NCBI GenBank assembly: GCA_963651465.1
Contig: CAVJPS010000016.1
Coordinates: 293-64,292 of the forward strand
DNA length: 64,000 nt
Direction: 5' to 3'
From: a bacterium
Lineage (GTDB): Bacteria; Bacillota_I; Bacilli_A; RFN20; CAG-826
Below the pieces are notes generated by a model. The model was not told where the DNA came from. It searched no databases and was given only the letters and a program-made list of their open reading frames with translations. The translations under genes were made by a program, and so were the position numbers. Shown piece by piece: positions 1-64,000 of the stretch; positions within the stretch are counted from its first letter, which is position 1; the number at the start of each line of letters is the position of its first letter.

Positions 1-138
1 TAACGTCGTGTGCTTACTAAGCTAAAGCGCAGCTATAATTTGATCTTTGTGTGCCATTTAATTGGCTTTTGGTGATAACGTCACCACTCGACTGCAGTTA
101 AAGCATTACCAATTCCTGTCGAACCCAAAACTGTCCCA
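1..138 (-). ncRNA. ssrA: tmRNA (ssrA), 5' portion; the 3' part lies off the left edge of the window
   Basis: The reverse complement starts GGGACAGTTTTGGGTTCGACAGG, the canonical tmRNA 5' acceptor/T-arm half (GGTTCGAC). An internal tag ORF follows after GCCAATTAAAT: GGC ACA CAA AGA TCA AAT TAT AGC TGC GCT TTA GCT TAG TAA. This gives (A)GTQRSNYSCALA with a double stop, resume codon at 55-53 and stops at 19-14. The segment is more GC-rich than its surroundings. Confidence 0.75.
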
Positions 139-247
139 TGAATTAATAAAGTACACCTTATTGGTGCACCTTATTTTAACACATTAATTATTTATTTCAA
201 ATAAATTTGTTTTTTAATTAAATATTGTTAAAATAAAATTAATAGGG

Positions 248-991
248 ATGGGATATAATATGTGTTTTATTACTAATAGTTTTATAAAGAAAACTCGCTA
301 TGAAATGGGATCACTAGATTTTTCTATTGAAGATAAAAGTCAATTAAGTCAATTACTTTTCCATCAAGTTGTAGTATATATATTATTAACATTAAAACAC
401 ATTACTGATGTTAATATTGTTAATTCACATTACAACTGGGTATTTAATCATTGGGATAAAATAGAAAGAGCATTTCTTCATCCTAAATGGAAGAAATGTG
501 AAGAACCTTATTCGGAATTAGATGTAGAAATAAATGATTTTTTCTATACTAACCGTCATATTGTTACTAATATTTTCTGTGACGATTACTCTAATTTATA
601 TTTTGATGGACAAATCCATATTGATAAGTTAGATAATTTAAAACATCCCGAAAATCCATTTGAAGTCGTTGATACTGATAAAGGAAGTTTAGTCTTTACA
701 AAAGAGTACTTAACGAAGACAAGAACACACGGACATTTTGATATAGACCAGGCTATTGCTAGATGTATCAATCTTTGTGTTAATACAAAAAACAACAAAT
801 ATATTTCATACATTATATATAAAAATGGCAAAACAGTTTATGACATTAATGTTTGTAATGCTGTTAAAGAACATATTGAAAAATTAGTAACGACAGAAAT
901 ATTAGATGAAGCTACTAACGAAATAGAATTCGCTTTAAAAGTAAGTGCCCTTAATTATATATTTACGAAAAATCGCCCACATAATATGTAA
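248..991 (+). CDS. Hypothetical soluble protein, 247 aa, no recognisable motif; the true start may be the ATG at 260
   Basis: Long ORF in a very AT-rich stretch. A GGGA element lies 6 nt before the ATG at 260. The gene is convergent with the TIR gene and shares one bidirectional terminator with it. No TM segments or catalytic motifs that I can name. Confidence 0.55.
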   Translation: MGYNMCFITNSFIKKTRYEMGSLDFSIEDKSQLSQLLFHQVVVYILLTLKHITDVNIVNSHYNWVFNHWDKIERAFLHPKWKKCEEPYSELDVEINDFFYTNRHIVTNIFCDDYSNLYFDGQIHIDKLDNLKHPENPFEVVDTDKGSLVFTKEYLTKTRTHGHFDIDQAIARCINLCVNTKNNKYISYIIYKNGKTVYDINVCNAVKEHIEKLVTTEILDEATNEIEFALKVSALNYIFTKNRPHNM

Positions 992-1014
992 CATAAATAA
1001 AATGCTATTAAATA

Positions 1015-1050
1015 CAAAAAGAACCTATTTTCAATATTAGGTTCTTTTTA
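1015..1050. terminator. Bidirectional rho-independent terminator between the convergent genes
   Basis: Stem AAGAACCTA (1019-1027) pairs with TAGGTTCTT (1038-1046), flanked by an A-run upstream and a T-run downstream. Confidence 0.7.
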
Positions 1051-1066
1051 ATACTATCTATAAATA

Positions 1067-1540
1067 TTATTTTTCTTTTAATCTTTTTATTAATTGTTCT
1101 GCAAATAACAATGATATTTGATCACAATTTTTAAAATTCGACCATTCAAGTACTTGTATTGCAGCTAGGTCAGGATATCTATTTTTAAATTCATCTATGC
1201 TTACTTTATATAAAATAGGTAAAACTATTTTTTGACCAGTTCTATTTTGTCTATTTAATAATTCTTTTAATTCTTTTTCAGTCCATTCTCTACCAAAATA
1301 GTTTTTAGAAATAACAATTATAGCAAATTCAGATTTTTCTAATCCTTCATATATTTTGCTTTTCCAATTATCTCCCCATTTAAAAACATCCTTATCGTAA
1401 AAAATATTTATATTCAATTTTGATAAAGATTTATATAAATCATTAACAAATCTAATCTTATCTTTATTGGCGTGAGATATAAAAACATCATAGTTTAATA
1501 ATTTTTTATTATTAATACTTTTTGTATTGTTATCTTCCAT
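1067..1540 (-). CDS. Stand-alone TIR-domain protein (157 aa)
   Basis: YDVFISHANKDK is the hallmark TIR beta-A motif. It is followed by IFYDKDVFKWGDNW and AIIVISKNYFGREWTEKEL (conserved W and Glu region). The whole protein is essentially one TIR fold. SD AAGGAGA lies 10 nt upstream of the ATG. Confidence 0.85.
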   Translation of the reverse strand: MEDNNTKSINNKKLLNYDVFISHANKDKIRFVNDLYKSLSKLNINIFYDKDVFKWGDNWKSKIYEGLEKSEFAIIVISKNYFGREWTEKELKELLNRQNRTGQKIVLPILYKVSIDEFKNRYPDLAAIQVLEWSNFKNCDQISLLFAEQLIKRLKEK

Positions 1541-1589
1541 GTTTTTATATTCTCCTTACTGTTAAAAATAATTTTATATTAATTACTAA

Positions 1590-2543
1590 TTATTCTTTCA
1601 TTGCTAATGATGCTGCTCCAACAATACCAGCATCATTACCAAAATTAGAAACAACAATCTTAGCGTGAGGAGTATTCTTTAATCCCCATTCTACACTATC
1701 TAAATATTTTTCTAATCTAGAGGTTAAATTTTCTTTTTGTCCTGATAAACCTCCACCAATAATTAAACATTCTGGTCTAAAGATATTTAATATTGATCTA
1801 ATACCTTCTCCTAAATATTTAATATAATTATCCACTACCATATTAGCAGTTTTATCACCTTGTAATGCTGTTTCAAAAGCAGTTCTACCATTAACTTGAT
1901 TAATATCATCTAAACAATATTGCCACATTAATGATTTCTTATCTTTTTCCATTGCTTCTTTGGAGTCTCTTATTAAAGCTGAGACTGAAGCATATGCTTC
2001 AAAACAACCTTTATGACCACAGCCACAATCTTTTCCATCAACAACTAAAGTCATATGGCCAAGTTCAGCGCCAGTAAATCCTTCTCCTTCGTATAATTTA
2101 CCATTAATAATTATACCCCCACCAACACCAGTACCTAATGTAATTAATACTAAGTTTTGGTAGCCTTTACCTTCACCAAATTTATATTCCCCCATAATAG
2201 CAGCATTTGCGTCATTACAAATATAAGTAGGTATTCTCATATCTTTAAACATTTCAACGACAGGAACATTACTCCACTTAATATTCGGAGCATTTAATAC
2301 AATTCCTTTTTCACTATCACATACTCCAGGGCAACCAATACCAATACCACTTAATTCACTTAATCTTACTTTTGAAAAATTACACAATTCTTCAATTTTT
2401 TCTTTCATTAAGAAAATAACTCTTTCAGGAGAATTACTATTATAATCAACACGCAATATAGACTTATTGATAATTACCCCATTCGAATTAAGAAGGCCTA
2501 ACTTAATTGACATTCCACCAACATCGATTCCAATATAATACAT
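1590..2543 (-). CDS. glcK: ROK-family glucokinase
   Basis: N-terminal IGIDVGGMSIKLG ATP-binding motif. ROK zinc motif CGCGHKGCFEAYAS. Length 317 aa. Confidence 0.85.
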   Translation of the reverse strand: MYYIGIDVGGMSIKLGLLNSNGVIINKSILRVDYNSNSPERVIFLMKEKIEELCNFSKVRLSELSGIGIGCPGVCDSEKGIVLNAPNIKWSNVPVVEMFKDMRIPTYICNDANAAIMGEYKFGEGKGYQNLVLITLGTGVGGGIIINGKLYEGEGFTGAELGHMTLVVDGKDCGCGHKGCFEAYASVSALIRDSKEAMEKDKKSLMWQYCLDDINQVNGRTAFETALQGDKTANMVVDNYIKYLGEGIRSILNIFRPECLIIGGGLSGQKENLTSRLEKYLDSVEWGLKNTPHAKIVVSNFGNDAGIVGAASLAMKE

Positions 2544-2608
2544 ATTATTATCTCCCCTTTTTTATTAATTAATATACTTATACTTATAGTATAAAATGAT
2601 TTTTTACA

Positions 2609-2637
2609 TAAAAAAAGAAGAAACATCGTTTCTTCTT
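2609..2637 (-). terminator. Rho-independent terminator after the 158-aa membrane protein gene
   Basis: GAAGAAAC / GTTTCTTC stem with a 3-nt loop. A T-run follows on the minus strand. Confidence 0.7.
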
Positions 2638-2652
2638 TAAAGATTTTATAAA

Positions 2653-3129
2653 TTAATTTTGTGAAATTAATCTCTTAATTGCAAAGACTAAAGATGTAAC
2701 AAATCCTACAATACCAACGATTGCACCAATAATTGGTCCTACTCCGTTTGAATAATTAGTAGAAGCTACTGAACCATTTGCAGCACAGAATCCTAACTTA
2801 TTGCAGAATAATAAGATAAACGATGCTAAGAAACATGCAACTGTAATAAATGGTAATGCTTTAACACGTGGTGCAACAACAAATAAGACAGCACCAATAA
2901 GTGGTAATAAGAATCCGATTAATGCAACAACGTTAACATTAGTATATGCATTATTAAGTGATTTCATTCTATAACCACCAAAAACATTATAAATGCCCCA
3001 TACCTTATCGCTTCCGCCTAAAGCACCTTTATAATAAATAGCAGTTGGGAAAATCATTGCAGCAATAACAACCGCAAATAAACAAATTAAAACAGTGCCA
3101 ACTACACTTCTTCCAGTATTTTTACTCAT
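2653..3129 (-). CDS. Small polytopic membrane protein (about 4 TM), paralog of the gene at 3259-3750
   Basis: Hydrophobic segments. Shares the N.VA.IGF.L.LI and G.GPII motifs with its neighbour. SD GGAGGT. Confidence 0.7.
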   Translation of the reverse strand: MSKNTGRSVVGTVLICLFAVVIAAMIFPTAIYYKGALGGSDKVWGIYNVFGGYRMKSLNNAYTNVNVVALIGFLLPLIGAVLFVVAPRVKALPFITVACFLASFILLFCNKLGFCAANGSVASTNYSNGVGPIIGAIVGIVGFVTSLVFAIKRLISQN

Positions 3130-3211
3130 AAGAAATACCTCCGTCTAAATTATTATATATTTTATGTAAAATATCTTCAATATTTTTTGTTATTTATTGT
3201 GTTTAAAAAGC

Positions 3212-3240
3212 AAAAGAAAATCGCTCCTGAGGAGCGATTA
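3212..3240 (-). terminator. Rho-independent terminator after the 163-aa membrane protein gene
   Basis: AATCGCTCC-TGA-GGAGCGATT hairpin followed by a T-rich run on the minus strand. Confidence 0.7.
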
Positions 3241-3258
3241 AAGTACATATTACAATAC

Positions 3259-3750
3259 TTATTTTAATGCTTTGTATGTGCCATATACACCAACTAATGC
3301 ACCGACACAGTTTAAAACGCCAGCGATAATTGGACCAGCACCCATAACGAAATTCTTTGAAGAATCAGCATTATAGTTGATTGTTGCATAAGATTTAACT
3401 GATAAGAATGCTAAGACAGCACCAGCAATAAATGCTAATGTTGGTAATACAACAGCGACAGCACCTTTCTTTTTAACTAAGACAACAATAAGAATGTATA
3501 CTAATACAGCAATTAATGCTAGGAAGAAACCTAAGAATGCAACTGTATTGAACTTAAGTATTACATTACCATCACTATCTTTAGAACCGAATGTGAAAGC
3601 TGGGACTTCAAAATTAGTACTAGCTTCAACACCAAGAATTGTTACTACGTATTTACCTGCAGGTACAAAAACCATACAAGCTGTTGCAATAGCAATAACT
3701 AATAATAATAGAGGGATTAAGAAATTAAATGATTTTGATTTTTTTGCCAT
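3259..3750 (-). CDS. Small polytopic membrane protein (about 4 TM), paralog of the gene at 2653-3129
   Basis: Same topology and shared motifs (GAGPIIAG versus GVGPIIGA). SD AAGGAGA. Confidence 0.7.
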   Translation of the reverse strand: MAKKSKSFNFLIPLLLLVIAIATACMVFVPAGKYVVTILGVEASTNFEVPAFTFGSKDSDGNVILKFNTVAFLGFFLALIAVLVYILIVVLVKKKGAVAVVLPTLAFIAGAVLAFLSVKSYATINYNADSSKNFVMGAGPIIAGVLNCVGALVGVYGTYKALK

Positions 3751-3785
3751 TTTTATATCTCCTTTTCTTTATTTTAAACCTTTTT

Positions 3786-3824
3786 AAAAAAAAATAAAAT
3801 ACCGACCATTTTAAATAGTCGGTT
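3786..3824 (-). terminator. Rho-independent terminator after the 116-aa ORF
   Basis: ACCGAC / GTCGGT stem followed by a long T-run on the minus strand. Confidence 0.55.
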
Positions 3825-3902
3825 ATTATAATAAAAAATAAATATAAATGCTTAATGGCTTATCAATTATAATAAAAAATAGTATAATCGTATTTAGATA
3901 TA

Positions 3903-4250
3903 TTAATCACCGTAATCGGAACCTCTTGATTTGTCCTCTACATAGATGCCTAATTTATCTGTAATATCAAATATTTCTAGATAAATAAAATCATCTACGT
4001 GAGTACAAGGTTGCTCAAAATCACCCGTAAAGATAACGCGTTGATTCTTCTTGACTAAACGTTCCATTTCATTTAATATATCAACAATACAACTTGGATG
4101 TTGTTCTTTAAAACCTCTTAATTGAGTATAAAACATTGGTTCTATATAAAACATTGATCCATCGTTGTAACGATATAAAGTTGAAAAAGGGTTTTGTGGG
4201 TCTTCTATGGCTTCAAGATTTTTCCAGTCATCGTAGAGTTTCACATTCAT
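3903..4250 (-). CDS. Hypothetical acidic cytoplasmic protein (about 115 aa)
   Basis: ORF with its own terminator, divergent from the HAD gene. No motif recognised. Confidence 0.5.
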   Translation of the reverse strand: MNVKLYDDWKNLEAIEDPQNPFSTLYRYNDGSMFYIEPMFYTQLRGFKEQHPSCIVDILNEMERLVKKNQRVIFTGDFEQPCTHVDDFIYLEIFDITDKLGIYVEDKSRGSDYGD

Positions 4251-4315
4251 CACCTGCCTTTATTTATTATACTAATTGTATTGTTTTTTACAATAAATGA
4301 AAGGAGAAAGTACTG

Positions 4316-5107
4316 ATGGAAAAAGATATTAAAGCGGTCATTACCGATATCGACGGAACATTATTTTCTCACTCGACGCATCAAGTTCCCCCAAGTGCGA
4401 TTGAAGCAATAAACAAATTACAAGCTAAAGGAATTAAAGTATTTCTTTGCTCTGGACGTAATGCTTATTTAGTTCGTAAACTTGGAGTACTTGAGCATAT
4501 TACCCCAGACGGTTTAATTACCATGAATGGTGCTAATGCTATTATTGATGGTAATATTATTTACCGTTACCCTATGCCAGAGAATGAAATTGATTTATTA
4601 ATTAAGTTCTCTAAGAGGCTTCGTTTTGGTTTAACTCTTATTGAAGAAAAAGAAGGACATATTAATTATGTCGACGAAAGAGTTATTGCAGCTCACGAAG
4701 ACTTTGGTACTCGTTTCCCACAACCACGTTCATATCCTGATCATTATGATCGTCGTGTTTATCAAGCTATTGCCTTTGTTGATGAATTAGATGAATCACT
4801 ATTTGCACCACATTTAAAAGAATGTAAATGTGCAAGATGGCATCAATACGCTGTTGATATTATGCCTAAAGATAGTGATAAATCAAAAGGTGTATTAGCT
4901 GTATTAGAATACTTCGGTTGGCAACCTGAAAACATTATGTGTTTAGGTGACAACATGAATGATGTTGAAATGTTGAGTTTTGCTGGCATATCTGTAGCAA
5001 TGGGTAATGCTCGTAGTGAAGCAAAAGCAGTTGCAGATTATGTAACTGATGATGTTGATGAAGATGGATGGGCAAATGCTATCAAACATTTTGGTCTTAT
5101 CGATTAA
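4316..5107 (+). CDS. HAD-superfamily Cof-type (IIB) phosphatase
   Basis: Motif I ITDIDGTLF. Motif IV GDNMNDVEML. 263 aa. SD AAGGAGA. Confidence 0.85.
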   Translation: MEKDIKAVITDIDGTLFSHSTHQVPPSAIEAINKLQAKGIKVFLCSGRNAYLVRKLGVLEHITPDGLITMNGANAIIDGNIIYRYPMPENEIDLLIKFSKRLRFGLTLIEEKEGHINYVDERVIAAHEDFGTRFPQPRSYPDHYDRRVYQAIAFVDELDESLFAPHLKECKCARWHQYAVDIMPKDSDKSKGVLAVLEYFGWQPENIMCLGDNMNDVEMLSFAGISVAMGNARSEAKAVADYVTDDVDEDGWANAIKHFGLID

Positions 5108-5165
5108 GTAGATAACTACTTGTGTCTATTATAGAGGCACTTTTGTTATCTACTTTTTGTTTTAA
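5108..5165 (+). terminator. Rho-independent terminator after the HAD gene
   Basis: AGTAGATAAC (5108-5117) pairs with GTTATCTACT (5145-5154), followed by TTTTTGTTTT. Confidence 0.6.
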
Positions 5166-5284
5166 AAAATAATATTTCATACGGAAATAATAAATAGTAA
5201 GTCTATTACAGTTTGGTTAATACTTTTATTCTTGAATAAAAGTGCTGAATAATATACAATAATGTAGAATGCGAGGTTATAAAA

Positions 5285-6508
5285 ATGAAAGTTACACAAC
5301 AACCTATTAAAACTGAAAAAATGAATAACCAAGCAGCTGCTCCTAAAGCATCTGTTAAAGGATTATTCAAAACACTTATAAGCAACCAAGCATGTGTTGA
5401 CTCTGCTATTAATCATAAATGGTGGGTTGCTCTTCTCTTCTTTGTTGCTTCTATGGGATTATCAATTATTCCTTCAACTGTTAATACTGCTACTACACGT
5501 GGTGATAATATTCTTACAAATTATCCTTATTCTGTAGATGTAGGTTTAGAAGATTTCAGCCGTAAACTTAATGGTGAAGTATATGATTCAACAACTGAAT
5601 CAAGATCAATTGATAGTGAAAAAGTAGTTAATTTTGTTATCTCTCCTGATGAGAACGGAACAAATAAGTTATCAATTGACGATACATCATTAACAAATCT
5701 TAACACTTATGTTTTTACTGAAAAATTAACATATTCATTAGAAGATGGTACAGTTGATAATTACAAATATTATGAATACTCTACTACAACTGGTGAATAT
5801 GAAGAAGATAACATAACACCTAAAAAAGCCGCTCGTTTAAGAGTCTTCTATATTGCAGATGATCCAGCAACTGAAAATGATGAAGCTGCTACATTTGCTC
5901 GTTTTGATCCACTCTTTGGTATTGAAATGCCAGATTTAGCTACTGACCACGTTGCTTACAAAGCTCCTGCTTCATTATTAGTATTAGGTACAAATTCATT
6001 CTTCTTTGTTAAATATAATACAGCTGCTACAACAAGAGCTGGTTATATGAATGTTTATAGTGGTGACTATGTTAATACATCATTAATTGACGGAAAATAC
6101 AATTTACGTTTATTAGCATACGCAGATGGTGTTACTGATTTAACAGCTACCGAATTATCATTTACTGAATTAGCATCTTCTCAATGGTTAAGTTTCTTTG
6201 AAAATGGTTATAAGACATTAAGAAATAGAACAACTCTTGTAACATTCCTTGTAACTCTAGGAATGAACTTCGTTTTAACTATATTATTCGGATTTACATT
6301 ATGGATTATGTGCCGTGGTAAGAATAATCCAAACCGTCATTATAAGTTCCACGAAAACTTATTCATGGCTTTCTATGCATCATTAACTCCAGCAATCTTA
6401 ACAATTATTGTAGGATTTATGTTCCCACAAATTGCTTCATATGCATTTATTGCTGTAATGGCTATCCGTTTAATGTGGATGTCAATGAAAACATTTAGAC
6501 CTCAATAA
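5285..6508 (+). CDS. Membrane protein: N-terminal TM, about 250-aa extracytoplasmic region, C-terminal 3 TM bundle; unknown function
   Basis: Hydropathy pattern read from the translation. SD GAGGT. Confidence 0.65.
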   Translation: MKVTQQPIKTEKMNNQAAAPKASVKGLFKTLISNQACVDSAINHKWWVALLFFVASMGLSIIPSTVNTATTRGDNILTNYPYSVDVGLEDFSRKLNGEVYDSTTESRSIDSEKVVNFVISPDENGTNKLSIDDTSLTNLNTYVFTEKLTYSLEDGTVDNYKYYEYSTTTGEYEEDNITPKKAARLRVFYIADDPATENDEAATFARFDPLFGIEMPDLATDHVAYKAPASLLVLGTNSFFFVKYNTAATTRAGYMNVYSGDYVNTSLIDGKYNLRLLAYADGVTDLTATELSFTELASSQWLSFFENGYKTLRNRTTLVTFLVTLGMNFVLTILFGFTLWIMCRGKNNPNRHYKFHENLFMAFYASLTPAILTIIVGFMFPQIASYAFIAVMAIRLMWMSMKTFRPQ

Positions 6509-6524
6509 CTTTAGTAAACAAAAT

Positions 6525-6563
6525 CAAAAAGCATATGGTATTTAAAATCATATGCTTTTTTTA
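6525..6563. terminator. Bidirectional terminator between convergent genes
   Basis: AAAAGCATATG / CATATGCTTTT 11-bp stem, with A-rich flank on one side and T-rich flank on the other. Confidence 0.7.
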
Positions 6564-6580
6564 TATATTGTAATTTTAAG

Positions 6581-8794
6581 TTATAAACTTCTTTTCATAA
6601 TTCTACAAATACTTTTATTCTTATTCTTTTTAAATATATATAAATAACATAATAAGTTAAGTGTTAAATCTAGAATTAATAGAAGCAATATATATGGGAC
6701 TGGTATTTCAAATTTGAAAAAACCAGCTGGAATAGTATTATAATAATCAATAATACCAATTATAAATAATACTAATATTCCTATAAGTGATACAAACATT
6801 GATATAACAAAACTAATAAAGTTTTTGAGAACCATATATTTTTTTATCACTTTTTGTGGCTTACCAAACGTTAATAATATGCCGATTTCCTCATTACTAT
6901 TTCTAATAATATTTAAATATTCTTTAAAGAAATTACATAACATTATAGAAATTAAAATAGCGGCAACAAAAATAAATATTAATCTATAAGGCCTAAATTC
7001 ATTATATTCAGCATATCCCAATTTAGTGTATACACCAACAAATAATAAATTATGACGAATTCCCCATTTGACTACTGAGCTTTTAGTACTAATTCTAATA
7101 TCTTCCGCTTCAAAATAATGGGCATAAGAATATTTAATTGTTGAGTATGCTTCTTCATTAAAGTATGATTTATATTCTGCTTTACCATCATCTACTACAC
7201 CACTGATACTAATAGAATCAAAATCAAATAAAGGATTATATAAAGTAGAATTTAATTGATAATCCTTCGGAGAGATACTGTAATTAAAAGTATTAGCTTT
7301 TGTAGTCCCTTTAATATAATCATATAATGCTTTATTTACTAAAAATTCATTTTTGTTATTAGGTATGTTTCCTAGTATTAAATTATCATTAATGAAAGAG
7401 TTTAATTCTATACTAATGAATGAATCAATATCATCAGTAATAGATGGATTAACAAATAACGAAGCATTTATTTCGTTTATGTATTTAGAAATATCTCCTA
7501 TATACATACAACCGTATAATTTTGAACCATAATACTGAACTTCATCTACCCCACTATTGTTGTATCCTAGGCTATTTACGTCATACTGGTCAACATTAGT
7601 TTTATAATATCCTGAAATACTATATGTATCACCAAATATTTCAACTGTCGATAAACTTTGGTCTAGCAAGTATTGGTAATAGCAATCTGAAATTAAAACC
7701 GAGTTATTTGTTGGTAAAGTTCCTTGAATAATTTGTAAGTTTTCTGGTATAGTATCACTTATCTTTCGAGTAACATGAGTTACACCAATAACTATTTCAT
7801 CAACATCTATATAACTATATGTTTTATATTTATTCTTTACTTCCTTAAAATAACAACCGTTATCAAAATAAGAATCAGATCCATTTGAGTAATTAATTTG
7901 GCATATTTTCATATATTCTTTATTAACGTTATTAGAAATAATAATATTTAAAGATTTATAAGTCATACTACATATACATAAAGTGAAAAATACCAATATA
8001 CTATTCAAAACTATTTTTAATATTTTAAACAAAAGAGAGTCTTTAAATATTGCTTTATTTATTAATTTAAAATCATTTTGAGTTGATTTTATTTCTTCCT
8101 TTACATTATTTTTTTCAAAAGGTATATTGCTTTCTTCAAAACCTTTAAATGATTTTATACATCCATCTTCTAATTTAATAATATTTGTAAGATATTCTTT
8201 AATAATCATTTCACTATGAGTGACTATAATAACCAAACGTTTCTTAGATTCTTCTACTAATAAATCCATTATAATTTTTGTATTTTCTTCATCAAGGTTT
8301 CCAGTTGGTTCATCGCATAGTAAAACTTCAGGTTCTTTTAATAAAGCCCTTATCATTGAGACTCTTTGCTTTTGTCCACCAGAAAGATACTTAATAGGTT
8401 TATTTTCGTATTCTTTAAGATTCATTCTTTCCAAATATTCTCTAACTTTTTTGATATCAAGTTTATGATTAGCAACAATTTCTAAATTTTCTAATATAGA
8501 TAAATTATCAAACAGCTTATAATCTTGAAATATAAATCCAATTTTATCTCTCCTAATGATTTCGTTTACTTCATTATCATTAGTTATATCAATATCGTTA
8601 AATAAGTATTTGCCAGAATCAAATGTCTCTATTAAACCTAATATATTTAAAAGAGTTGTTTTGCCTGATCCACTTGTACCTACAATTCCATACATTCCAG
8701 TATCGTTAAATGATAACGAAATATTAAATACCCCATATTTTTCTTCATCAACTGAATTATCGTAGGTTTTATTTAAATTAATAAGACTTATCAT
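6581..8794 (-). CDS. Fused ABC ATPase + FtsX/MacB-type permease (737 aa)
   Basis: Walker A GTSGSGKTT. Signature LSGGQKQR. Walker B LLCDEPTGNLD. H-loop VTHS. Then TM, a large extracytoplasmic domain with G.LP....E motifs, and C-terminal FtsX-like TMs. Confidence 0.85.
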   Translation of the reverse strand: MISLINLNKTYDNSVDEEKYGVFNISLSFNDTGMYGIVGTSGSGKTTLLNILGLIETFDSGKYLFNDIDITNDNEVNEIIRRDKIGFIFQDYKLFDNLSILENLEIVANHKLDIKKVREYLERMNLKEYENKPIKYLSGGQKQRVSMIRALLKEPEVLLCDEPTGNLDEENTKIIMDLLVEESKKRLVIIVTHSEMIIKEYLTNIIKLEDGCIKSFKGFEESNIPFEKNNVKEEIKSTQNDFKLINKAIFKDSLLFKILKIVLNSILVFFTLCICSMTYKSLNIIISNNVNKEYMKICQINYSNGSDSYFDNGCYFKEVKNKYKTYSYIDVDEIVIGVTHVTRKISDTIPENLQIIQGTLPTNNSVLISDCYYQYLLDQSLSTVEIFGDTYSISGYYKTNVDQYDVNSLGYNNSGVDEVQYYGSKLYGCMYIGDISKYINEINASLFVNPSITDDIDSFISIELNSFINDNLILGNIPNNKNEFLVNKALYDYIKGTTKANTFNYSISPKDYQLNSTLYNPLFDFDSISISGVVDDGKAEYKSYFNEEAYSTIKYSYAHYFEAEDIRISTKSSVVKWGIRHNLLFVGVYTKLGYAEYNEFRPYRLIFIFVAAILISIMLCNFFKEYLNIIRNSNEEIGILLTFGKPQKVIKKYMVLKNFISFVISMFVSLIGILVLFIIGIIDYYNTIPAGFFKFEIPVPYILLLLILDLTLNLLCYLYIFKKNKNKSICRIMKRSL

Positions 8795-8809
8795 ATTTTA
8801 ATCCTCGAC

Positions 8810-11035
8810 TTAATTCTTTACCCATGAAACAATATTATTTTTTCTTATCTTCCAACAACTTATATATGTAATGATTAGCGTACTAATTACTAATAAAATC
8901 ATTGGTAATAAAAATTTTCCAAAACTAAACTTTATTACATTATATATTATTGTACTTTTTGTTAATAAAGATGTAACCTCATTTATCGCTTTTATTAAGA
9001 AATACGATACAATAAATGATGGTATTGATAATATCACAATATAAAAAAAATATCTTATTGTGATACATAAACTCATATCTTTCTTTTTAAATCCTAAAGA
9101 TAAAAGAATACCAATATTGCCTTTTTGATTCTTAATTAATGTACTTATATCTTTGAGTAAATAAGCCACAACAAATATACAATTTAAAATAGAAAATATC
9201 CAAAAGAACCCCAAGTAATAATTGATGTTTATAAAAATATTATTTATATCTGTTGAGTACATACTCGATAGTACGATACTAGGGTTATCATATGCTTTAT
9301 CAAAGTTTGATATAGGTAATTTATATATTCCACCACTAAAACAATCACAATAGGTTTTGTATGCAATATTAAAAGCATTATCCATTAAACAAATAGCATT
9401 TGTTTGCTTATAACTGGTAGGCAAATCAATTACACCTACTATTTTAATGGAGGAAAAATTTAGAAACAAGGTATAACTATTTTTGAGTTGTTCGAAATAA
9501 TTAATATAATAATTTTCTTCATAATTTGTATTATACAACTCTTCATAAGAGATACCTAATTTTTTTCTATAAAATTCACTAATTAATATCTCATTGTCAG
9601 TCTTAGGCATTCTCCCGTTTAATAGATACTTCGAATATTCATCTTCTATTTTTATGATGTTACAATAAGTTCTTTTGGAACTATCTTTTTCCAATTCCTT
9701 TCCTATATCCTTTGCTAAAATATTATTTACAATAATGTAATCGCGGTAATTATTCAAAATATAATATATATCATAACAATACAAAGTTCTTATATAATAA
9801 GCTCCATCATGTGAATCGATTTTTTCACTCACTTCACCATATTTAAAATCACATTTATAATATCCACATATTTCATAATTTGTACCACCAAGATTAATAA
9901 TATTATTATAATTATTTTCTTCATACACATAATCAGTAACAATTACTTCATCTTGAGTTTGTGGTAATCTTCCTTCTAAAAGTTTGTTTTCATCAAACCA
10001 TTTAACATCAGAAAGATAATACCAAATAGGCCATATTGAATCATCACGTTCCGACTTAATACTATATAATTCCTCTAATTCACCAAATTCATTATTAATC
10101 TCATTAAAGGTATACCCTTCAGTGTATTCATGATCATTAGAACGGTTGTACTTAATATAAATACTATCTTCGTTATTGTATTGAAATGTATCGCGAATTG
10201 ATTCTTTATTATTTGCAGACTGTATTGCCAAAGAGGAAGTAGTGAAAGCACACATAAAACAAAGTACAAATATAAGCCCGAAATTTTCTAATGGGCTGTT
10301 TTTAACAATTTTTTCACTAACATAGCACATTTTTTTTACACTAGATTTTTTCCTATTTATAGATATGTTAGAAGCAGTAATATTTTCATCTATTATTTTG
10401 TCTTGGTTTAATATTGTTCCATTTTTGATATTCAAAATATTATCAGCGTATTTTTTAGTAAGTTGGCTATCATGAGATACAACAATTACCAAAATATCTT
10501 TAGATAATTCTTTTAAAATATTCATTATTCTTTCGGTATTTTTAAAATCTAAATTTCCAGTAGGCTCATCACAAAGTAAAACTTTTGGAGATTTGATAAT
10601 TGCACGAGCAATAGCAACTCTTTGCTTTTGACCCGCTGATAACTCATTAATTAATTTATTTCCAAGTTTTGCCAATCCCCATTTACTTAACGTACTGTCT
10701 ATATCAACGTAAAATTTTTCGTTCGTGCATATTTTAATATTTTCAATTACAGTTAAATTCTCAATTAATTTAAAATCTTGAAATATGTAACCAATGTAGT
10801 CCAATCTTAATTGTTCAATGTCTTCATTTTTTAATTTATTAATGTCTAACCCGAAAAATTGATATTCTCCATCAAAAGTATCAATTAATCCAAGTACATT
10901 TAACAATGTTGTTTTACCAGCTCCGGATTCTCCATTGATTATATACATTCCTTTTGAATCAAATGTGAAATTTATATTGGATATACCGTCACAAGAATTA
11001 TCATATATTTTACTAAGACCATTTAGTTTAATCAT
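8810..11035 (-). CDS. Fused ABC ATPase + FtsX/MacB-type permease (741 aa), paralog of the downstream gene
   Basis: Walker A GESGAGKTT. Signature LSAGQKQR. Walker B LLCDEPTGNLD. H-loop VSHD. Same domain order as 6581-8794, with a 15-nt gap to that gene. Confidence 0.85.
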   Translation of the reverse strand: MIKLNGLSKIYDNSCDGISNINFTFDSKGMYIINGESGAGKTTLLNVLGLIDTFDGEYQFFGLDINKLKNEDIEQLRLDYIGYIFQDFKLIENLTVIENIKICTNEKFYVDIDSTLSKWGLAKLGNKLINELSAGQKQRVAIARAIIKSPKVLLCDEPTGNLDFKNTERIMNILKELSKDILVIVVSHDSQLTKKYADNILNIKNGTILNQDKIIDENITASNISINRKKSSVKKMCYVSEKIVKNSPLENFGLIFVLCFMCAFTTSSLAIQSANNKESIRDTFQYNNEDSIYIKYNRSNDHEYTEGYTFNEINNEFGELEELYSIKSERDDSIWPIWYYLSDVKWFDENKLLEGRLPQTQDEVIVTDYVYEENNYNNIINLGGTNYEICGYYKCDFKYGEVSEKIDSHDGAYYIRTLYCYDIYYILNNYRDYIIVNNILAKDIGKELEKDSSKRTYCNIIKIEDEYSKYLLNGRMPKTDNEILISEFYRKKLGISYEELYNTNYEENYYINYFEQLKNSYTLFLNFSSIKIVGVIDLPTSYKQTNAICLMDNAFNIAYKTYCDCFSGGIYKLPISNFDKAYDNPSIVLSSMYSTDINNIFININYYLGFFWIFSILNCIFVVAYLLKDISTLIKNQKGNIGILLSLGFKKKDMSLCITIRYFFYIVILSIPSFIVSYFLIKAINEVTSLLTKSTIIYNVIKFSFGKFLLPMILLVISTLIITYISCWKIRKNNIVSWVKN

Positions 11036-11077
11036 AAATTTATCCTCATTAATATATTATCAAAAAGCGCTAATTAC

Positions 11078-11965
11078 TTAAAGTCCGGGGTAATATGAAT
11101 AATGAGAATTTGCATGATATATTATACCACCATTTGGATTTGTAGAATCCCATCTTACATATCTGCATCCAACAAAAGCATAACTATTAACTAAAATTGA
11201 TTGTCCTGCCGGAACCTTAAAAATACACAATGAATAAATTTCATACGATAAAGATATTTCAGAAATCTGGTAAATTTGCTGAGCATGACTATTCGAATAA
11301 TTAAATTTATATTTTAATGTAGAGTCATATGATGATGAATTCTCCAATTCGGCATTAATTGCTAGATTCTGAATACCGTTATTCAAAAGTTCAGTTGAAG
11401 GATTTACCACAAAAAGAAATACTTCTTTTATCAAACTTTTATCAACATCATTATTATAATATCCAAAGATATTATTAGGGCATATGTTTTCATCAAAACA
11501 AAATACACCTTCTAAATTATCATAAACGAATTGAGTTTCTTGGAATCCCTCAATTGTTAAATAATTAGGATTATCTACACTATTAACGTTAAACGAAACA
11601 TAATCAATTACGCCAACATAATTTCCTACCCATATTGGTGTTACAGTGATACAAGATAATAAGAAATAATAATTGTAATTCGTATTATAAGGATTATCTA
11701 CTTTTAAAGCATTTGTATAAAAACCCAATTTGCCTATTTGTTTATTTCCTTTGTAAACATAAGAATAACCAGTATTGCCTGGCGATTTTAAAAATGATCC
11801 TTCTTCAGTATAGCAATCAGAATCATATGAAATACCAAGCATAGTATCTTGAGTATCGTATGTTTTTAATATATTTTTTTTTAAATATAAAGTAGCGGCA
11901 GATGATTCTTGAACACTCAATAATGAGCACATTAAAAAGCTAAGTGTTTTTTGTATTTTTTTCAT
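11078..11965 (-). CDS. Secreted Asn/Tyr/Ser-rich protein (295 aa) of unknown function; first gene of the ABC operon
   Basis: Signal peptide MKKIQKTLSFLMCSLLSVQESSAA. No further TM. 42-nt gap to the next gene and no terminator between them. Confidence 0.65.
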   Translation of the reverse strand: MKKIQKTLSFLMCSLLSVQESSAATLYLKKNILKTYDTQDTMLGISYDSDCYTEEGSFLKSPGNTGYSYVYKGNKQIGKLGFYTNALKVDNPYNTNYNYYFLLSCITVTPIWVGNYVGVIDYVSFNVNSVDNPNYLTIEGFQETQFVYDNLEGVFCFDENICPNNIFGYYNNDVDKSLIKEVFLFVVNPSTELLNNGIQNLAINAELENSSSYDSTLKYKFNYSNSHAQQIYQISEISLSYEIYSLCIFKVPAGQSILVNSYAFVGCRYVRWDSTNPNGGIIYHANSHYSYYPGL

Positions 11966-12112
11966 ATTTTAATCCCTTTAAATATGTAGTTATTATATAA
12001 ATATGTATATTTTTAGTCAATGATATATTATTTAAACAATATTTAAAGTTATTATTTGTAATAAAAAAGAAAGTAAAATATATGTTATATTAATATAAAG
12101 TGAGGATAAATC

Positions 12113-12838
12113 ATGATTAAATTATCAAATGTTTCAAAAGAATACGTAAAAGGTATTAAAGTAATAGACAATATATCTTTAGAAATTAATAATGGTGAGA
12201 TATTAGGTTATCTAGGCCCAAACGGAGCTGGTAAAACAACTACCCTTAAAATGATTACTGGCATTACTTCTATTACTGAAGGAAATATTACTTTGGATAA
12301 TTATAATATTTACAATGAAGGATTTAAAGCTAAGAAAACTTTGGGATTTATTCCTGATAATCCTGATATTATGACACGTTTAAAAGGAATAGAATTTTTG
12401 CATTTTATGGCTAAAATATATGGTATTCCTACAAGTGAAGAACAAGAACGTATTAAAGAATTAGCTATACAATTTAAAATGACAGATGTTTTAGACAATC
12501 GTATTGAATCTTATTCTCACGGTATGAAGCAAAAAATTCAATTAATGGGAGTATTATTACATAACCCTACTAATTTAATTCTTGATGAACCTTTAACAGG
12601 TTTAGATCCTAAATCAATATTTGAATTAAAACAAATTATTAAGGATTACGCTAAACAAGGTCACGCTGTTGTTTTTTCAACTCACGTACTTGATGTAGCT
12701 GAAAAACTTTGTAATCGCGTAGCAATTATTAATAAAGGTAAATTAATGTTTATTGGAACTCTTAAAGAACTTAAGAATGCATATAAAGAAGACGAAAGTC
12801 TAGAAGCTATTTTCTTGGAGATGACTGCAAGTGAATAG
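12113..12838 (+). CDS. ABC-2 type transporter ATP-binding protein
   Basis: Walker A GPNGAGKTT. Signature-like YSHGMKQK. Walker B LILDEPLTGLD. Confidence 0.85.
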   Translation: MIKLSNVSKEYVKGIKVIDNISLEINNGEILGYLGPNGAGKTTTLKMITGITSITEGNITLDNYNIYNEGFKAKKTLGFIPDNPDIMTRLKGIEFLHFMAKIYGIPTSEEQERIKELAIQFKMTDVLDNRIESYSHGMKQKIQLMGVLLHNPTNLILDEPLTGLDPKSIFELKQIIKDYAKQGHAVVFSTHVLDVAEKLCNRVAIINKGKLMFIGTLKELKNAYKEDESLEAIFLEMTASE

Positions 12839-14561
12839 ATTTCTTACTTTAATAAATTTAATGCACCGAACTGGATGGCTATCTAATCTTGTTCATGGTA
12901 CAAAAAACGGTAAACAAAAATCAGTATTCTTAAAAGTTCTTATTTGTTTTGGTCTAGGCACAATTGTATTAGCAATATGTACCCTTCTATTTTTTATTTG
13001 TTACGGTATTATCAAAATAAGTGTTTTAGAAAATGGTGTTATTGATAGCCAATATTTAACAAATTTAATGACAATCTATGTACCGTTATATCTAGCAATG
13101 GTATTAGTATTTATTAGTATGATTGTCCTACATGTATTTTATCTTAATAACGACAATCAATTCTTTATGCCAATGCCTATTAAATCAACAGAATTGTTTC
13201 TTGCAAAATTCTTTTATGTTTTAGATTATTCTTACTTAGTGCAAGCCATATTAATTATTCCTTGTTATATTGCATTTAATTTAGTAATAGGATTTAAAGT
13301 ATATGTGGTTTTATCTCAAATAATTGCATTCTTTGCTCTTCCTTTACTACCATTTGCAATATGTATTTTAATTCAAAGACTTCTTGTTAAGATTATTAAT
13401 TTTGGTAAAAACAAAGGTATTTTATCTTTTATATGTTATTTATTATCGTTAGTATTACTTCTAGCAATGGAATTAATCTCAAGTACTGCAATAAACTTTA
13501 ATGGCGCTTTATCAAGTGATGCAATTAAATCTTTTAAAATTTCAATTAGTAATCTTGCGTCATCATTAAATGTTTCTAAGTTTGTATTTCATTCATTAGT
13601 AGCAGGATCTTTGAGTAATAATTTTTTTGGTTTCTTAAGCGTTATTGGTTTCCTATTAATAACTATTGCAATTACTGCAATTGTAATTACGATTGTAGCT
13701 CCTGGCTTTTCTAAAGTACTTGTTGATAATTCAAATAGTACACAAGTAATTAAAAAGAAACGTGATTTAGATACTATTATAAAAGAAGAAACAACTTCAA
13801 CAAAAAATCAACTCACTGCATATATTGTTAAAGAATGGCGTACTTTAATGCGTAATTCTAGTATTGTTATTTCCTATATTATTCCACCTATTTTAATGGT
13901 ATTAGTTTTAGGTAGTATTATTTTTATTACTTTATTTGTTGGCGATTCAACTAAAGAAGCTATGAATATATTAATAAAAAATATGCAAAACTTAGCTACG
14001 TTTGATAGTGGATTTGTAATATATTATATTGTTGCCATATCAGTTGGAGTATCCTCTTTTAATTTAACAAGTGCAACCGCAATTTCTAGAGAAGGTCAAA
14101 ATGCTTATTTTCTTAAATATACTCCAGTTACAAGTTTTAGAGTTATAATTGCCAAAATCTTCTGGCCTTTTATTCTTAATTCTGCAATATTAACTACTTT
14201 AATTATTAGTGTTGGATTTGTATTTAATTTATCTTGGTACATTGTTTTATTATCGTGGTTAGCATCAATTCTTATTACACTCTTTATTCAATTTTTAATG
14301 ATATCAATTGATTTAAAGCGCCCTTATTTAAATTGGACAAACGAAAGTGATGTAAATAAAAATCTTAATATGTTCTTATCTATATTATCGTGTGTATCAT
14401 TAATCATAATGTTTATAGGTATTGGCTTATTAAATCATTACATTACAAAACTAAATGTTGTTTTAGCCTTCTTTATTATAATAATAGTTGTAATAGCGTT
14501 AACCTTAATAATTACAATGCATTTAAAAAAAAGAAAAAGTCATGTATTTGATAATATATAG
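12831..14561 (+). CDS. Large polytopic membrane protein (576 aa), presumed permease partner of the ABC-2 ATPase
   Basis: GTG start overlaps the ATPase stop (AGTGAATAG). About 12 hydrophobic segments. Confidence 0.7.
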   Translation: MNRFLTLINLMHRTGWLSNLVHGTKNGKQKSVFLKVLICFGLGTIVLAICTLLFFICYGIIKISVLENGVIDSQYLTNLMTIYVPLYLAMVLVFISMIVLHVFYLNNDNQFFMPMPIKSTELFLAKFFYVLDYSYLVQAILIIPCYIAFNLVIGFKVYVVLSQIIAFFALPLLPFAICILIQRLLVKIINFGKNKGILSFICYLLSLVLLLAMELISSTAINFNGALSSDAIKSFKISISNLASSLNVSKFVFHSLVAGSLSNNFFGFLSVIGFLLITIAITAIVITIVAPGFSKVLVDNSNSTQVIKKKRDLDTIIKEETTSTKNQLTAYIVKEWRTLMRNSSIVISYIIPPILMVLVLGSIIFITLFVGDSTKEAMNILIKNMQNLATFDSGFVIYYIVAISVGVSSFNLTSATAISREGQNAYFLKYTPVTSFRVIIAKIFWPFILNSAILTTLIISVGFVFNLSWYIVLLSWLASILITLFIQFLMISIDLKRPYLNWTNESDVNKNLNMFLSILSCVSLIIMFIGIGLLNHYITKLNVVLAFFIIIIVVIALTLIITMHLKKRKSHVFDNI

Positions 14562-14610
14562 AAAAACAAAAAGGAGCAATCTAATAATAATTTAGATGCT
14601 CCTTTTATTT
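14562..14610. terminator. Bidirectional terminator (permease gene / rlmH)
   Basis: GGAGCA(A)TCTAA ... TTAGATGCTCC stem with an A-run on the left and a T-run on the right. Confidence 0.6.
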
Positions 14611-15084
14611 ATGGTATATTTTATGATTTATAATTGTAAAAGCACGATACACTTGTTCTAATACTAAAACACGTGTCATTAAATGAGTAAATGTCATCTT
14701 TGATAAAGATATTCTTTCATTTGCTCTTTTACGAACATCATCACTTAGTCCAGTTGAACCACCTATTACAAACGTAATAGTCGATTTTCCATTTGTCATT
14801 AGTTTATCTATCTTATTAGAAAATTCAATTGAATCAAATTGTGGTGCAACCAAATCTAATAAAAACACATATTCGTTGTCTTTTATTTTAGATAATAATC
14901 TTTCTCCTTCTTTAATACGACAATTAAGTTCATCATTTGGAGAAGGATTGTTTGGCTCTTTTTCATCTGCTACTTCAATTATTTCTACTTTAGCATACGT
15001 AGAAATTCTTTTAACATATTCTTTACTTAATTCAATAAGTGAAGGATCTTTTAATTTACCCACTGCGACTATTTTAATATTCAT
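14605..15084 (-). CDS. rlmH: 23S rRNA (pseudouridine1915-N3)-methyltransferase RlmH (SPOUT)
   Basis: 159 aa. The MNIKIVAVGKLK start and C-terminal ...LSKMTFTHLMTRVLVLEQVYRAF are typical of RlmH. Confidence 0.85.
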   Translation of the reverse strand: MNIKIVAVGKLKDPSLIELSKEYVKRISTYAKVEIIEVADEKEPNNPSPNDELNCRIKEGERLLSKIKDNEYVFLLDLVAPQFDSIEFSNKIDKLMTNGKSTITFVIGGSTGLSDDVRKRANERISLSKMTFTHLMTRVLVLEQVYRAFTIINHKIYHK

Positions 15085-15090
15085 AATATG

Positions 15091-15840
15091 TTACTCCTTC
15101 ACTATTAATGTATCGTTTTGAGTAGCACAAATAATTTTAATATTATCAAGAGAAACATTATTACGTTTAAAAGTATTGTGATACGTAAATAAAGCCAGTT
15201 CAGGAGTATTAGCTTCTTGAGATAAATGAGCCAATACAATAGTTCTAGTTTTATTTCCAACAATGTGAGAAATACATTCTGCACTATCATCGTTACTTAA
15301 ATGCCCATAATCACTTGCAATTCTTTTCTTTAAATTTTCTGGACGATCAGTATTCATTAACATTTTATAATCATGATTACTTTCAATAATGTAATAACTT
15401 GAATTTTCCATATACTCTAAATTTTTAGATGAAATATATCCTGTATCGGTCATATATGTAAGTTTTTCATGTTTATCTTCAATAATAAATCCAATTGGAT
15501 TTTTAGCATCGTGACTAGTAGGTAAAATAGTAATCTTAAAGCCTGCTATTTGATATGTTTCATAATGTTTTAATTCATTTATTATTGGAATATCATCTAA
15601 AGTCCCTTTAGCACAATAACACTTAGTACGGTCAATATGTTTGTCTACTCCCGATATATGATCACAATGGTCGTGAGTAAATAAGAAAGCATCGATATCA
15701 TCTAATGACAGCGATACTTCGTTTAACTTATTAACTAGTTTACGATTAGAAATACCTATATCAATAATAATAGAATGTTCATCATTACATACTAAAGTAC
15801 AATTTCCTTTTGATCCTGAAGCAAGTACGTAGATTTTCAT
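15091..15840 (-). CDS. Metallo-beta-lactamase fold hydrolase, YycJ/WalJ-like
   Basis: SGSKGNC and the HDHCDH (HxHxDH) motif. Position between dnaB and rlmH. Confidence 0.8.
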   Translation of the reverse strand: MKIYVLASGSKGNCTLVCNDEHSIIIDIGISNRKLVNKLNEVSLSLDDIDAFLFTHDHCDHISGVDKHIDRTKCYCAKGTLDDIPIINELKHYETYQIAGFKITILPTSHDAKNPIGFIIEDKHEKLTYMTDTGYISSKNLEYMENSSYYIIESNHDYKMLMNTDRPENLKKRIASDYGHLSNDDSAECISHIVGNKTRTIVLAHLSQEANTPELALFTYHNTFKRNNVSLDNIKIICATQNDTLIVKE

Positions 15841-15845
15841 ATTAA

Positions 15846-17255
15846 TTAAAATCCTTCTTCATCATCGTATGCTTTATCGTCAAAACGGCCAATACTTTTT
15901 GTAAATACCAAATCAACTTCACCAATAGCACCATTACGGTTCTTTGCTACTTGAATATTAACAATACCAGAAGTATTTCCGTTTTTGTCCATTGCTGGTT
16001 CATCATTTTCAGAACGTTTGCGAGTATCTAATCCTTGAGCTGTATAATAATCTTCACGATATAAAAGTAAAACTTGGTCAGCGTCTTGTTCAATAGCACC
16101 AGATTCACGTAAGTCGCTTAGCATAGGTTTACGGCTTGATGATGTTCTTGAATCAACAGAACGTGATAATTGAGAAATAACAAGGATTGGTACTTCTAAT
16201 TCACGAGCAAGTTGTTTTAAAGCACGAGAAACTTCAGAAACTTCAACTTGACGAGATTCAATTTTTGTCTTACCAGTTGTAATTAGACCGATATAATCAA
16301 TCATTAATAAACATAAGTCAGGTTGTTCCATTTTTAGTTTACGAGCTTTTGCAAGAATATCTGCTAATTTACTATTAGGTGTATCATCAATAAATAGTTT
16401 TGTATTAGATAATTCATCAATAGCTTGTTTAACAGCTAAGTAGTCTTTTTGAGATAGATGACCTGTTTGAATCTTATCAAGTTCAACACACGATCTATTT
16501 GCGATTAAACGTAATAATAATGCATTAGATGGCATTTCAAGTGAGAAAATACCAACAGCATTGTTACGTTTCAAAGCAGCATTCAAACATAGATTTAATC
16601 CAAATGCAGTTTTACCAACAGAAGGACGTGCAGCAATGATGACAATATCACTTTTTTGCCAACCGTGTGTTAACTTATTTAATTTCTTATAACCAGTTGA
16701 AACACCAGTAACACCATCTTCGTCAGTCTCTTTCATTGTGCGGATATCGACTAAAACACGTTTTGCAACATCAGCTGCTCTTTCAAAATCTGAAATCTTA
16801 CGTCTTTCTGCGACATGTTTAATTTCTTCACTAGTTGTACCAATAAAAGTAGAAACATCATCTACTTCTTTTGTTTGATATTGAGCTACAACATCTTCTA
16901 ACTTTTTAAGATAAGCACGTAAGACTGATTGGTCTTTAACCATTTCCATATAATGTTTATAGTTAGATGGGATAAGATTATAATCATTTAATTCTAATAA
17001 ATATTGAGTTCCACCGATCTTTTCAAAATCTTTTTGATTAATAAGTTCATTTGTAATAGATTGAACTTCAACCGGAACCTTTGCTTCATTTTGAATCTTA
17101 ATAATTGTATTAAAAAGAATACGGTGTCTTTCTTCAAAGAAATCATTAGCTTCTAATTGACTAGAACCTTCAATTAAAGCTTCTCTGTTCGACATCATTA
17201 AAGCAAGAACTGACTTTTCAGCTTCTATGTTATGTGGATACTTTTCATTTGTCAT
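15846..17255 (-). CDS. dnaB: Replicative DNA helicase DnaB
   Basis: Walker A ARPSVGKTAF. IDYIGLI. RecA-like C-terminal domain. Start trimmed to the ATG that follows SD AGGTGA. Confidence 0.9.
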   Translation of the reverse strand: MTNEKYPHNIEAEKSVLALMMSNREALIEGSSQLEANDFFEERHRILFNTIIKIQNEAKVPVEVQSITNELINQKDFEKIGGTQYLLELNDYNLIPSNYKHYMEMVKDQSVLRAYLKKLEDVVAQYQTKEVDDVSTFIGTTSEEIKHVAERRKISDFERAADVAKRVLVDIRTMKETDEDGVTGVSTGYKKLNKLTHGWQKSDIVIIAARPSVGKTAFGLNLCLNAALKRNNAVGIFSLEMPSNALLLRLIANRSCVELDKIQTGHLSQKDYLAVKQAIDELSNTKLFIDDTPNSKLADILAKARKLKMEQPDLCLLMIDYIGLITTGKTKIESRQVEVSEVSRALKQLARELEVPILVISQLSRSVDSRTSSSRKPMLSDLRESGAIEQDADQVLLLYREDYYTAQGLDTRKRSENDEPAMDKNGNTSGIVNIQVAKNRNGAIGEVDLVFTKSIGRFDDKAYDDEEGF

Positions 17256-17278
17256 AATTCTCACCTACTTGTAATAAT

Positions 17279-17728
17279 TTATTTTTTTTCGGTGACGTGA
17301 ACTTTAATTGTTCCAATGACACCTTTATATAATTCAACTTTGAAATTTGTAACACCAAAAGTATTAGCACTTTCACTATTAACAAATTTACGTTTATCAA
17401 CAACAATATTGTGTTTATTCTTTAATTCTTCAACAACTTGTTTTGAAGAAATTGAACCAAACATTCTGCCGTCTTTTCCTGCCGTTGCAACAAACTCTAA
17501 AGTAATACTACTTAATTTAGTAGCAATTTCTTCAGCATTTGCTTTTGCTTCGGCATCTTTTTGTTTTGCGTCAGCAATTTGGTTATCTAATATTTCTTTG
17601 GAACGTTCAGTAAATTTAACACCTAATCGACGTGGGATAATAAAGTTATTTGCGTATCCATCAGATACTTCAACAACATTACCCTTTTTACCTATATTTT
17701 TAACATCTTGTAATAAAATAACACGCAT
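17279..17728 (-). CDS. rplI: 50S ribosomal protein L9
   Basis: MRVILLQDVKNIGKKGNVVEVSDGYANNFIIP is the canonical L9 N-terminus. Confidence 0.95.
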   Translation of the reverse strand: MRVILLQDVKNIGKKGNVVEVSDGYANNFIIPRRLGVKFTERSKEILDNQIADAKQKDAEAKANAEEIATKLSSITLEFVATAGKDGRMFGSISSKQVVEELKNKHNIVVDKRKFVNSESANTFGVTNFKVELYKGVIGTIKVHVTEKK

Positions 17729-17744
17729 ATAAATGCCTCCTTGA

Positions 17745-19934
17745 TTATGAATTAATAACTAATAATTCATCAATTTCATGAATCTTGTCAATTAAACGAT
17801 TCTTTATATCATAGATTGATGGCATCTCTTCTTCTTTAGAAATATCTTTTAATTGGAAAGAAATAGCAGCACGATCAAATTCGCCACCACCATAGCCACC
17901 CTCTATAGATTCACATACTTTTTGAACATTGAATTGTCCACATCCACGTGCTGAAACATAAATCTCTGTTTCATTTATCTTACCGATAACAAAACATACA
18001 TCAACGTCTTTTGTAGCAACGTGTTCGTCAGCTACTTTTGCTAAAATATCCTTATCTAAAACCGCATCAGGGTTTTTAGCGTCTTGAGCACAAATAATAA
18101 ATACATGAGCACCATTACGTAAATAGAAGTTCTCATAATTTTCTGGTTTATCAACATTTGATGTAATCATACATTTTAATTGATATGTTTCGTATGCTTC
18201 TTGTAATAAGTTGTTTGCTTTTATACTATTAGCACCACGGCCAATTAGTAAGTTACATGCATAGAAAGTTGAATCATCTACTCTATTTCTAAAGTTAGAT
18301 GTATCAAGCATAATACCAGCAAGTAAACAATCAGCTGCACCAGCATTAAGTTTAACTGGTTCTTCGGTATATTCTAAAAGGTGAGTTACCATTTCAGAAG
18401 CCGAAGATACTGAAGGATCAATGCATTCTAATAAAGGATCAAGTTCAGTATCAGCAGTTGTCTTCATATGATGGTCGAAAATAACAATACGACTTGGTTT
18501 CACTAAATCTTCAGAAATATCAAAGTTTCTTGAAATAAGAACAGATGCTGGGTTATGAACATCAGTAATAATTAATAAAGTTTTATCATCAAACATTGTT
18601 GCTGCATCATTAGGTGTAACAAAGGCACCTTTAAGTGAATGTTTACGTAATTGATAATATTCATTTAAAGTATTTGATTGAGAAGATGTTGTATCAAATA
18701 CAATAAATGCTGGAACTATTGAACCATCGTTTTTACGAACTGTTTTAACAAAATTATAGAAACCAACACTTGATGCTAATGAGTCAATATCACTAACTTT
18801 ATGTCCAGTAATAATAACTCTATTACTTTCACGAATATAATATGAAAGTTGTTGAGCATATGTACGATAACGAACTAAGTTTTGTTGGCGTTGAATTTTC
18901 TTATTACCACCAAATGCTCGTTGAGTATCTCCTTCAGAAACTACGATTTGGTCGCCACCACGTTTTAATGCTGTTGAAACAGCTTTATTTGAACGTTCAA
19001 ATAATTGTGGAATTGGTTCATTAAATCCATGAGCAAAACCAATTGAAATAGTCATAGGAATAATTGCGTCACTTGTATTTTTATGAATTTCTTCAAGTAA
19101 AGTGAATTTATCATCAATCATCTTTTGGAAGTTTTCATAAGAACACATTATATATAAAGTATCTTCTGCGCTTGACGGTAAGATAATTGCGTTACGTGCA
19201 ATAAAATAGTTATCAATTATTTCATTTGTTGAGTGAAGAATTGATTGGAATTTACGAGTTTCAGTAGATTTTTCAATTTCATCATAAGTATCAAAAATAA
19301 GAGTACCAATTACTAATGATTCATTAATAGCATTTTGATGTTCTTCATTATAAGCAGTAACATCTTTAAAAATGAATAAACGAGATTTTTGAATATATCT
19401 AACTGAATATGAATCATTGTTAATTCTTACTTCTATATCGTGCCCTTCACTAATATCCATTAATTCAGGAAAACAATCAAAGATATTCAAATCTAAGATT
19501 TTAAATTGACGTGATTGTAAGTATGAGTTCATCCAAATAACTTCATTTGTTTCGTTAATAACGGCTAAACCGATGTGACCATAATCAAATGCTTTAGTAA
19601 CATCATTGCCTAATGCTTTAGTAACGTTAACGTCAGTTGTATGACTAAGTTTTGTAATTTTATATAATCGAATATAAATGAAAACAATATCAATACTAAA
19701 GAAACCACTGAAGATAATAAACATATAAATTGGATCTAAGAATTTTTTTGCAAAATCTGCGTTTAAAATGTTGATTAAAATGTAAGCAACAATACAAACA
19801 AGTTCAATACCAAGAAGTATTAAAGAATAGAGTTTTGTAAAATGCAAAGCCCTATATAATGTTTTATGTGATTTAGAATAAGGTTCCCAGAAATAATTTA
19901 AGAACCTATTAGTAGAATTCTTCTTTTGCTTCAT
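17745..19934 (-). CDS. gdpP: GdpP/YybT-type DHH-DHHA1 phosphodiesterase (c-di-AMP PDE family) with two N-terminal TM helices
   Basis: Two TM helices, a PAS-like/degenerate GGDEF middle region, DHH motifs (HKVSDIDSLAS, FDHHM), and a DHHA1 C-terminus. Synteny gdpP-rplI-dnaB. Confidence 0.8.
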   Translation of the reverse strand: MKQKKNSTNRFLNYFWEPYSKSHKTLYRALHFTKLYSLILLGIELVCIVAYILINILNADFAKKFLDPIYMFIIFSGFFSIDIVFIYIRLYKITKLSHTTDVNVTKALGNDVTKAFDYGHIGLAVINETNEVIWMNSYLQSRQFKILDLNIFDCFPELMDISEGHDIEVRINNDSYSVRYIQKSRLFIFKDVTAYNEEHQNAINESLVIGTLIFDTYDEIEKSTETRKFQSILHSTNEIIDNYFIARNAIILPSSAEDTLYIMCSYENFQKMIDDKFTLLEEIHKNTSDAIIPMTISIGFAHGFNEPIPQLFERSNKAVSTALKRGGDQIVVSEGDTQRAFGGNKKIQRQQNLVRYRTYAQQLSYYIRESNRVIITGHKVSDIDSLASSVGFYNFVKTVRKNDGSIVPAFIVFDTTSSQSNTLNEYYQLRKHSLKGAFVTPNDAATMFDDKTLLIITDVHNPASVLISRNFDISEDLVKPSRIVIFDHHMKTTADTELDPLLECIDPSVSSASEMVTHLLEYTEEPVKLNAGAADCLLAGIMLDTSNFRNRVDDSTFYACNLLIGRGANSIKANNLLQEAYETYQLKCMITSNVDKPENYENFYLRNGAHVFIICAQDAKNPDAVLDKDILAKVADEHVATKDVDVCFVIGKINETEIYVSARGCGQFNVQKVCESIEGGYGGGEFDRAAISFQLKDISKEEEMPSIYDIKNRLIDKIHEIDELLVINS

Positions 19935-19989
19935 ATGCATAGTCCTCTTTATAATTATAAACTAAAATATATATATTATTAATAAAAAC

Positions 19990-20017
19990 GTTAAAAAACT
20001 CCTTTTTAAAGGAGTTC
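19990..20017 (-). terminator. Orphan terminator-like hairpin upstream of gdpP
   Basis: AACTCCT / AGGAGTT stem followed by TTTTTT on the minus strand. It lies about 100 nt downstream of the rpsR terminator. Confidence 0.5.
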
Positions 20018-20109
20018 TTAAAATTATTAAGTTAATTTTATTTTTTCCTTTCTGGCTTTTCATTTGATTTATGTTCATCATATTCACCTATATGATTCAA
20101 ATTCTTTAA

Positions 20110-20141
20110 AAACAAAAAACCTTGCCATTGCTGACAAGGTT
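20110..20141 (-). terminator. Rho-independent terminator of the rpsF-ssb-rpsR operon
   Basis: ACCTTGTCA / TGGCAAGGT stem followed by TTTTTTGTTTTT on the minus strand. A second hairpin (AAGAAGTGAT / ATCACTTCTT) precedes it. Confidence 0.7.
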
Positions 20142-20201
20142 ATTAATATTATTTACGTTCATCTCAAGAAGTGATGTTATCACTTCTTTATTTATTACAG
20201 A

Positions 20202-20429
20202 TTAGTCAATAACGTATGGTAATAAAGCCATATAACGTGCATTTTTAATAGCAACTTCTAATTTACGTTGATATTTAGCACATGTACCTGTAACACGGCG
20301 TGGAGTAATCTTGCCGTTAGGAGAAATGAATTTCTTTAATAATTCAACATCTTTATAATCGATGTGAGTAATTTTATTTTTTGCAAAGTAACAAACCTTT
20401 TTACGAGGTCTAATCTTTTTAAAACCCAT
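20202..20429 (-). CDS. rpsR: 30S ribosomal protein S18
   Basis: 75 aa. ...[33 protein letters not shown].... Confidence 0.95.
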
Positions 20430-20468
20430 TTTTTAATACTACCTTTCTATAAAAATTATATTTATCAC

Positions 20469-20900
20469 TTAGAATGGTAAATCATCATTAGCCATTCCTA
20501 AGTCTACGACTTCATCAGAATTGTTTTCTGATTCAGCCTCGAAATGTCTTGATTCATCTACTTGTTTTGCTGATCCATTTCCTTTTGGTTCAAGGAATTG
20601 AACTCTTTCACAAATTACTTCTACAACATTGACAGTTTTACCATCTTTATTTTCGTAACTGCGTTGATTTAAACGACCTGTAACACCGACAAGTGAACCT
20701 TTATGAGCATACTTTGTAACATTTTCAGCAGCTACATTCCAAACTGTACAAGGAATAAAACTTGCTGTACGATTGCCATTTGCATCTTTGACTTGATTAT
20801 CAACTGCAACAGTGAAGGAAGCAACAGCTGCTCCATTTGTAGTTCTACGAAGTTCAGGATCGCGAACTAAACGACCAACTAAAACGACTGAATTAATCAT
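20469..20900 (-). CDS. ssb: Single-stranded DNA-binding protein
   Basis: MINSVVLVGRLVRDPELRRT OB fold, with an acidic C-terminal tip DDLPF. Confidence 0.95.
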   Translation of the reverse strand: MINSVVLVGRLVRDPELRRTTNGAAVASFTVAVDNQVKDANGNRTASFIPCTVWNVAAENVTKYAHKGSLVGVTGRLNQRSYENKDGKTVNVVEVICERVQFLEPKGNGSAKQVDESRHFEAESENNSDEVVDLGMANDDLPF

Positions 20901-20919
20901 TATTAAATCCTCCTATTAA

Positions 20920-21201
20920 TTAAGCATTAAGGACTAAATGACGAAGAACATTGTTGTTAAGCTTTGTAACACGGTTGAATTCATTAATTGTTTCAACAGT
21001 AGCATTAACTGTAACTACAACATAGTAGCCTTTTGATTCATCATTGATTTGGTATGCTAAATCGCGTAAACCCATTTCGTTGACTTCTAAGACTTTTGAA
21101 CCATTTGTAGAAAGTAATGCGTTAACCTTTTCGATTTCAGCTTTTCTAGCTTCTTCTTCAAGATTAGCTTTTACAATATACATAATTTCGTACTTTTTCA
21201 T
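20920..21201 (-). CDS. rpsF: 30S ribosomal protein S6
   Basis: MKKYEIMYIV... 93 aa. Synteny with ssb and rpsR. Confidence 0.95.
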   Translation of the reverse strand: MKKYEIMYIVKANLEEEARKAEIEKVNALLSTNGSKVLEVNEMGLRDLAYQINDESKGYYVVVTVNATVETINEFNRVTKLNNNVLRHLVLNA

Positions 21202-21290
21202 GAGTACACCTCCCTTTGGACATTCTGGCTATTAAATCTACATCATTAATAGCAGAGAGCATTACCACGCCTTCACACGTGGCTAACTTA
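21202..21290 (-). promoter_or_regulatory. Structured 5' leader of rpsF (possible S6:S18-binding leader) with an upstream TATAAAAT -10 like box
   Basis: The minus-strand sequence has two hairpins between a -10 like box and the SD: CCACG-TGTGAAGG-CGTGG and GCTATTAA-TGATGTAGAT-TTAATAGC. The region is GC-enriched relative to other intergenic DNA. Confidence 0.3.
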
Positions 21291-21392
21291 TTTTATAAAA
21301 TAAAATAGGCATTGTAAAGCACTTTTTCTAATTTTCTTTTAGCCCTTACTAATAATTACGCATAAATAGGCAAAAAACCTTATTTTAAAGAT

Positions 21393-21428
21393 ATAAAAAG
21401 AGTTATCAAAGCTTACTTGATAACTCAT
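21393..21428 (-). terminator. Rho-independent terminator after lysS
   Basis: GAGTTATCAA / TTGATAACTC 10-bp stem followed by TTTTTAT on the minus strand. Confidence 0.7.
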
Positions 21429-21448
21429 TTAAATAAACACTTTATATA

Positions 21449-22945
21449 TTATTTATCTCTCATTGTAGGGAATAATAATACTTCTCTAATTGAAGTTTGT
21501 TCAGTTAAGAACATAACTAAACGGTCAATACCCATACCGACACCACCACAAGGAGGCATACCATATTCAAGAGCTTCAACGAAATCTGTATCCATATCAG
21601 ATGCTTCATCGTTTCCAGCGTCTTTTTCTTTCAATTGATCAAGGAATCTTTGTTTTTGATCAATAGGGTCATTTAATTCTGTATAAGCATTTGCGAATTC
21701 ATGTCCGCCAATATATAATTCAAATCTTTGAACAAAACGTGGATCTTCTGGATCTACTTTTGTTAAAGGAGAAATTTCAATTGGGTGTCCACATAAGAAT
21801 GTTGGTTGAACAAGTTTGTCTTCACAATATTGTTCAAAGAATGCGTTAATAATATGTCCAACAGTAAAATGTTTTTCAACTGGAACGTTGTGTTTTTTAG
21901 CAAGTTCAGTTGCTTCTTCTAAAGTATAATTATTACCTTTAAAGTCGACACCAGTAACTTCTTTAATCATGTCACACATTGTAACAATTTTAAAAGGTTT
22001 TGAAATATCAATCTTTTCTCCTTCAGGATTAAAGATATTCATAAATTCAACTTTATCACCAGCAACTTTTTTAGCAGCGTGTCTAATCATGCCTTCAGTA
22101 ATTCTCATCATAGATGATAAATCACCAAATGCTTCATAAAGTTCAATTGTTGTGAATTCTGGATTGTGAGATAAGTCCATACCTTCATTACGGAATAAAC
22201 GGCCAATCTCATAAACTTTTTCTAAACCACCAACAATTAATCTCTTTAAATGTAATTCAGTTGCAATACGTAAATAGAAATCACGATCTAAAGCATTGTG
22301 ATGAGTAATGAAAGGTCTAGCAGTTGCGCCACCCTTAACGTTTTCTAAAATAGGAGTTTCTACTTCAATAAATCCTAATGAATCACAATATTCTTGAATA
22401 CCACGAATAATTTTTGGACGAGCAATTGCAATGCGCTTTGCTTCTTCATTCATAATTAAGTCAACATAACGACGACGATAACGTTCTTCTTTATCTGTTA
22501 AACCATGGAATTTTTCTGGTAAAGGACGTAATGCCTTAGATAAGTGAGTATATTCTAAGCACTTAACTGTTGGTTCACCAGTTTGAGTTAACATTACTTT
22601 ACCTTTAACTCCAACAAAGTCACCAATATCAGCACTCTTAAATAATGTATATGCTTCTTCACCGATATCGTTAATTGAAATATAAATTTGTTGTTTACCT
22701 TTTATGTCTTGGATTGCAAAGAAAGAAGCTTTACCCATTTTACGAATAAACATGATACGTCCTGCAACACAAACATTTAAGTCCATTGCTTCAACTTCTT
22801 CATGAGTCTTTCCTTGAACCTTTGCTCTAATATCAGCAGACCAGTCTGTACGATTATAAGCTTGACCAAATGGATCAATACCTAATTCTTTTAATTTTTC
22901 AACTTTTTGACGTCTTGCTAATTCTTGATCTGTAAATTCTGCCAT
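21449..22945 (-). CDS. lysS: Lysine--tRNA ligase, class II
   Basis: N-terminal OB domain. Class II motifs (FRNEG, GGVGMGIDRL). Start trimmed to ATG (MAEFTDQ) after SD GAGGTG. Confidence 0.95.
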   Translation of the reverse strand: MAEFTDQELARRQKVEKLKELGIDPFGQAYNRTDWSADIRAKVQGKTHEEVEAMDLNVCVAGRIMFIRKMGKASFFAIQDIKGKQQIYISINDIGEEAYTLFKSADIGDFVGVKGKVMLTQTGEPTVKCLEYTHLSKALRPLPEKFHGLTDKEERYRRRYVDLIMNEEAKRIAIARPKIIRGIQEYCDSLGFIEVETPILENVKGGATARPFITHHNALDRDFYLRIATELHLKRLIVGGLEKVYEIGRLFRNEGMDLSHNPEFTTIELYEAFGDLSSMMRITEGMIRHAAKKVAGDKVEFMNIFNPEGEKIDISKPFKIVTMCDMIKEVTGVDFKGNNYTLEEATELAKKHNVPVEKHFTVGHIINAFFEQYCEDKLVQPTFLCGHPIEISPLTKVDPEDPRFVQRFELYIGGHEFANAYTELNDPIDQKQRFLDQLKEKDAGNDEASDMDTDFVEALEYGMPPCGGVGMGIDRLVMFLTEQTSIREVLLFPTMRDK

Positions 22946-23022
22946 AATTAACACCTCGCTTTATGATTTTATCATAAATAACTATTCTTACCAAATAAAA
23001 CTATATTTATTTTGTATTTCAC

Positions 23023-23991
23023 TTATAAATTATCAATCTCTTTTATAATATTTAAAAAATCTTCATATGTGTTCATAGTTGCTGTAATTTTATTTTTAAT
23101 CACTTTTGTACCAGGAAAACCTTTAAAATAATGTGGTGCTATACCACGCATTTCTTTAACAGCAATAAACTCACCTTTTAGTTTAATAAGCATGTTGAAA
23201 TGAGATTTTAAATATTCAATATTTTGTTGTAATGTTGGATTAGGTAAACGAGTACCATCTTTAAAATATGTAGCAATTTGAGTAATTAAATATGGATTAC
23301 CAAGAGCCCCACGAGCAACCATAATATAATCTGCTCCGGTATATTTTTGATATTTAATTGCATCATCTAAAGTAAAAATGTCACCACTAATTGCTAAAGG
23401 TACTTTCATTTCTTTGCGAATATCTTTTATAAATTCATATCTAGCATTACCAGTATATAATTGATTACGAGTTCTAGGATGAATACCAATTAACGATACT
23501 CCACTACGTTCTAATACTTTAATAGTTTCTTTAACATTAATACATGTATCATCCCAACCAATACGGATTTTTGCAAATACCGGCTTTTTTGATTTTTTTA
23601 CTAACGAAGACATCATATCTTCTAATTCATCTAACCTTTTAAGCCAAGCACTTCCCGCGCCAGTTTTTGTAACTTTAACGACAGGGCATCCTAAATTAAC
23701 ATCAATAAAATCATAATCGATATTTTGATTTTCAACTATTTCTAAAGCCTTAAGTAAGGTTGCTTTTGTTCCACCAAATAATTGAATTGCAACAGGATGG
23801 TCGCTAATACTAGTTTCTAAGTATTTATATGTTTCTTTGTTGTTATATATTAAACCACAATCAGAAACCATTTCAGTATAAGAAATTCCAACACCAAAAG
23901 GCTTGCAAAACTCACGATATGCAAGGTTAGTAATTCCAGCCATTGGAGCAAGAATAACATTACTTTGGATTTCTTTATCTAAAAATTTCAT
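23023..23991 (-). CDS. dusB: tRNA-dihydrouridine synthase (DusB-like)
   Basis: LAPMAGITNLAYR. NLGCPV catalytic Cys. TIM-barrel length of 322 aa. Confidence 0.9.
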   Translation of the reverse strand: MKFLDKEIQSNVILAPMAGITNLAYREFCKPFGVGISYTEMVSDCGLIYNNKETYKYLETSISDHPVAIQLFGGTKATLLKALEIVENQNIDYDFIDVNLGCPVVKVTKTGAGSAWLKRLDELEDMMSSLVKKSKKPVFAKIRIGWDDTCINVKETIKVLERSGVSLIGIHPRTRNQLYTGNARYEFIKDIRKEMKVPLAISGDIFTLDDAIKYQKYTGADYIMVARGALGNPYLITQIATYFKDGTRLPNPTLQQNIEYLKSHFNMLIKLKGEFIAVKEMRGIAPHYFKGFPGTKVIKNKITATMNTYEDFLNIIKEIDNL

Positions 23992-24018
23992 TTAAAATTC
24001 CTTAAAAAAAGGAAAGGA

Positions 24019-26202
24019 TTACTCCTCTCCTTTTTCTTCTTTCTTTTCTTCAGTTTTAGAAGCTTCAGTTTTTGGAGCACGTGGTTTACGTGGTTTAACT
24101 GCTTTAGCCTCACCAGCAGAAATCGGCATTACTTGTTCACCTTTAGTTGGTACTTCTTCACTAGGTTCTTCTGAAGAAGGTTTATTTTCTTCTTTGACCT
24201 CAGCTACTTTTTCACCAAATCCTTTTAAACTACGGTGTTCTAATAAATAAACAATTTCTTCTTGATTGATTGTGTCACGCTCTAAAAGAGTTTCAGCAAT
24301 AAGAATTAAATCATCTTTGTTATCGTTGATAACTTTAATTGCTGTATCATGAGCATCGTCTATAAGTTTACGAATTTCTTTATCAATTTCGAATGCGATT
24401 TGAGTAGAGAAATTACGTTGACTATTGTTGTAATCACGACCTAAGAAAACACTAGAAGTATTATTCTCATATTGAATTGGTCCAAGTGGAGACATACCAT
24501 ACTCAACAACCATAGCACGAGCAATTCTTGTTGCTCTTTCAATATCGTTGTGAGCACCAGTAGAAACATCACCGAAGAAAATTTCTTCAGATGCACGTCC
24601 ACCTAATAAACCAGCAATTTCAGCAATAAGTTCATTCTTAGTTAGTAAGAAACGATCTTCCTCTGGTCCCATTAAAACATGGCCACCAGTTCTACCACGT
24701 GGAACAATAGTGATTTTTTGTACTTTATCTGAATATGGAAGTTTTAAACCACAAATTGCGTGACCAGCTTCATGATATGCAACTTGACGTCTTTCTTTTT
24801 CAGTCATTGCATGAGTATTCTTTGCAGGACCAGCAATACGACGGTCAATTGCTTCATCAATTTCAACCATACTGACACTTTCTTTATTGAAACGAACAGC
24901 TAAAATAGCAGCTTCATTTAAAACGTTCTCTAAATCAGCACCGGAGAAACCAGTTGTACGCTTAGCAATAGCTTTAAAGTCAACATTCTCATCAATAACT
25001 TTGTTACGAGCATGTACTTTTAAAATAGCTTCACGGCCTTCAGCATTTGGAAGGTCAACTGTAATTTGACGATCGAAACGTCCAGCTCTTAATAAAGCCG
25101 GGTCAAGAACATCATCACGGTTTGTTGCAGCCATGACAAGGATACCCGCATTATCAGAGAAACCATCTAATTCAACAAGTAATTGGTTAAGTGTTTGTTC
25201 ACGTTCATCGTTTCCGCCACCTAAACCAGCACCTCTTTGACGACCAACTGCATCGATTTCATCAATGAAGATAAGACAAGGAGCACTTTGTTTAGCTTTC
25301 TTAAACATATCACGAACACGTCCAGCACCAACACCAACGTATAATTCTACGAAGTCAGAACCAGAAATTGAGAAGAATGGAACTCCAGCTTCTCCAGCAA
25401 CAGCTTTAGCAAGTAAAGTTTTACCAGTTCCTGGTGGGCCTACAAGTAAGACACCTTTTGGTAACTTAGCACCAAAACGTGAGTATTTACGAGGATTCTT
25501 TAAGTAATCAACCATTTCAACAAGTTCTGCTTTTTCTTCATCACATCCAGCAACATCATCAAAACGAATATGGGATGTATCTTCACGACGAGCACGGGAC
25601 TTATTGAATTCCATTGCTTTATTGTTTGAACTATTAACAGATGCACTTAATCTTGAGAATAATACAAACGCAATAACAAGACCAATTCCTAAGAAAATAA
25701 TTGTAGGTAAATATTCAAGAAACCAGTTTGTTTCAAATGCATTTTCGTAAGTACGAATGTCAGCAGTGTAATATGTTGATTCGTAAACGCCATCTTTATC
25801 TTTATCACGTAAACGATATTCAATAATTTCAGCAATACTATATTCGCCAGCACTAGTATAACCATCTAAAGTTGTTTCATATTTAAAAACTTCTTTATCA
25901 CTATATGCTGATGAATGCATTTCACATTTAAAATTAACAGTATAAGTAGTACCATCTGAAGTAGTATCGACATATTTACCAGTAATGTAAGTGATAGTTG
26001 TTTCTTCACGAACAGTAACTTTAGTAACGTCTTCATGTGCTAATACTTCAGCAGTTTGAGTTTCATTTAGTAAAACTGTACCACGATTATCTTTACCAAA
26101 GATCATATATAGTAAGACTGCTATAAGACCAATGACAATAATGTAAGGCCAAATAAGACCAAACACCGATTTTTTTCTTTGTTCAGGTGCTTTATTTTCC
26201 AT
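24019..26202 (-). CDS. ftsH: ATP-dependent zinc metalloprotease FtsH
   Basis: Walker [12 protein letters not shown] region. Zinc motif HEAGHA. Lys/Glu-rich C-terminal tail. Confidence 0.95.
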
Positions 26203-26341
26203 TCACATAACCTCCTTTTGTTGGTTAGACACACACATAAATACAAATTAATGTTAATAAATAAATATAATTTATTAACTTGTGATAATGTTATTATATT
26301 ATCGACAAATAAAAATGTAAACTAATATAATCAAAACAATT

Positions 26342-27583
26342 TTAAATAATATTTGTAAAAATCTCTAAATTAGTATCTTCATTTGATTTAAAATCATTTT
26401 GATAACGTGGAACATATATTATGCGACCATTTTTATCTAAAAAAACAGGCCAATACTTACGAATATTTAAAGGCATTTTCCAATCAATAAAAAGTCTTCT
26501 AACACTTCGTTTAATGCCTTTAATTTCTACATAATCTCCTGGTTTGTAGGATCTAATAGTAAGTGGATAGTCATCGATTGTGATATTTCGATTTGATGTA
26601 TCTTTTAAAAAGTCTAACTTAAAATATCTTGTCGTTAATACCCCGGGTTCTAAAAGTTTTACTTCGTAATTAATGTCATCCGTATTGACCTTATTAACTT
26701 TAAGAGCATCATATGATTTAACTAACTTAAAGTCACTATTTAATACCATTTCAAGATTAGGTTTATTGGATTTAATTAATTTAAGAATTTCATAAAGACG
26801 AGATTTACTAATGTTATAAAGACTAGTTTCTCTTTGAATTAAAAAATATAAAATAAATAATTTGACATTTTCATCCTCAATTTTATTAAAAGCATTTAAA
26901 TCAACATAATTATTGCTTAAATATGATTTTGCTTCATTAATCTCTAAATTACGTTTTTTATTAATATTTTCTATTTCTTTTAATAAAGTATTTCTTTCCT
27001 CATCACTAAGTTTTTCAACATAATTATGTCTTATCTTATTACGGGTGTGGACATCTTCTAAATTAGTATAATCAATACTATATGGAACATTATTACTAGC
27101 ACAATATAAAAGTAAATCTTTTTTCTTATATTCAAGTAAAGGACGAACGATTTTCATATCGTATAATGTTGTTTCTTTGCTTATTCCATAAAATGGAATA
27201 AGCATATGTCTTTCTTTTTGCATTACGAATGTTTCAAGTAAATCATCTTGATGATGTGCGATTAAAGTAGCGTATGTATTTTCAATACGAGATATGTGAC
27301 GGAAAAATTTATAGCGAATATCACGAGCCCAAGCTTCAAAATTACCATCCTTATTAGAGTTAAAATATACATCATTTTTTACATATAATTTAATGTTATA
27401 TTTTAAACAGTATTCTTTAATTGATTTTTCTTCTATTTCAGATTCTTTTCTTGTATGGTAATTGACAAAACAGACAATAAATGAATAATTTTGTTTTAAA
27501 AGCATGTCAAAAAGTGCCATTGAATCTGGTCCAAATGAACACGCTAAAATATATTTTTCATCGTTTTTTAAATCCAATTTCAT
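26342..27583 (-). CDS. tilS: tRNA(Ile)-lysidine synthase TilS
   Basis: N-terminal PP-loop region (LACSFGPDSMAL). Position immediately upstream of ftsH. Start trimmed to the ATG after SD TGAGGT. Confidence 0.8.
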   Translation of the reverse strand: MKLDLKNDEKYILACSFGPDSMALFDMLLKQNYSFIVCFVNYHTRKESEIEEKSIKEYCLKYNIKLYVKNDVYFNSNKDGNFEAWARDIRYKFFRHISRIENTYATLIAHHQDDLLETFVMQKERHMLIPFYGISKETTLYDMKIVRPLLEYKKKDLLLYCASNNVPYSIDYTNLEDVHTRNKIRHNYVEKLSDEERNTLLKEIENINKKRNLEINEAKSYLSNNYVDLNAFNKIEDENVKLFILYFLIQRETSLYNISKSRLYEILKLIKSNKPNLEMVLNSDFKLVKSYDALKVNKVNTDDINYEVKLLEPGVLTTRYFKLDFLKDTSNRNITIDDYPLTIRSYKPGDYVEIKGIKRSVRRLFIDWKMPLNIRKYWPVFLDKNGRIIYVPRYQNDFKSNEDTNLEIFTNII

Positions 27584-27630
27584 ACTGTACCTCAATTATA
27601 ATTACGTAATAATTAATGTATATTCCTTAA

Positions 27631-27663
27631 AATAATAAAAGTAGATGTTATAAATCATCTACT
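27631..27663 (-). terminator. Terminator after the 92-aa gene
   Basis: AGTAGATG / CATCTACT stem followed by a T-rich tract on the minus strand. Confidence 0.5.
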
Positions 27664-27667
27664 TAAT

Positions 27668-27946
27668 CTATTTAGTATTAGGAAAATGAGCAACAACTTC
27701 ACCATCATCTAATGTATTAATTGTATTATCTTGCTCTAGATAATCAAAATAAATGTAATCATTACTTACAATTGAATCTTCTTCATTTGATTCAATAATT
27801 TGTTCCATTGTTGTATGAAGTTCCTGGTTACGGAAATATGTTTTAATACCAATATAACTTAAAGCTGATATTAACAATAACGAAAAGACTAATACTAAAT
27901 AAGAGATAGTACGTATTCGTTTATTACGGATTTCATATGCTTCCAT
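27668..27946 (-). CDS. Small single-pass membrane protein (92 aa); could be a DivIC/FtsB-like protein by position only
   Basis: One TM (ISYLVLVFSLLLISALSYIGI) followed by a short acidic ectodomain. SD GAAGGTGA. Confidence 0.55.
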   Translation of the reverse strand: MEAYEIRNKRIRTISYLVLVFSLLLISALSYIGIKTYFRNQELHTTMEQIIESNEEDSIVSNDYIYFDYLEQDNTINTLDDGEVVAHFPNTK

Positions 27947-27998
27947 TTAATATCACCTTCTTTACTTAAGTGTAGCATAAACTTAAAAGAGTTATAAA

Positions 27999-28024
27999 TG
28001 AAAAAAGCCACATATGTGACTTTT
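27999..28024 (-). terminator. Terminator after the lipoprotein gene
   Basis: Palindromic GTCACAT / ATGTGGC stem with a T-run on the minus strand. Confidence 0.55.
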
Positions 28025-30241
28025 TTATTCATTTTCACCAAAAACCAACTGTTTAATAGCTTTTACTAATTCTTCATAGGCTTTATTACAAACAGCTTTA
28101 GCCGTTTCGTCTGAAGTTAAATTATTAATAGTAGCCATAAATGTATTATAAAGAGCTTTTAATTCCCCATTCATAACCCATTTTTTAATGGTACCATATT
28201 GTTTATAAACATCTGAAGCTTTAACTTCATCAATATATTGTTGTGCTTTCTCAGTAATAACGCCTTTATAATATGACGCAAATTCTTTGAAATAATCATT
28301 TAAGAACGTAACCATATCGTTAATAAAATCTTTAGTCATATTATAGATATTTGAAGATATAGTTAATATATCATCAAATTTTTCCATTGAAAGATTTAAG
28401 TTATTAAAGATGTTATCAAGTTTTTCTTTATATGCATCTAATTCAAGAATTGATAAAACATAGTCATATTCTTGCTTTAATGTTGCTTTACCAATAGTAA
28501 TTATCTTTTCAATTGTTTCACTAATATAAGGATCTAAGACATCTTTATATTCGTTATAAACCGCAAGACATGTATCGTGAATTCCATCTAAAGATGAAAT
28601 ACCATTTAATAAATTAATAGTATCATTATAAATAGGTTCAACAATTTCACGTAATGCTGGTACAGTTGTAACTATTTGTTCAAAAATAGATGATACTTTT
28701 GTTTTTGTTGCTCCAGTAACATCACTAATAGCTTCATTTGTGATATCTAATATTAAAGAAGAAACTTCATTTTTAATATTTTCAAATTCTTCAATTGCAG
28801 TATCGTAATTGTTAATGCTACGTAATGAATCAACAATTTCATCATAAGATGTTTTTAATTTCTCTTTATATTTTTCATCATCAAGTTTATTATAAGCAGC
28901 ATTAAACATTTCTTCTATTGCTTGATAAGTTGATTCACGTAATTTATCTATTTCTCTATTACAGAATGTTTGGAATATATCAACTAAATCATTTGCTAAA
29001 GTAGTTGTAATATTTGAAATATCTTCAATTGAATTATCAATATTAACAATCTCATCTAAAGCTGTAATAGCTTTATTATAAGCTTCAGTTGCGGAAGCTT
29101 TTAAATCCTCATATGTAATTAATTCAACATAGTGATTAAATTGTTCATCAATATATGTACGAGCTTTTGTTTTATAAATTTCTAATTGAGCTTTAACATA
29201 ACTTAATACATTTTCTTTAACATCATTAACTATAAGTTCAATACTTTCTAAAAATGCCTCTTTAGAACGAACTCCTTCTAATCTTACTTTAGTATCGTCA
29301 TATAAAGATTCTAAATTAAATCTTAATGTTTCATCTTCAACCTTAGTTAAAGCATTAGTTATATATTTATCAACTTCATTTGTTGCATATTTAATAGCTT
29401 CTTCAACGGTTACATTAATTAAAGTTTTGCCTAATGCAAATACATCAGATTTAAATGTTTCAATATAACTTGAAATTGTAGTAGTAATATTTTCTTTATC
29501 TACTAAACTAGATAACGCTAAATAAGTGTCGTTATATAAAATATCAAGTTGAGATTTGATATCCTCATTAGTAACGTGGCAAATAGCTTCTTCATAATAT
29601 GAAGCTAAAATGCTTTTAGCTTCATTTATAACACGAGCTAAAGCTTCATCAATAACGTTATCTATATATTTACGAGCAAATGTCCTAAACGCATTAACAA
29701 GTTTATCTATTTCATCTTTGTACCCAATTTCTTCAACTATTTCAGTAATAGCCTTTTTATAAGATTCAAATATGTTATTAATATATGGAATTGTTTCACT
29801 ATTAGATAATGCAAGAACTGCCTCAACAATACGTTTAATTTCTTTTAAAGCATGTTCACGAGTTTCTAGATATGTAGTAACTCTTTCTTGAATAAAATCA
29901 ATAGTATCTAATAATTCACCATATAAGATATTTAATTGTTCTTTAACTTCGTTAGCGTCGCCAGTAATTTGTTCAACAGCTTTAACTACATAATCATAAT
30001 ATAATTCTAATGTATCTTTAGAATCATTATTAATTAATACATCTTTTACAGTATCTTCGTATTGTTTTAAAGCGACAGCTTTTAAAACAACAACATTATT
30101 TTCGTTATTATCAAAAGGAATACTACGACTTTCAGTATTTTCTACTATATTCTCATTAGAGTTGTTAGTGTTATTTGTACAGCCTGTTAAAAGTGATAAT
30201 ACAATTCCAGACATCATAACAACTTTAGATTTCTTAGTCAT
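28025..30241 (-). CDS. Large helical repeat lipoprotein (738 aa)
   Basis: Signal peptide with lipobox LLTGC. Asn-rich linker. Then at least 10 copies of a degenerate helical repeat ([LI]xxx[YF][NDE]xxxxx[LI]xx[ILV]). SD AAGGAGGA. Confidence 0.8.
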   Translation of the reverse strand: MTKKSKVVMMSGIVLSLLTGCTNNTNNSNENIVENTESRSIPFDNNENNVVVLKAVALKQYEDTVKDVLINNDSKDTLELYYDYVVKAVEQITGDANEVKEQLNILYGELLDTIDFIQERVTTYLETREHALKEIKRIVEAVLALSNSETIPYINNIFESYKKAITEIVEEIGYKDEIDKLVNAFRTFARKYIDNVIDEALARVINEAKSILASYYEEAICHVTNEDIKSQLDILYNDTYLALSSLVDKENITTTISSYIETFKSDVFALGKTLINVTVEEAIKYATNEVDKYITNALTKVEDETLRFNLESLYDDTKVRLEGVRSKEAFLESIELIVNDVKENVLSYVKAQLEIYKTKARTYIDEQFNHYVELITYEDLKASATEAYNKAITALDEIVNIDNSIEDISNITTTLANDLVDIFQTFCNREIDKLRESTYQAIEEMFNAAYNKLDDEKYKEKLKTSYDEIVDSLRSINNYDTAIEEFENIKNEVSSLILDITNEAISDVTGATKTKVSSIFEQIVTTVPALREIVEPIYNDTINLLNGISSLDGIHDTCLAVYNEYKDVLDPYISETIEKIITIGKATLKQEYDYVLSILELDAYKEKLDNIFNNLNLSMEKFDDILTISSNIYNMTKDFINDMVTFLNDYFKEFASYYKGVITEKAQQYIDEVKASDVYKQYGTIKKWVMNGELKALYNTFMATINNLTSDETAKAVCNKAYEELVKAIKQLVFGENE

Positions 30242-30299
30242 AATAAATCCTCCTTATCTTCACTATTATAAACTTTATTTTAAAAAAATAAAATACATA

Positions 30300-30330
30300 T
30301 AGAAAAGAGCGATTATATCGATCGCTCTTA
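30300..30330 (-). terminator. Terminator after mfd
   Basis: AAGAGCGAT / ATCGCTCTT 9-bp stem followed by TTTTCT on the minus strand. Confidence 0.6.
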
Positions 30331-30402
30331 AAATGAATTAGACGATTACAAAAATATAAAACTTACTATTAATATAATTTTCTTTATATAAACATTAGTA
30401 TT

Positions 30403-33400
30403 TTATAATTCTTCACTTTCTTTATATTTCATTGCTAATTTATAAATAATTGAAGAAATATCTTGATAATCTTTTAACCAATAATCTCTTTTTTTGATAC
30501 TTAGTTTTAATTCCTTATTTTGAATATTAACTTTTAAAATTAATAAATACTTTTGGAGTTCTTTGAATAATGTAAAACCTATTCCATCAATATTTGAAAA
30601 CTCTTTAGAACAAATTAAATCAATATGATCGTTATATTCAACAAAATCTTTAAACCAGTATTCTTGTTGGTATAAATCTATTGTTTTCTTTATAAACAAA
30701 CGATTAACTTCTTCTGGTATAGTTCCATATATATCTTTAATCTTATCTTCAACGTCTTTTAAACCATCAAAATCATTAACACCATCTATTTCTTTATATA
30801 GATTAATTTTTTCTCCTTTTGATGCGTATTCACTAGGAATATAAGCATCAATATTAATTAATTTATTAGGTTTACGTTCCATTAATTTATTACTTTGATT
30901 AGGGTTTTGTTTTTCTGTAATTGCTTCGTTTAATAATTCGATATACATATCAATACCAACCGAGTCAATAAATCCAGCTTGTTCCGGTCCAAGCATATCA
31001 CCTGCTCCACGAATCATTAAATCTCGTTGAGCAATTTTATATCCACTACCAAGTTCTGTAAATTCTTGGATTGCTTTTAAACGTTTTGCAGCGTCTTCAT
31101 TTAATTGTTTACGTTCTTTATAAAGTAAATAAGCATACGCAATTCTATTACCACGTCCTACACGACCTTTTATTTGATAAAGTTGAGATAAACCAAAACA
31201 ATCTGCATTTTCTATAATAATCATGTTTGCATTAGCAACATCAATACCAGTTTCAATTATTGATGTACATACTAATACATCAATTTCGCCATTATAGAAT
31301 TTTATCATTGTATCTTCAATTTGATCACGTTCCATTTGCCCATGTACAACAGCAACACGAGCATCTTTAACAAAAGACTGAATTTTCGTGGCTTTAGAAT
31401 ATATTGTATCTACCACATTATGAACATAGAATACTTGTCCTTTACGAGCAAGTTCGCGTTCTAATAATTCTTTAATAACATCATCTTTTTGTGGCATTAC
31501 ATATGTTTGAATAGGCATACGATTCATTGGAGCTGTGTTTAATTGTGATAAGTTTCTAATACCAACTAATGACATTTGTAACGTACGTGGAATAGGTGTT
31601 GCTGTTAAAGTTAAAACATCAACACTAGTTTTAAGTTCTTTAATACGTTCTTTTTGTTCAACACCAAAACGTTGTTCCTCGTCTACGATTAATAAACCTA
31701 AATCTTTAAAATTAATTTCTTTAGATAATAAACGATGAGTACCTATAGCTAAATGTATAGAGCCATCTTCTAAACCTTTCATATATTTCTTTTGAGTAGA
31801 TTCAGAAACAAGACGAGAAAAAATTGCAATTTTAATACCAAAATTTGTAAAACGTTCAATAGCTCTTTCATAATGCTGGCGAGCAAGTAAAGTTGTAGGA
31901 CATAAAAGAGCAACTTGTTTTCCACTATTAATAGCTTTAAATGCAGCTCTAAATGCTAGTTCAGTTTTACCAAATCCAACATCACCACAAAGTAAACGAT
32001 CCATTGGAATTGGTTTTTCCATATCATCTTTTATTTCTTTTAACGCTTCTTGTTGACCTTCAGTTAATTCAAACGGAAATTGATTTTCAAATGTTTCTTG
32101 AAATTCATCATCTTCTTTAAAAGCAAAACCTGTAGCTTTACTACGTTCAGAATATAAAGCAAGTAATCTATCAGCAATTTCGTTAACACGTTCTTTAATT
32201 TTCTTTTTAGTTTTCTCCCATTCATTAGAATTAAGTTTGTTAATTTTAGGAGCAGCTCCTTCTTTTCCAACAAACTTACGTACTAATTTGAATTGTTCAA
32301 CTGGTACATATAAAACATCACTACCTGCATATTGGATGTGAAGATAGTCACGGTGAACGCCATTATTCTCTAATGTTTGAACATCTAAGAATCTTCCAAT
32401 ACCGTATTGTTCGTGAACAACATAATCACCAGGAGTTAAATCTTGATAACTTTTTAAAATAACAGCTGATTTATATCTATTCATAAAACGGGAAGTTTTA
32501 TTTCTAAATCCTAACAGTTCTTTAGCGGTTAAAACTACAATACCATCTTCAACTAGTTCAAAACCGTTCTCTAAGCTAAAAATAGAAACACCTATTTGTT
32601 TAGTAGGAATTTGAAGCCCTTCAGTTCTTTCAAATTCAATATCATGTTCGCGTAATAAATATTCAATAGAATTACGTTGTTGTTCACTAGTGAGACACAA
32701 TAAAAGTTTCTTACTAGTTTCTTGATAAGATGAAATTAAAGGGTATGCTCCATTAATAGAATTAGTACCACCTAATATATTTCTTACATTAAACACAATA
32801 TCATTTTCAGAATGTGCTAAAGGGTGACAATAAACACATCTATGTTCATTAATAGTGTTGTAATAATTTTGATACATACCTAAATGTGACAATGAAAAAC
32901 CTTTTTCAAATTGTGCATAAAAATAATCTGTGGCTTCTTCTTCAAGTATTCTTGAAGTGTTTTCTAATCCTTCTTTATTACAAATAATGTTAATAGAATT
33001 AGAACTATAATCTAAAATACTAAAATGAGTTTCTTGAATATAACCATAATATTTATAAATAGATTCATCCAAAACATTATCTTTAATATGTTCAATATGT
33101 CTTTTAACTATTTCTTCTAAAGAGTGCCCTAAAACTTCTCCAATAATTTTGGTGTCTTCTTCTAATCTATTTAATAATTTATTTTCAAATGTATTTTTTT
33201 CTTCTTCGGTTAATATAATATCGTAACTCGGTAAAATACTAATGTTTTGAATGCGTTTAATACTTCGTTGAGTAGCAATGTCAAAATAACGAATAGATTC
33301 TAATTCATCATCAAAGAATTCTAATCTAATCGGATTTGCGTTATTAACAGAATAAATATCTAGAATATCTCCTCTTAATGCAAATTGCATTGAAGAATCA

Positions 33401-33897
33401 ATTTTAGTAACTCGTGTATAACCATTTTTAATTAATAATTCTTTAAGTTGTTCTAGATTATAATTTTTACCTTCTTCAAAGAAAATAGTTTTTTCTTTAA
33501 ATAAACGTGGGGAAGGTAAAAATCTTAACATACTTGCAGCGTGACAAATTAGAACATAATTATCTCGACGTGATAATTCATCCATAACATAAAGACGTTG
33601 TGCTAACATTTCTTTAGAAGCTTTTATATTATCGGTTCTAAGCATCTCATCCATTGGAAAAAATAAGCAATTATCTTCGCCAATAAAAGATGATAATAAA
33701 TCATAAACTTTTTGAGCATTATAAAGATTTGTAGTTATAACATTATATCTACCTTTATTTTTTAAGAAATTTGATGCTATTAATAATGAAGCACCGAGTA
33801 CTTCATCCACGACAAAAGTTCCCTTTTTTTTTAAAAGGGAGGGTGCAGCCATCTTCGTTTGTAAAATATCAAATAAGTTTTGTTTCAAATAGACCAT
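30403..33897 (-). CDS. mfd: Transcription-repair coupling factor Mfd
   Basis: CarD-like/RID region. SF2 helicase motifs GDVGFGKTE and DEEQRFG. TRG region. 1164 aa. The exact start is uncertain, and a TTG 9 nt downstream has better SD spacing. Confidence 0.93.
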   Translation of the reverse strand: MVYLKQNLFDILQTKMAAPSLLKKKGTFVVDEVLGASLLIASNFLKNKGRYNVITTNLYNAQKVYDLLSSFIGEDNCLFFPMDEMLRTDNIKASKEMLAQRLYVMDELSRRDNYVLICHAASMLRFLPSPRLFKEKTIFFEEGKNYNLEQLKELLIKNGYTRVTKIDSSMQFALRGDILDIYSVNNANPIRLEFFDDELESIRYFDIATQRSIKRIQNISILPSYDIILTEEEKNTFENKLLNRLEEDTKIIGEVLGHSLEEIVKRHIEHIKDNVLDESIYKYYGYIQETHFSILDYSSNSINIICNKEGLENTSRILEEEATDYFYAQFEKGFSLSHLGMYQNYYNTINEHRCVYCHPLAHSENDIVFNVRNILGGTNSINGAYPLISSYQETSKKLLLCLTSEQQRNSIEYLLREHDIEFERTEGLQIPTKQIGVSIFSLENGFELVEDGIVVLTAKELLGFRNKTSRFMNRYKSAVILKSYQDLTPGDYVVHEQYGIGRFLDVQTLENNGVHRDYLHIQYAGSDVLYVPVEQFKLVRKFVGKEGAAPKINKLNSNEWEKTKKKIKERVNEIADRLLALYSERSKATGFAFKEDDEFQETFENQFPFELTEGQQEALKEIKDDMEKPIPMDRLLCGDVGFGKTELAFRAAFKAINSGKQVALLCPTTLLARQHYERAIERFTNFGIKIAIFSRLVSESTQKKYMKGLEDGSIHLAIGTHRLLSKEINFKDLGLLIVDEEQRFGVEQKERIKELKTSVDVLTLTATPIPRTLQMSLVGIRNLSQLNTAPMNRMPIQTYVMPQKDDVIKELLERELARKGQVFYVHNVVDTIYSKATKIQSFVKDARVAVVHGQMERDQIEDTMIKFYNGEIDVLVCTSIIETGIDVANANMIIIENADCFGLSQLYQIKGRVGRGNRIAYAYLLYKERKQLNEDAAKRLKAIQEFTELGSGYKIAQRDLMIRGAGDMLGPEQAGFIDSVGIDMYIELLNEAITEKQNPNQSNKLMERKPNKLINIDAYIPSEYASKGEKINLYKEIDGVNDFDGLKDVEDKIKDIYGTIPEEVNRLFIKKTIDLYQQEYWFKDFVEYNDHIDLICSKEFSNIDGIGFTLFKELQKYLLILKVNIQNKELKLSIKKRDYWLKDYQDISSIIYKLAMKYKESEEL

Positions 33898-34148
33898 CTC
33901 CTTAGGATCAAGTCACAATTATTTTAACATAAAACATTAAATAAAAAATGATTTGAATTAATAATGATACAAAGATGAGAATAAGTGAACATTAGTTCAT
34001 ATTTATAAATGCAATATAATATTTATTTTCTTTCACAAAGACAGCATTTATTTAGATTTCATCTTCTTAAATTACTTATATAAGATGAAAGTTACTATAA
34101 AAAATATTAAAATAATATAAACAATATTAAGAAATTGAGGGAAAGAAA

Positions 34149-37133
34149 ATGAGTAAAATCGATTTATCATTATTAACAACTCCAGTTAATGATATTAATG
34201 TAATGCCACACACTACTTTTTTTAATCGTACAATAGAAGGCAAAAACCCTTCATTGTCATTAAATGGTGAATGGTCATTTATCTATCTTGAGAAATTCGA
34301 CAACAAATATTTAAAAGAAGTAGATCTTTCAAAATTAGATACTATCAAAGTACCTTCACATTTTGAACTACAAGGTTATGGTAAAATTCAATACGTTAAT
34401 AAAATTAACCCTTTTAACGCAATTGAAGATTTAAAATTGTGTGAGACTCCAAATAAAAATCCTTGTGGTATTTATTTTAAAGATATTTACATTAGTTCAT
34501 TAATTAACGACTATATATTAGAAATTAATGGATTTAACGAAGCATTGTATCTATATGTTAATAATAAATTTGTAGGGTTTAGCCAAAACGGATTTATTAC
34601 AAATAGATTTTTATTAAATGATTTTATAAAAGAAGGTAACAATAGATTAACTATTATTGTATTTAATTATTCTGCTTCAACATGGTTAACTATTCAAGAT
34701 ATGTGGCGTTTCCATGGTATCTGTAGAGATGTTAATCTTTTAACTTTACCAAAAGATCATTTAGACGATATTAAAGTTTTAGCTTTACCGGATGAAGACT
34801 TTAAAAATGGTAAATTAAAAGTATCATTTAATGTTTTATCAAAAGGTAATGCAACTCTTACTCTTCTAGATAAAAACAATAAAAAAGTGTTTGAGAAAAA
34901 AGAAAACGTTGATAAAACATACATAGGTGAATTTGATATTAAAAATGTTGATTTATGGAGTGACGAAATTCCAAATTTATATACATTGAAAATCAAATAT
35001 AACGAAGAAGATGTTTCATTAAATGTTGGTTTTAGAAAAGTCGAAATCAAAGAAGGCATCATGTTATTAAACGGAAAACGTATTGTCTTAAGAGGTGTTA
35101 ATAGACATGAATTCGATTGTCATACAGGAAGATACATTAAACCTGAATTAGTCGAAAATGATATTATACTTTTAAAACAAAATAACTTTAACGCTATTAG
35201 ATGTTCTCACTATCCTAATATTAATGAATTTTATGATTTATGTGATAAATATGGTATCTTAGTTTGCGATGAAACTCCAATTGAATCACACGCTACTTGG
35301 GGTACAGGTGAGGGCTATCAAGGAAAAATTAACCCAATGGATGTAATTCCGGGTTCTAATCCACTTTATAAAGATTTCACAGTTGATCGTGGTCTTAGCA
35401 TGTTAAGAAGAGATTATAACCACCCTTCTATTATTATGTGGTCAATTGGTAATGAATCTTACTTTGGTGAAAACTTACTGGCATTAGCAAATAAGATTCG
35501 TGAAGAAGATCCAACTAGAATTGTACACTATGAAGGTAACAGTTTATGTTACCCTAAATATTTAGAAATGTCAGACGTTATTTCTCGTATGTATACTCAC
35601 GCAGATCAAATTGAGAAATTCTTAAAAAAACACAAAGACAAACCATTTATTCTTTGTGAATTTGAACATTCAATGGGTAACTCTACAGGTAACTTTGATG
35701 AATATATGGCACTTACTTATAAATACCCACATTATCAAGGCGGATTTATTTGGGACTATGTTGACCAAGGTTTATTAATTGATGGAGAAATGCGTTACGG
35801 TGGTGAATTTGGTGATTATCCAAACGATAGTAATTTCTGCGCAGATGGTATTCTTTTATCAGATAGAACTCCAACTGGTAAACTTGCTAATGTAAAGCAT
35901 TATTATTCTCCTATTGATGTAGTTGCTTCGTTATCAAAAATTGAAGTAGAATCTCGCTATAATTTTAAAGATACTTCTAACCTTGTATTCAAATATGAGT
36001 TATTTAAAGATAATAAAGTTGTTGATTCATTTAATTTTAAATTAGATATTAAACCATTATCAAAAGCTGTATTTAACTTAGAAAATAAAGTATCCATAGA
36101 AGAAGATTCATTCTATTTTATTCGTGTAACAGTATACGAGAAAAACAAAACATTATATAGTGAAAAGATGCACGAAATATACTTTAGAGATACACCAGTA
36201 AATAAACCATTTAAAAAGAACGTTACTGAATATAAACACGAAAATAAAGGTGGACTTAAAGTATTCTACTCGACTGAACATATTACAGTTCAAAAAGATG
36301 ATTTTAAAGTAATCTTTGATGGCCGTAATGTACCAGATGGTGGATTACAAGCTATTATTAAACACGATGATATTTATTTTAAAGATATTAGTTTACCTAC
36401 TTTATATCGAGCAACTACTGATAATGATAGAACAGGTAGTAAATATTTCCATTCGTTCTATTTAGGTGGATCTCGTTATCCAATTTATATTCCATTCTTT
36501 GGTGGAGTTCATGTTGTAAAACAAACAGACGATATGGTTGCTGTAGAATTAACATTCCGTATGTTTGTTGGTATTGCAATTAAAAATATCAAAATACGTT
36601 ATGAAATATATTCTGATGAAACGATTAAAGTTTCTTATTCATTTAAGAAGTGTGCAATTATTAAAGCTCCACCTCTAATTGGTATGAAGTTCTTCTTTGA
36701 CAAAAATGCTATTAAATATAATTATATTGGTCTAGGACCTTATGATTCGTATATTGATAGATACAAAGGTTTAAAATACGGACATTACGAAGATACTTCA
36801 ATTAATTCTTTAGTACCATATTCAAGTCCACAAGAATGTGGTTCAAGAATGTACACTAAAGAAGTTGAGATTGAAATTAATGAACGTCAAAAGATAAAAT
36901 TCATTGCTTTAAATGAAGCATTCTCATTTAAATATCAACCATATGATGAATTTGAACTTGATAACGCCCAATATCATTCTGATTTACCATTATCTAAACG
37001 TAATGTATTAACTATTGAAGCATTTAATAAAGGTGTTGGAGGAGACGACTCTTGGGGCTCCCCAACTCACTCTCAATATTTATTAAAGAAAAAGAAAGTT
37101 AAACAAGAATTCTTAATCAAAATCACTAAGTAA
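34149..37133 (+). CDS. lacZ: Beta-galactosidase, GH2 family
   Basis: GH2 sugar-binding, TIM and small-chain domains. Acid/base GNESYFG. Nucleophile region LCEFEHSMGNS. 994 aa. Confidence 0.9.
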   Translation: MSKIDLSLLTTPVNDINVMPHTTFFNRTIEGKNPSLSLNGEWSFIYLEKFDNKYLKEVDLSKLDTIKVPSHFELQGYGKIQYVNKINPFNAIEDLKLCETPNKNPCGIYFKDIYISSLINDYILEINGFNEALYLYVNNKFVGFSQNGFITNRFLLNDFIKEGNNRLTIIVFNYSASTWLTIQDMWRFHGICRDVNLLTLPKDHLDDIKVLALPDEDFKNGKLKVSFNVLSKGNATLTLLDKNNKKVFEKKENVDKTYIGEFDIKNVDLWSDEIPNLYTLKIKYNEEDVSLNVGFRKVEIKEGIMLLNGKRIVLRGVNRHEFDCHTGRYIKPELVENDIILLKQNNFNAIRCSHYPNINEFYDLCDKYGILVCDETPIESHATWGTGEGYQGKINPMDVIPGSNPLYKDFTVDRGLSMLRRDYNHPSIIMWSIGNESYFGENLLALANKIREEDPTRIVHYEGNSLCYPKYLEMSDVISRMYTHADQIEKFLKKHKDKPFILCEFEHSMGNSTGNFDEYMALTYKYPHYQGGFIWDYVDQGLLIDGEMRYGGEFGDYPNDSNFCADGILLSDRTPTGKLANVKHYYSPIDVVASLSKIEVESRYNFKDTSNLVFKYELFKDNKVVDSFNFKLDIKPLSKAVFNLENKVSIEEDSFYFIRVTVYEKNKTLYSEKMHEIYFRDTPVNKPFKKNVTEYKHENKGGLKVFYSTEHITVQKDDFKVIFDGRNVPDGGLQAIIKHDDIYFKDISLPTLYRATTDNDRTGSKYFHSFYLGGSRYPIYIPFFGGVHVVKQTDDMVAVELTFRMFVGIAIKNIKIRYEIYSDETIKVSYSFKKCAIIKAPPLIGMKFFFDKNAIKYNYIGLGPYDSYIDRYKGLKYGHYEDTSINSLVPYSSPQECGSRMYTKEVEIEINERQKIKFIALNEAFSFKYQPYDEFELDNAQYHSDLPLSKRNVLTIEAFNKGVGGDDSWGSPTHSQYLLKKKKVKQEFLIKITK

Positions 37134-37140
37134 TTTTATA

Positions 37141-37177
37141 AGATGTGCCTATTAATCATAAGGCACATCTTTTTTTA
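37141..37177 (+). terminator. Terminator after lacZ
   Basis: AGATGTGCCT / AGGCACATCT 10-bp stem followed by TTTTTTT. Confidence 0.8.
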
Positions 37178-37282
37178 TAATAATATTTATATTGATTTAA
37201 TTTAACGACTTGGTCCGCAGTTATATTATCTTAAAAGTGTCAGTGTCTGACTATTATAATATTTCTTATATTTTAAACAATT

Positions 37283-37319
37283 AAAAAAAACTATCTAGAC
37301 AATTGTTATCTAGATAGTT
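37283..37319 (-). terminator. Terminator after the GPH symporter gene
   Basis: AACTATCTAGA / TCTAGATAGTT 11-bp stem followed by TTTTTTTT on the minus strand. Confidence 0.8.
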
Positions 37320-37335
37320 AATGAATTAAATAATT

Positions 37336-38877
37336 TTATTTATCTTTTGAATCCGGTTCGACTGGAACTTCGCTTACTGGAGCTTCATTTGCAGAAGCTT
37401 TAGCAAGTAAAGCTTGTTCGTATTCAGCTTCTTTTAATAAGTGTTCATTAGATAATTTTTCTTTTTGTTCATTCCATTCTTTACCATGTAATGGATAGAA
37501 TAGCATAGCAACAAATGATAATACTAATAAAATACCAGTAATTAATAACCAACAGAAGAAGAATCCGTCTTTAGCAACTTGAGTTTGACCTAACCAGTCA
37601 GTAACAAGTTCACCAGTAGTACTATCTGTTACTTTTAAGTTAGCATCGAATCCAAATAAATTAACAATCATAAATGGGAATAATGCAGTTGCAATAGAAC
37701 CAGCTGGTTTTGTAATAAGTGAGTTAATACCAGCATAGACACCTTCACGACGTGAACCATTATCGATTTCATCTTTATCAATAACGTCACCGTTAATCAT
37801 AGGAACAAGGTATAAACCTCCAGCAAGACCAATACCACAACAGAAGAATGTGATAACTGATACGATAAAGTATTTACCTAAGAATGCTCCTAGTAAACAA
37901 CCAAATCCCATCATACCGACAGCAAGTAAAATACTAGTTCTTGTTCCCCATTTGTTTCTGAATAATACAAATAATAATAGTCCTATCACAACACCTAGTA
38001 AGATAGCACCATATAAAACAAGCATAGCACTACCACCAATCCAACCATTGATTGTGACATTAGCATTTGCCCATAAACCACTTAAGTAAGTTAAACCTAC
38101 CATTAATGCAGATTGAGCATAAATAACAGTCCAAGATACAACTTCAAATAATAAGAATGATTTATTCTTTAAACAAAGTTTTAAACCTTCAAAGAATTTA
38201 GGTTGTTTCTCTTCTTGAATATAATTGTTTTCTTTATAGAAGAATGTTGAAGCGAATACAATTCCTCCACATAAAACGGCAGCTGCTGCCATTACCCATA
38301 CAAATGTACCATAATTTGATTCAATCATCTTATCTAACATTGAGTTAGCAACCATAGGAACACCATAACTGAATAATGAGAATACAATATTCCATAAGAA
38401 GATTTTATTACGAGCTTTGTTTGTGACAGCCATCTCGTAAGGCATAACGTAAATTGCAGAAGCAATTGCAGTATATACAATATCAAATAAGAATAATCCT
38501 AATAATTCTTGAATAAATAAGAACCATTGAACACCTTTCATACCCGGGAACGATATCCACATTATAGCATATAGTACAGCCATAATAGGGGCACCATATC
38601 TAATCCAAGGACGACGTCTTCCAAGTTTTGATCTTGTACGATCAGCAAGGAATCCATAAATTGGATCGTTTAATGCGTTCCAAATACCAAATAAAATCAT
38701 AACAATTAAGTTATACTTTGTATCAAGTCCTAACTTGTTAACAAATAGGAATTGGAATGCACTACCTTCAGCAAACGCACATAATACGCCTGTTGCAGCA
38801 TTAGCAGCTCCTAGCCATACTGCACTCGAAGTTTTGACCTTTTCTGCTGGTAAGGCCTTGTTTTCATTTTTTTCCAT
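37336..38877 (-). CDS. Glycoside-pentoside-hexuronide (GPH):cation symporter family transporter
   Basis: 12 TM. GPH signature GFLADRTRSKLGRRRPW. Hydrophilic C-terminal tail. Start trimmed to the ATG after SD GGAGG, giving a 14-nt overlap with the upstream hydrolase gene. Confidence 0.85.
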   Translation of the reverse strand: MEKNENKALPAEKVKTSSAVWLGAANAATGVLCAFAEGSAFQFLFVNKLGLDTKYNLIVMILFGIWNALNDPIYGFLADRTRSKLGRRRPWIRYGAPIMAVLYAIMWISFPGMKGVQWFLFIQELLGLFLFDIVYTAIASAIYVMPYEMAVTNKARNKIFLWNIVFSLFSYGVPMVANSMLDKMIESNYGTFVWVMAAAAVLCGGIVFASTFFYKENNYIQEEKQPKFFEGLKLCLKNKSFLLFEVVSWTVIYAQSALMVGLTYLSGLWANANVTINGWIGGSAMLVLYGAILLGVVIGLLLFVLFRNKWGTRTSILLAVGMMGFGCLLGAFLGKYFIVSVITFFCCGIGLAGGLYLVPMINGDVIDKDEIDNGSRREGVYAGINSLITKPAGSIATALFPFMIVNLFGFDANLKVTDSTTGELVTDWLGQTQVAKDGFFFCWLLITGILLVLSFVAMLFYPLHGKEWNEQKEKLSNEHLLKEAEYEQALLAKASANEAPVSEVPVEPDSKDK

Positions 38878-39802
38878 TTCTATAACCTCCACTTTCTACT
38901 TTAGAAAGAAATGACTTAAGAATGTCTTTATAATTTTCAGTATCAACAATGATACTAGAAGAATGTTCAGCACCTTTTATTAAGTGTAATTCTTTATAAC
39001 AATTAACAGCATTATCATTTATCATCATTGCGTGTTCACAAGGAATAAATGTATCACTTTCTCCATGTATTATTAATAATGGAACCTCATTATCTTTAAT
39101 AGCATCCACCGGTCTAATCTCTCTAGGATTATAACCATTGTTTAATTTAAAAAACTTAAACGATTGATTTAAAAATATTTTCCAAATATGATTTTTCTTT
39201 GCTTGATATTCTAATAAATAACCTAAATCTGCAAAGGCACAATCACTAACAATAAAATCTATTTTATCTTTATATTCACAAGATAATAATGTGGTTGCAG
39301 CCCCTAAAGATTCTCCATGCAATCCAAGGAAGATATCATTGCCAAATCTTTTATATGTATCCTGAATGATTTCATGTAAATCTTTTTTTTCTAGATACCC
39401 CATCATTACTTTACCATGCTTATTAAGTCCATGTCCTCTTGTATCATAAAATACAATCGAATAACCTAATTCATAAAATAGTTTTGCGTATTTCAAAGAT
39501 CCTTCTTTTGTCCAAGTATAACCGTGAACAATAATAACAAATTTCTTGCTATTGTTATTGTTGATATAATCACTGTGAATTACATATCCATCACTTAATT
39601 TTATTTCATAAGGTTCACGCTTGATGTCATTAAAATATCCAATTAAACCTTTATCCACATCAACCTTATTTGTAAAATTAGTTTCGTATCTTTTAGGATG
39701 AGTAACCATAACTTCTAATAGCAATGCTATTAATAAATAAAGTAATAAAATTACAGCTATTCCCCCAACAATACTTAAAATGATTATTTGTGGTAAATCC
39801 AT
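38864..39802 (-). CDS. Membrane-anchored alpha/beta-hydrolase (serine hydrolase)
   Basis: N-terminal TM. Nucleophile elbow GESLG. Acid HGESDTF. His in GAEHSS. Start trimmed to the ATG after SD GGGAGG. Confidence 0.8.
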   Translation of the reverse strand: MDLPQIIILSIVGGIAVILLLYLLIALLLEVMVTHPKRYETNFTNKVDVDKGLIGYFNDIKREPYEIKLSDGYVIHSDYINNNNSKKFVIIVHGYTWTKEGSLKYAKLFYELGYSIVFYDTRGHGLNKHGKVMMGYLEKKDLHEIIQDTYKRFGNDIFLGLHGESLGAATTLLSCEYKDKIDFIVSDCAFADLGYLLEYQAKKNHIWKIFLNQSFKFFKLNNGYNPREIRPVDAIKDNEVPLLIIHGESDTFIPCEHAMMINDNAVNCYKELHLIKGAEHSSSIIVDTENYKDILKSFLSKVESGGYRNGKK

Positions 39803-40160
39803 ATTTACCTCCCTATTCACGCTATATACAATTATATTATATAAATTTATTTAAATAAAAAGCGCTTACATGAACATTATTTGATTTAATCTAGTTAATA
39901 ATTACTATATTTTGATAGAAAAACATTGTTTTTATATCATTTTTTTAAATAAATAAAAATATAACAAAAAAATATTAGATAATATAATCTAATCTGCTAA
40001 TATTAATACTCTATTAGGAAAAACCACAAATGAATTATATGTTAAGAATTATTATTTATCTGAGGTAATACAAATATTACATTTCTATCTATTCAAATCA
40101 TACAATTAACTGGTTGTATTTAGTATTACCTTAATCAAATAAACTATTATAAAAACTTAT

Positions 40161-40188
40161 AAAATAAAAAGTTGCCGTAGCAACTTTT
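40161..40188 (-). terminator. Terminator after metG
   Basis: AAAGTTGC-CGTA-GCAACTTT hairpin followed by a T-run on the minus strand. Confidence 0.75.
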
Positions 40189-40192
40189 ATAT

Positions 40193-41785
40193 TTATTTAT
40201 TTCCACCCATTAAAGAAGCAATATAAGGTACTTCTACTTCTGCATCTAAACGTGGGAATAAAGGATTGATTTTTGTGATAGTAACATTTTGAATATTACC
40301 AAAATGTCTTAATGCTTCAAAGTTACGGAATTCTTCTTTAACACCTAATGCATCAAATAATTGAGCTGGTGCATTAACAAGAACAGGTTGTAATAAGAAT
40401 GCAGCAACATAAAGTACATTAGCTAAATGACACATTACTGAAGCTAATTCTTTCTTCTTAGATTCGTCTTTTGCTAAAGCCCATGGCATTGTTTCATCAA
40501 TATATTTATTAGCGCGAGATACTAAATTCATAGCCTCAATAATTGCATCAGTAATCTTTAATTCTTCAAAATCTTTTTCATATTGAGGAATTGTAAATTC
40601 AACTAAAGAACGTAACTCCTTATCTTGAGGATTTACGTCCCCTTCGTAAGCAGGAACTACTCCATTAAAGTATTTTGTAATCATGCCTAAAGTACGGTTT
40701 AATAAGTTACCAAAGTCATTTGCTAAATCAACATTAACTCTATTAACAAAATCTTCTGGTGTAAATCTACCATCAGAGCCAAATACTGTTTCTCTTACAA
40801 GATAATAACGAACAGCATCTAAACCATAACGTTCAATTAATGGATATGGTGAAACAACATTACCTTTTGATTTTGACATTTTACCATCTTTCATCATTAA
40901 TAAACCATGTACAAATACACGATCTGGTAAATGTAAACCTAAAGCCATTAAGAAGATTGGCCAATAAATAGTATGGAATCTTGTAATATCATTGCCAATA
41001 ACATGAATAATTTCAGTATCGTCATTCCAATACTTTTTATAAAGTTCTTCATCTGGTGATAAGTAACCTAATGCACTAACATAGTTAAGTAAAGCATCTA
41101 ACCAAACATAGACAACATGTTTTGGATTTGATGGAACCGGAATACCCCAACTAAATGAAGTACGTGTGACACATAAATCTTCTAAACCAGGTTTAATAAA
41201 TGTATTAATCATTTCATTTTTACGTGATTCAGGAGTAATAAATTCTGGATGTTCTTCATAGAATTTTAATAAACGATCAACATATTTATTCATTCTAAAG
41301 AAATATGCTTCTTCAGTAGCTTGTTCAACAGGGCGTCCACAATCAGGGCAAATATGGTCAGGACCTACTTGAGTATCAGTCCAAAATGATTCACAAGGTG
41401 TACAATACCAACCTTTATATTCACCAAGATAAATATCATCTTGAGCAAGTAATCTTTCAAAAACTTCTTGAACAACTTTAATATGTCTTTCTTCAGTTGT
41501 CCTAATATAATCATCATTTGTAATTTTCATTGCATCCCATAATTTATGGAAACCTGCAACGATTTCGTCAACAAATTGTTGTTCTGTTTTGCCAGCTTTA
41601 GCAGCATTTTGTTGAATTTTTAAACCGTGTTCATCGGAACCTGTTAAAAAACGACAATCATCTCCGTGCATAATACGATAACGTTTGTAGACGTCACACA
41701 TTGTTGTACAATAAGCATGTCCAATATGTAAGTTAGCACTTGGATAATAAATAGGTGTTGTAATATAAAATCTTTTTTTGTTCAT
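40193..41785 (-). CDS. metG: Methionine--tRNA ligase (short form, no C-terminal tRNA-binding domain)
   Basis: HIGHAY. KMSKS. Zinc knuckles CTPCESF...CPDCGRP. 530 aa. Confidence 0.95.
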   Translation of the reverse strand: MNKKRFYITTPIYYPSANLHIGHAYCTTMCDVYKRYRIMHGDDCRFLTGSDEHGLKIQQNAAKAGKTEQQFVDEIVAGFHKLWDAMKITNDDYIRTTEERHIKVVQEVFERLLAQDDIYLGEYKGWYCTPCESFWTDTQVGPDHICPDCGRPVEQATEEAYFFRMNKYVDRLLKFYEEHPEFITPESRKNEMINTFIKPGLEDLCVTRTSFSWGIPVPSNPKHVVYVWLDALLNYVSALGYLSPDEELYKKYWNDDTEIIHVIGNDITRFHTIYWPIFLMALGLHLPDRVFVHGLLMMKDGKMSKSKGNVVSPYPLIERYGLDAVRYYLVRETVFGSDGRFTPEDFVNRVNVDLANDFGNLLNRTLGMITKYFNGVVPAYEGDVNPQDKELRSLVEFTIPQYEKDFEELKITDAIIEAMNLVSRANKYIDETMPWALAKDESKKKELASVMCHLANVLYVAAFLLQPVLVNAPAQLFDALGVKEEFRNFEALRHFGNIQNVTITKINPLFPRLDAEVEVPYIASLMGGNK

Positions 41786-41945
41786 AATTAATCCTCCATG
41801 GCAATTAATCTATTTGCATTGCTATTATATATTATTTTTTAAATAATTGCTCTATTTAACTTTAAAGAATAATATTTTTATATCTATTAAAGCGTTAAAA
41901 CTAATTAAATGATTTTTATGATAAAATATAAAAAAGGTGATTAAA

Positions 41946-42602
41946 ATGGAAAAAAAGAAAATAAGCTCAAGAATTAAAGAATTGGCTCTTTCATATAGCG
42001 CTGATAAAATAGCTGACTTTGACGAAAATCCTTTAACATTTTTAGAAAACAAATTATATCTAATTCAATTTATATTTAATGTAGTTGTTACTTTAACATT
42101 ATTTGTATTCTCAGGATTTAACATTGCGTTCAAATATATAAATTCAAATTATCATTTCACCCCATCTTTATATGTTTTATTATTTGCAAATATCTTAAGT
42201 TTATTATTAATTGTTGTTTACTACATTGCATATAAGATAAAACGTAAACACGAGGATCCAAATTTAATATGTGAAACTATTCTTGCTATTGCCAAATTTG
42301 CAATCAAAGTATTAAAACTTTTTATTCCTATTATGTTATTAATTACTTTAGTTGGTAATCCAGCTTATAAATTAACAACAATGATTATTTCTATGATTTC
42401 TATCTTTTGCGGCTTCTTCTCCTTTTTTCTAGGTACTTATAAATTTATTCATTTTATGTTAACCCGTAAAAAGAAATTAGAAAAGAAAAAAAGAAATTAC
42501 GAACGTTACCAAAACTTTGATAAATTTTATCAAGACGCAATAAACAATAAACAACAAAAAGAAGGTCAAGTGGATAACGAACATTATCTTGATAATAAAT
42601 AA
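41946..42602 (+). CDS. Membrane protein (4 TM) with a Lys-rich C-terminal tail, unknown function
   Basis: Start trimmed to the ATG after SD AAAGGTGA. Four hydrophobic segments. Confidence 0.6.
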   Translation: MEKKKISSRIKELALSYSADKIADFDENPLTFLENKLYLIQFIFNVVVTLTLFVFSGFNIAFKYINSNYHFTPSLYVLLFANILSLLLIVVYYIAYKIKRKHEDPNLICETILAIAKFAIKVLKLFIPIMLLITLVGNPAYKLTTMIISMISIFCGFFSFFLGTYKFIHFMLTRKKKLEKKKRNYERYQNFDKFYQDAINNKQQKEGQVDNEHYLDNK

Positions 42603-42667
42603 AGTTTACTAAAAAATTTATTAGATATATTTATCACAAACAAAAATACAAAAAGAACTTTAACAAT

Positions 42668-42708
42668 ATGTAAGCGTAAAATCAAGAAAACGCTTACATT
42701 TTTTTTTA
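42668..42708 (+). terminator. Terminator after the 41946-42602 gene
   Basis: ATGTAAGCG / CGCTTACAT stem followed by T10. Confidence 0.75.
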
Positions 42709-42798
42709 AAATTTTCCCTTGATTTATGTAACAGATAATAGTATTCTAATAAACAATCAACTTTAGTTAACTCTGTATATCTAAAACTAGAGATGATT

Positions 42799-42886
42799 AT
42801 GGATGTAAACTTAAAAGTATTTTCCCTACACACACAATAAAAATGCACACATTTTTACTTATAGTACTTCTTTAGTTTACATCCAT
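42799..42886. repeat. Long inverted repeat: 13-bp perfect arms (ATGGATGTAAACT / AGTTTACATCCAT) extendable to about 22 bp with bulges, with a loop of about 60 nt
   Basis: Arms at 42799-42811 and 42874-42886, read directly from the sequence. The loop contains a CACACACA tract. Confidence 0.7.
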
Positions 42887-42968
42887 CCTTTCTGCTCTAA
42901 TTGTTATTGAATATTCATAGATGTTAAAAATTGTTCTTCTTTTTCCAGTTGATATTTAATAACAAGCC

Positions 42969-43007
42969 AAAAGGTACTTTTCGCATAAGAGTACCTTTTT
43001 ATTTTTC
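42969..43007 (+). terminator. Plus-strand terminator with no upstream annotated gene
   Basis: AAAAGGTACT / AGTACCTTTT stem followed by TTATTTTT. There is no T-run on the opposite strand. Confidence 0.6.
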
Positions 43008-43016
43008 TAAAAATAA

Positions 43017-43048
43017 ACAAAAAAAAGATACTCCGTTAAGAGTATCTT
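43017..43048 (-). terminator. Terminator after rpmE
   Basis: AAGATACTC / GAGTATCTT stem followed by TTTTTTTT on the minus strand. Confidence 0.75.
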
Positions 43049-43059
43049 TATTTGTTTTA

Positions 43060-43263
43060 CTATTTAAGACCGTATTTTTTATTGAATTTATCAACACGAC
43101 CATCTGCTTGAGTAAATCTTTGTTTACCTGTGTAGAATGGATGGCAATTTGAACATGTATCAACACGAATTTCTTTTAATGTTGAACCAGTTTCAAATGT
43201 TGCACCACAAGAAACACATGTTACTGTAATCTTGTTGTATTCTGGATGAATTCCTTTTTTCAT
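43060..43263 (-). CDS. rpmE: 50S ribosomal protein L31 (zinc-ribbon type A)
   Basis: MKKGIHPEY... CVSCG ... [10 protein letters not shown]. 67 aa. Confidence 0.95.
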
Positions 43264-43393
43264 AATTTAATCTCCTTCCGCCTAAAGTCTCTATACGTAC
43301 TTTAAGAAAGTTTCGCTTACGCCTTTGTATAATAACATTTATAAAATATAAAATCAATTATTTTATATATATTTTTCTCATTATTAGTATTAT

Positions 43394-43789
43394 TTATTTA
43401 TTTCTCTTAACATATATTATTAAGAATATTTGGAAGAATAAACCAAACATCCATAATAAAGTAATTAGCCACATATCTAATGAACCATACGCAAGTATTG
43501 CACCGTTCATAATAAATTCTGGAAACCAAATAATTAAAGCACAACAAGTTAAAGGAATATATGCTATTAAATTTATTAACATAAGTTTAGGTTTTAAAAA
43601 TGATAGTATAGCCATGACTATTACTAATATAAGTAATACTGGTCCTCCAACTAGTACTTCAATTGATTCAAAATTTGAAGTTATTCCTTTACATAAAATA
43701 TAAGAACATAAAAGTAAAATAGTAACTAAGGTAAAATAGTGAAATATTACCTTATTAATTGGTTTTTTCCCATTTTCTAGATTTGACAT
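43394..43789 (-). CDS. Small 4-TM membrane protein (131 aa), downstream partner of the secreted amidase gene
   Basis: Four hydrophobic segments. 20-nt gap to the upstream gene. SD AAGGGGA. Confidence 0.6.
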   Translation of the reverse strand: MSNLENGKKPINKVIFHYFTLVTILLLCSYILCKGITSNFESIEVLVGGPVLLILVIVMAILSFLKPKLMLINLIAYIPLTCCALIIWFPEFIMNGAILAYGSLDMWLITLLWMFGLFFQIFLIIYVKRNK

Positions 43790-43809
43790 AAATAATCCCC
43801 TTATTGATA

Positions 43810-44664
43810 TTAATATTGATGGTCACAGCCACGACAGTGATCATCAAATAAATAATCGTGACTTTCTATAAATGAATCGCCACCACAGTTAATTGTGTGA
43901 TTTGAATTATTATCTACACAAATTGTAGGAACAGAAACACTACTATCGATTAATTTCTTAGTATGACTATTAGCTCCGATATTAGTTGGTTTAATCCATT
44001 GCGTTTTATCGTTATCGCCTAAATCTATACCAGTAGCATATTTAAATGAAGCAACAACTAATTCACTACAATACCAAGTTGTAGAATTAATATCAGTATT
44101 GCGTCCCCATATTTTAAATTTATATTCTTTACCTACTTGTTGTTCGTTAAAATAAATAACTTTTTTAATTTGATCATCAGTTAGGTTAGGTACACGATAA
44201 ATATATCCATTATATAAACGAGAAACATTTAATTCTATTTCTTTTATACCTTCTGTTTTTCCTAATGCTTCAATTGTTTTAACAACAAAATCACCATTAT
44301 CGTTATAGTAAGTATCTGTTACTACCCCAGCATGACCTGTATTATATTTAATAAAACCAATTTTGATTATTGCACCAATAGGATCAATAAAGATATCACC
44401 TTTCTTGATGAATTTTTCCATACGTGTTCCAAGTGTTGCTACCTTTGTAGCATCCATATCCGGACTTGTTGCACCATAAATTCCTGTTGTGCCATTTGAT
44501 GATCCTGATGAACCAGAACTTGATGCGTTATGACGAGTAACTTCAATTACGTTGTTATTTGTATATCCTAATTCTTGTTCTAATACTGAAGTGTATTGAA
44601 TAGACGAATTAAAAGAAACATAACATGTAGTTAATAACAACAAAAATTTCTTTTTGTTCTTCAT
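43810..44664 (-). CDS. Secreted permuted-papain fold (YiiX/C92-like) amidase/peptidase with a Cys/His-rich C-terminal tail, putative
   Basis: Signal peptide. Ser/Gly linker. GDIFID...GHAGVV (His) precedes WYCSELV (Cys), the permuted order typical of the C92 family. The C-terminal 40 aa carry 4 Cys and 5 His. Confidence 0.5.
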   Translation of the reverse strand: MKNKKKFLLLLTTCYVSFNSSIQYTSVLEQELGYTNNNVIEVTRHNASSSGSSGSSNGTTGIYGATSPDMDATKVATLGTRMEKFIKKGDIFIDPIGAIIKIGFIKYNTGHAGVVTDTYYNDNGDFVVKTIEALGKTEGIKEIELNVSRLYNGYIYRVPNLTDDQIKKVIYFNEQQVGKEYKFKIWGRNTDINSTTWYCSELVVASFKYATGIDLGDNDKTQWIKPTNIGANSHTKKLIDSSVSVPTICVDNNSNHTINCGGDSFIESHDYLFDDHCRGCDHQY

Positions 44665-44772
44665 TTTTGTTTTCTCCCTCTTAAATTAATTTTATAGGTG
44701 AGAAAATAAATTGTCAATTTTGTAATAAGAGAATACTTAATATTGAAATTAATTTATATGAATGAATAAATA

Positions 44773-47184
44773 TTACTTAATAACTTTATAACCAGCTTTT
44801 GTAACAGCATTATCAATAACGGCTTCTTCTAATTCTTTTTTAGATGTGATAACAACTTCTTTTGTTTCTAGATTAACATCTACTTTTGTAACTCCTTTAA
44901 TACCACTTATAGCTTCTATAACGTGTGCTTTACAGTGTTCACACATCATACCATCTACTAATATTTTTGTTTCCATAACTTTTTCCTCCTCTATCTTTTT
45001 AAAGTTAAATAATCTTAAAGCATTTAATACAACAGAAATACTACTAATACACATTGCAAGTGAAGCAATCATAGGATTTAATTTAAAACCATTAATCCAA
45101 TAGAACGCACCCATTGCAACTGGTATTGCTAAGACATTATATGCAAATGCCCAAAATAAACTTAATTTAATATCATTTAAAGTTTTCTTTGATAACATAT
45201 ATGCATTAAATGCATCAAGTAAATCACTACGAGCTAAGATAATATCTGCAGATTCAATTGCGATATCGCTACCTGCACCAATTGCCATTCCAATATTAGC
45301 TGTTTGAAGTGCAATAGCGTCATTAATGCCATCACCAATCATTAAAACCTTAGAATCTTGTTGATATTTTTTTATAACATTAGATTTTTCATCTGGTAAA
45401 ACATCAGCAATTACTTCATCTACATCAACTAAAGATTTAATATAATTTGCGTTATTAATATTATCTCCAGTTAACATTACAGTTTTTAATCCCATTTGTT
45501 TAAATTTACTAATAGCAAATACACTTGATGATTTTATGATATCACTAATTAATACATAACCTAATATCTTTTCGTTATTAGCTAATACAATAACTGAATG
45601 ATTAGAAATATTAATACTAGATACATCTAATCCTAATTCTTCAATATATTTTAAATTACCTGCGTAATAAGTGATTTTATCAATATTACCTTTAATTCCT
45701 TTACCTTTAACAGTTTCAAACTTAGTAACATCTTTTAATGATATATTATGTTCTTCTACATAATTATTAATAGCACTACTTAAAGGATGACTAGAATCTT
45801 TTTCAAGTGATCCTAATATCGATAAGAAATTAGAATCAAATTCTATAACTTCATTAACTACTAATTTCCCTTCAGTAATAGTACCAGTCTTATCCATAAT
45901 AACTGTTTTAACTTCACTTAATCTTTGTAAGCTTTCAGCATTTCTTACTAAAATATGATTTTTAGCAGCTACCCCTGTTGATATCATAATAGCAATAGGA
46001 GTTGCGAGTCCTAACGCACATGGGCAAGAAATAACTAAAACTGAAATAGCAATATCGATAGCAAAACTGACATCTTTTTTTATAATCATCCATACAATAA
46101 ATGAAACAATAGATAAGCCAATAACAACTGGAACAAATACTCCACTTACTTTATCAGCAAGTTTAGCAATAGGAGCTTTACTATTAGAAGCTTCATCAAC
46201 TAATGCGATAATTTTTGATAAAGTTGAATCTTTATTTGTTGTAGTTGCTTTAATATAAACTACTCCATCACTATTTATAATTCCACTATGAAGATTATCA
46301 CCTTTTGAATAAAACTTTGGTAATGGTTCACCCGTTAAAGATGATTCATCAAAATTTCCTTCTCCTTTAACGATTGTTCCATCAACTGGAACACTCATAC
46401 CAGATGTAACTTTTAATATATCACCAATTTTAATATCGTTAATGTCAATTTCTTCTTCTTTATCTTTATCAGTAACTTTAATAGCAGTTTTACCAGTTAA
46501 ATCCATTAACATTTTAATAGAATTAGATGTTTTTGCTTTAGATAATGATTCAATATATTTACCAACACTAACCAAGGTTAAAACTGTACCTGCACCCTCA
46601 AAATAATAATTATTATGTTCAATCATAATATTAGGGTTATTTGTAGCAACCTTTATTATTACTAAGATAATAGAATATAATCCATATACAATAGCAGCAG
46701 TTGCACCAATTGCCACCAAACTATCCATATTAGGTGCTAATTTAAATAAACGTCTATATCCATTAGAAAAATAATTAAAGTTAAGAACTACAATAGGAAT
46801 TAATATAATAAGTTGAGTTAAACCAAACCATAAACCGTGTTGATATGTATGATCTAAAAAGTATGGTAATGGTAGTGAAATCATATGCCCCATTGCAACA
46901 TACATAAGTAATATTAATAATGTAATTGATGCAATTAACTTATTACGTTTAGAATTACTTTGTTTACTAAATCCTGTATCGTCATGGCTTTTCGCCTTAT
47001 AGCCTGCTCTTTCAACTGATTTTATAATTTCTAAATCAGTGACATTATCAGTTTCTAGTTCCATAGTGTTAGAAATTAAGTTAACATTAACATTTTTAAC
47101 ACCATCAATTTTACTAACAGCATTATATACATGAGCTTGACATGCAGTACACGTCATGCCGATAATATCGTATTTCTTTTTCAT
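44773..47184 (-). CDS. copA: Copper-translocating P1B-type ATPase with HMA domains at both the N- and C-terminus
   Basis: N-terminal GMTCTACQ. TM6 CPC. DKTGT. GDGINDA. The C-terminal 67 aa form a second HMA domain (GMMCEHC). Confidence 0.9.
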   Translation of the reverse strand: MKKKYDIIGMTCTACQAHVYNAVSKIDGVKNVNVNLISNTMELETDNVTDLEIIKSVERAGYKAKSHDDTGFSKQSNSKRNKLIASITLLILLMYVAMGHMISLPLPYFLDHTYQHGLWFGLTQLIILIPIVVLNFNYFSNGYRRLFKLAPNMDSLVAIGATAAIVYGLYSIILVIIKVATNNPNIMIEHNNYYFEGAGTVLTLVSVGKYIESLSKAKTSNSIKMLMDLTGKTAIKVTDKDKEEEIDINDIKIGDILKVTSGMSVPVDGTIVKGEGNFDESSLTGEPLPKFYSKGDNLHSGIINSDGVVYIKATTTNKDSTLSKIIALVDEASNSKAPIAKLADKVSGVFVPVVIGLSIVSFIVWMIIKKDVSFAIDIAISVLVISCPCALGLATPIAIMISTGVAAKNHILVRNAESLQRLSEVKTVIMDKTGTITEGKLVVNEVIEFDSNFLSILGSLEKDSSHPLSSAINNYVEEHNISLKDVTKFETVKGKGIKGNIDKITYYAGNLKYIEELGLDVSSINISNHSVIVLANNEKILGYVLISDIIKSSSVFAISKFKQMGLKTVMLTGDNINNANYIKSLVDVDEVIADVLPDEKSNVIKKYQQDSKVLMIGDGINDAIALQTANIGMAIGAGSDIAIESADIILARSDLLDAFNAYMLSKKTLNDIKLSLFWAFAYNVLAIPVAMGAFYWINGFKLNPMIASLAMCISSISVVLNALRLFNFKKIEEEKVMETKILVDGMMCEHCKAHVIEAISGIKGVTKVDVNLETKEVVITSKKELEEAVIDNAVTKAGYKVIK

Positions 47185-47249
47185 ACTAACACCTCATTAA
47201 TAATATAAATGATAATCTATTATTTTAAAAATAAAACGCTTATAACATT

Positions 47250-47276
47250 AAAAAAAAGGCTACATTTGTAGCCTTT
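47250..47276 (-). terminator. Terminator after the ABC exporter operon
   Basis: AAGGCTACA / TGTAGCCTT stem followed by TTTTTTTT on the minus strand. Confidence 0.75.
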
Positions 47277-47279
47277 ATT

Positions 47280-49076
47280 TTATTCTTCTTGATCTTCAAA
47301 TTGAAGACGATACAAGTTATAGTAATAACCTTTTTGTTTTAATAATTCTTGATGGTTACCTTGTTCAATAATCTTACCTTTTTGAAGAACTATAATATTA
47401 TCAGCGTGTTGAATAGTTGATAATCTGTGAGCAACAATAAGCATCGTACCAATATTCATCATTTTTTCTAATGATGATTGAATTAATTTTTCTGTTTCAG
47501 TATCGATATTAGATGTTGCTTCATCTAAAATCATAATTTGTGGTTTATGAACAATAGTACGAGCAAATGATATTAATTGGCGTTGACCACTAGAGAAGTT
47601 ACTACCTCTTTCTTGTATTTCATAGTCATAACCTTTATCAAGTTTCTCAATAAATGTATTAGCACCAACATATTCAGAGGCTGATTTAATCTCATCTAAT
47701 GAAATGTTTTCATCACGTAAAGAAATATTAGATCTAATAGTTCCTGAGAATAAGAATACATCTTGTAACATTTGACCAATCGCTTTACGTAAAGATTTAA
47801 TCTTAATATGTTTAATGTCAATATCATCAATTAAAATTTGACCTTTTTGAATTTCATAGTTGCGGACGATTAATGATAAAATAGTTGTTTTACCTGCACC
47901 AGTAGCACCAACAAATGCTACAGTTTGACGAGGTTCGACGACAAATGAAACGTCTTGTAAAATCCATTCAGGTTCTTTATAAGCAAACCAAACATTTTTA
48001 AATTCGATTTTACCTTTTACTTCAGTCAATTCAATTGCGTCCTCTTCATCAACTAAATCAGGTTTAGTATCCATTAAGATGAATAATCTTTCACTAGCAG
48101 CAAAACTCTTTTGTAATGAATTGAATTGATCTGCAAGAGATTGAATAGGTTGGAAGAATTGGGAAACATATTGGTAAAGTAAATATACAGTTGTATAACT
48201 TAAGAATAATGATTCACCTTCTGCGTAATATCCAACACGTTTAAAGCCTAAATAGAATACTAATGTTTCAGCTAAAATATAGAACGTGAACATTGTAGGT
48301 CTAAAGAAAGCAAAGACAAATACTTCTTTATCACGAGCCTTACGTAATTGATTATTACAAACATCAAATTCATCAGCTTTACGTTGCTCTTGGTTGAAGA
48401 TTTGAGTAATCTTCATACCTGATAAGTTTTCGTTTAAGAATGCATTAATATTAGAAATACAATTACGTACATTACGATATGCACGACGAGAATATTTTCT
48501 AAAGATTAAAGCTGCAACAAATATAAATGGAATAAAGCAATAAATAGCTAATGCAATACGCCAATCATAAATTGCCATAATAACAGCAATAACAATAGCT
48601 GTGATTATGTTTTTAATTAAGTTAACTAGTGTATTTGTATATAAATCATTAACAGCATTACAGTCAGAAGTTACACGTGTAACAAACTTACCAGTAGGTA
48701 ATGCATTAAGTTGAGCAATTGATAAAGATTCAATATGTTCAAATACATCTTGACGTAAATTGTAAACAATACGTTGTCCTGTTTTCATTAATAACATTGT
48801 ATTAAGATATGTAAAAAGTAATGAACCAATAATACATGCAAAATACGATAATGAAACAACTAAAACAGACATATATTCATAAGGTATATCAGACTCAAAT
48901 AAAGTTAATATTTTATCTACAAAGATAGGACCAGCGACTTGAAGGACAACCATTATAGCCATTAAAAGTAAAGATAAAACAAATCTACCAAAATAAGGCT
49001 TAATGTATTTCCATGTTCTTTTTATAAGAACAGAATCCTTCATAGTACGAGTTTCTTGATTTTCAATGCTAGCCAT
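47280..49076 (-). CDS. ABC exporter half-transporter (TMD-NBD), subunit with consensus Walker B and H-loop
   Basis: Walker A GATGAGKTT. Signature FSSGQRQ. Walker B IMILDEATS. H-loop VAHRLST. Start trimmed to the ATG after SD GGAGGG. Confidence 0.85.
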   Translation of the reverse strand: MASIENQETRTMKDSVLIKRTWKYIKPYFGRFVLSLLLMAIMVVLQVAGPIFVDKILTLFESDIPYEYMSVLVVSLSYFACIIGSLLFTYLNTMLLMKTGQRIVYNLRQDVFEHIESLSIAQLNALPTGKFVTRVTSDCNAVNDLYTNTLVNLIKNIITAIVIAVIMAIYDWRIALAIYCFIPFIFVAALIFRKYSRRAYRNVRNCISNINAFLNENLSGMKITQIFNQEQRKADEFDVCNNQLRKARDKEVFVFAFFRPTMFTFYILAETLVFYLGFKRVGYYAEGESLFLSYTTVYLLYQYVSQFFQPIQSLADQFNSLQKSFAASERLFILMDTKPDLVDEEDAIELTEVKGKIEFKNVWFAYKEPEWILQDVSFVVEPRQTVAFVGATGAGKTTILSLIVRNYEIQKGQILIDDIDIKHIKIKSLRKAIGQMLQDVFLFSGTIRSNISLRDENISLDEIKSASEYVGANTFIEKLDKGYDYEIQERGSNFSSGQRQLISFARTIVHKPQIMILDEATSNIDTETEKLIQSSLEKMMNIGTMLIVAHRLSTIQHADNIIVLQKGKIIEQGNHQELLKQKGYYYNLYRLQFEDQEE

Positions 49077-49077
49077 A

Positions 49078-50826
49078 TTATTCACCCTCCTCTACTTTCT
49101 TTTCAAGTTCTTGGAGTTTAACCATACGTGCAAATGTAGGTGAAATTTTTACTAAATTACTTGGTTTATCGTAAGCTTCAATTTCACCATTATTTAAAAC
49201 TAATACTTTATCTAGATGTGAAACAGTAGAAACACGAGAAGAAATAAGAATAGTTGTCTTTCCTTTTCTTTTTGCTTTAATATTTGTAAGAATTTGTTCC
49301 TCTGTTTTAATATCAACAGCAGAAACTGAATCATCAAGAATTAAAATTGCAGGATCTTTAACAATAGCACGAGCAATTGAAATTCTTTGTTTTTGGCCAC
49401 CAGATAAAGTAACACCTCTTTCACCAACCATTGTGTTATATCCATCTTTAAATCCTAGGATATTTTCATGAACATCAGCAAAAGATGCAGCTTTTTCAAT
49501 TTGTTCTTCGGTAAGTTCTTTATTAGCAAAACTGATGTTGTTTGCAACTTTATCTGAGAACAAGAAATTATCTTGAGGTACAAATCCAATTGAGTCTCTT
49601 AATAATTTAAGTGGGACATTCATTAAATCAGTACCGTCAATAAATACTTTACCTTTTTCAATATTGTATAAACGTAACAATACATTTACTAAAGTTGTTT
49701 TACCACAACCAATTTTACCAACAATACCAATGGTTTCTCCTTTATTAATTTTAAAAGTAATATTCTTTAAAGAAGTATCTTTTCCTTCTGGATATTGGAA
49801 TGAGAAATCTTTAAATTCAATTTCTCCATCAATAGTATTAATATCAGCAGGGAAATAATCTAAGATTTCTACTTTTTCATCTAATAATTGACTAATACGT
49901 TTTAACGAAGCATTTCCTCTTGAGTGTAATGAAATAATCATACCAAATGCAATCATTGGCCAAATAACACTTTCGATTAAACCAATAAATAAAATTAAAT
50001 CAGCAGATTTAAATTGACCATTATAAACATACCAACCACCAATAGCCATAACAAGAACAAATGATGATTGAATAAGTAATTCTATTAAAACATCAAGAAT
50101 GGCACTAAAACGTGTGAATTCAATATTTACTTTTTCATTATTATGATTGTGCTTCTTAAATTCACGTAATTCATGAGCTTCTTTTACGAAAGCTTTAATA
50201 ACAGAAATACCGGTGAAATTTTCTTGAGCAAAGTCACTTAATTTTTCATAAGCTTCTTGTCTTTTCACATACTTAAGTTCCATATATTTACCAACAACGC
50301 CACCACAAGCAGCAAGTAATAATAATGGTATACAAGCAATAAGTCCAAGAACCCAGTTTTCCATAAACATTAATACAAAGCCATAAACTCCCATAAATAA
50401 AACGTCAACTGAGAAAATAGTTCCATCAGTAATAGCTTCATCAATGGTATCTAAATCGTTTGTAAATAATGCCATTAATGCACCTGTTTTGTTTTCTTGG
50501 AAATAACGTTGTGACATTTGTTCACTATGAACAAACATATCTTTACGAATATCACTAACAACTGCAATTGAACCACGAAGTAAAGTCATACGCCAAATAA
50601 AACGTCCTACAAACATTGTTCCAGCAATCGCAAACATATACCCAATAATTTTAAATAACGATTCTGCGTCAACACTACCTTTTTCTTGAGCGATACTAAC
50701 TAAATCTTGAATAAGAAAAGGTAATTTTAATTGACAATAGTCAACAGCAATAAGTGCTATAATTCCAAGGAAGAATAAATACCAATATTTTAAATAATAT
50801 TTATTTAAATGTTTTCCAAAAACCAT
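49078..50826 (-). CDS. ABC exporter half-transporter (TMD-NBD), subunit with degenerate Walker B and H-loop
   Basis: Walker A GKIGCGKTT. Signature LSGGQKQR. Walker B ILILDDSVS (Glu replaced by Asp). H-loop position ISSRVST (His replaced by Ser). Confidence 0.85.
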   Translation of the reverse strand: MVFGKHLNKYYLKYWYLFFLGIIALIAVDYCQLKLPFLIQDLVSIAQEKGSVDAESLFKIIGYMFAIAGTMFVGRFIWRMTLLRGSIAVVSDIRKDMFVHSEQMSQRYFQENKTGALMALFTNDLDTIDEAITDGTIFSVDVLFMGVYGFVLMFMENWVLGLIACIPLLLLAACGGVVGKYMELKYVKRQEAYEKLSDFAQENFTGISVIKAFVKEAHELREFKKHNHNNEKVNIEFTRFSAILDVLIELLIQSSFVLVMAIGGWYVYNGQFKSADLILFIGLIESVIWPMIAFGMIISLHSRGNASLKRISQLLDEKVEILDYFPADINTIDGEIEFKDFSFQYPEGKDTSLKNITFKINKGETIGIVGKIGCGKTTLVNVLLRLYNIEKGKVFIDGTDLMNVPLKLLRDSIGFVPQDNFLFSDKVANNISFANKELTEEQIEKAASFADVHENILGFKDGYNTMVGERGVTLSGGQKQRISIARAIVKDPAILILDDSVSAVDIKTEEQILTNIKAKRKGKTTILISSRVSTVSHLDKVLVLNNGEIEAYDKPSNLVKISPTFARMVKLQELEKKVEEGE

Positions 50827-50896
50827 AATAACCCCCCTTTTAACTTTTAATAATTATACACCTATTAAAAAAAATAAACACTCATTATTATAAATA

Positions 50897-50926
50897 AAAC
50901 AAAAGAAGACGTACACACGTCTTCTT
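50897..50926 (-). terminator. Terminator after the 795-aa ABC gene
   Basis: AGAAGACGT / ACGTCTTCT stem followed by TTTTGTTTT on the minus strand. Confidence 0.7.
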
Positions 50927-50927
50927 C

Positions 50928-53315
50928 TTATTCGCTACGTAATGCTTCAACTGGTGGTTTACGGCAACCACTAATTGTAGGAATTAATGATGCAAGGACT
51001 GTTACCCCAACAGCAATAAACAATAAAATTGGAGCAACCCACCAGTTAAATTTAGTTAAATTAAGTTCAGTTGTTGCTAATACCGAACTTGAATATTGAT
51101 TAACTAAGTTAACTACTAAACTTGATACTGGCTTACATAAACAAATAGCAAAAATAATACCTATTAAGCCCGATAATAAACCCACAAAGACATTCTCATT
51201 CAAAAACATTACTAATATGTCTTTCCTTCGAGCACCTAACGCTCGTAATAATCCTATTTCTTTCTTTCGCTCCATAATTGAGATATAAGAAATAATAGCA
51301 ATCATAATACCTGCTACTAATAATGAGACACAAGAAATAACAAGTAATACATTAGCAAAAATATTTACTAATCCTGAGAATTCCGACGTAACTGATTCAA
51401 TATAATCTTTAACTATAATTTTTACAGTAGCGTCATCATCAAGTTTATAATCATATACATATTTTGTTAAAATCGAACGATCTTCAAAAGAATCAGTGTA
51501 AAAATAATAATTTGTAATAACTGGTAAGGCTCCCATACGATGTAAGTTTAAATTATAAAGATATTCATCCTTATATGTGACACCACTATCAGTCGTGTAT
51601 GTATGAAGATCGTAGCCGTTACGGAAGACATCCATTTCATATCCATATTCTACTTGATCTTTATACATTTGTGATTTAGTTGCATTACTAACAACCAAAT
51701 TACTATATGCACGTGTATATAAAATACCTGAATTAAATAAAGAAGAATAGGCATTATCTTTTAAACGTAAGATACACGTAATCTTACAAGACGTTGAAGA
51801 ATTATTAAACATCGTCGCATCATATGAGTTACCACGCTTAACATAAGAAATCCAATCTTTATCTTCAGCATCTTTAGTAATGATTTTTGTATAATAATCA
51901 TTATTGTTGATTAATCTAAATTCAAAATCATTCATAATCTTATCAAATGAAAATGTAGTATTACCTTTAGTGTTAATATCACCAAAAATTGTAGAACACA
52001 AACGATATGAAAGATTATTATATTCATCTACAACAAGAGCAAATTCATTTGCTTTTGTTGGTAAAGTACCTTTTAAAATATCATATTGATTTGCAACAAC
52101 ATTATTGTCACTACAAATTTCATAAAAATATGAATTGTTAACTCTTGTATATGATGGGTTATCGTCACTACCAGATTTAAGGATTAAATTAAAAGCTACA
52201 TTTTGGTCAGTTTTATAATTACTAACAAGTTCTTTATTTTGAGCAATTTCCTCTAAATAATCAATGTAATCATCAGGAATACGATTAAGATCAGTATATT
52301 GATAATCTGAATATTCAATATTAACTTCTTCTGTATCAGGATATTTTACATAGTAATCATCTTCGGATTTTGCCGCACTTGAAGTCTTTAATACTGATTT
52401 AACAATTAAAGGATAATCCCCTAACGCATTTGTTTGTACTTCTTTAACATAATCAGTAATACCTGTACGCATTGAAAGAATTAAACCAACCGAAGTAATA
52501 CCAATTGACGCAGCGGCAATTGTCATAAAATTACGCCATTTCTTTGACCACATATTTTTCAAACCCAGTTTTAAGCCAATGAGAAAAGACATATGTACGT
52601 GATGAAGTTCAAATTTATCTTCTTTGTCTTCTGCTACATATTCATTACTATCGTGAACTACTTTACCATCAAGTAAGTTAATAATACGATCACTATATTT
52701 TTCAGCTAACTCTCCATTATGAGTAACCATTAAAACTAAATGGTTTTTTGAAATATTTTTTAAAATATCCATTATTTGTTTAGCTGATTTAGAATCTAAT
52801 GCACCAGTAGGTTCGTCAGCTAAAATAACATGTGGATTATTAATTAAAGCACGAGCAATGGCAACTCTTTGACATTGTCCACCCGATAATTGCTTAGGAT
52901 AGGAATTTTCAAGTCCTTGTAATCCTACTTCTTCTAATGCTTTTAATATACGTTCGTGAATTACATCTTTATCTTTTTCACTAGATAGTTTTAAAGTAAT
53001 TCCTATATTATCATAAATTGTTAATTGAGGTATCAAATAATAATTTTGAAAAACAAAACCAATTTCGTTATTACGATATGCATCCCAATCTAATGGGCCA
53101 AAATTCGCTGTGTTTCTTCCATTAATATAAATAACGCCAGAATCAGCAATATCTAATGCACCAATAACATTTAATAAAGTTGTTTTACCACAACCAGAAG
53201 GACCTAATATTGATACAAATTCATGATCACGAAAGCATAATGAAATATCGTCAATAGCTTTAATCTCTTTGCCGCCTTTCCAATATGATTTTTTTAAGTG
53301 TTCGAATTTGATCAA
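50928..53315 (-). CDS. Fused ABC ATPase + FtsX/MacB-type permease (795 aa), probable TTG start
   Basis: Walker A GPSGCGKTT. LSGGQCQR. ILADEPTGALD. VTHN. Then TM, a large extracytoplasmic domain, and an FtsX C-terminus. Confidence 0.85.
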   Translation of the reverse strand: MIKFEHLKKSYWKGGKEIKAIDDISLCFRDHEFVSILGPSGCGKTTLLNVIGALDIADSGVIYINGRNTANFGPLDWDAYRNNEIGFVFQNYYLIPQLTIYDNIGITLKLSSEKDKDVIHERILKALEEVGLQGLENSYPKQLSGGQCQRVAIARALINNPHVILADEPTGALDSKSAKQIMDILKNISKNHLVLMVTHNGELAEKYSDRIINLLDGKVVHDSNEYVAEDKEDKFELHHVHMSFLIGLKLGLKNMWSKKWRNFMTIAAASIGITSVGLILSMRTGITDYVKEVQTNALGDYPLIVKSVLKTSSAAKSEDDYYVKYPDTEEVNIEYSDYQYTDLNRIPDDYIDYLEEIAQNKELVSNYKTDQNVAFNLILKSGSDDNPSYTRVNNSYFYEICSDNNVVANQYDILKGTLPTKANEFALVVDEYNNLSYRLCSTIFGDINTKGNTTFSFDKIMNDFEFRLINNNDYYTKIITKDAEDKDWISYVKRGNSYDATMFNNSSTSCKITCILRLKDNAYSSLFNSGILYTRAYSNLVVSNATKSQMYKDQVEYGYEMDVFRNGYDLHTYTTDSGVTYKDEYLYNLNLHRMGALPVITNYYFYTDSFEDRSILTKYVYDYKLDDDATVKIIVKDYIESVTSEFSGLVNIFANVLLVISCVSLLVAGIMIAIISYISIMERKKEIGLLRALGARRKDILVMFLNENVFVGLLSGLIGIIFAICLCKPVSSLVVNLVNQYSSSVLATTELNLTKFNWWVAPILLFIAVGVTVLASLIPTISGCRKPPVEALRSE

Positions 53316-53389
53316 TGTAATCGCCTTCTTTCTTAATTTAATTATACATTATTTTAAAAAGCGATAATATATTAATCATTTTAAATAAT

Positions 53390-54250
53390 TTATTTATAAG
53401 CAATATATAATACACCAATAGTATTAGGTCCACAGTGAGAACCAATAACACTACCGGCACTTGTAGGAATTACATTTGCGTCAGGTAATAAAGTTTTAAC
53501 TTGTTCAACAAGATACTTACGACCTTCTTCTGTTCCGGAATCTGTAACATAAATATGATCTAAGTCAATTGTATATCCGTTTGCAATATCATCTTTAAGA
53601 TAATCTAAAACAGCATTCCAGCCTTTTACTGGTTTACCAATTGGTTTTTTATCTGTATCCATCTTACCTTCACGGACAACAATAACAGGACGGATTTTTA
53701 ATAATGTACCTACAAATTTAATAAGTGAATTACATCTTCCACCTTTATATAAATAATCAAAAGTTTCAATAACAAATTGAGAACGTACTTTATCTCTTAA
53801 ATCACATACTTTTGTGTATACTTCATCTAAAGACAAACCTTCTTTAATGAATTTACATGCCTTCATAATCAAAAGACCAATACCGGTAGATAGATTCATT
53901 GAATCAACAACTCTAATATTATCTTTATCAATATCTTCTGCAGCAATACAAGCATTTTGGTAAGTACTAGATAAAAGACTTGAAATAGTTATACAAATAA
54001 TTTGATAACCTTCATCTCTATATTTCTTAAAATAATTTTCAATTTCTCCAACATTAACAGCTGAAGTTTTAGGAAGTTCTCCCCTTTGTTCAACTATTTT
54101 ATAAAGTTGTTCGGTATTGATTTCTACCATATCACGGTAAACCTCTTTACCAAAAACAACTGAAAGAGGCATCACTTCTATTTCATTAGCAGCAATTTCT
54201 TCTTTAGTTAAATCACATGTTGAATCAACAATAACTTTAATTTTGTTCAT
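53390..54250 (-). CDS. DegV-family fatty-acid-binding protein
   Basis: IKVIVDSTCDL start and overall DegV pattern. Start trimmed to the ATG after SD AGAGGTG. Confidence 0.85.
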   Translation of the reverse strand: MNKIKVIVDSTCDLTKEEIAANEIEVMPLSVVFGKEVYRDMVEINTEQLYKIVEQRGELPKTSAVNVGEIENYFKKYRDEGYQIICITISSLLSSTYQNACIAAEDIDKDNIRVVDSMNLSTGIGLLIMKACKFIKEGLSLDEVYTKVCDLRDKVRSQFVIETFDYLYKGGRCNSLIKFVGTLLKIRPVIVVREGKMDTDKKPIGKPVKGWNAVLDYLKDDIANGYTIDLDHIYVTDSGTEEGRKYLVEQVKTLLPDANVIPTSAGSVIGSHCGPNTIGVLYIAYK

Positions 54251-54348
54251 TTTAAACACCTCTTTCTTTTTAGGCACTTTTAATTATACCCCATAAATAA
54301 TGTAATAATAAGTTAAAAGAATATAAAAATAAATACACACAAATATAT

Positions 54349-55461
54349 TTACCAGTTAACAGTCCATTCTGGATGAGCCTTTGCAATTTCTTCAAGTAAA
54401 GAATCAGCAAATTCTTGTTCTTGTTGACGAACTCCTTTTTCCATAATATTCATAATGTACTTAGCGTAACTTTTTACTGCTTTATTAGTAGCAACTTCGT
54501 TATCTAGAACAAGTCCACATAATACTAGGTATGCGCGAGCACTTTCAATATTTTCAAGACGATTAAGTTTATTACGAGATTCATTATCTAATTTATTATT
54601 ATAGAAATCCAAACACTCTTCTTTTGAATGTAAACAGAATTCTATTAAGAATTTATTTGGAATAATACGGTCAAAATTAACAACAGAAACATCTTCACAT
54701 TTTTCAATAAGGTTATCGATAATAACTGCTGCCTTTTCATATTGTCCTATATATATATAAGAATTAAATGCATAAAAAGAATAATCACTTATAAGTGGAT
54801 TAACTTCTTCCATTAAAGGTAAATTAACTAATCTTTCACCTTGACGAATAGAATTTTGAACTTTACATAATTCGTTAAAGTTCTCATATCCATTCTTTTT
54901 AATACATTTCATTGCTACTCCACCAGTAACACTATCAATATTAAGTGGTAACATAGCATAAGTAATCATTAAAATTGATAAAGAAACAATATAGAAAATT
55001 CCAAAATATAAAATAGGTAAACTGTCTTTTATTGCTGGAATTGTTAAGTTCAATATAAGTAAAATAGCATCAAAGATAAAGCAAGTTAAGAAACCTCCAG
55101 CAAAATATAATGATGGACGGACCTTTTCTTTTGTCGGAATAACTCTTGTTTCACCGACAAAGCCACTATAGTGAGAATTGAAGAAGAATTTTACTTTACC
55201 ATCTACTTGTCCAACTTCAACACCTAAAACATTAAAAGACACGACTTTATATCCAGATGCTTTAGCAAATATAATATGTCCAATACCATATAGTAATGAA
55301 GTTAAAATGAAACTTAAAAAGTAAAATCCTACAGCAACTACTCCTGGGTATGGTGTTCCCATTTCATCACCGAAAAATGAAATTAATGCATAGCCTAAAC
55401 CAAAAGCAATAGTCAACATTATTCCATACATTACAAACGTATAATTCTTTGGTTTTTTCAT
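54349..55461 (-). CDS. Polytopic membrane protein with a site-2-protease (M50)-like N-terminal region lacking HExxH, plus a helical-repeat cytoplasmic C-terminal domain
   Basis: LLYGIGHIIFAKASGYKV aligns by eye to the M50 motif xxHExGHxxxAxxxGxxV but reads YGIGH. The C-terminal 170 aa are soluble and helical. Confidence 0.5.
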   Translation of the reverse strand: MKKPKNYTFVMYGIMLTIAFGLGYALISFFGDEMGTPYPGVVAVGFYFLSFILTSLLYGIGHIIFAKASGYKVVSFNVLGVEVGQVDGKVKFFFNSHYSGFVGETRVIPTKEKVRPSLYFAGGFLTCFIFDAILLILNLTIPAIKDSLPILYFGIFYIVSLSILMITYAMLPLNIDSVTGGVAMKCIKKNGYENFNELCKVQNSIRQGERLVNLPLMEEVNPLISDYSFYAFNSYIYIGQYEKAAVIIDNLIEKCEDVSVVNFDRIIPNKFLIEFCLHSKEECLDFYNNKLDNESRNKLNRLENIESARAYLVLCGLVLDNEVATNKAVKSYAKYIMNIMEKGVRQQEQEFADSLLEEIAKAHPEWTVNW

Positions 55462-55474
55462 AAACAATCACTCC

Positions 55475-56641
55475 TTAACGTGCACATTCGTAAATTTTAC
55501 GAGCTTTTTCTTTATTTATATTGCCTCCAATACTTGGAATTTCATAAGTTCCATTATTGGTTAGCATATTGCAAAATAGCTCCATATCAAAATCAATGAT
55601 ACCTAAATCTTTTAAAGAAGTTGGCATACCTATTTCTTTAAAAAAATCTTTTAATATGTTAATACCATTATAGGCATCTTTTTCATCGTTGCAACTATCA
55701 ACACCTAATACTTCTCTTGTGAAACGTGCAAATTTTTTTACATCACTTTGATAAACGTTATAACACCAAGCTGGAAATAAAACTGCAAGTCCAGCTCCAT
55801 GAGCTACAAAGTCGTATACACCGGAAAGTACATGTTCCAATTGGTGTACTGGCATAAATGCATTTTTTCCTATGTTAGTATATCCTGCATGTGACATAGA
55901 AGAACTAATCATAAGCGTTGCTCTAGCCTCATAGTCATTTGGGTTTTCAATTACTTTCTTACCTGCTTTATAAACAGTACGTAATAAACCTAAAGCTAAT
56001 TCATCAGCTAATTCTATTTCAGTACTAGGATTATAATAACGTTCTAAAGTATGCATCATAATATCAACAATTCCACAAGCTGTTTGATAAGGTGATACTG
56101 TATAAGTTAATTCAGGATTACAAATTGAGAATAATGGTCGATTGAAATCGCTATTAAATCCTCTTTTTATATTTGATTCTTCATCAGTAATAACACATGA
56201 AGTAGATAATTCGCTTCCAGCAGCAGCAATTGTTAAAATTACTCCAACTGGTAAAGCTTTATTACAAATTGCTTTCTTTAAATTAAAATCAAAAGGATTA
56301 CCATCATAATAAAAACCAGCAGCAGTTGATTTGGCAGTATCAATAACTGATCCTCCACCAATTGCCAGTAATAATTCAACTTTTTCTTCTCGCGCAATCT
56401 TAATTGTTTCTTTAACAAAACTTAATTTAGGATTGGCAGATACTCCACCTCTTAAAACATATTCAATTTTATTATCTTTTAAAAGTTTAGTAGTATCTTC
56501 TACAAGTTTAGCAGTTGAACCCCGACCAAAGATAATCATAATCTTTTTAAAACCGTAATTTTTTATTATATTACCGACTTCTTTTTCTTTATCTTTTCCA
56601 AAAAAGATTTTGGTTGGAACATATAAATTAAAATTAATCAT
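55475..56641 (-). CDS. Iron-containing (group III) alcohol dehydrogenase, butanol dehydrogenase/YqhD-like
   Basis: GGGSVIDTAK NAD(P)-binding motif. Metal-binding His cluster (HQLEHVLSG...HGAGLA). 388 aa. The start overlaps the TetR stop by 1 nt (TAATG). Confidence 0.85.
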   Translation of the reverse strand: MINFNLYVPTKIFFGKDKEKEVGNIIKNYGFKKIMIIFGRGSTAKLVEDTTKLLKDNKIEYVLRGGVSANPKLSFVKETIKIAREEKVELLLAIGGGSVIDTAKSTAAGFYYDGNPFDFNLKKAICNKALPVGVILTIAAAGSELSTSCVITDEESNIKRGFNSDFNRPLFSICNPELTYTVSPYQTACGIVDIMMHTLERYYNPSTEIELADELALGLLRTVYKAGKKVIENPNDYEARATLMISSSMSHAGYTNIGKNAFMPVHQLEHVLSGVYDFVAHGAGLAVLFPAWCYNVYQSDVKKFARFTREVLGVDSCNDEKDAYNGINILKDFFKEIGMPTSLKDLGIIDFDMELFCNMLTNNGTYEIPSIGGNINKEKARKIYECAR

Positions 56642-57198
56642 TATAGACCACCATTCTTTGCATTTTTAAATTTAAAGATAATATCTTCAGAGAAATTACC
56701 AATTAAAATTTGTAAACGTCTAAAGATAACATTCTTCTCTTCACGCATATTTCCTTCTAACCATGTTATTAAACTATATAAAATTGCTGCGGTATAAAAA
56801 CGACAAACAAATTTACGTTCATCTATACTTAACACATATTCAACATCTTTAAGAGCTAATAAACGTAATAAACGAGAATAAATTCCTTCAAAGATAAATT
56901 CTTTAAACAATTCTTTACCAGCACTTGATAAGACATTTTGAATAAAATCATAGTTATCTAATATATAATTTGTATATGCATTTACAACATCTTGCCAGTT
57001 AGTAGCTTCATCAAGTCCTTTTACTTTCTCATTTAAAAAGACCCATGTTAATAAATCATATAAATCTCTAAAGTGATAATAAAAAGTTTGGCGATTAATA
57101 TTACACATATCCGATAAACGTTTAACTGTAATTGAACTTAATGATTCATTCGCCATTAATTCTTTTAGTGTGCGTCCCAATTTTTCCTCAGTCTTCAT
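56641..57198 (-). CDS. TetR-family transcriptional regulator (DhaS-like subgroup)
   Basis: HTH ITVKRLSDMCNINRQTFYYHFRDLYDLLTWVF. Confidence 0.8.
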   Translation of the reverse strand: MKTEEKLGRTLKELMANESLSSITVKRLSDMCNINRQTFYYHFRDLYDLLTWVFLNEKVKGLDEATNWQDVVNAYTNYILDNYDFIQNVLSSAGKELFKEFIFEGIYSRLLRLLALKDVEYVLSIDERKFVCRFYTAAILYSLITWLEGNMREEKNVIFRRLQILIGNFSEDIIFKFKNAKNGGL

Positions 57199-57250
57199 TT
57201 TTTTTAACCTCGTTTTAAGAATAACATATTTTTTAGACAGTGTATAGAAA

Positions 57251-57287
57251 TAAAAAAGGTAGTATAGAAATTTCTATTACTACCTTA
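57251..57287 (-). terminator. Terminator after cysE
   Basis: AAGGTAGTA(A)TAGAAA / TTTCTATACTACCTT long stem followed by TTTTTTATTT on the minus strand. Confidence 0.75.
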
Positions 57288-57291
57288 GATT

Positions 57292-58053
57292 TTAAATAAT
57301 TTCGTGATTAACTTTATTCATTATAACTTTAGAATTTGCTGGAATAGTTTCAGTAATAAAAACGTTTGAACCAATTGTACTATGTTCACCGATTATAGTT
57401 TCGCCACCAAGAATAGAAGCACATGAATAAATTGTTACATAATCACAGACGGTTGGGTGTCTTTTAACACCTTTTAATTTTTGACCAGCACTTAAACTTA
57501 AAGCACCTAGTGTGACACCATGATAAATCTTAACATGGGTACCTATAATTGTTGTTTCTCCAATAACAATACCAGTACCATGGTCAATAAAGAAATGATC
57601 ACCAATTGTTGCTCCAGGGTGAATATCAATACCGGTATGACTATGAGCGTATTCAGTAATAATACGAGGTACAACTGGAATATTTAATTCATATAATAAA
57701 TGTGCAATACGTTGATATGAAATGGCAAACATTCCAGGATAAGTTAATATAATTTCATCATAAGAGTGTGCAGCAGGATCACTTTCATATGTAAATTCAA
57801 CGTCAGTTTCAATAACATCAATTAAACTAGTAAGCTTATCAATAAATTGACTAGCTTTTTCGTTATCGTTACAAATAGATTTTAAAAAAGCATATTTAAT
57901 AATAAGCAATTTATTTTTACGATATATTTCGCAGTCTTCATTTACAGCTTCAAAATATCCAGGAAAAATGAATTTACGACATTCAATAACGAAATCAATA
58001 ATTTCTTTTGATTTAGGTAATTCATTAAATTTTTTTAAGCATTTTAATTCCAT
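57292..58053 (-). CDS. cysE: Serine O-acetyltransferase
   Basis: GIDIHPGATIGDHFFIDHGTGIVIGETTIIG hexapeptide core typical of SAT. 10-nt overlap with cysK. Confidence 0.85.
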   Translation of the reverse strand: MELKCLKKFNELPKSKEIIDFVIECRKFIFPGYFEAVNEDCEIYRKNKLLIIKYAFLKSICNDNEKASQFIDKLTSLIDVIETDVEFTYESDPAAHSYDEIILTYPGMFAISYQRIAHLLYELNIPVVPRIITEYAHSHTGIDIHPGATIGDHFFIDHGTGIVIGETTIIGTHVKIYHGVTLGALSLSAGQKLKGVKRHPTVCDYVTIYSCASILGGETIIGEHSTIGSNVFITETIPANSKVIMNKVNHEII

Positions 58054-58949
58054 GAATAGCGATCTCCTGAATCTGGGAATATTACAACAATATTCTTTCC
58101 TTTATTTTTCTTTGCATATTTGATAGCACCTAATAATGCAGAACCCGAAGTTAATCCACAAGAAATACCTTCTTTTTTATAAATTCTACGAGACATTAGA
58201 ACAGTTTTAAATGGATCAATATTTATAATATTATCAATAACACTCTTATCTAAATTTGGTCGAGGTGCATCAAAATTATCACTTCTAGCGACGTGTAAAG
58301 CTATTTTATCTTCGTTTTTACTAGAGTCAACAGCTTCTATTCCAATTACTTGAATTGATTTAGAAACTTCTTTTAAATAACGACCACATCCACTAATAGT
58401 TGCTCCACTACCAATCGGTGCTACAAAACAATCAATTTCAGGTAATTCATCAAAAATTTCTCGACCTGTATATTTATAGTTTGCGTCTTGAGCAGAGTGA
58501 TTTTTATATTGACATACACAATAGTAATTTGGATTTTGTTTACAAAGTTCTTCAACTTTATCCATACATTCTTTCATGTTGCCGTTGACAGTAATTAACT
58601 TACCACCGTATTTTTTAATATTATTACGGTAGACTAAACCGATTGTATCAGGCATTACTTCGACAGTTTCAATTCCTAATTCATAACCAATATATGCTAA
58701 TGATATACCCATGTTACCATTTGTTGAATCAATTAAAACTGTATCTTCTTTAATTAACCCGTCGTTGTAAGCTTTTTCGATAATTTCTAATACAATACGA
58801 TCTTTAATAGATCCTGTTGGGTTAGAAGATTCAACTTTAGCATAAATGTGACAATCTAGTGATTTAAGTTCATCTAACTCAGTTAATTCGGTTAAATGAG
58901 TGCCACCAATCTTAGCACGTAATTCTTTAAGTTTGGAATCATTTATCAT
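58044..58949 (-). CDS. cysK: Cysteine synthase (O-acetylserine sulfhydrylase), PLP-dependent
   Basis: PLP lysine motif NPTGSIKDR. GSGATISG loop. 301 aa. Confidence 0.85.
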   Translation of the reverse strand: MINDSKLKELRAKIGGTHLTELTELDELKSLDCHIYAKVESSNPTGSIKDRIVLEIIEKAYNDGLIKEDTVLIDSTNGNMGISLAYIGYELGIETVEVMPDTIGLVYRNNIKKYGGKLITVNGNMKECMDKVEELCKQNPNYYCVCQYKNHSAQDANYKYTGREIFDELPEIDCFVAPIGSGATISGCGRYLKEVSKSIQVIGIEAVDSSKNEDKIALHVARSDNFDAPRPNLDKSVIDNIINIDPFKTVLMSRRIYKKEGISCGLTSGSALLGAIKYAKKNKGKNIVVIFPDSGDRYSWN

Positions 58950-59080
58950 AATAAAAACCCCTTACGAATACTTAATATACACAAAAATTGTATAAAAGTA
59001 AAACAATATCGTATCTTTTAAACTATTCTTTAACTACTTTTATTGGCGTATTGAAAGAATTAAAAAAGGGTTATAACAAA

Positions 59081-59106
59081 ATAAAAGTACTAGAAAATCT
59101 AGTACT
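59081..59106 (-). terminator. Terminator after psuG
   Basis: AGTACTAGA / TCTAGTACT stem followed by TTTTATTTT on the minus strand. Confidence 0.7.
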
Positions 59107-59114
59107 ATATACAT

Positions 59115-60014
59115 TTATTTTTTCAAGGCTTTTGCAATTTCTGCACCTAATCTAGCATTATTTAAAACCAATTCAATGTTAGCATCTAATGATTGACCTT
59201 TAGTTAATTCAACAATAGTTTTTAATAAGAATGGGGTACAATCTTTACCATGAATTCCTTGTGCGTCCATTTCTTTTAAAGCTTCATTAATTGATACGTC
59301 AATATCTTCTTTTTTAATTTCGTATTGTTCTGGAATAGGATTACATACTAATACCCCACCCTTAAGATTATTTGCTCTTTTTTCATTAATAATAGAAGCA
59401 AATTCTTCAGGAGTATCTACAGCATAATCTAATTCAAGACCAGATTTACGAGAATAAAAAGCAGGTAATTCTTTTGTCTTATAACCTAAAACCGGAACAC
59501 CTTGAGTTTCAAGATATTCAAGTGTTAATGGTAAATCAAGAATAGCTTTTGCACCAGCACAAACAACTGTTACATTTGTATTTGCTAATTCTTGTAAATC
59601 GGCTGAAATATCAAATGTTTGAGTAGCACCGCGGTGTACACCACCAATGCCACCAGTAACGAATACTTCAATTCCAGCTTGTGCAGCTAAAATCATAGTA
59701 GTAGCAACTGTTGTTGCACCCCATAATTTTTTAGCATAAATAACTGGTAAATCACGGCGTGATACTTTAGCTATACCACCACGTTTACCAAATTCTTCAA
59801 TTTCTTCGTGTGACATACCGACAACACCAACACCGTCGATAATGCCAATAGTTGCAGGAACAACTCCAGCATCTTCTAATACTTTTTCAACTCTTAATGC
59901 TGTTTCAACATTACGAGGATAAGGCATACCATGTGAAATAATAGTTGATTCAAGTGCAACAACTGGTTTGCCATTTTTAAGAGCGTCTTCTACTCTTTGT
60001 GAAATTCTAATCAT
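59115..60014 (-). CDS. psuG: Pseudouridine-5'-phosphate glycosidase
   Basis: VVALESTIISHGMPYP and GGIGGVHRG motifs typical of the PsuG/YeiN (IndA) family. 299 aa. Confidence 0.85.
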   Translation of the reverse strand: MIRISQRVEDALKNGKPVVALESTIISHGMPYPRNVETALRVEKVLEDAGVVPATIGIIDGVGVVGMSHEEIEEFGKRGGIAKVSRRDLPVIYAKKLWGATTVATTMILAAQAGIEVFVTGGIGGVHRGATQTFDISADLQELANTNVTVVCAGAKAILDLPLTLEYLETQGVPVLGYKTKELPAFYSRKSGLELDYAVDTPEEFASIINEKRANNLKGGVLVCNPIPEQYEIKKEDIDVSINEALKEMDAQGIHGKDCTPFLLKTIVELTKGQSLDANIELVLNNARLGAEIAKALKK

Positions 60015-60016
60015 AC

Positions 60017-62635
60017 TTAATCGACCTTTCCTTGATACATTTTCATAATTTCTTTTTGTCGTTTAGCATTGTGAACTTCCCAGAAATGAACAGCGATGTT
60101 CATAATTGTATATAAAGTAATATCGACGATTAACATAATAATGACAGCCGTCCAGGTAGTACTACTTAAGTCACTCAATTTAAATTTAAGAAGGTTAAAA
60201 CTATCACAATATTCATTTAATAAAATTACTGATATAGCCATAACTGATAAAATGCTAAACAATGTAGCGCGATACCAATTCAATGGTAAACACATACGGA
60301 ATAATACAACAAAACTCATTACATACATGATGACACATCCGGAAGCAACAAATGTTTGTTGATTTTCCATACCATATAATTTTTGGGTACCAAAGATATA
60401 ACACATAAATACTGTTAATGCTATTAAAACGCCTGATGGCAATGCTCGACGAATAACGTTAGCAGCAAATGATCCGGATATTTTACTTTTATTAGGTTGA
60501 AGTGCAATAAAGAATGCACCAAGACCAATAGAAATAATTTCCCAAATATACATATGTACTGTCTCAAATGGATATGGTAGAGCAGTTCCTCCTTCAAATC
60601 CAAGAGTTGTAAACATAATAGCGGTCCAAATAAGTGAGAATAACATACTAAATACTGTCTTTACTAAGAATAATGATGAAACATTTTGTAAGTTATTGAT
60701 AACACGACGACCTTCAGCAACGACATCAGGTAATACTGCAAAGTTACTATCAAGTAAAACAATATGAGCAGCATCACGTGCAGCTTCAGAACCGGCAGCC
60801 ATTGCAATAGAACAATCAGCTTCTTTTAAAGCTAAAATATCATTAACACCATCGCCAACCATAGCAGCAGTTCTCTTATGGTGACGTAAGCTACGAATAA
60901 TTGCAGCCTTTTGTTCAGGTGTAACACGTCCAAATACAGTATAGTCTCTAGCAATTGATTCAACTTCTGAAATTGATTTGCCTTCTAATGAAATATAACG
61001 TTCAGCGTATTTAACTCCAACTTGTTTTGCAATTTCACTAACAGAAGCTGGATTATCACCAGAAATAATTTTGACATCAACATCATTTTCTTGGAACCAA
61101 TTAATAGTATCTTTTGCATCGTCACGAATGTGATCGATTAATATAAACATAGCAACTAATTTTAAATCATTAGGTAATGTTCCTTTTTCGTTAATACTCT
61201 TTGAAGAATGACATAATACTAAAACACGATTACCTTTGCTTACAGCTTTATTAATTGTGTCTAGAACTTTACGATCATCTTCTTTATATAAGAAATCACT
61301 TGCACCTAAATAGAATGTGCCTTTCTCGTTAAGTGATACAGCACTATATTTACGTTCACTTGAGAAAGGTAAACGACGAGAAGATAAATATTTATCATTT
61401 AATGGCATAGCATTCATTAATGCTTGTGCGGTTTGGTTATCGTCGCCAACAGCTCTTAAATAAGAGCCCATAATTTCTTTTACAGCCTTTTTAGTATATT
61501 TATTAAAAGTAATTGTTTCATCAACACGCATTGTACCATCAGTTAAAGTACCAGTTTTATCTAAACAGATAACGTCAACACGAGCTAACGACTCAATTGA
61601 ATATAATTCTTGAACAAATGCTTTTTTCTTAGAAAGATTAATAACACCAACAGTTAAAGTCATAGAAGTAAGTAAGAACATACCTGCTGGAATCATTGAA
61701 ACTAACGAACCAGCTGTTTTACCAACAACTTCACTAATCTTAGTTGCTTTTGTATAAGCAATAACTTCACCTAACTCATTAACGTAAGTTTCTGCTTTTG
61801 CAATTTGTAACCAGTTACCAATTAATAATAATATTGCCATTGGAATGATAATAAATGAAATCCATCTAAAAATCATATTAAGGGATGTTAATAATTCTGA
61901 TTTAGGTTTAGCAATAATTTTTGCTTTCTTTTGTAATTGTTGAACAAATGTATCGTCTGAAATTTTATCAGCTTGGAACCATCCATGACCACTAGTTACA
62001 TAAGAGCCAGCAAATACTTTATCACCTGGACCTTTTTTAATAGCAACTGATTCACCAGTTAATAAAGCTTCATTGACTTCAACAACGCCATCTTTTACAA
62101 AACCATCAACGACAATTTGTTTACCAGATGATAATAAGATAATATCGTCTAGGACAATCATATTTGTACTAATAGTCATTTCTTCTCCTTCACGAAGAAC
62201 TGTACATTTTGATTCAGTAACAAGACGCATCTTTTCAATTGCAAGTTTTGCTCTGATATCTTGAACAATACCAATTAAAATATTACCGAATTGAACAACC
62301 ATGAAGAATAAGTTTGTATACTTACCAACAGCAAGCAAAGCACCTGCAATTACATATAAGAATATATTAAAAAATGTAAAGACATTGGTTCTAATAATTT
62401 CCCAATAACTCTTTGTATAGTGTTTTGCGTTTTTATTAACTAATCCGTCTTCAATACGTGAATTAACTTGTTCGTAAGTAAGACCTACTTTAGGATCTGG
62501 TTCAAAACGAACTTCGTAATATATTGATTTATCTTTATCTTTTTTATTTTTTTTCTTATCGTGTTTAACTTCAGTAGTTTCAACAATTTCTTGTTTTACT
62601 GTTTCTTGCTTTTTTAATTTAGCCACTTCAATCAT
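60017..62635 (-). CDS. Cation-transporting P-type ATPase (HAD-IC), substrate unclear
   Basis: TGES. DKTGTLT. GDGVNDILALK. 10 TM pattern. The TM4 motif reads IPAGM rather than PEGL. Lys-rich N-terminal extension. The start is uncertain, and a GTG 9 nt downstream has better SD spacing. Confidence 0.8.
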   Translation of the reverse strand: MIEVAKLKKQETVKQEIVETTEVKHDKKKNKKDKDKSIYYEVRFEPDPKVGLTYEQVNSRIEDGLVNKNAKHYTKSYWEIIRTNVFTFFNIFLYVIAGALLAVGKYTNLFFMVVQFGNILIGIVQDIRAKLAIEKMRLVTESKCTVLREGEEMTISTNMIVLDDIILLSSGKQIVVDGFVKDGVVEVNEALLTGESVAIKKGPGDKVFAGSYVTSGHGWFQADKISDDTFVQQLQKKAKIIAKPKSELLTSLNMIFRWISFIIIPMAILLLIGNWLQIAKAETYVNELGEVIAYTKATKISEVVGKTAGSLVSMIPAGMFLLTSMTLTVGVINLSKKKAFVQELYSIESLARVDVICLDKTGTLTDGTMRVDETITFNKYTKKAVKEIMGSYLRAVGDDNQTAQALMNAMPLNDKYLSSRRLPFSSERKYSAVSLNEKGTFYLGASDFLYKEDDRKVLDTINKAVSKGNRVLVLCHSSKSINEKGTLPNDLKLVAMFILIDHIRDDAKDTINWFQENDVDVKIISGDNPASVSEIAKQVGVKYAERYISLEGKSISEVESIARDYTVFGRVTPEQKAAIIRSLRHHKRTAAMVGDGVNDILALKEADCSIAMAAGSEAARDAAHIVLLDSNFAVLPDVVAEGRRVINNLQNVSSLFLVKTVFSMLFSLIWTAIMFTTLGFEGGTALPYPFETVHMYIWEIISIGLGAFFIALQPNKSKISGSFAANVIRRALPSGVLIALTVFMCYIFGTQKLYGMENQQTFVASGCVIMYVMSFVVLFRMCLPLNWYRATLFSILSVMAISVILLNEYCDSFNLLKFKLSDLSSTTWTAVIIMLIVDITLYTIMNIAVHFWEVHNAKRQKEIMKMYQGKVD

Positions 62636-62706
62636 CCCCTGTTCGATTGTTAACTTTATAATATATTAAATTTTAATTTTATTAAATACTACTATATTCT
62701 ATTTTA

Positions 62707-63165
62707 TTATTTTTTCCTTTTTTGTTTAAAAAAATCTTTCATTAAAGCACTACATTTATCTTCTAGTACTCCACCTTCAATTATTGGATGATGATTTAAA
62801 TTCCTTTGATCGAATAAGTTATATGAAGAACCTAATGCTCCACCTTTAGCATCCTTAGTACCGTAAACTATTCTTTTAATACGTGACCAAAGTAACGCTC
62901 CAGCACACATAGAACAAGGTTCAACTGTAACATATAAAGTACAATCTTCTAATCTCCAAGATTTAAGTTTACGACACGCTTTTTTAATAGCCATAATTTC
63001 AGCATGTCCTAAAGGATCGAGTTTGTGTTCTCGAGTATTATATCCTTTACCTATAACTATATTATCTTTAACAATAATAGCACCAACAGGAACTTCATCT
63101 TTTTTAAAAGCCTTATTTGCTTCCTTTAAAGCAAGTTCCATAAATTTAATATCAATATCTTCCAT
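62707..63165 (-). CDS. tadA: tRNA adenosine(34) deaminase
   Basis: HAEIMAI and PCSMCAG zinc motifs. 152 aa. Confidence 0.9.
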   Translation of the reverse strand: MEDIDIKFMELALKEANKAFKKDEVPVGAIIVKDNIVIGKGYNTREHKLDPLGHAEIMAIKKACRKLKSWRLEDCTLYVTVEPCSMCAGALLWSRIKRIVYGTKDAKGGALGSSYNLFDQRNLNHHPIIEGGVLEDKCSALMKDFFKQKRKK

Positions 63166-63190
63166 AAATATTATTATCCTTTAAAAATAA

Positions 63191-63272
63191 AACCACCGCA
63201 CATAGACAAGAAGCTTATGGCTGCTACGTTCCCGTCCTGACCAGGTTCACACTAATCTATCGCGATGGCACA
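63191..63272 (-). ncRNA. ffs: Signal recognition particle RNA, small (4.5S-type)
   Basis: The minus strand reads ...GTGAACCTGGTCAGGACGGGAACGTAGCAGCCATAAGC..., matching the universal domain IV core CCAGGUCAGGUCCGGAAGGAAGCAGCC. The ends (GCCATCGCGATAGA / TCTATGTGCGGTGG) pair and are followed by a T-run. A TATAAT box lies about 7 nt upstream. Confidence 0.8.
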
Positions 63273-63292
63273 AATATTATAACATAAAAGAA

Positions 63293-63964
63293 CTATCTTT
63301 CAATTTCTTTTGGTTCTAAAATTTTACACTCTGCTATTTTACTACGTTTTCCTTCAATTAAAACACATATAGCGTCTTTTCTAACTTTATCATAACACAT
63401 TTGTAATTTTGTAATTCTAAATCCATTTGCCAACGCACTTTTATATATGTCATTCAATCTATTAGCACGATGTAAAATATAAAATCTTCCGTTATCTTTT
63501 AAATTTCTTTTGAAACATCTAAACATATCTTCGATAGTTAAACAATCTTCGTGTCTTGCATCCTTAACTAATGAATTAACATTTTTTAAAGTAGTATTTT
63601 TAGTATTAAAGAAAGGTGGATTACAAATAATACAATCAAATTGTCTTTCATCATAAAATGTCTTAGCGTCTTGTACAAAAACATTTCCTGTTAGATTATT
63701 TAATTCTAGATTTTTCTTAGCAATTTCTATGGCACCTTCATTAATATCAATACCATTAAGTTCACTTGCTCTTTTGCTTAATGAAGCGTAAAGAAGTAAT
63801 GCACCATTGTTTGTACCTATATCTAAAACACGATCGTTTTTACGAATTGTAATAAATTCACCTAATAAATGAGTATCGGTATTAATTCTAAACATTGTTT
63901 TAGATTGAAATACTTTTATTTCATCATGGTGAGGTAAATAATCTAAAGTTAAATTGTTATCCAT
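63293..63964 (-). CDS. SAM-dependent methyltransferase, TrmN6/YfiC-like (tRNA adenine-N6)
   Basis: SAM-binding LDIGTNNG. Catalytic CNPPFF. 223 aa. Confidence 0.7.
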   Translation of the reverse strand: MDNNLTLDYLPHHDEIKVFQSKTMFRINTDTHLLGEFITIRKNDRVLDIGTNNGALLLYASLSKRASELNGIDINEGAIEIAKKNLELNNLTGNVFVQDAKTFYDERQFDCIICNPPFFNTKNTTLKNVNSLVKDARHEDCLTIEDMFRCFKRNLKDNGRFYILHRANRLNDIYKSALANGFRITKLQMCYDKVRKDAICVLIEGKRSKIAECKILEPKEIER

Positions 63965-64000
63965 AATATACCTTCTTTCTTTTATTAGAATAACATAATA

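Follow-up and report, generated by a model that had tools for sequence, protein, structure and literature searches.

TIR NADases of the AbTir, TcpB (BtpA), BtTir and PdTir type (PDB entries 8G83, 7UWG, 7UXU, 4LZP, 4C7M, 4LQC, 7UXR and 3H16) have, besides the TIR domain, around 100-130 amino acids at the N-terminus that form a coiled coil or bind membranes. In AbTir the cleavage of NAD+ depends on self-association; the E208A protein is inactive, W204A and T205A have reduced activity, G174A has no or very low activity and S176A little or none, and the W204 position is the most informative for cyclase activity (bioRxiv 10.1101/2022.05.07.491051). A second point of comparison is PDC-S66 of PADLOC, a short protein with a C-terminal TIR domain and a single-gene defence candidate; it is a prediction, for which a literature search returned survey lists only and no functional study. 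To our knowledge, the known Thoeris systems are adjacent gene pairs. PrrC is a defence gene embedded in a type I restriction-modification (R-M) locus, the EcoprrI prr locus.

The window, the whole stretch of 64,000 nucleotides analysed here, contains near its first position a gene for a TIR protein and, convergent with it, a second gene that is referred to as ORF-A (Table 1). The earlier note had presented the pair as a candidate new TIR immune module, with ORF-A as a possible effector or partner of a minimal stand-alone TIR protein. This module does not hold up, since the pairing is not conserved.

Table 1. Features of the window from the tmRNA gene to glcK.
Feature	Position	Strand	Evidence
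tmRNA (ssrA) gene, 5' part	1-137	-	Rfam tmRNA, model positions 1-147, cut by window edge
tmRNA/ORF-A intergenic region, likely divergent promoters	138-259		promoter-like site on minus strand
ORF-A, 243-aa soluble protein (247 aa from start 248)	260-991	+	rare family, novel predicted fold
Bidirectional intrinsic-terminator hairpin	1016-1049		stem and A5/T5 runs, folding energy
TIR-only protein, 157 aa, catalytic Glu E90 by alignment	1067-1540	-	Pfam TIR_2, E 6.3e-22
glcK-TIR spacer, 49 nt	1541-1589	-	AAGGAGA ribosome-binding site, no terminator; direct sequence reading
glcK, ROK-family glucokinase	1590-2543	-	Pfam ROK, E 4.6e-68

The best matches of the TIR protein among solved structures are with the AbTir/TcpB/BtTir/PdTir group, over residues 15-151 and with E values from 7.8e-24 to 2.8e-18 (TcpB 7.8e-24, AbTir 6.4e-22). 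The catalytic WTxxE motif and the G-D of the BB loop are common to AbTir and the window protein, and by analogy the expected chemistry would be a cleavage of NAD+ that depends on self-association. The two differ in that only 14 residues precede the TIR domain in the window protein, and in that its BB loop reads GDNW where that of AbTir reads GDSL. Among defence models the best match is PDC-S66 (7.8e-40), but of the 282 profile positions the window TIR covers no more than 138-265; its relatives of around 250 amino acids match only positions ~123-278, which indicates that their N-domains differ from that of the model. The resemblance to Thoeris ThsB lies in the small size of the protein and in a PADLOC ThsB1 match (2.6e-22) that covers the TIR part only. 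However, the Pfam ThsB_TIR model scores 19.9 bits, below its cut-off of 21.2 bits, and no ThsA (SIR2/SLOG or Macro-TM) was found among the nine flanking proteins on both sides; the window protein is not a ThsB. Its closest relatives, too, are found with type I R-M and not with ThsA. The earlier note correctly observed that the surroundings contain no SIR2/SLOG, Macro-TM or caspase-like gene: no such or other defence match was obtained for the nine neighbouring proteins, within a screen of ~10 kb on each side of the TIR gene, and the only matches were generic ones to ABC ATPases. With PrrC the likeness is to the nearest long relatives of the TIR protein, which lie between hsdS and hsdR, as is known for PrrC, in reading frames that overlap or nearly abut. 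Their effector domain is a TIR domain, not an anticodon nuclease, and the window copy lies entirely outside that context, with neither hsd genes nor an N-domain. The window TIR belongs, in shortened form, to a clade that has previously been listed among defence candidates.

The TIR protein and its clade

The 157-aa, TIR-only reading frame reported earlier is confirmed. It scores 78.8 bits with TIR_2 (PF13676, cut-off 28) and 68.3 bits with TIR (PF01582, cut-off 21.3; E 9.8e-19), the two matches spanning residues 16-134 of 157, and its translation carries the motifs YDVFISHANKDK, FYDKD..WGDNW and VISKNYFGREWTEKEL. W86, T87 and E90 align with W204, T205 and E208 of AbTir and all three are invariant in 14 homologues; G56 aligns with the BB-loop residue G174 and is conserved. 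The position of AbTir S176 is occupied by N58, and in the 14 aligned homologues this residue is either Asn or Lys. Every column that is invariant in these homologues is kept in the window protein. As judged from the alignment, the window TIR retains the catalytic residues that AbTir-type TIRs need for the cleavage of NAD+, and it is a stand-alone orphan that probably cleaves this substrate.

More than 769 homologues were found, most of them of around 250 amino acids. The best-scoring 119 are 55-67% identical to the window protein; 92 of these have 230 or more residues, and about 80% are proteins of around 250 amino acids with an extra N-terminal domain. These N-domains are of at least three unrelated types. 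Six distinct TIR neighbourhoods were inspected (several of the TIR and ORF-A neighbourhoods lie on short contigs). In four of them (L010, L011, L012 and L021) the gene order is hsdM-hsdS-TIR-hsdR and the TIR gene is translationally coupled, its stop and start codons overlapping or nearly abutting those of its neighbours; in another (L017) the TIR gene is part of an island with MjaI R-M, GmrSD and a serine recombinase. The TIR proteins of these five loci are 55-67% identical to that of the window, which has neither the location between hsdS and hsdR nor the N-domain. On these comparisons the window protein is a form, lacking the N-domain, of a clade that normally consists of N-domain plus TIR in around 250 amino acids. 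That members of this clade recur between hsdS and hsdR of type I R-M operons suggests, by analogy with PrrC, that such TIR proteins might guard the restriction enzyme; the window copy offers a natural case in which to test the contribution of the N-domain to TIR activation.

The N-terminus of the window protein begins cleanly in the linker. The frame upstream of it is full of stop codons and conceals no N-terminal extension, and there is no frameshift or debris with in-frame stops. In tblastn searches with eight N-domains no remnant was found in the window, and no similarity to hsdM, hsdS or hsdR was found there. The AAGGAGA ribosome-binding site lies 11 nt before the ATG, and the spacer at 1541-1589 contains no terminator-like or promoter-like site. 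Between three samples the gene differs by one synonymous SNP only. The TIR gene looks intact, given its good ribosome-binding site, the lack of a terminator after glcK and this single synonymous change.

ORF-A and its relatives

ORF-A was called at 248-991 (+) with 247 amino acids, and exists as the earlier note describes it. The ATG at 260 (MCFIT..., 243 aa) is the likelier start, because it is where most family members begin and what gene callers choose, and in related loci it is preceded by a GGAG-type ribosome-binding site. ORF-A is intact in three samples, between which 4 SNPs give 2 amino-acid changes. It had been said to have no motif that could be named, and indeed searches of Pfam, PADLOC, PHROG, NCBIfam and PDB profiles gave no match. 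The family is rare, with 27 clusters among 1.84 billion representatives, and no relatives were found in collections of viral contigs, plasmids and phages. A model from a 2-sequence alignment was unusable (pLDDT 42); AlphaFold2 with the 22 sequences of the family alignment gave a model with pLDDT 92.5 and pTM 0.84, with a long C-terminal helix suited to oligomerisation. A clear housekeeping fold was looked for, and this confident model matches no known fold: in Foldseek searches there was no PDB or BFVD match at E<=1e-3, the best being 0.2 in PDB and 0.27 in BFVD. ORF-A belongs to a rare family, and the fold predicted for it has not been described before.

Three identities were considered for ORF-A and rejected. 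The MC... N-terminus might have indicated an Ntn hydrolase, but the Cys is not conserved (starts of MITY, MVMIT and MKTS occur) and no noteworthy Ntn match came out of the fold search. DUF4488 scores 19.5 bits, below its 27-bit cut-off, and is matched by 1 of the 22 members. Nor is ORF-A a TIR N-domain that has been split off, since its profile has no similarity to the N-domains of the TIR clade (hhalign probability 0.2%).

Relatives of ORF-A occur alone in many contexts. When narrower alignments were used, the search for ORF-A loci returned one genome locus and three metagenome loci. One relative (L009) lies in a defence island, with a type IIG R-M gene and an OLD/AriA-like ATPase on one side and AbiLii, AbiLi and a methyltransferase on the other. 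Another (L024) accompanies a PcfJ-like gene that matches 553 plasmids. Two neighbours at this locus had been given names by eye: the 179-aa protein ("ArdA-like") has no PDB or plasmid match, and the 280-aa protein ("Bro-N") has no PDB match and matches only unannotated gut-phage contigs. The same hairpin-flanked ORF-A cassette of ~1 kb is found at two different chromosomal sites (L003 and L023); it was rejected as the source of the window copy, since the window lacks the core sequence of the cassette, TTTTGAAACTAG. Members of the family are carried as cargo by mobile or variable regions, and these contexts hint at a role in defence or counter-defence. The family is rare, has a confident predicted model unlike anything known and rides on mobile and defence-rich DNA.

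The slot between glcK and tmRNA, and the relationship of the two genes

The slot is bordered on the right by glcK, a conserved core gene, and on the left by the tmRNA gene. The latter is complete (7865-8245, 115 bits) on a second contig of the same species (L001), whose positions 1-8001 are 99.7% identical to window positions 8001-1. On a contig of a sister species (L022) the same slot has glcK, then a convergent GGDEF gene and then the tmRNA gene; its glcK orthologue is 81% identical and the upstream neighbours are the same. The 1.45-kb interval between glcK and tmRNA is therefore a variable slot. An island integrated at the tmRNA gene was considered and rejected: tmRNA integration is usually at the 3' att side, the slot is on the 5' (promoter) side, and an integrase, a direct repeat and a duplicated tmRNA end were all searched for and not found.

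The GC content of positions 138-1589 is at the 0.6th percentile. Both genes had been described as AT-rich, and this is so for the TIR gene, whose GC content of 21.5% is lower than anywhere else in the neighbourhood (2nd percentile among stretches of equal length, against a mean of 28.6% for the window); for ORF-A, at 26.6% and the 30th percentile, the effect is weak. The single bidirectional terminator proposed for the two genes is borne out. On either strand the sequence at 1016-1049, AAAAAGAACCTA-10 nt-TAGGTTCTTTTT, forms a hairpin with a 12-13 bp stem that is flanked by an A5 run and, on its other side, by a T5 run; the plus strand folds with a free energy of -12.9 kcal/mol (z = -4.9) and the minus strand with -14.0 kcal/mol (z = -3.9), and 0 of 200 shuffles fold equally well. 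A simple terminator scan overlooked it because the loop exceeds 8 nt.

Conservation of the pair was examined from both sides. At nine other distinct sites with ORF-A relatives (about nine neighbourhoods inspected) there was no TIR gene in the available DNA, and among eight loci with TIR relatives there was none with ORF-A. A tblastn search of the loci retrieved by then placed the two genes together in no species but that of the window (L001 and L002), and three ORF-A loci retrieved later are likewise without a TIR gene. Further, because ORF-A and the TIR gene are convergent, they share no transcript. The idea that the 247-aa protein is an effector or partner of the TIR protein is thus not supported, and the GGDEF gene in the sister-species slot also speaks against it. 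A fortuitous pairing, combined with a TIR protein that acts alone, fits the data.

On balance the probable explanation is that these are two unrelated accessory genes that form no system, the TIR protein being a stand-alone enzyme without its N-domain and ORF-A mobile cargo. The TIR gene would be transcribed with glcK, and its product is without the N-domain and the R-M partners, whether these were lost or had never been there. The protein would self-associate via the BB loop and, once assembled, could cleave NAD+ to nicotinamide and ADPR or a cyclic ADPR isomer; the drain on NAD+ might then provide a single-gene abortive-infection defence, or the product might serve as a signal. Some points weigh against this. 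An unregulated NADase would not be expected to be expressed constitutively along with glcK, and the BB-loop Ser required in AbTir (S176) is Asn in the window TIR. It is possible, indeed, that the window TIR is a remnant with reduced or no activity, because both other short forms inspected are disrupted long genes, one (L021) by an in-frame stop and the other (L020) through 5' truncation by a recombinase gene. In that case the short TIR gene would be decaying or non-functional after the deletion or replacement of an island that held a longer N-domain+TIR gene, with ORF-A as unrelated cargo; the missing N-domain and R-M partners and the lowest GC of the neighbourhood are in keeping with this. 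However, the reading frame is intact with a canonical ribosome-binding site, every family-invariant residue including the catalytic Glu is kept, three independent samples differ by one synonymous SNP, and the clean start in the linker leaves no frameshift, in-frame stop debris or upstream N-domain remnant, so that decay is considered unlikely. Alternatively, the TIR protein could synthesise a signal, a cADPR isomer or related nucleotide, for an effector encoded elsewhere in the genome in a Thoeris-like arrangement in trans. The Trp at the AbTir W204 position is kept, PADLOC ThsB1 matches the TIR part, as NCBIfam ThcB4 does weakly, and no effector was found within the ~10 kb screened on each side. 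This is nevertheless quite unlikely, as known Thoeris systems are adjacent pairs, the Pfam ThsB_TIR score is below cut-off and it is with type I R-M, not ThsA-like genes, that the nearest relatives are coupled.

A genuine two-gene module would require ORF-A to act as a sensor or regulator in place of the N-domain, as an antitoxin-like brake or as the effector. The genes are adjacent with one terminator common to both, both are missing from the sister species at the same slot, both families are found among defence genes elsewhere, and the novel predicted fold of ORF-A ends in a helix suited to oligomerisation. Set against this are the lack of co-occurrence in any other locus of either family, the convergent orientation that rules out a common transcript, the lack of similarity to TIR N-domains, the ordinary GC of ORF-A beside the extreme value of the TIR gene, which suggests different histories, and the many contexts in which ORF-A family members stand alone; such a module is very unlikely. 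The absent co-occurrence is compatible with a species-specific recruitment, in which ORF-A, as a member of a new mobile-borne immune or counter-immune family of undescribed fold, would here have been taken up as sensor, regulator or brake of a TIR NADase without its N-domain. We regard this as most improbable; if true, the TIR system would be particular to this species, and its partner would be without known relatives.

The remaining observations concern the region at 138-259, which was searched for repeats or an att-like duplication, with none found. Upstream of the tmRNA gene, the minus strand has a promoter-like site at 200-173 (TTGAAA-16-TAAAAT with TG). On the plus strand, a possible -10 element of the TGnTAAAAT type can be read by eye near 227-235.

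The slot between glcK and the tmRNA gene

The earlier note, a reading made from the sequence only, had proposed, as one of three cases, that the TIR protein and the protein encoded convergently to it (ORF-A) form an immune module, and had named failure of the two genes to co-occur in other genomes as evidence against this. The gene neighbourhoods were compared and the orthologues do not co-occur, since neither family's loci contain the other gene: no TIR gene was present in the loci of the ORF-A relatives (L003, L004, L007, L009, L013, L023 and L024) and no ORF-A in the loci of the TIR relatives. Furthermore, the convergent arrangement makes co-transcription impossible. In the sister species (L022), whose glcK is 81% identical and has the same genes upstream of it, a GGDEF gene of 365 aa in convergent orientation takes the place of the pair, and the interval is therefore a slot that undergoes gene replacement; inspection of its borders in the window species and in L022 revealed neither integrase nor repeats. 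The proposed module is thus not supported, and the locus most likely holds two passenger genes, independent of each other, in a slot whose content can be replaced.

Features of the window and of the compared loci
Feature	Locus	Position	Strand	Remark
tmRNA gene, 5' part	window	137-1	-	cut by left edge of window
Promoter-like site	window	200-173	-	near tmRNA 5' part
ORF-A	window	248/260-991	+	247 or 243 aa
Hairpin	window	1016-1049		between ORF-A and TIR ORF
TIR ORF	window	1067-1540	-	157 aa
Spacer	window			49 nt, between TIR ORF and glcK
ROK glucokinase (glcK)	window	1590-2543	-	
Tandem ABC genes	window	6581-11035	-	two paralogues, ~740 aa each
Bacterial small SRP RNA	window	63182-63276	-	Rfam RF00169, 60.3 bits
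glcK, GGDEF gene, tmRNA	L022	9243-11850		in this order
TIR within type I R-M operon	L010	1-4010		
TIR within type I R-M operon	L011	2264-9523		
TIR within type I R-M operon	L012	1957-6483		
TIR within type I R-M operon	L021	4267-11933		
Damaged TIR gene P0027	L021	7761-8519		
Damaged TIR gene P0034	L020	2516-3205		
Defence island with ORF-A	L009	3718-15855		
ORF-A cassette	L003	199-1512		
ORF-A cassette	L023	about 407-1695		

The same contig is found in a public MAG (L001, GCA_963632345.1; 99.7% identity over 8 kb), where the tmRNA gene is complete. A5 and T5 runs flank the 12-13 bp stem of the hairpin, which is predicted to fold stably on either strand (-12.9 and -14.0 kcal/mol; z = -4.9 and -3.9), so that its description as a bidirectional terminator shared by the convergent genes is a fair one. 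The claim that both genes are AT-rich held for the TIR gene (21.5% GC, 2nd percentile of same-length windows) but not for ORF-A (26.6%, 30th percentile), the window as a whole being low in GC at 28.6%. Since the spacer carries an AAGGAGA ribosome-binding site, and neither a terminator-like nor a promoter-like site was found within it, the TIR gene is probably co-transcribed with glcK. Further along the window, the tandem ABC genes, each an ABC ATPase fused to a permease, also have a very low GC (19-26%), comparable to that of the TIR gene; their PADLOC matches are to generic ATPases only.

The TIR protein and its relatives

As had been claimed, the 157-aa ORF is essentially one bona fide TIR domain (TIR_2, 6.3e-22; TIR, 9.8e-19), preceded by only 14 residues and with the upstream frame closed by stop codons. 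The nearest solved structures are bacterial NADase TIRs: Brucella TcpB/BtpA (7.8e-24), Acinetobacter AbTir (6.4e-22), 7UXR (1.4e-19) and Paracoccus PdTir (2.8e-18). Aligned by HMMER, W86, T87 and E90 fall on AbTir W204, T205 and E208; in AbTir the E208A substitution abolishes activity and W204A and T205A lower it, and W204 is the position most informative for cyclase activity (bioRxiv 10.1101/2022.05.07.491051). Because of this match the catalytic core is, as judged by alignment, intact. G56-D57-N58-W59 aligns to the AbTir BB loop, G174-D175-S176-L177, in which G174A and S176A leave no or very low activity (bioRxiv 10.1101/2022.05.07.491051). One assembly residue differs from AbTir, the serine S176 being replaced by asparagine (N58); this position is Asn or Lys across 14 aligned TIR homologues.

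At least 769 homologues were retrieved from 5.8 billion proteins, the best 119 of which homologues are 55-67% identical and mostly (~80%) 230-270 aa long, the long relatives bearing an additional N-terminal region of ~100 aa. Among homologues P0004-P0122 this region is of at least three unrelated types (W..DV helical; MNFYKLPS...; ...EITSRYDGII...), each fused to the conserved TIR module; immune sensors typically show such swapping of domains. The top defence-model match of the window TIR, PADLOC PDC-S66, covers the TIR half only, as it does in the long relatives, and none of their N-terminal types matched the N-terminal half of that model. The window TIR belongs to a known kind, of which it is a new, truncated representative. 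No N-domain remnant was found for it, nor any hsd gene in the window; it is catalytically equipped, and stands outside the N-domain and R-M context of its clade.

That context is seen in L010, L011, L012 and L021, where the gene for one of the nearest relatives of about 250 aa lies within a type I R-M operon (hsdM-hsdS-TIR-hsdR), with an overlap of 1-4 nt between the hsdS stop and the TIR start. The hsdR gene of L010 and L011 starts 13 nt downstream of the TIR stop codon or has a 4-nt overlap with it; in L021 there is a 447-nt gap with a short ORF, and in L012 hsdR is not intact. The arrangement may be likened to that of PrrC, the embedded gene here being a TIR; no description of a TIR embedded in a type I R-M operon was found in the literature searched, and this clade, seen in passing, remains a point of interest. 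At another locus, L017, the TIR gene lies at the edge of an island that contains MjaI R-M, GmrSD and a serine recombinase.

By analogy with its structural neighbours, the window TIR would self-associate and split NAD+ into nicotinamide and ADPR or a cADPR isomer, and could thus act as a single-gene, NAD-depleting defence; a role as signal source for a distant effector is less likely. There is a real risk that it is instead an inactive remnant, since the other short forms inspected are broken genes: in P0027 a stop codon, in frame after 68 N-domain codons, splits off the N-domain, and P0034, its 5' end cut by a serine-recombinase gene, is open for 229 aa when read from a GTG, with the N-domain partly readable. 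Apart from the missing N-domain and hsd genes, the window copy is clean; it has a canonical ribosome-binding site, keeps every invariant family residue, and differs by one synonymous SNP among three independent samples.

The ORF-A family

A word-indexed search with ORF-A gave a single relative (39% identity), and when 1.84 billion representatives were searched exhaustively by HMMER with a two-sequence profile, 27 clusters matched. The ATG at 260 is favoured as the start, since the majority of family proteins open with MCxIT.... The AlphaFold2 model, built on 22 sequences, is confident (pLDDT 92.5, pTM 0.84) and predicts an N-terminal helical bundle (6-79), a beta sheet (99-187) and a 40-residue C-terminal helix (196-237). 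The remark that this protein has no nameable motif was borne out: Foldseek gave no match at E<=1e-3 in PDB or BFVD (lowest E-values 0.2 and 0.27, TM-scores ~0.2), and Pfam, PADLOC, PHROG, NCBIfam and PDB-profile searches matched no family member. Kinship with the TIR N-domains was ruled out (hhalign probability 0.2%). In the family alignment (A3) a Met/Asn/Ile-rich helix is followed, in most members, by a C-terminal basic-aromatic tail (...RRF or ...RF); the window protein, which is without this tail, ends ...NRPHNM. The novel predicted fold of this family, also met in passing, is a further point of interest.

In a Hadza gut Clostridia MAG (L009) the homologue lies inside a dense defence island with a type IIG R-M, a 603-aa OLD/AriA-like ATPase, AbiLii and AbiLi, and a cytosine methyltransferase. 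In L024 its neighbours are an HTH gene on one side and, on the other, genes of the kind carried by conjugative or phage elements, among them a plasmid-type PcfJ-like gene found on 553 plasmids. Besides ORF-A the two loci have two small genes in common, encoding 85 and 82 aa in L009 and 89 and 85 aa in L024. Elsewhere ORF-A adjoins mini-RNase III and a trypsin-like protease (L013), an acyltransferase and a SASA esterase (L004), or unknown genes and a UvrD-like helicase (L007). No relatives were found in the viral contig, plasmid and phage collections. This handful of neighbourhoods, taken as individual cases, suggests that ORF-A is cargo of mobile elements with a possible role in defence or counter-defence.

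A ~1-kb cassette with an ORF-A homologue is present in both L003 and L023 (77% DNA identity); its chromosomal site differs, one copy following dnaJ and the other a thyX-like gene. The cassette is bounded by a pair of strongly pairing arms (-43.2 and -28.0 kcal/mol; shuffles about -15 and -13) that have in common a conserved core, TTTTGAAACTAG, which is absent from the window; the outer ends covary and a T-run lies past the right arm. The structure could represent a small mobile cassette, or else a terminator hairpin that has taken up an insertion.
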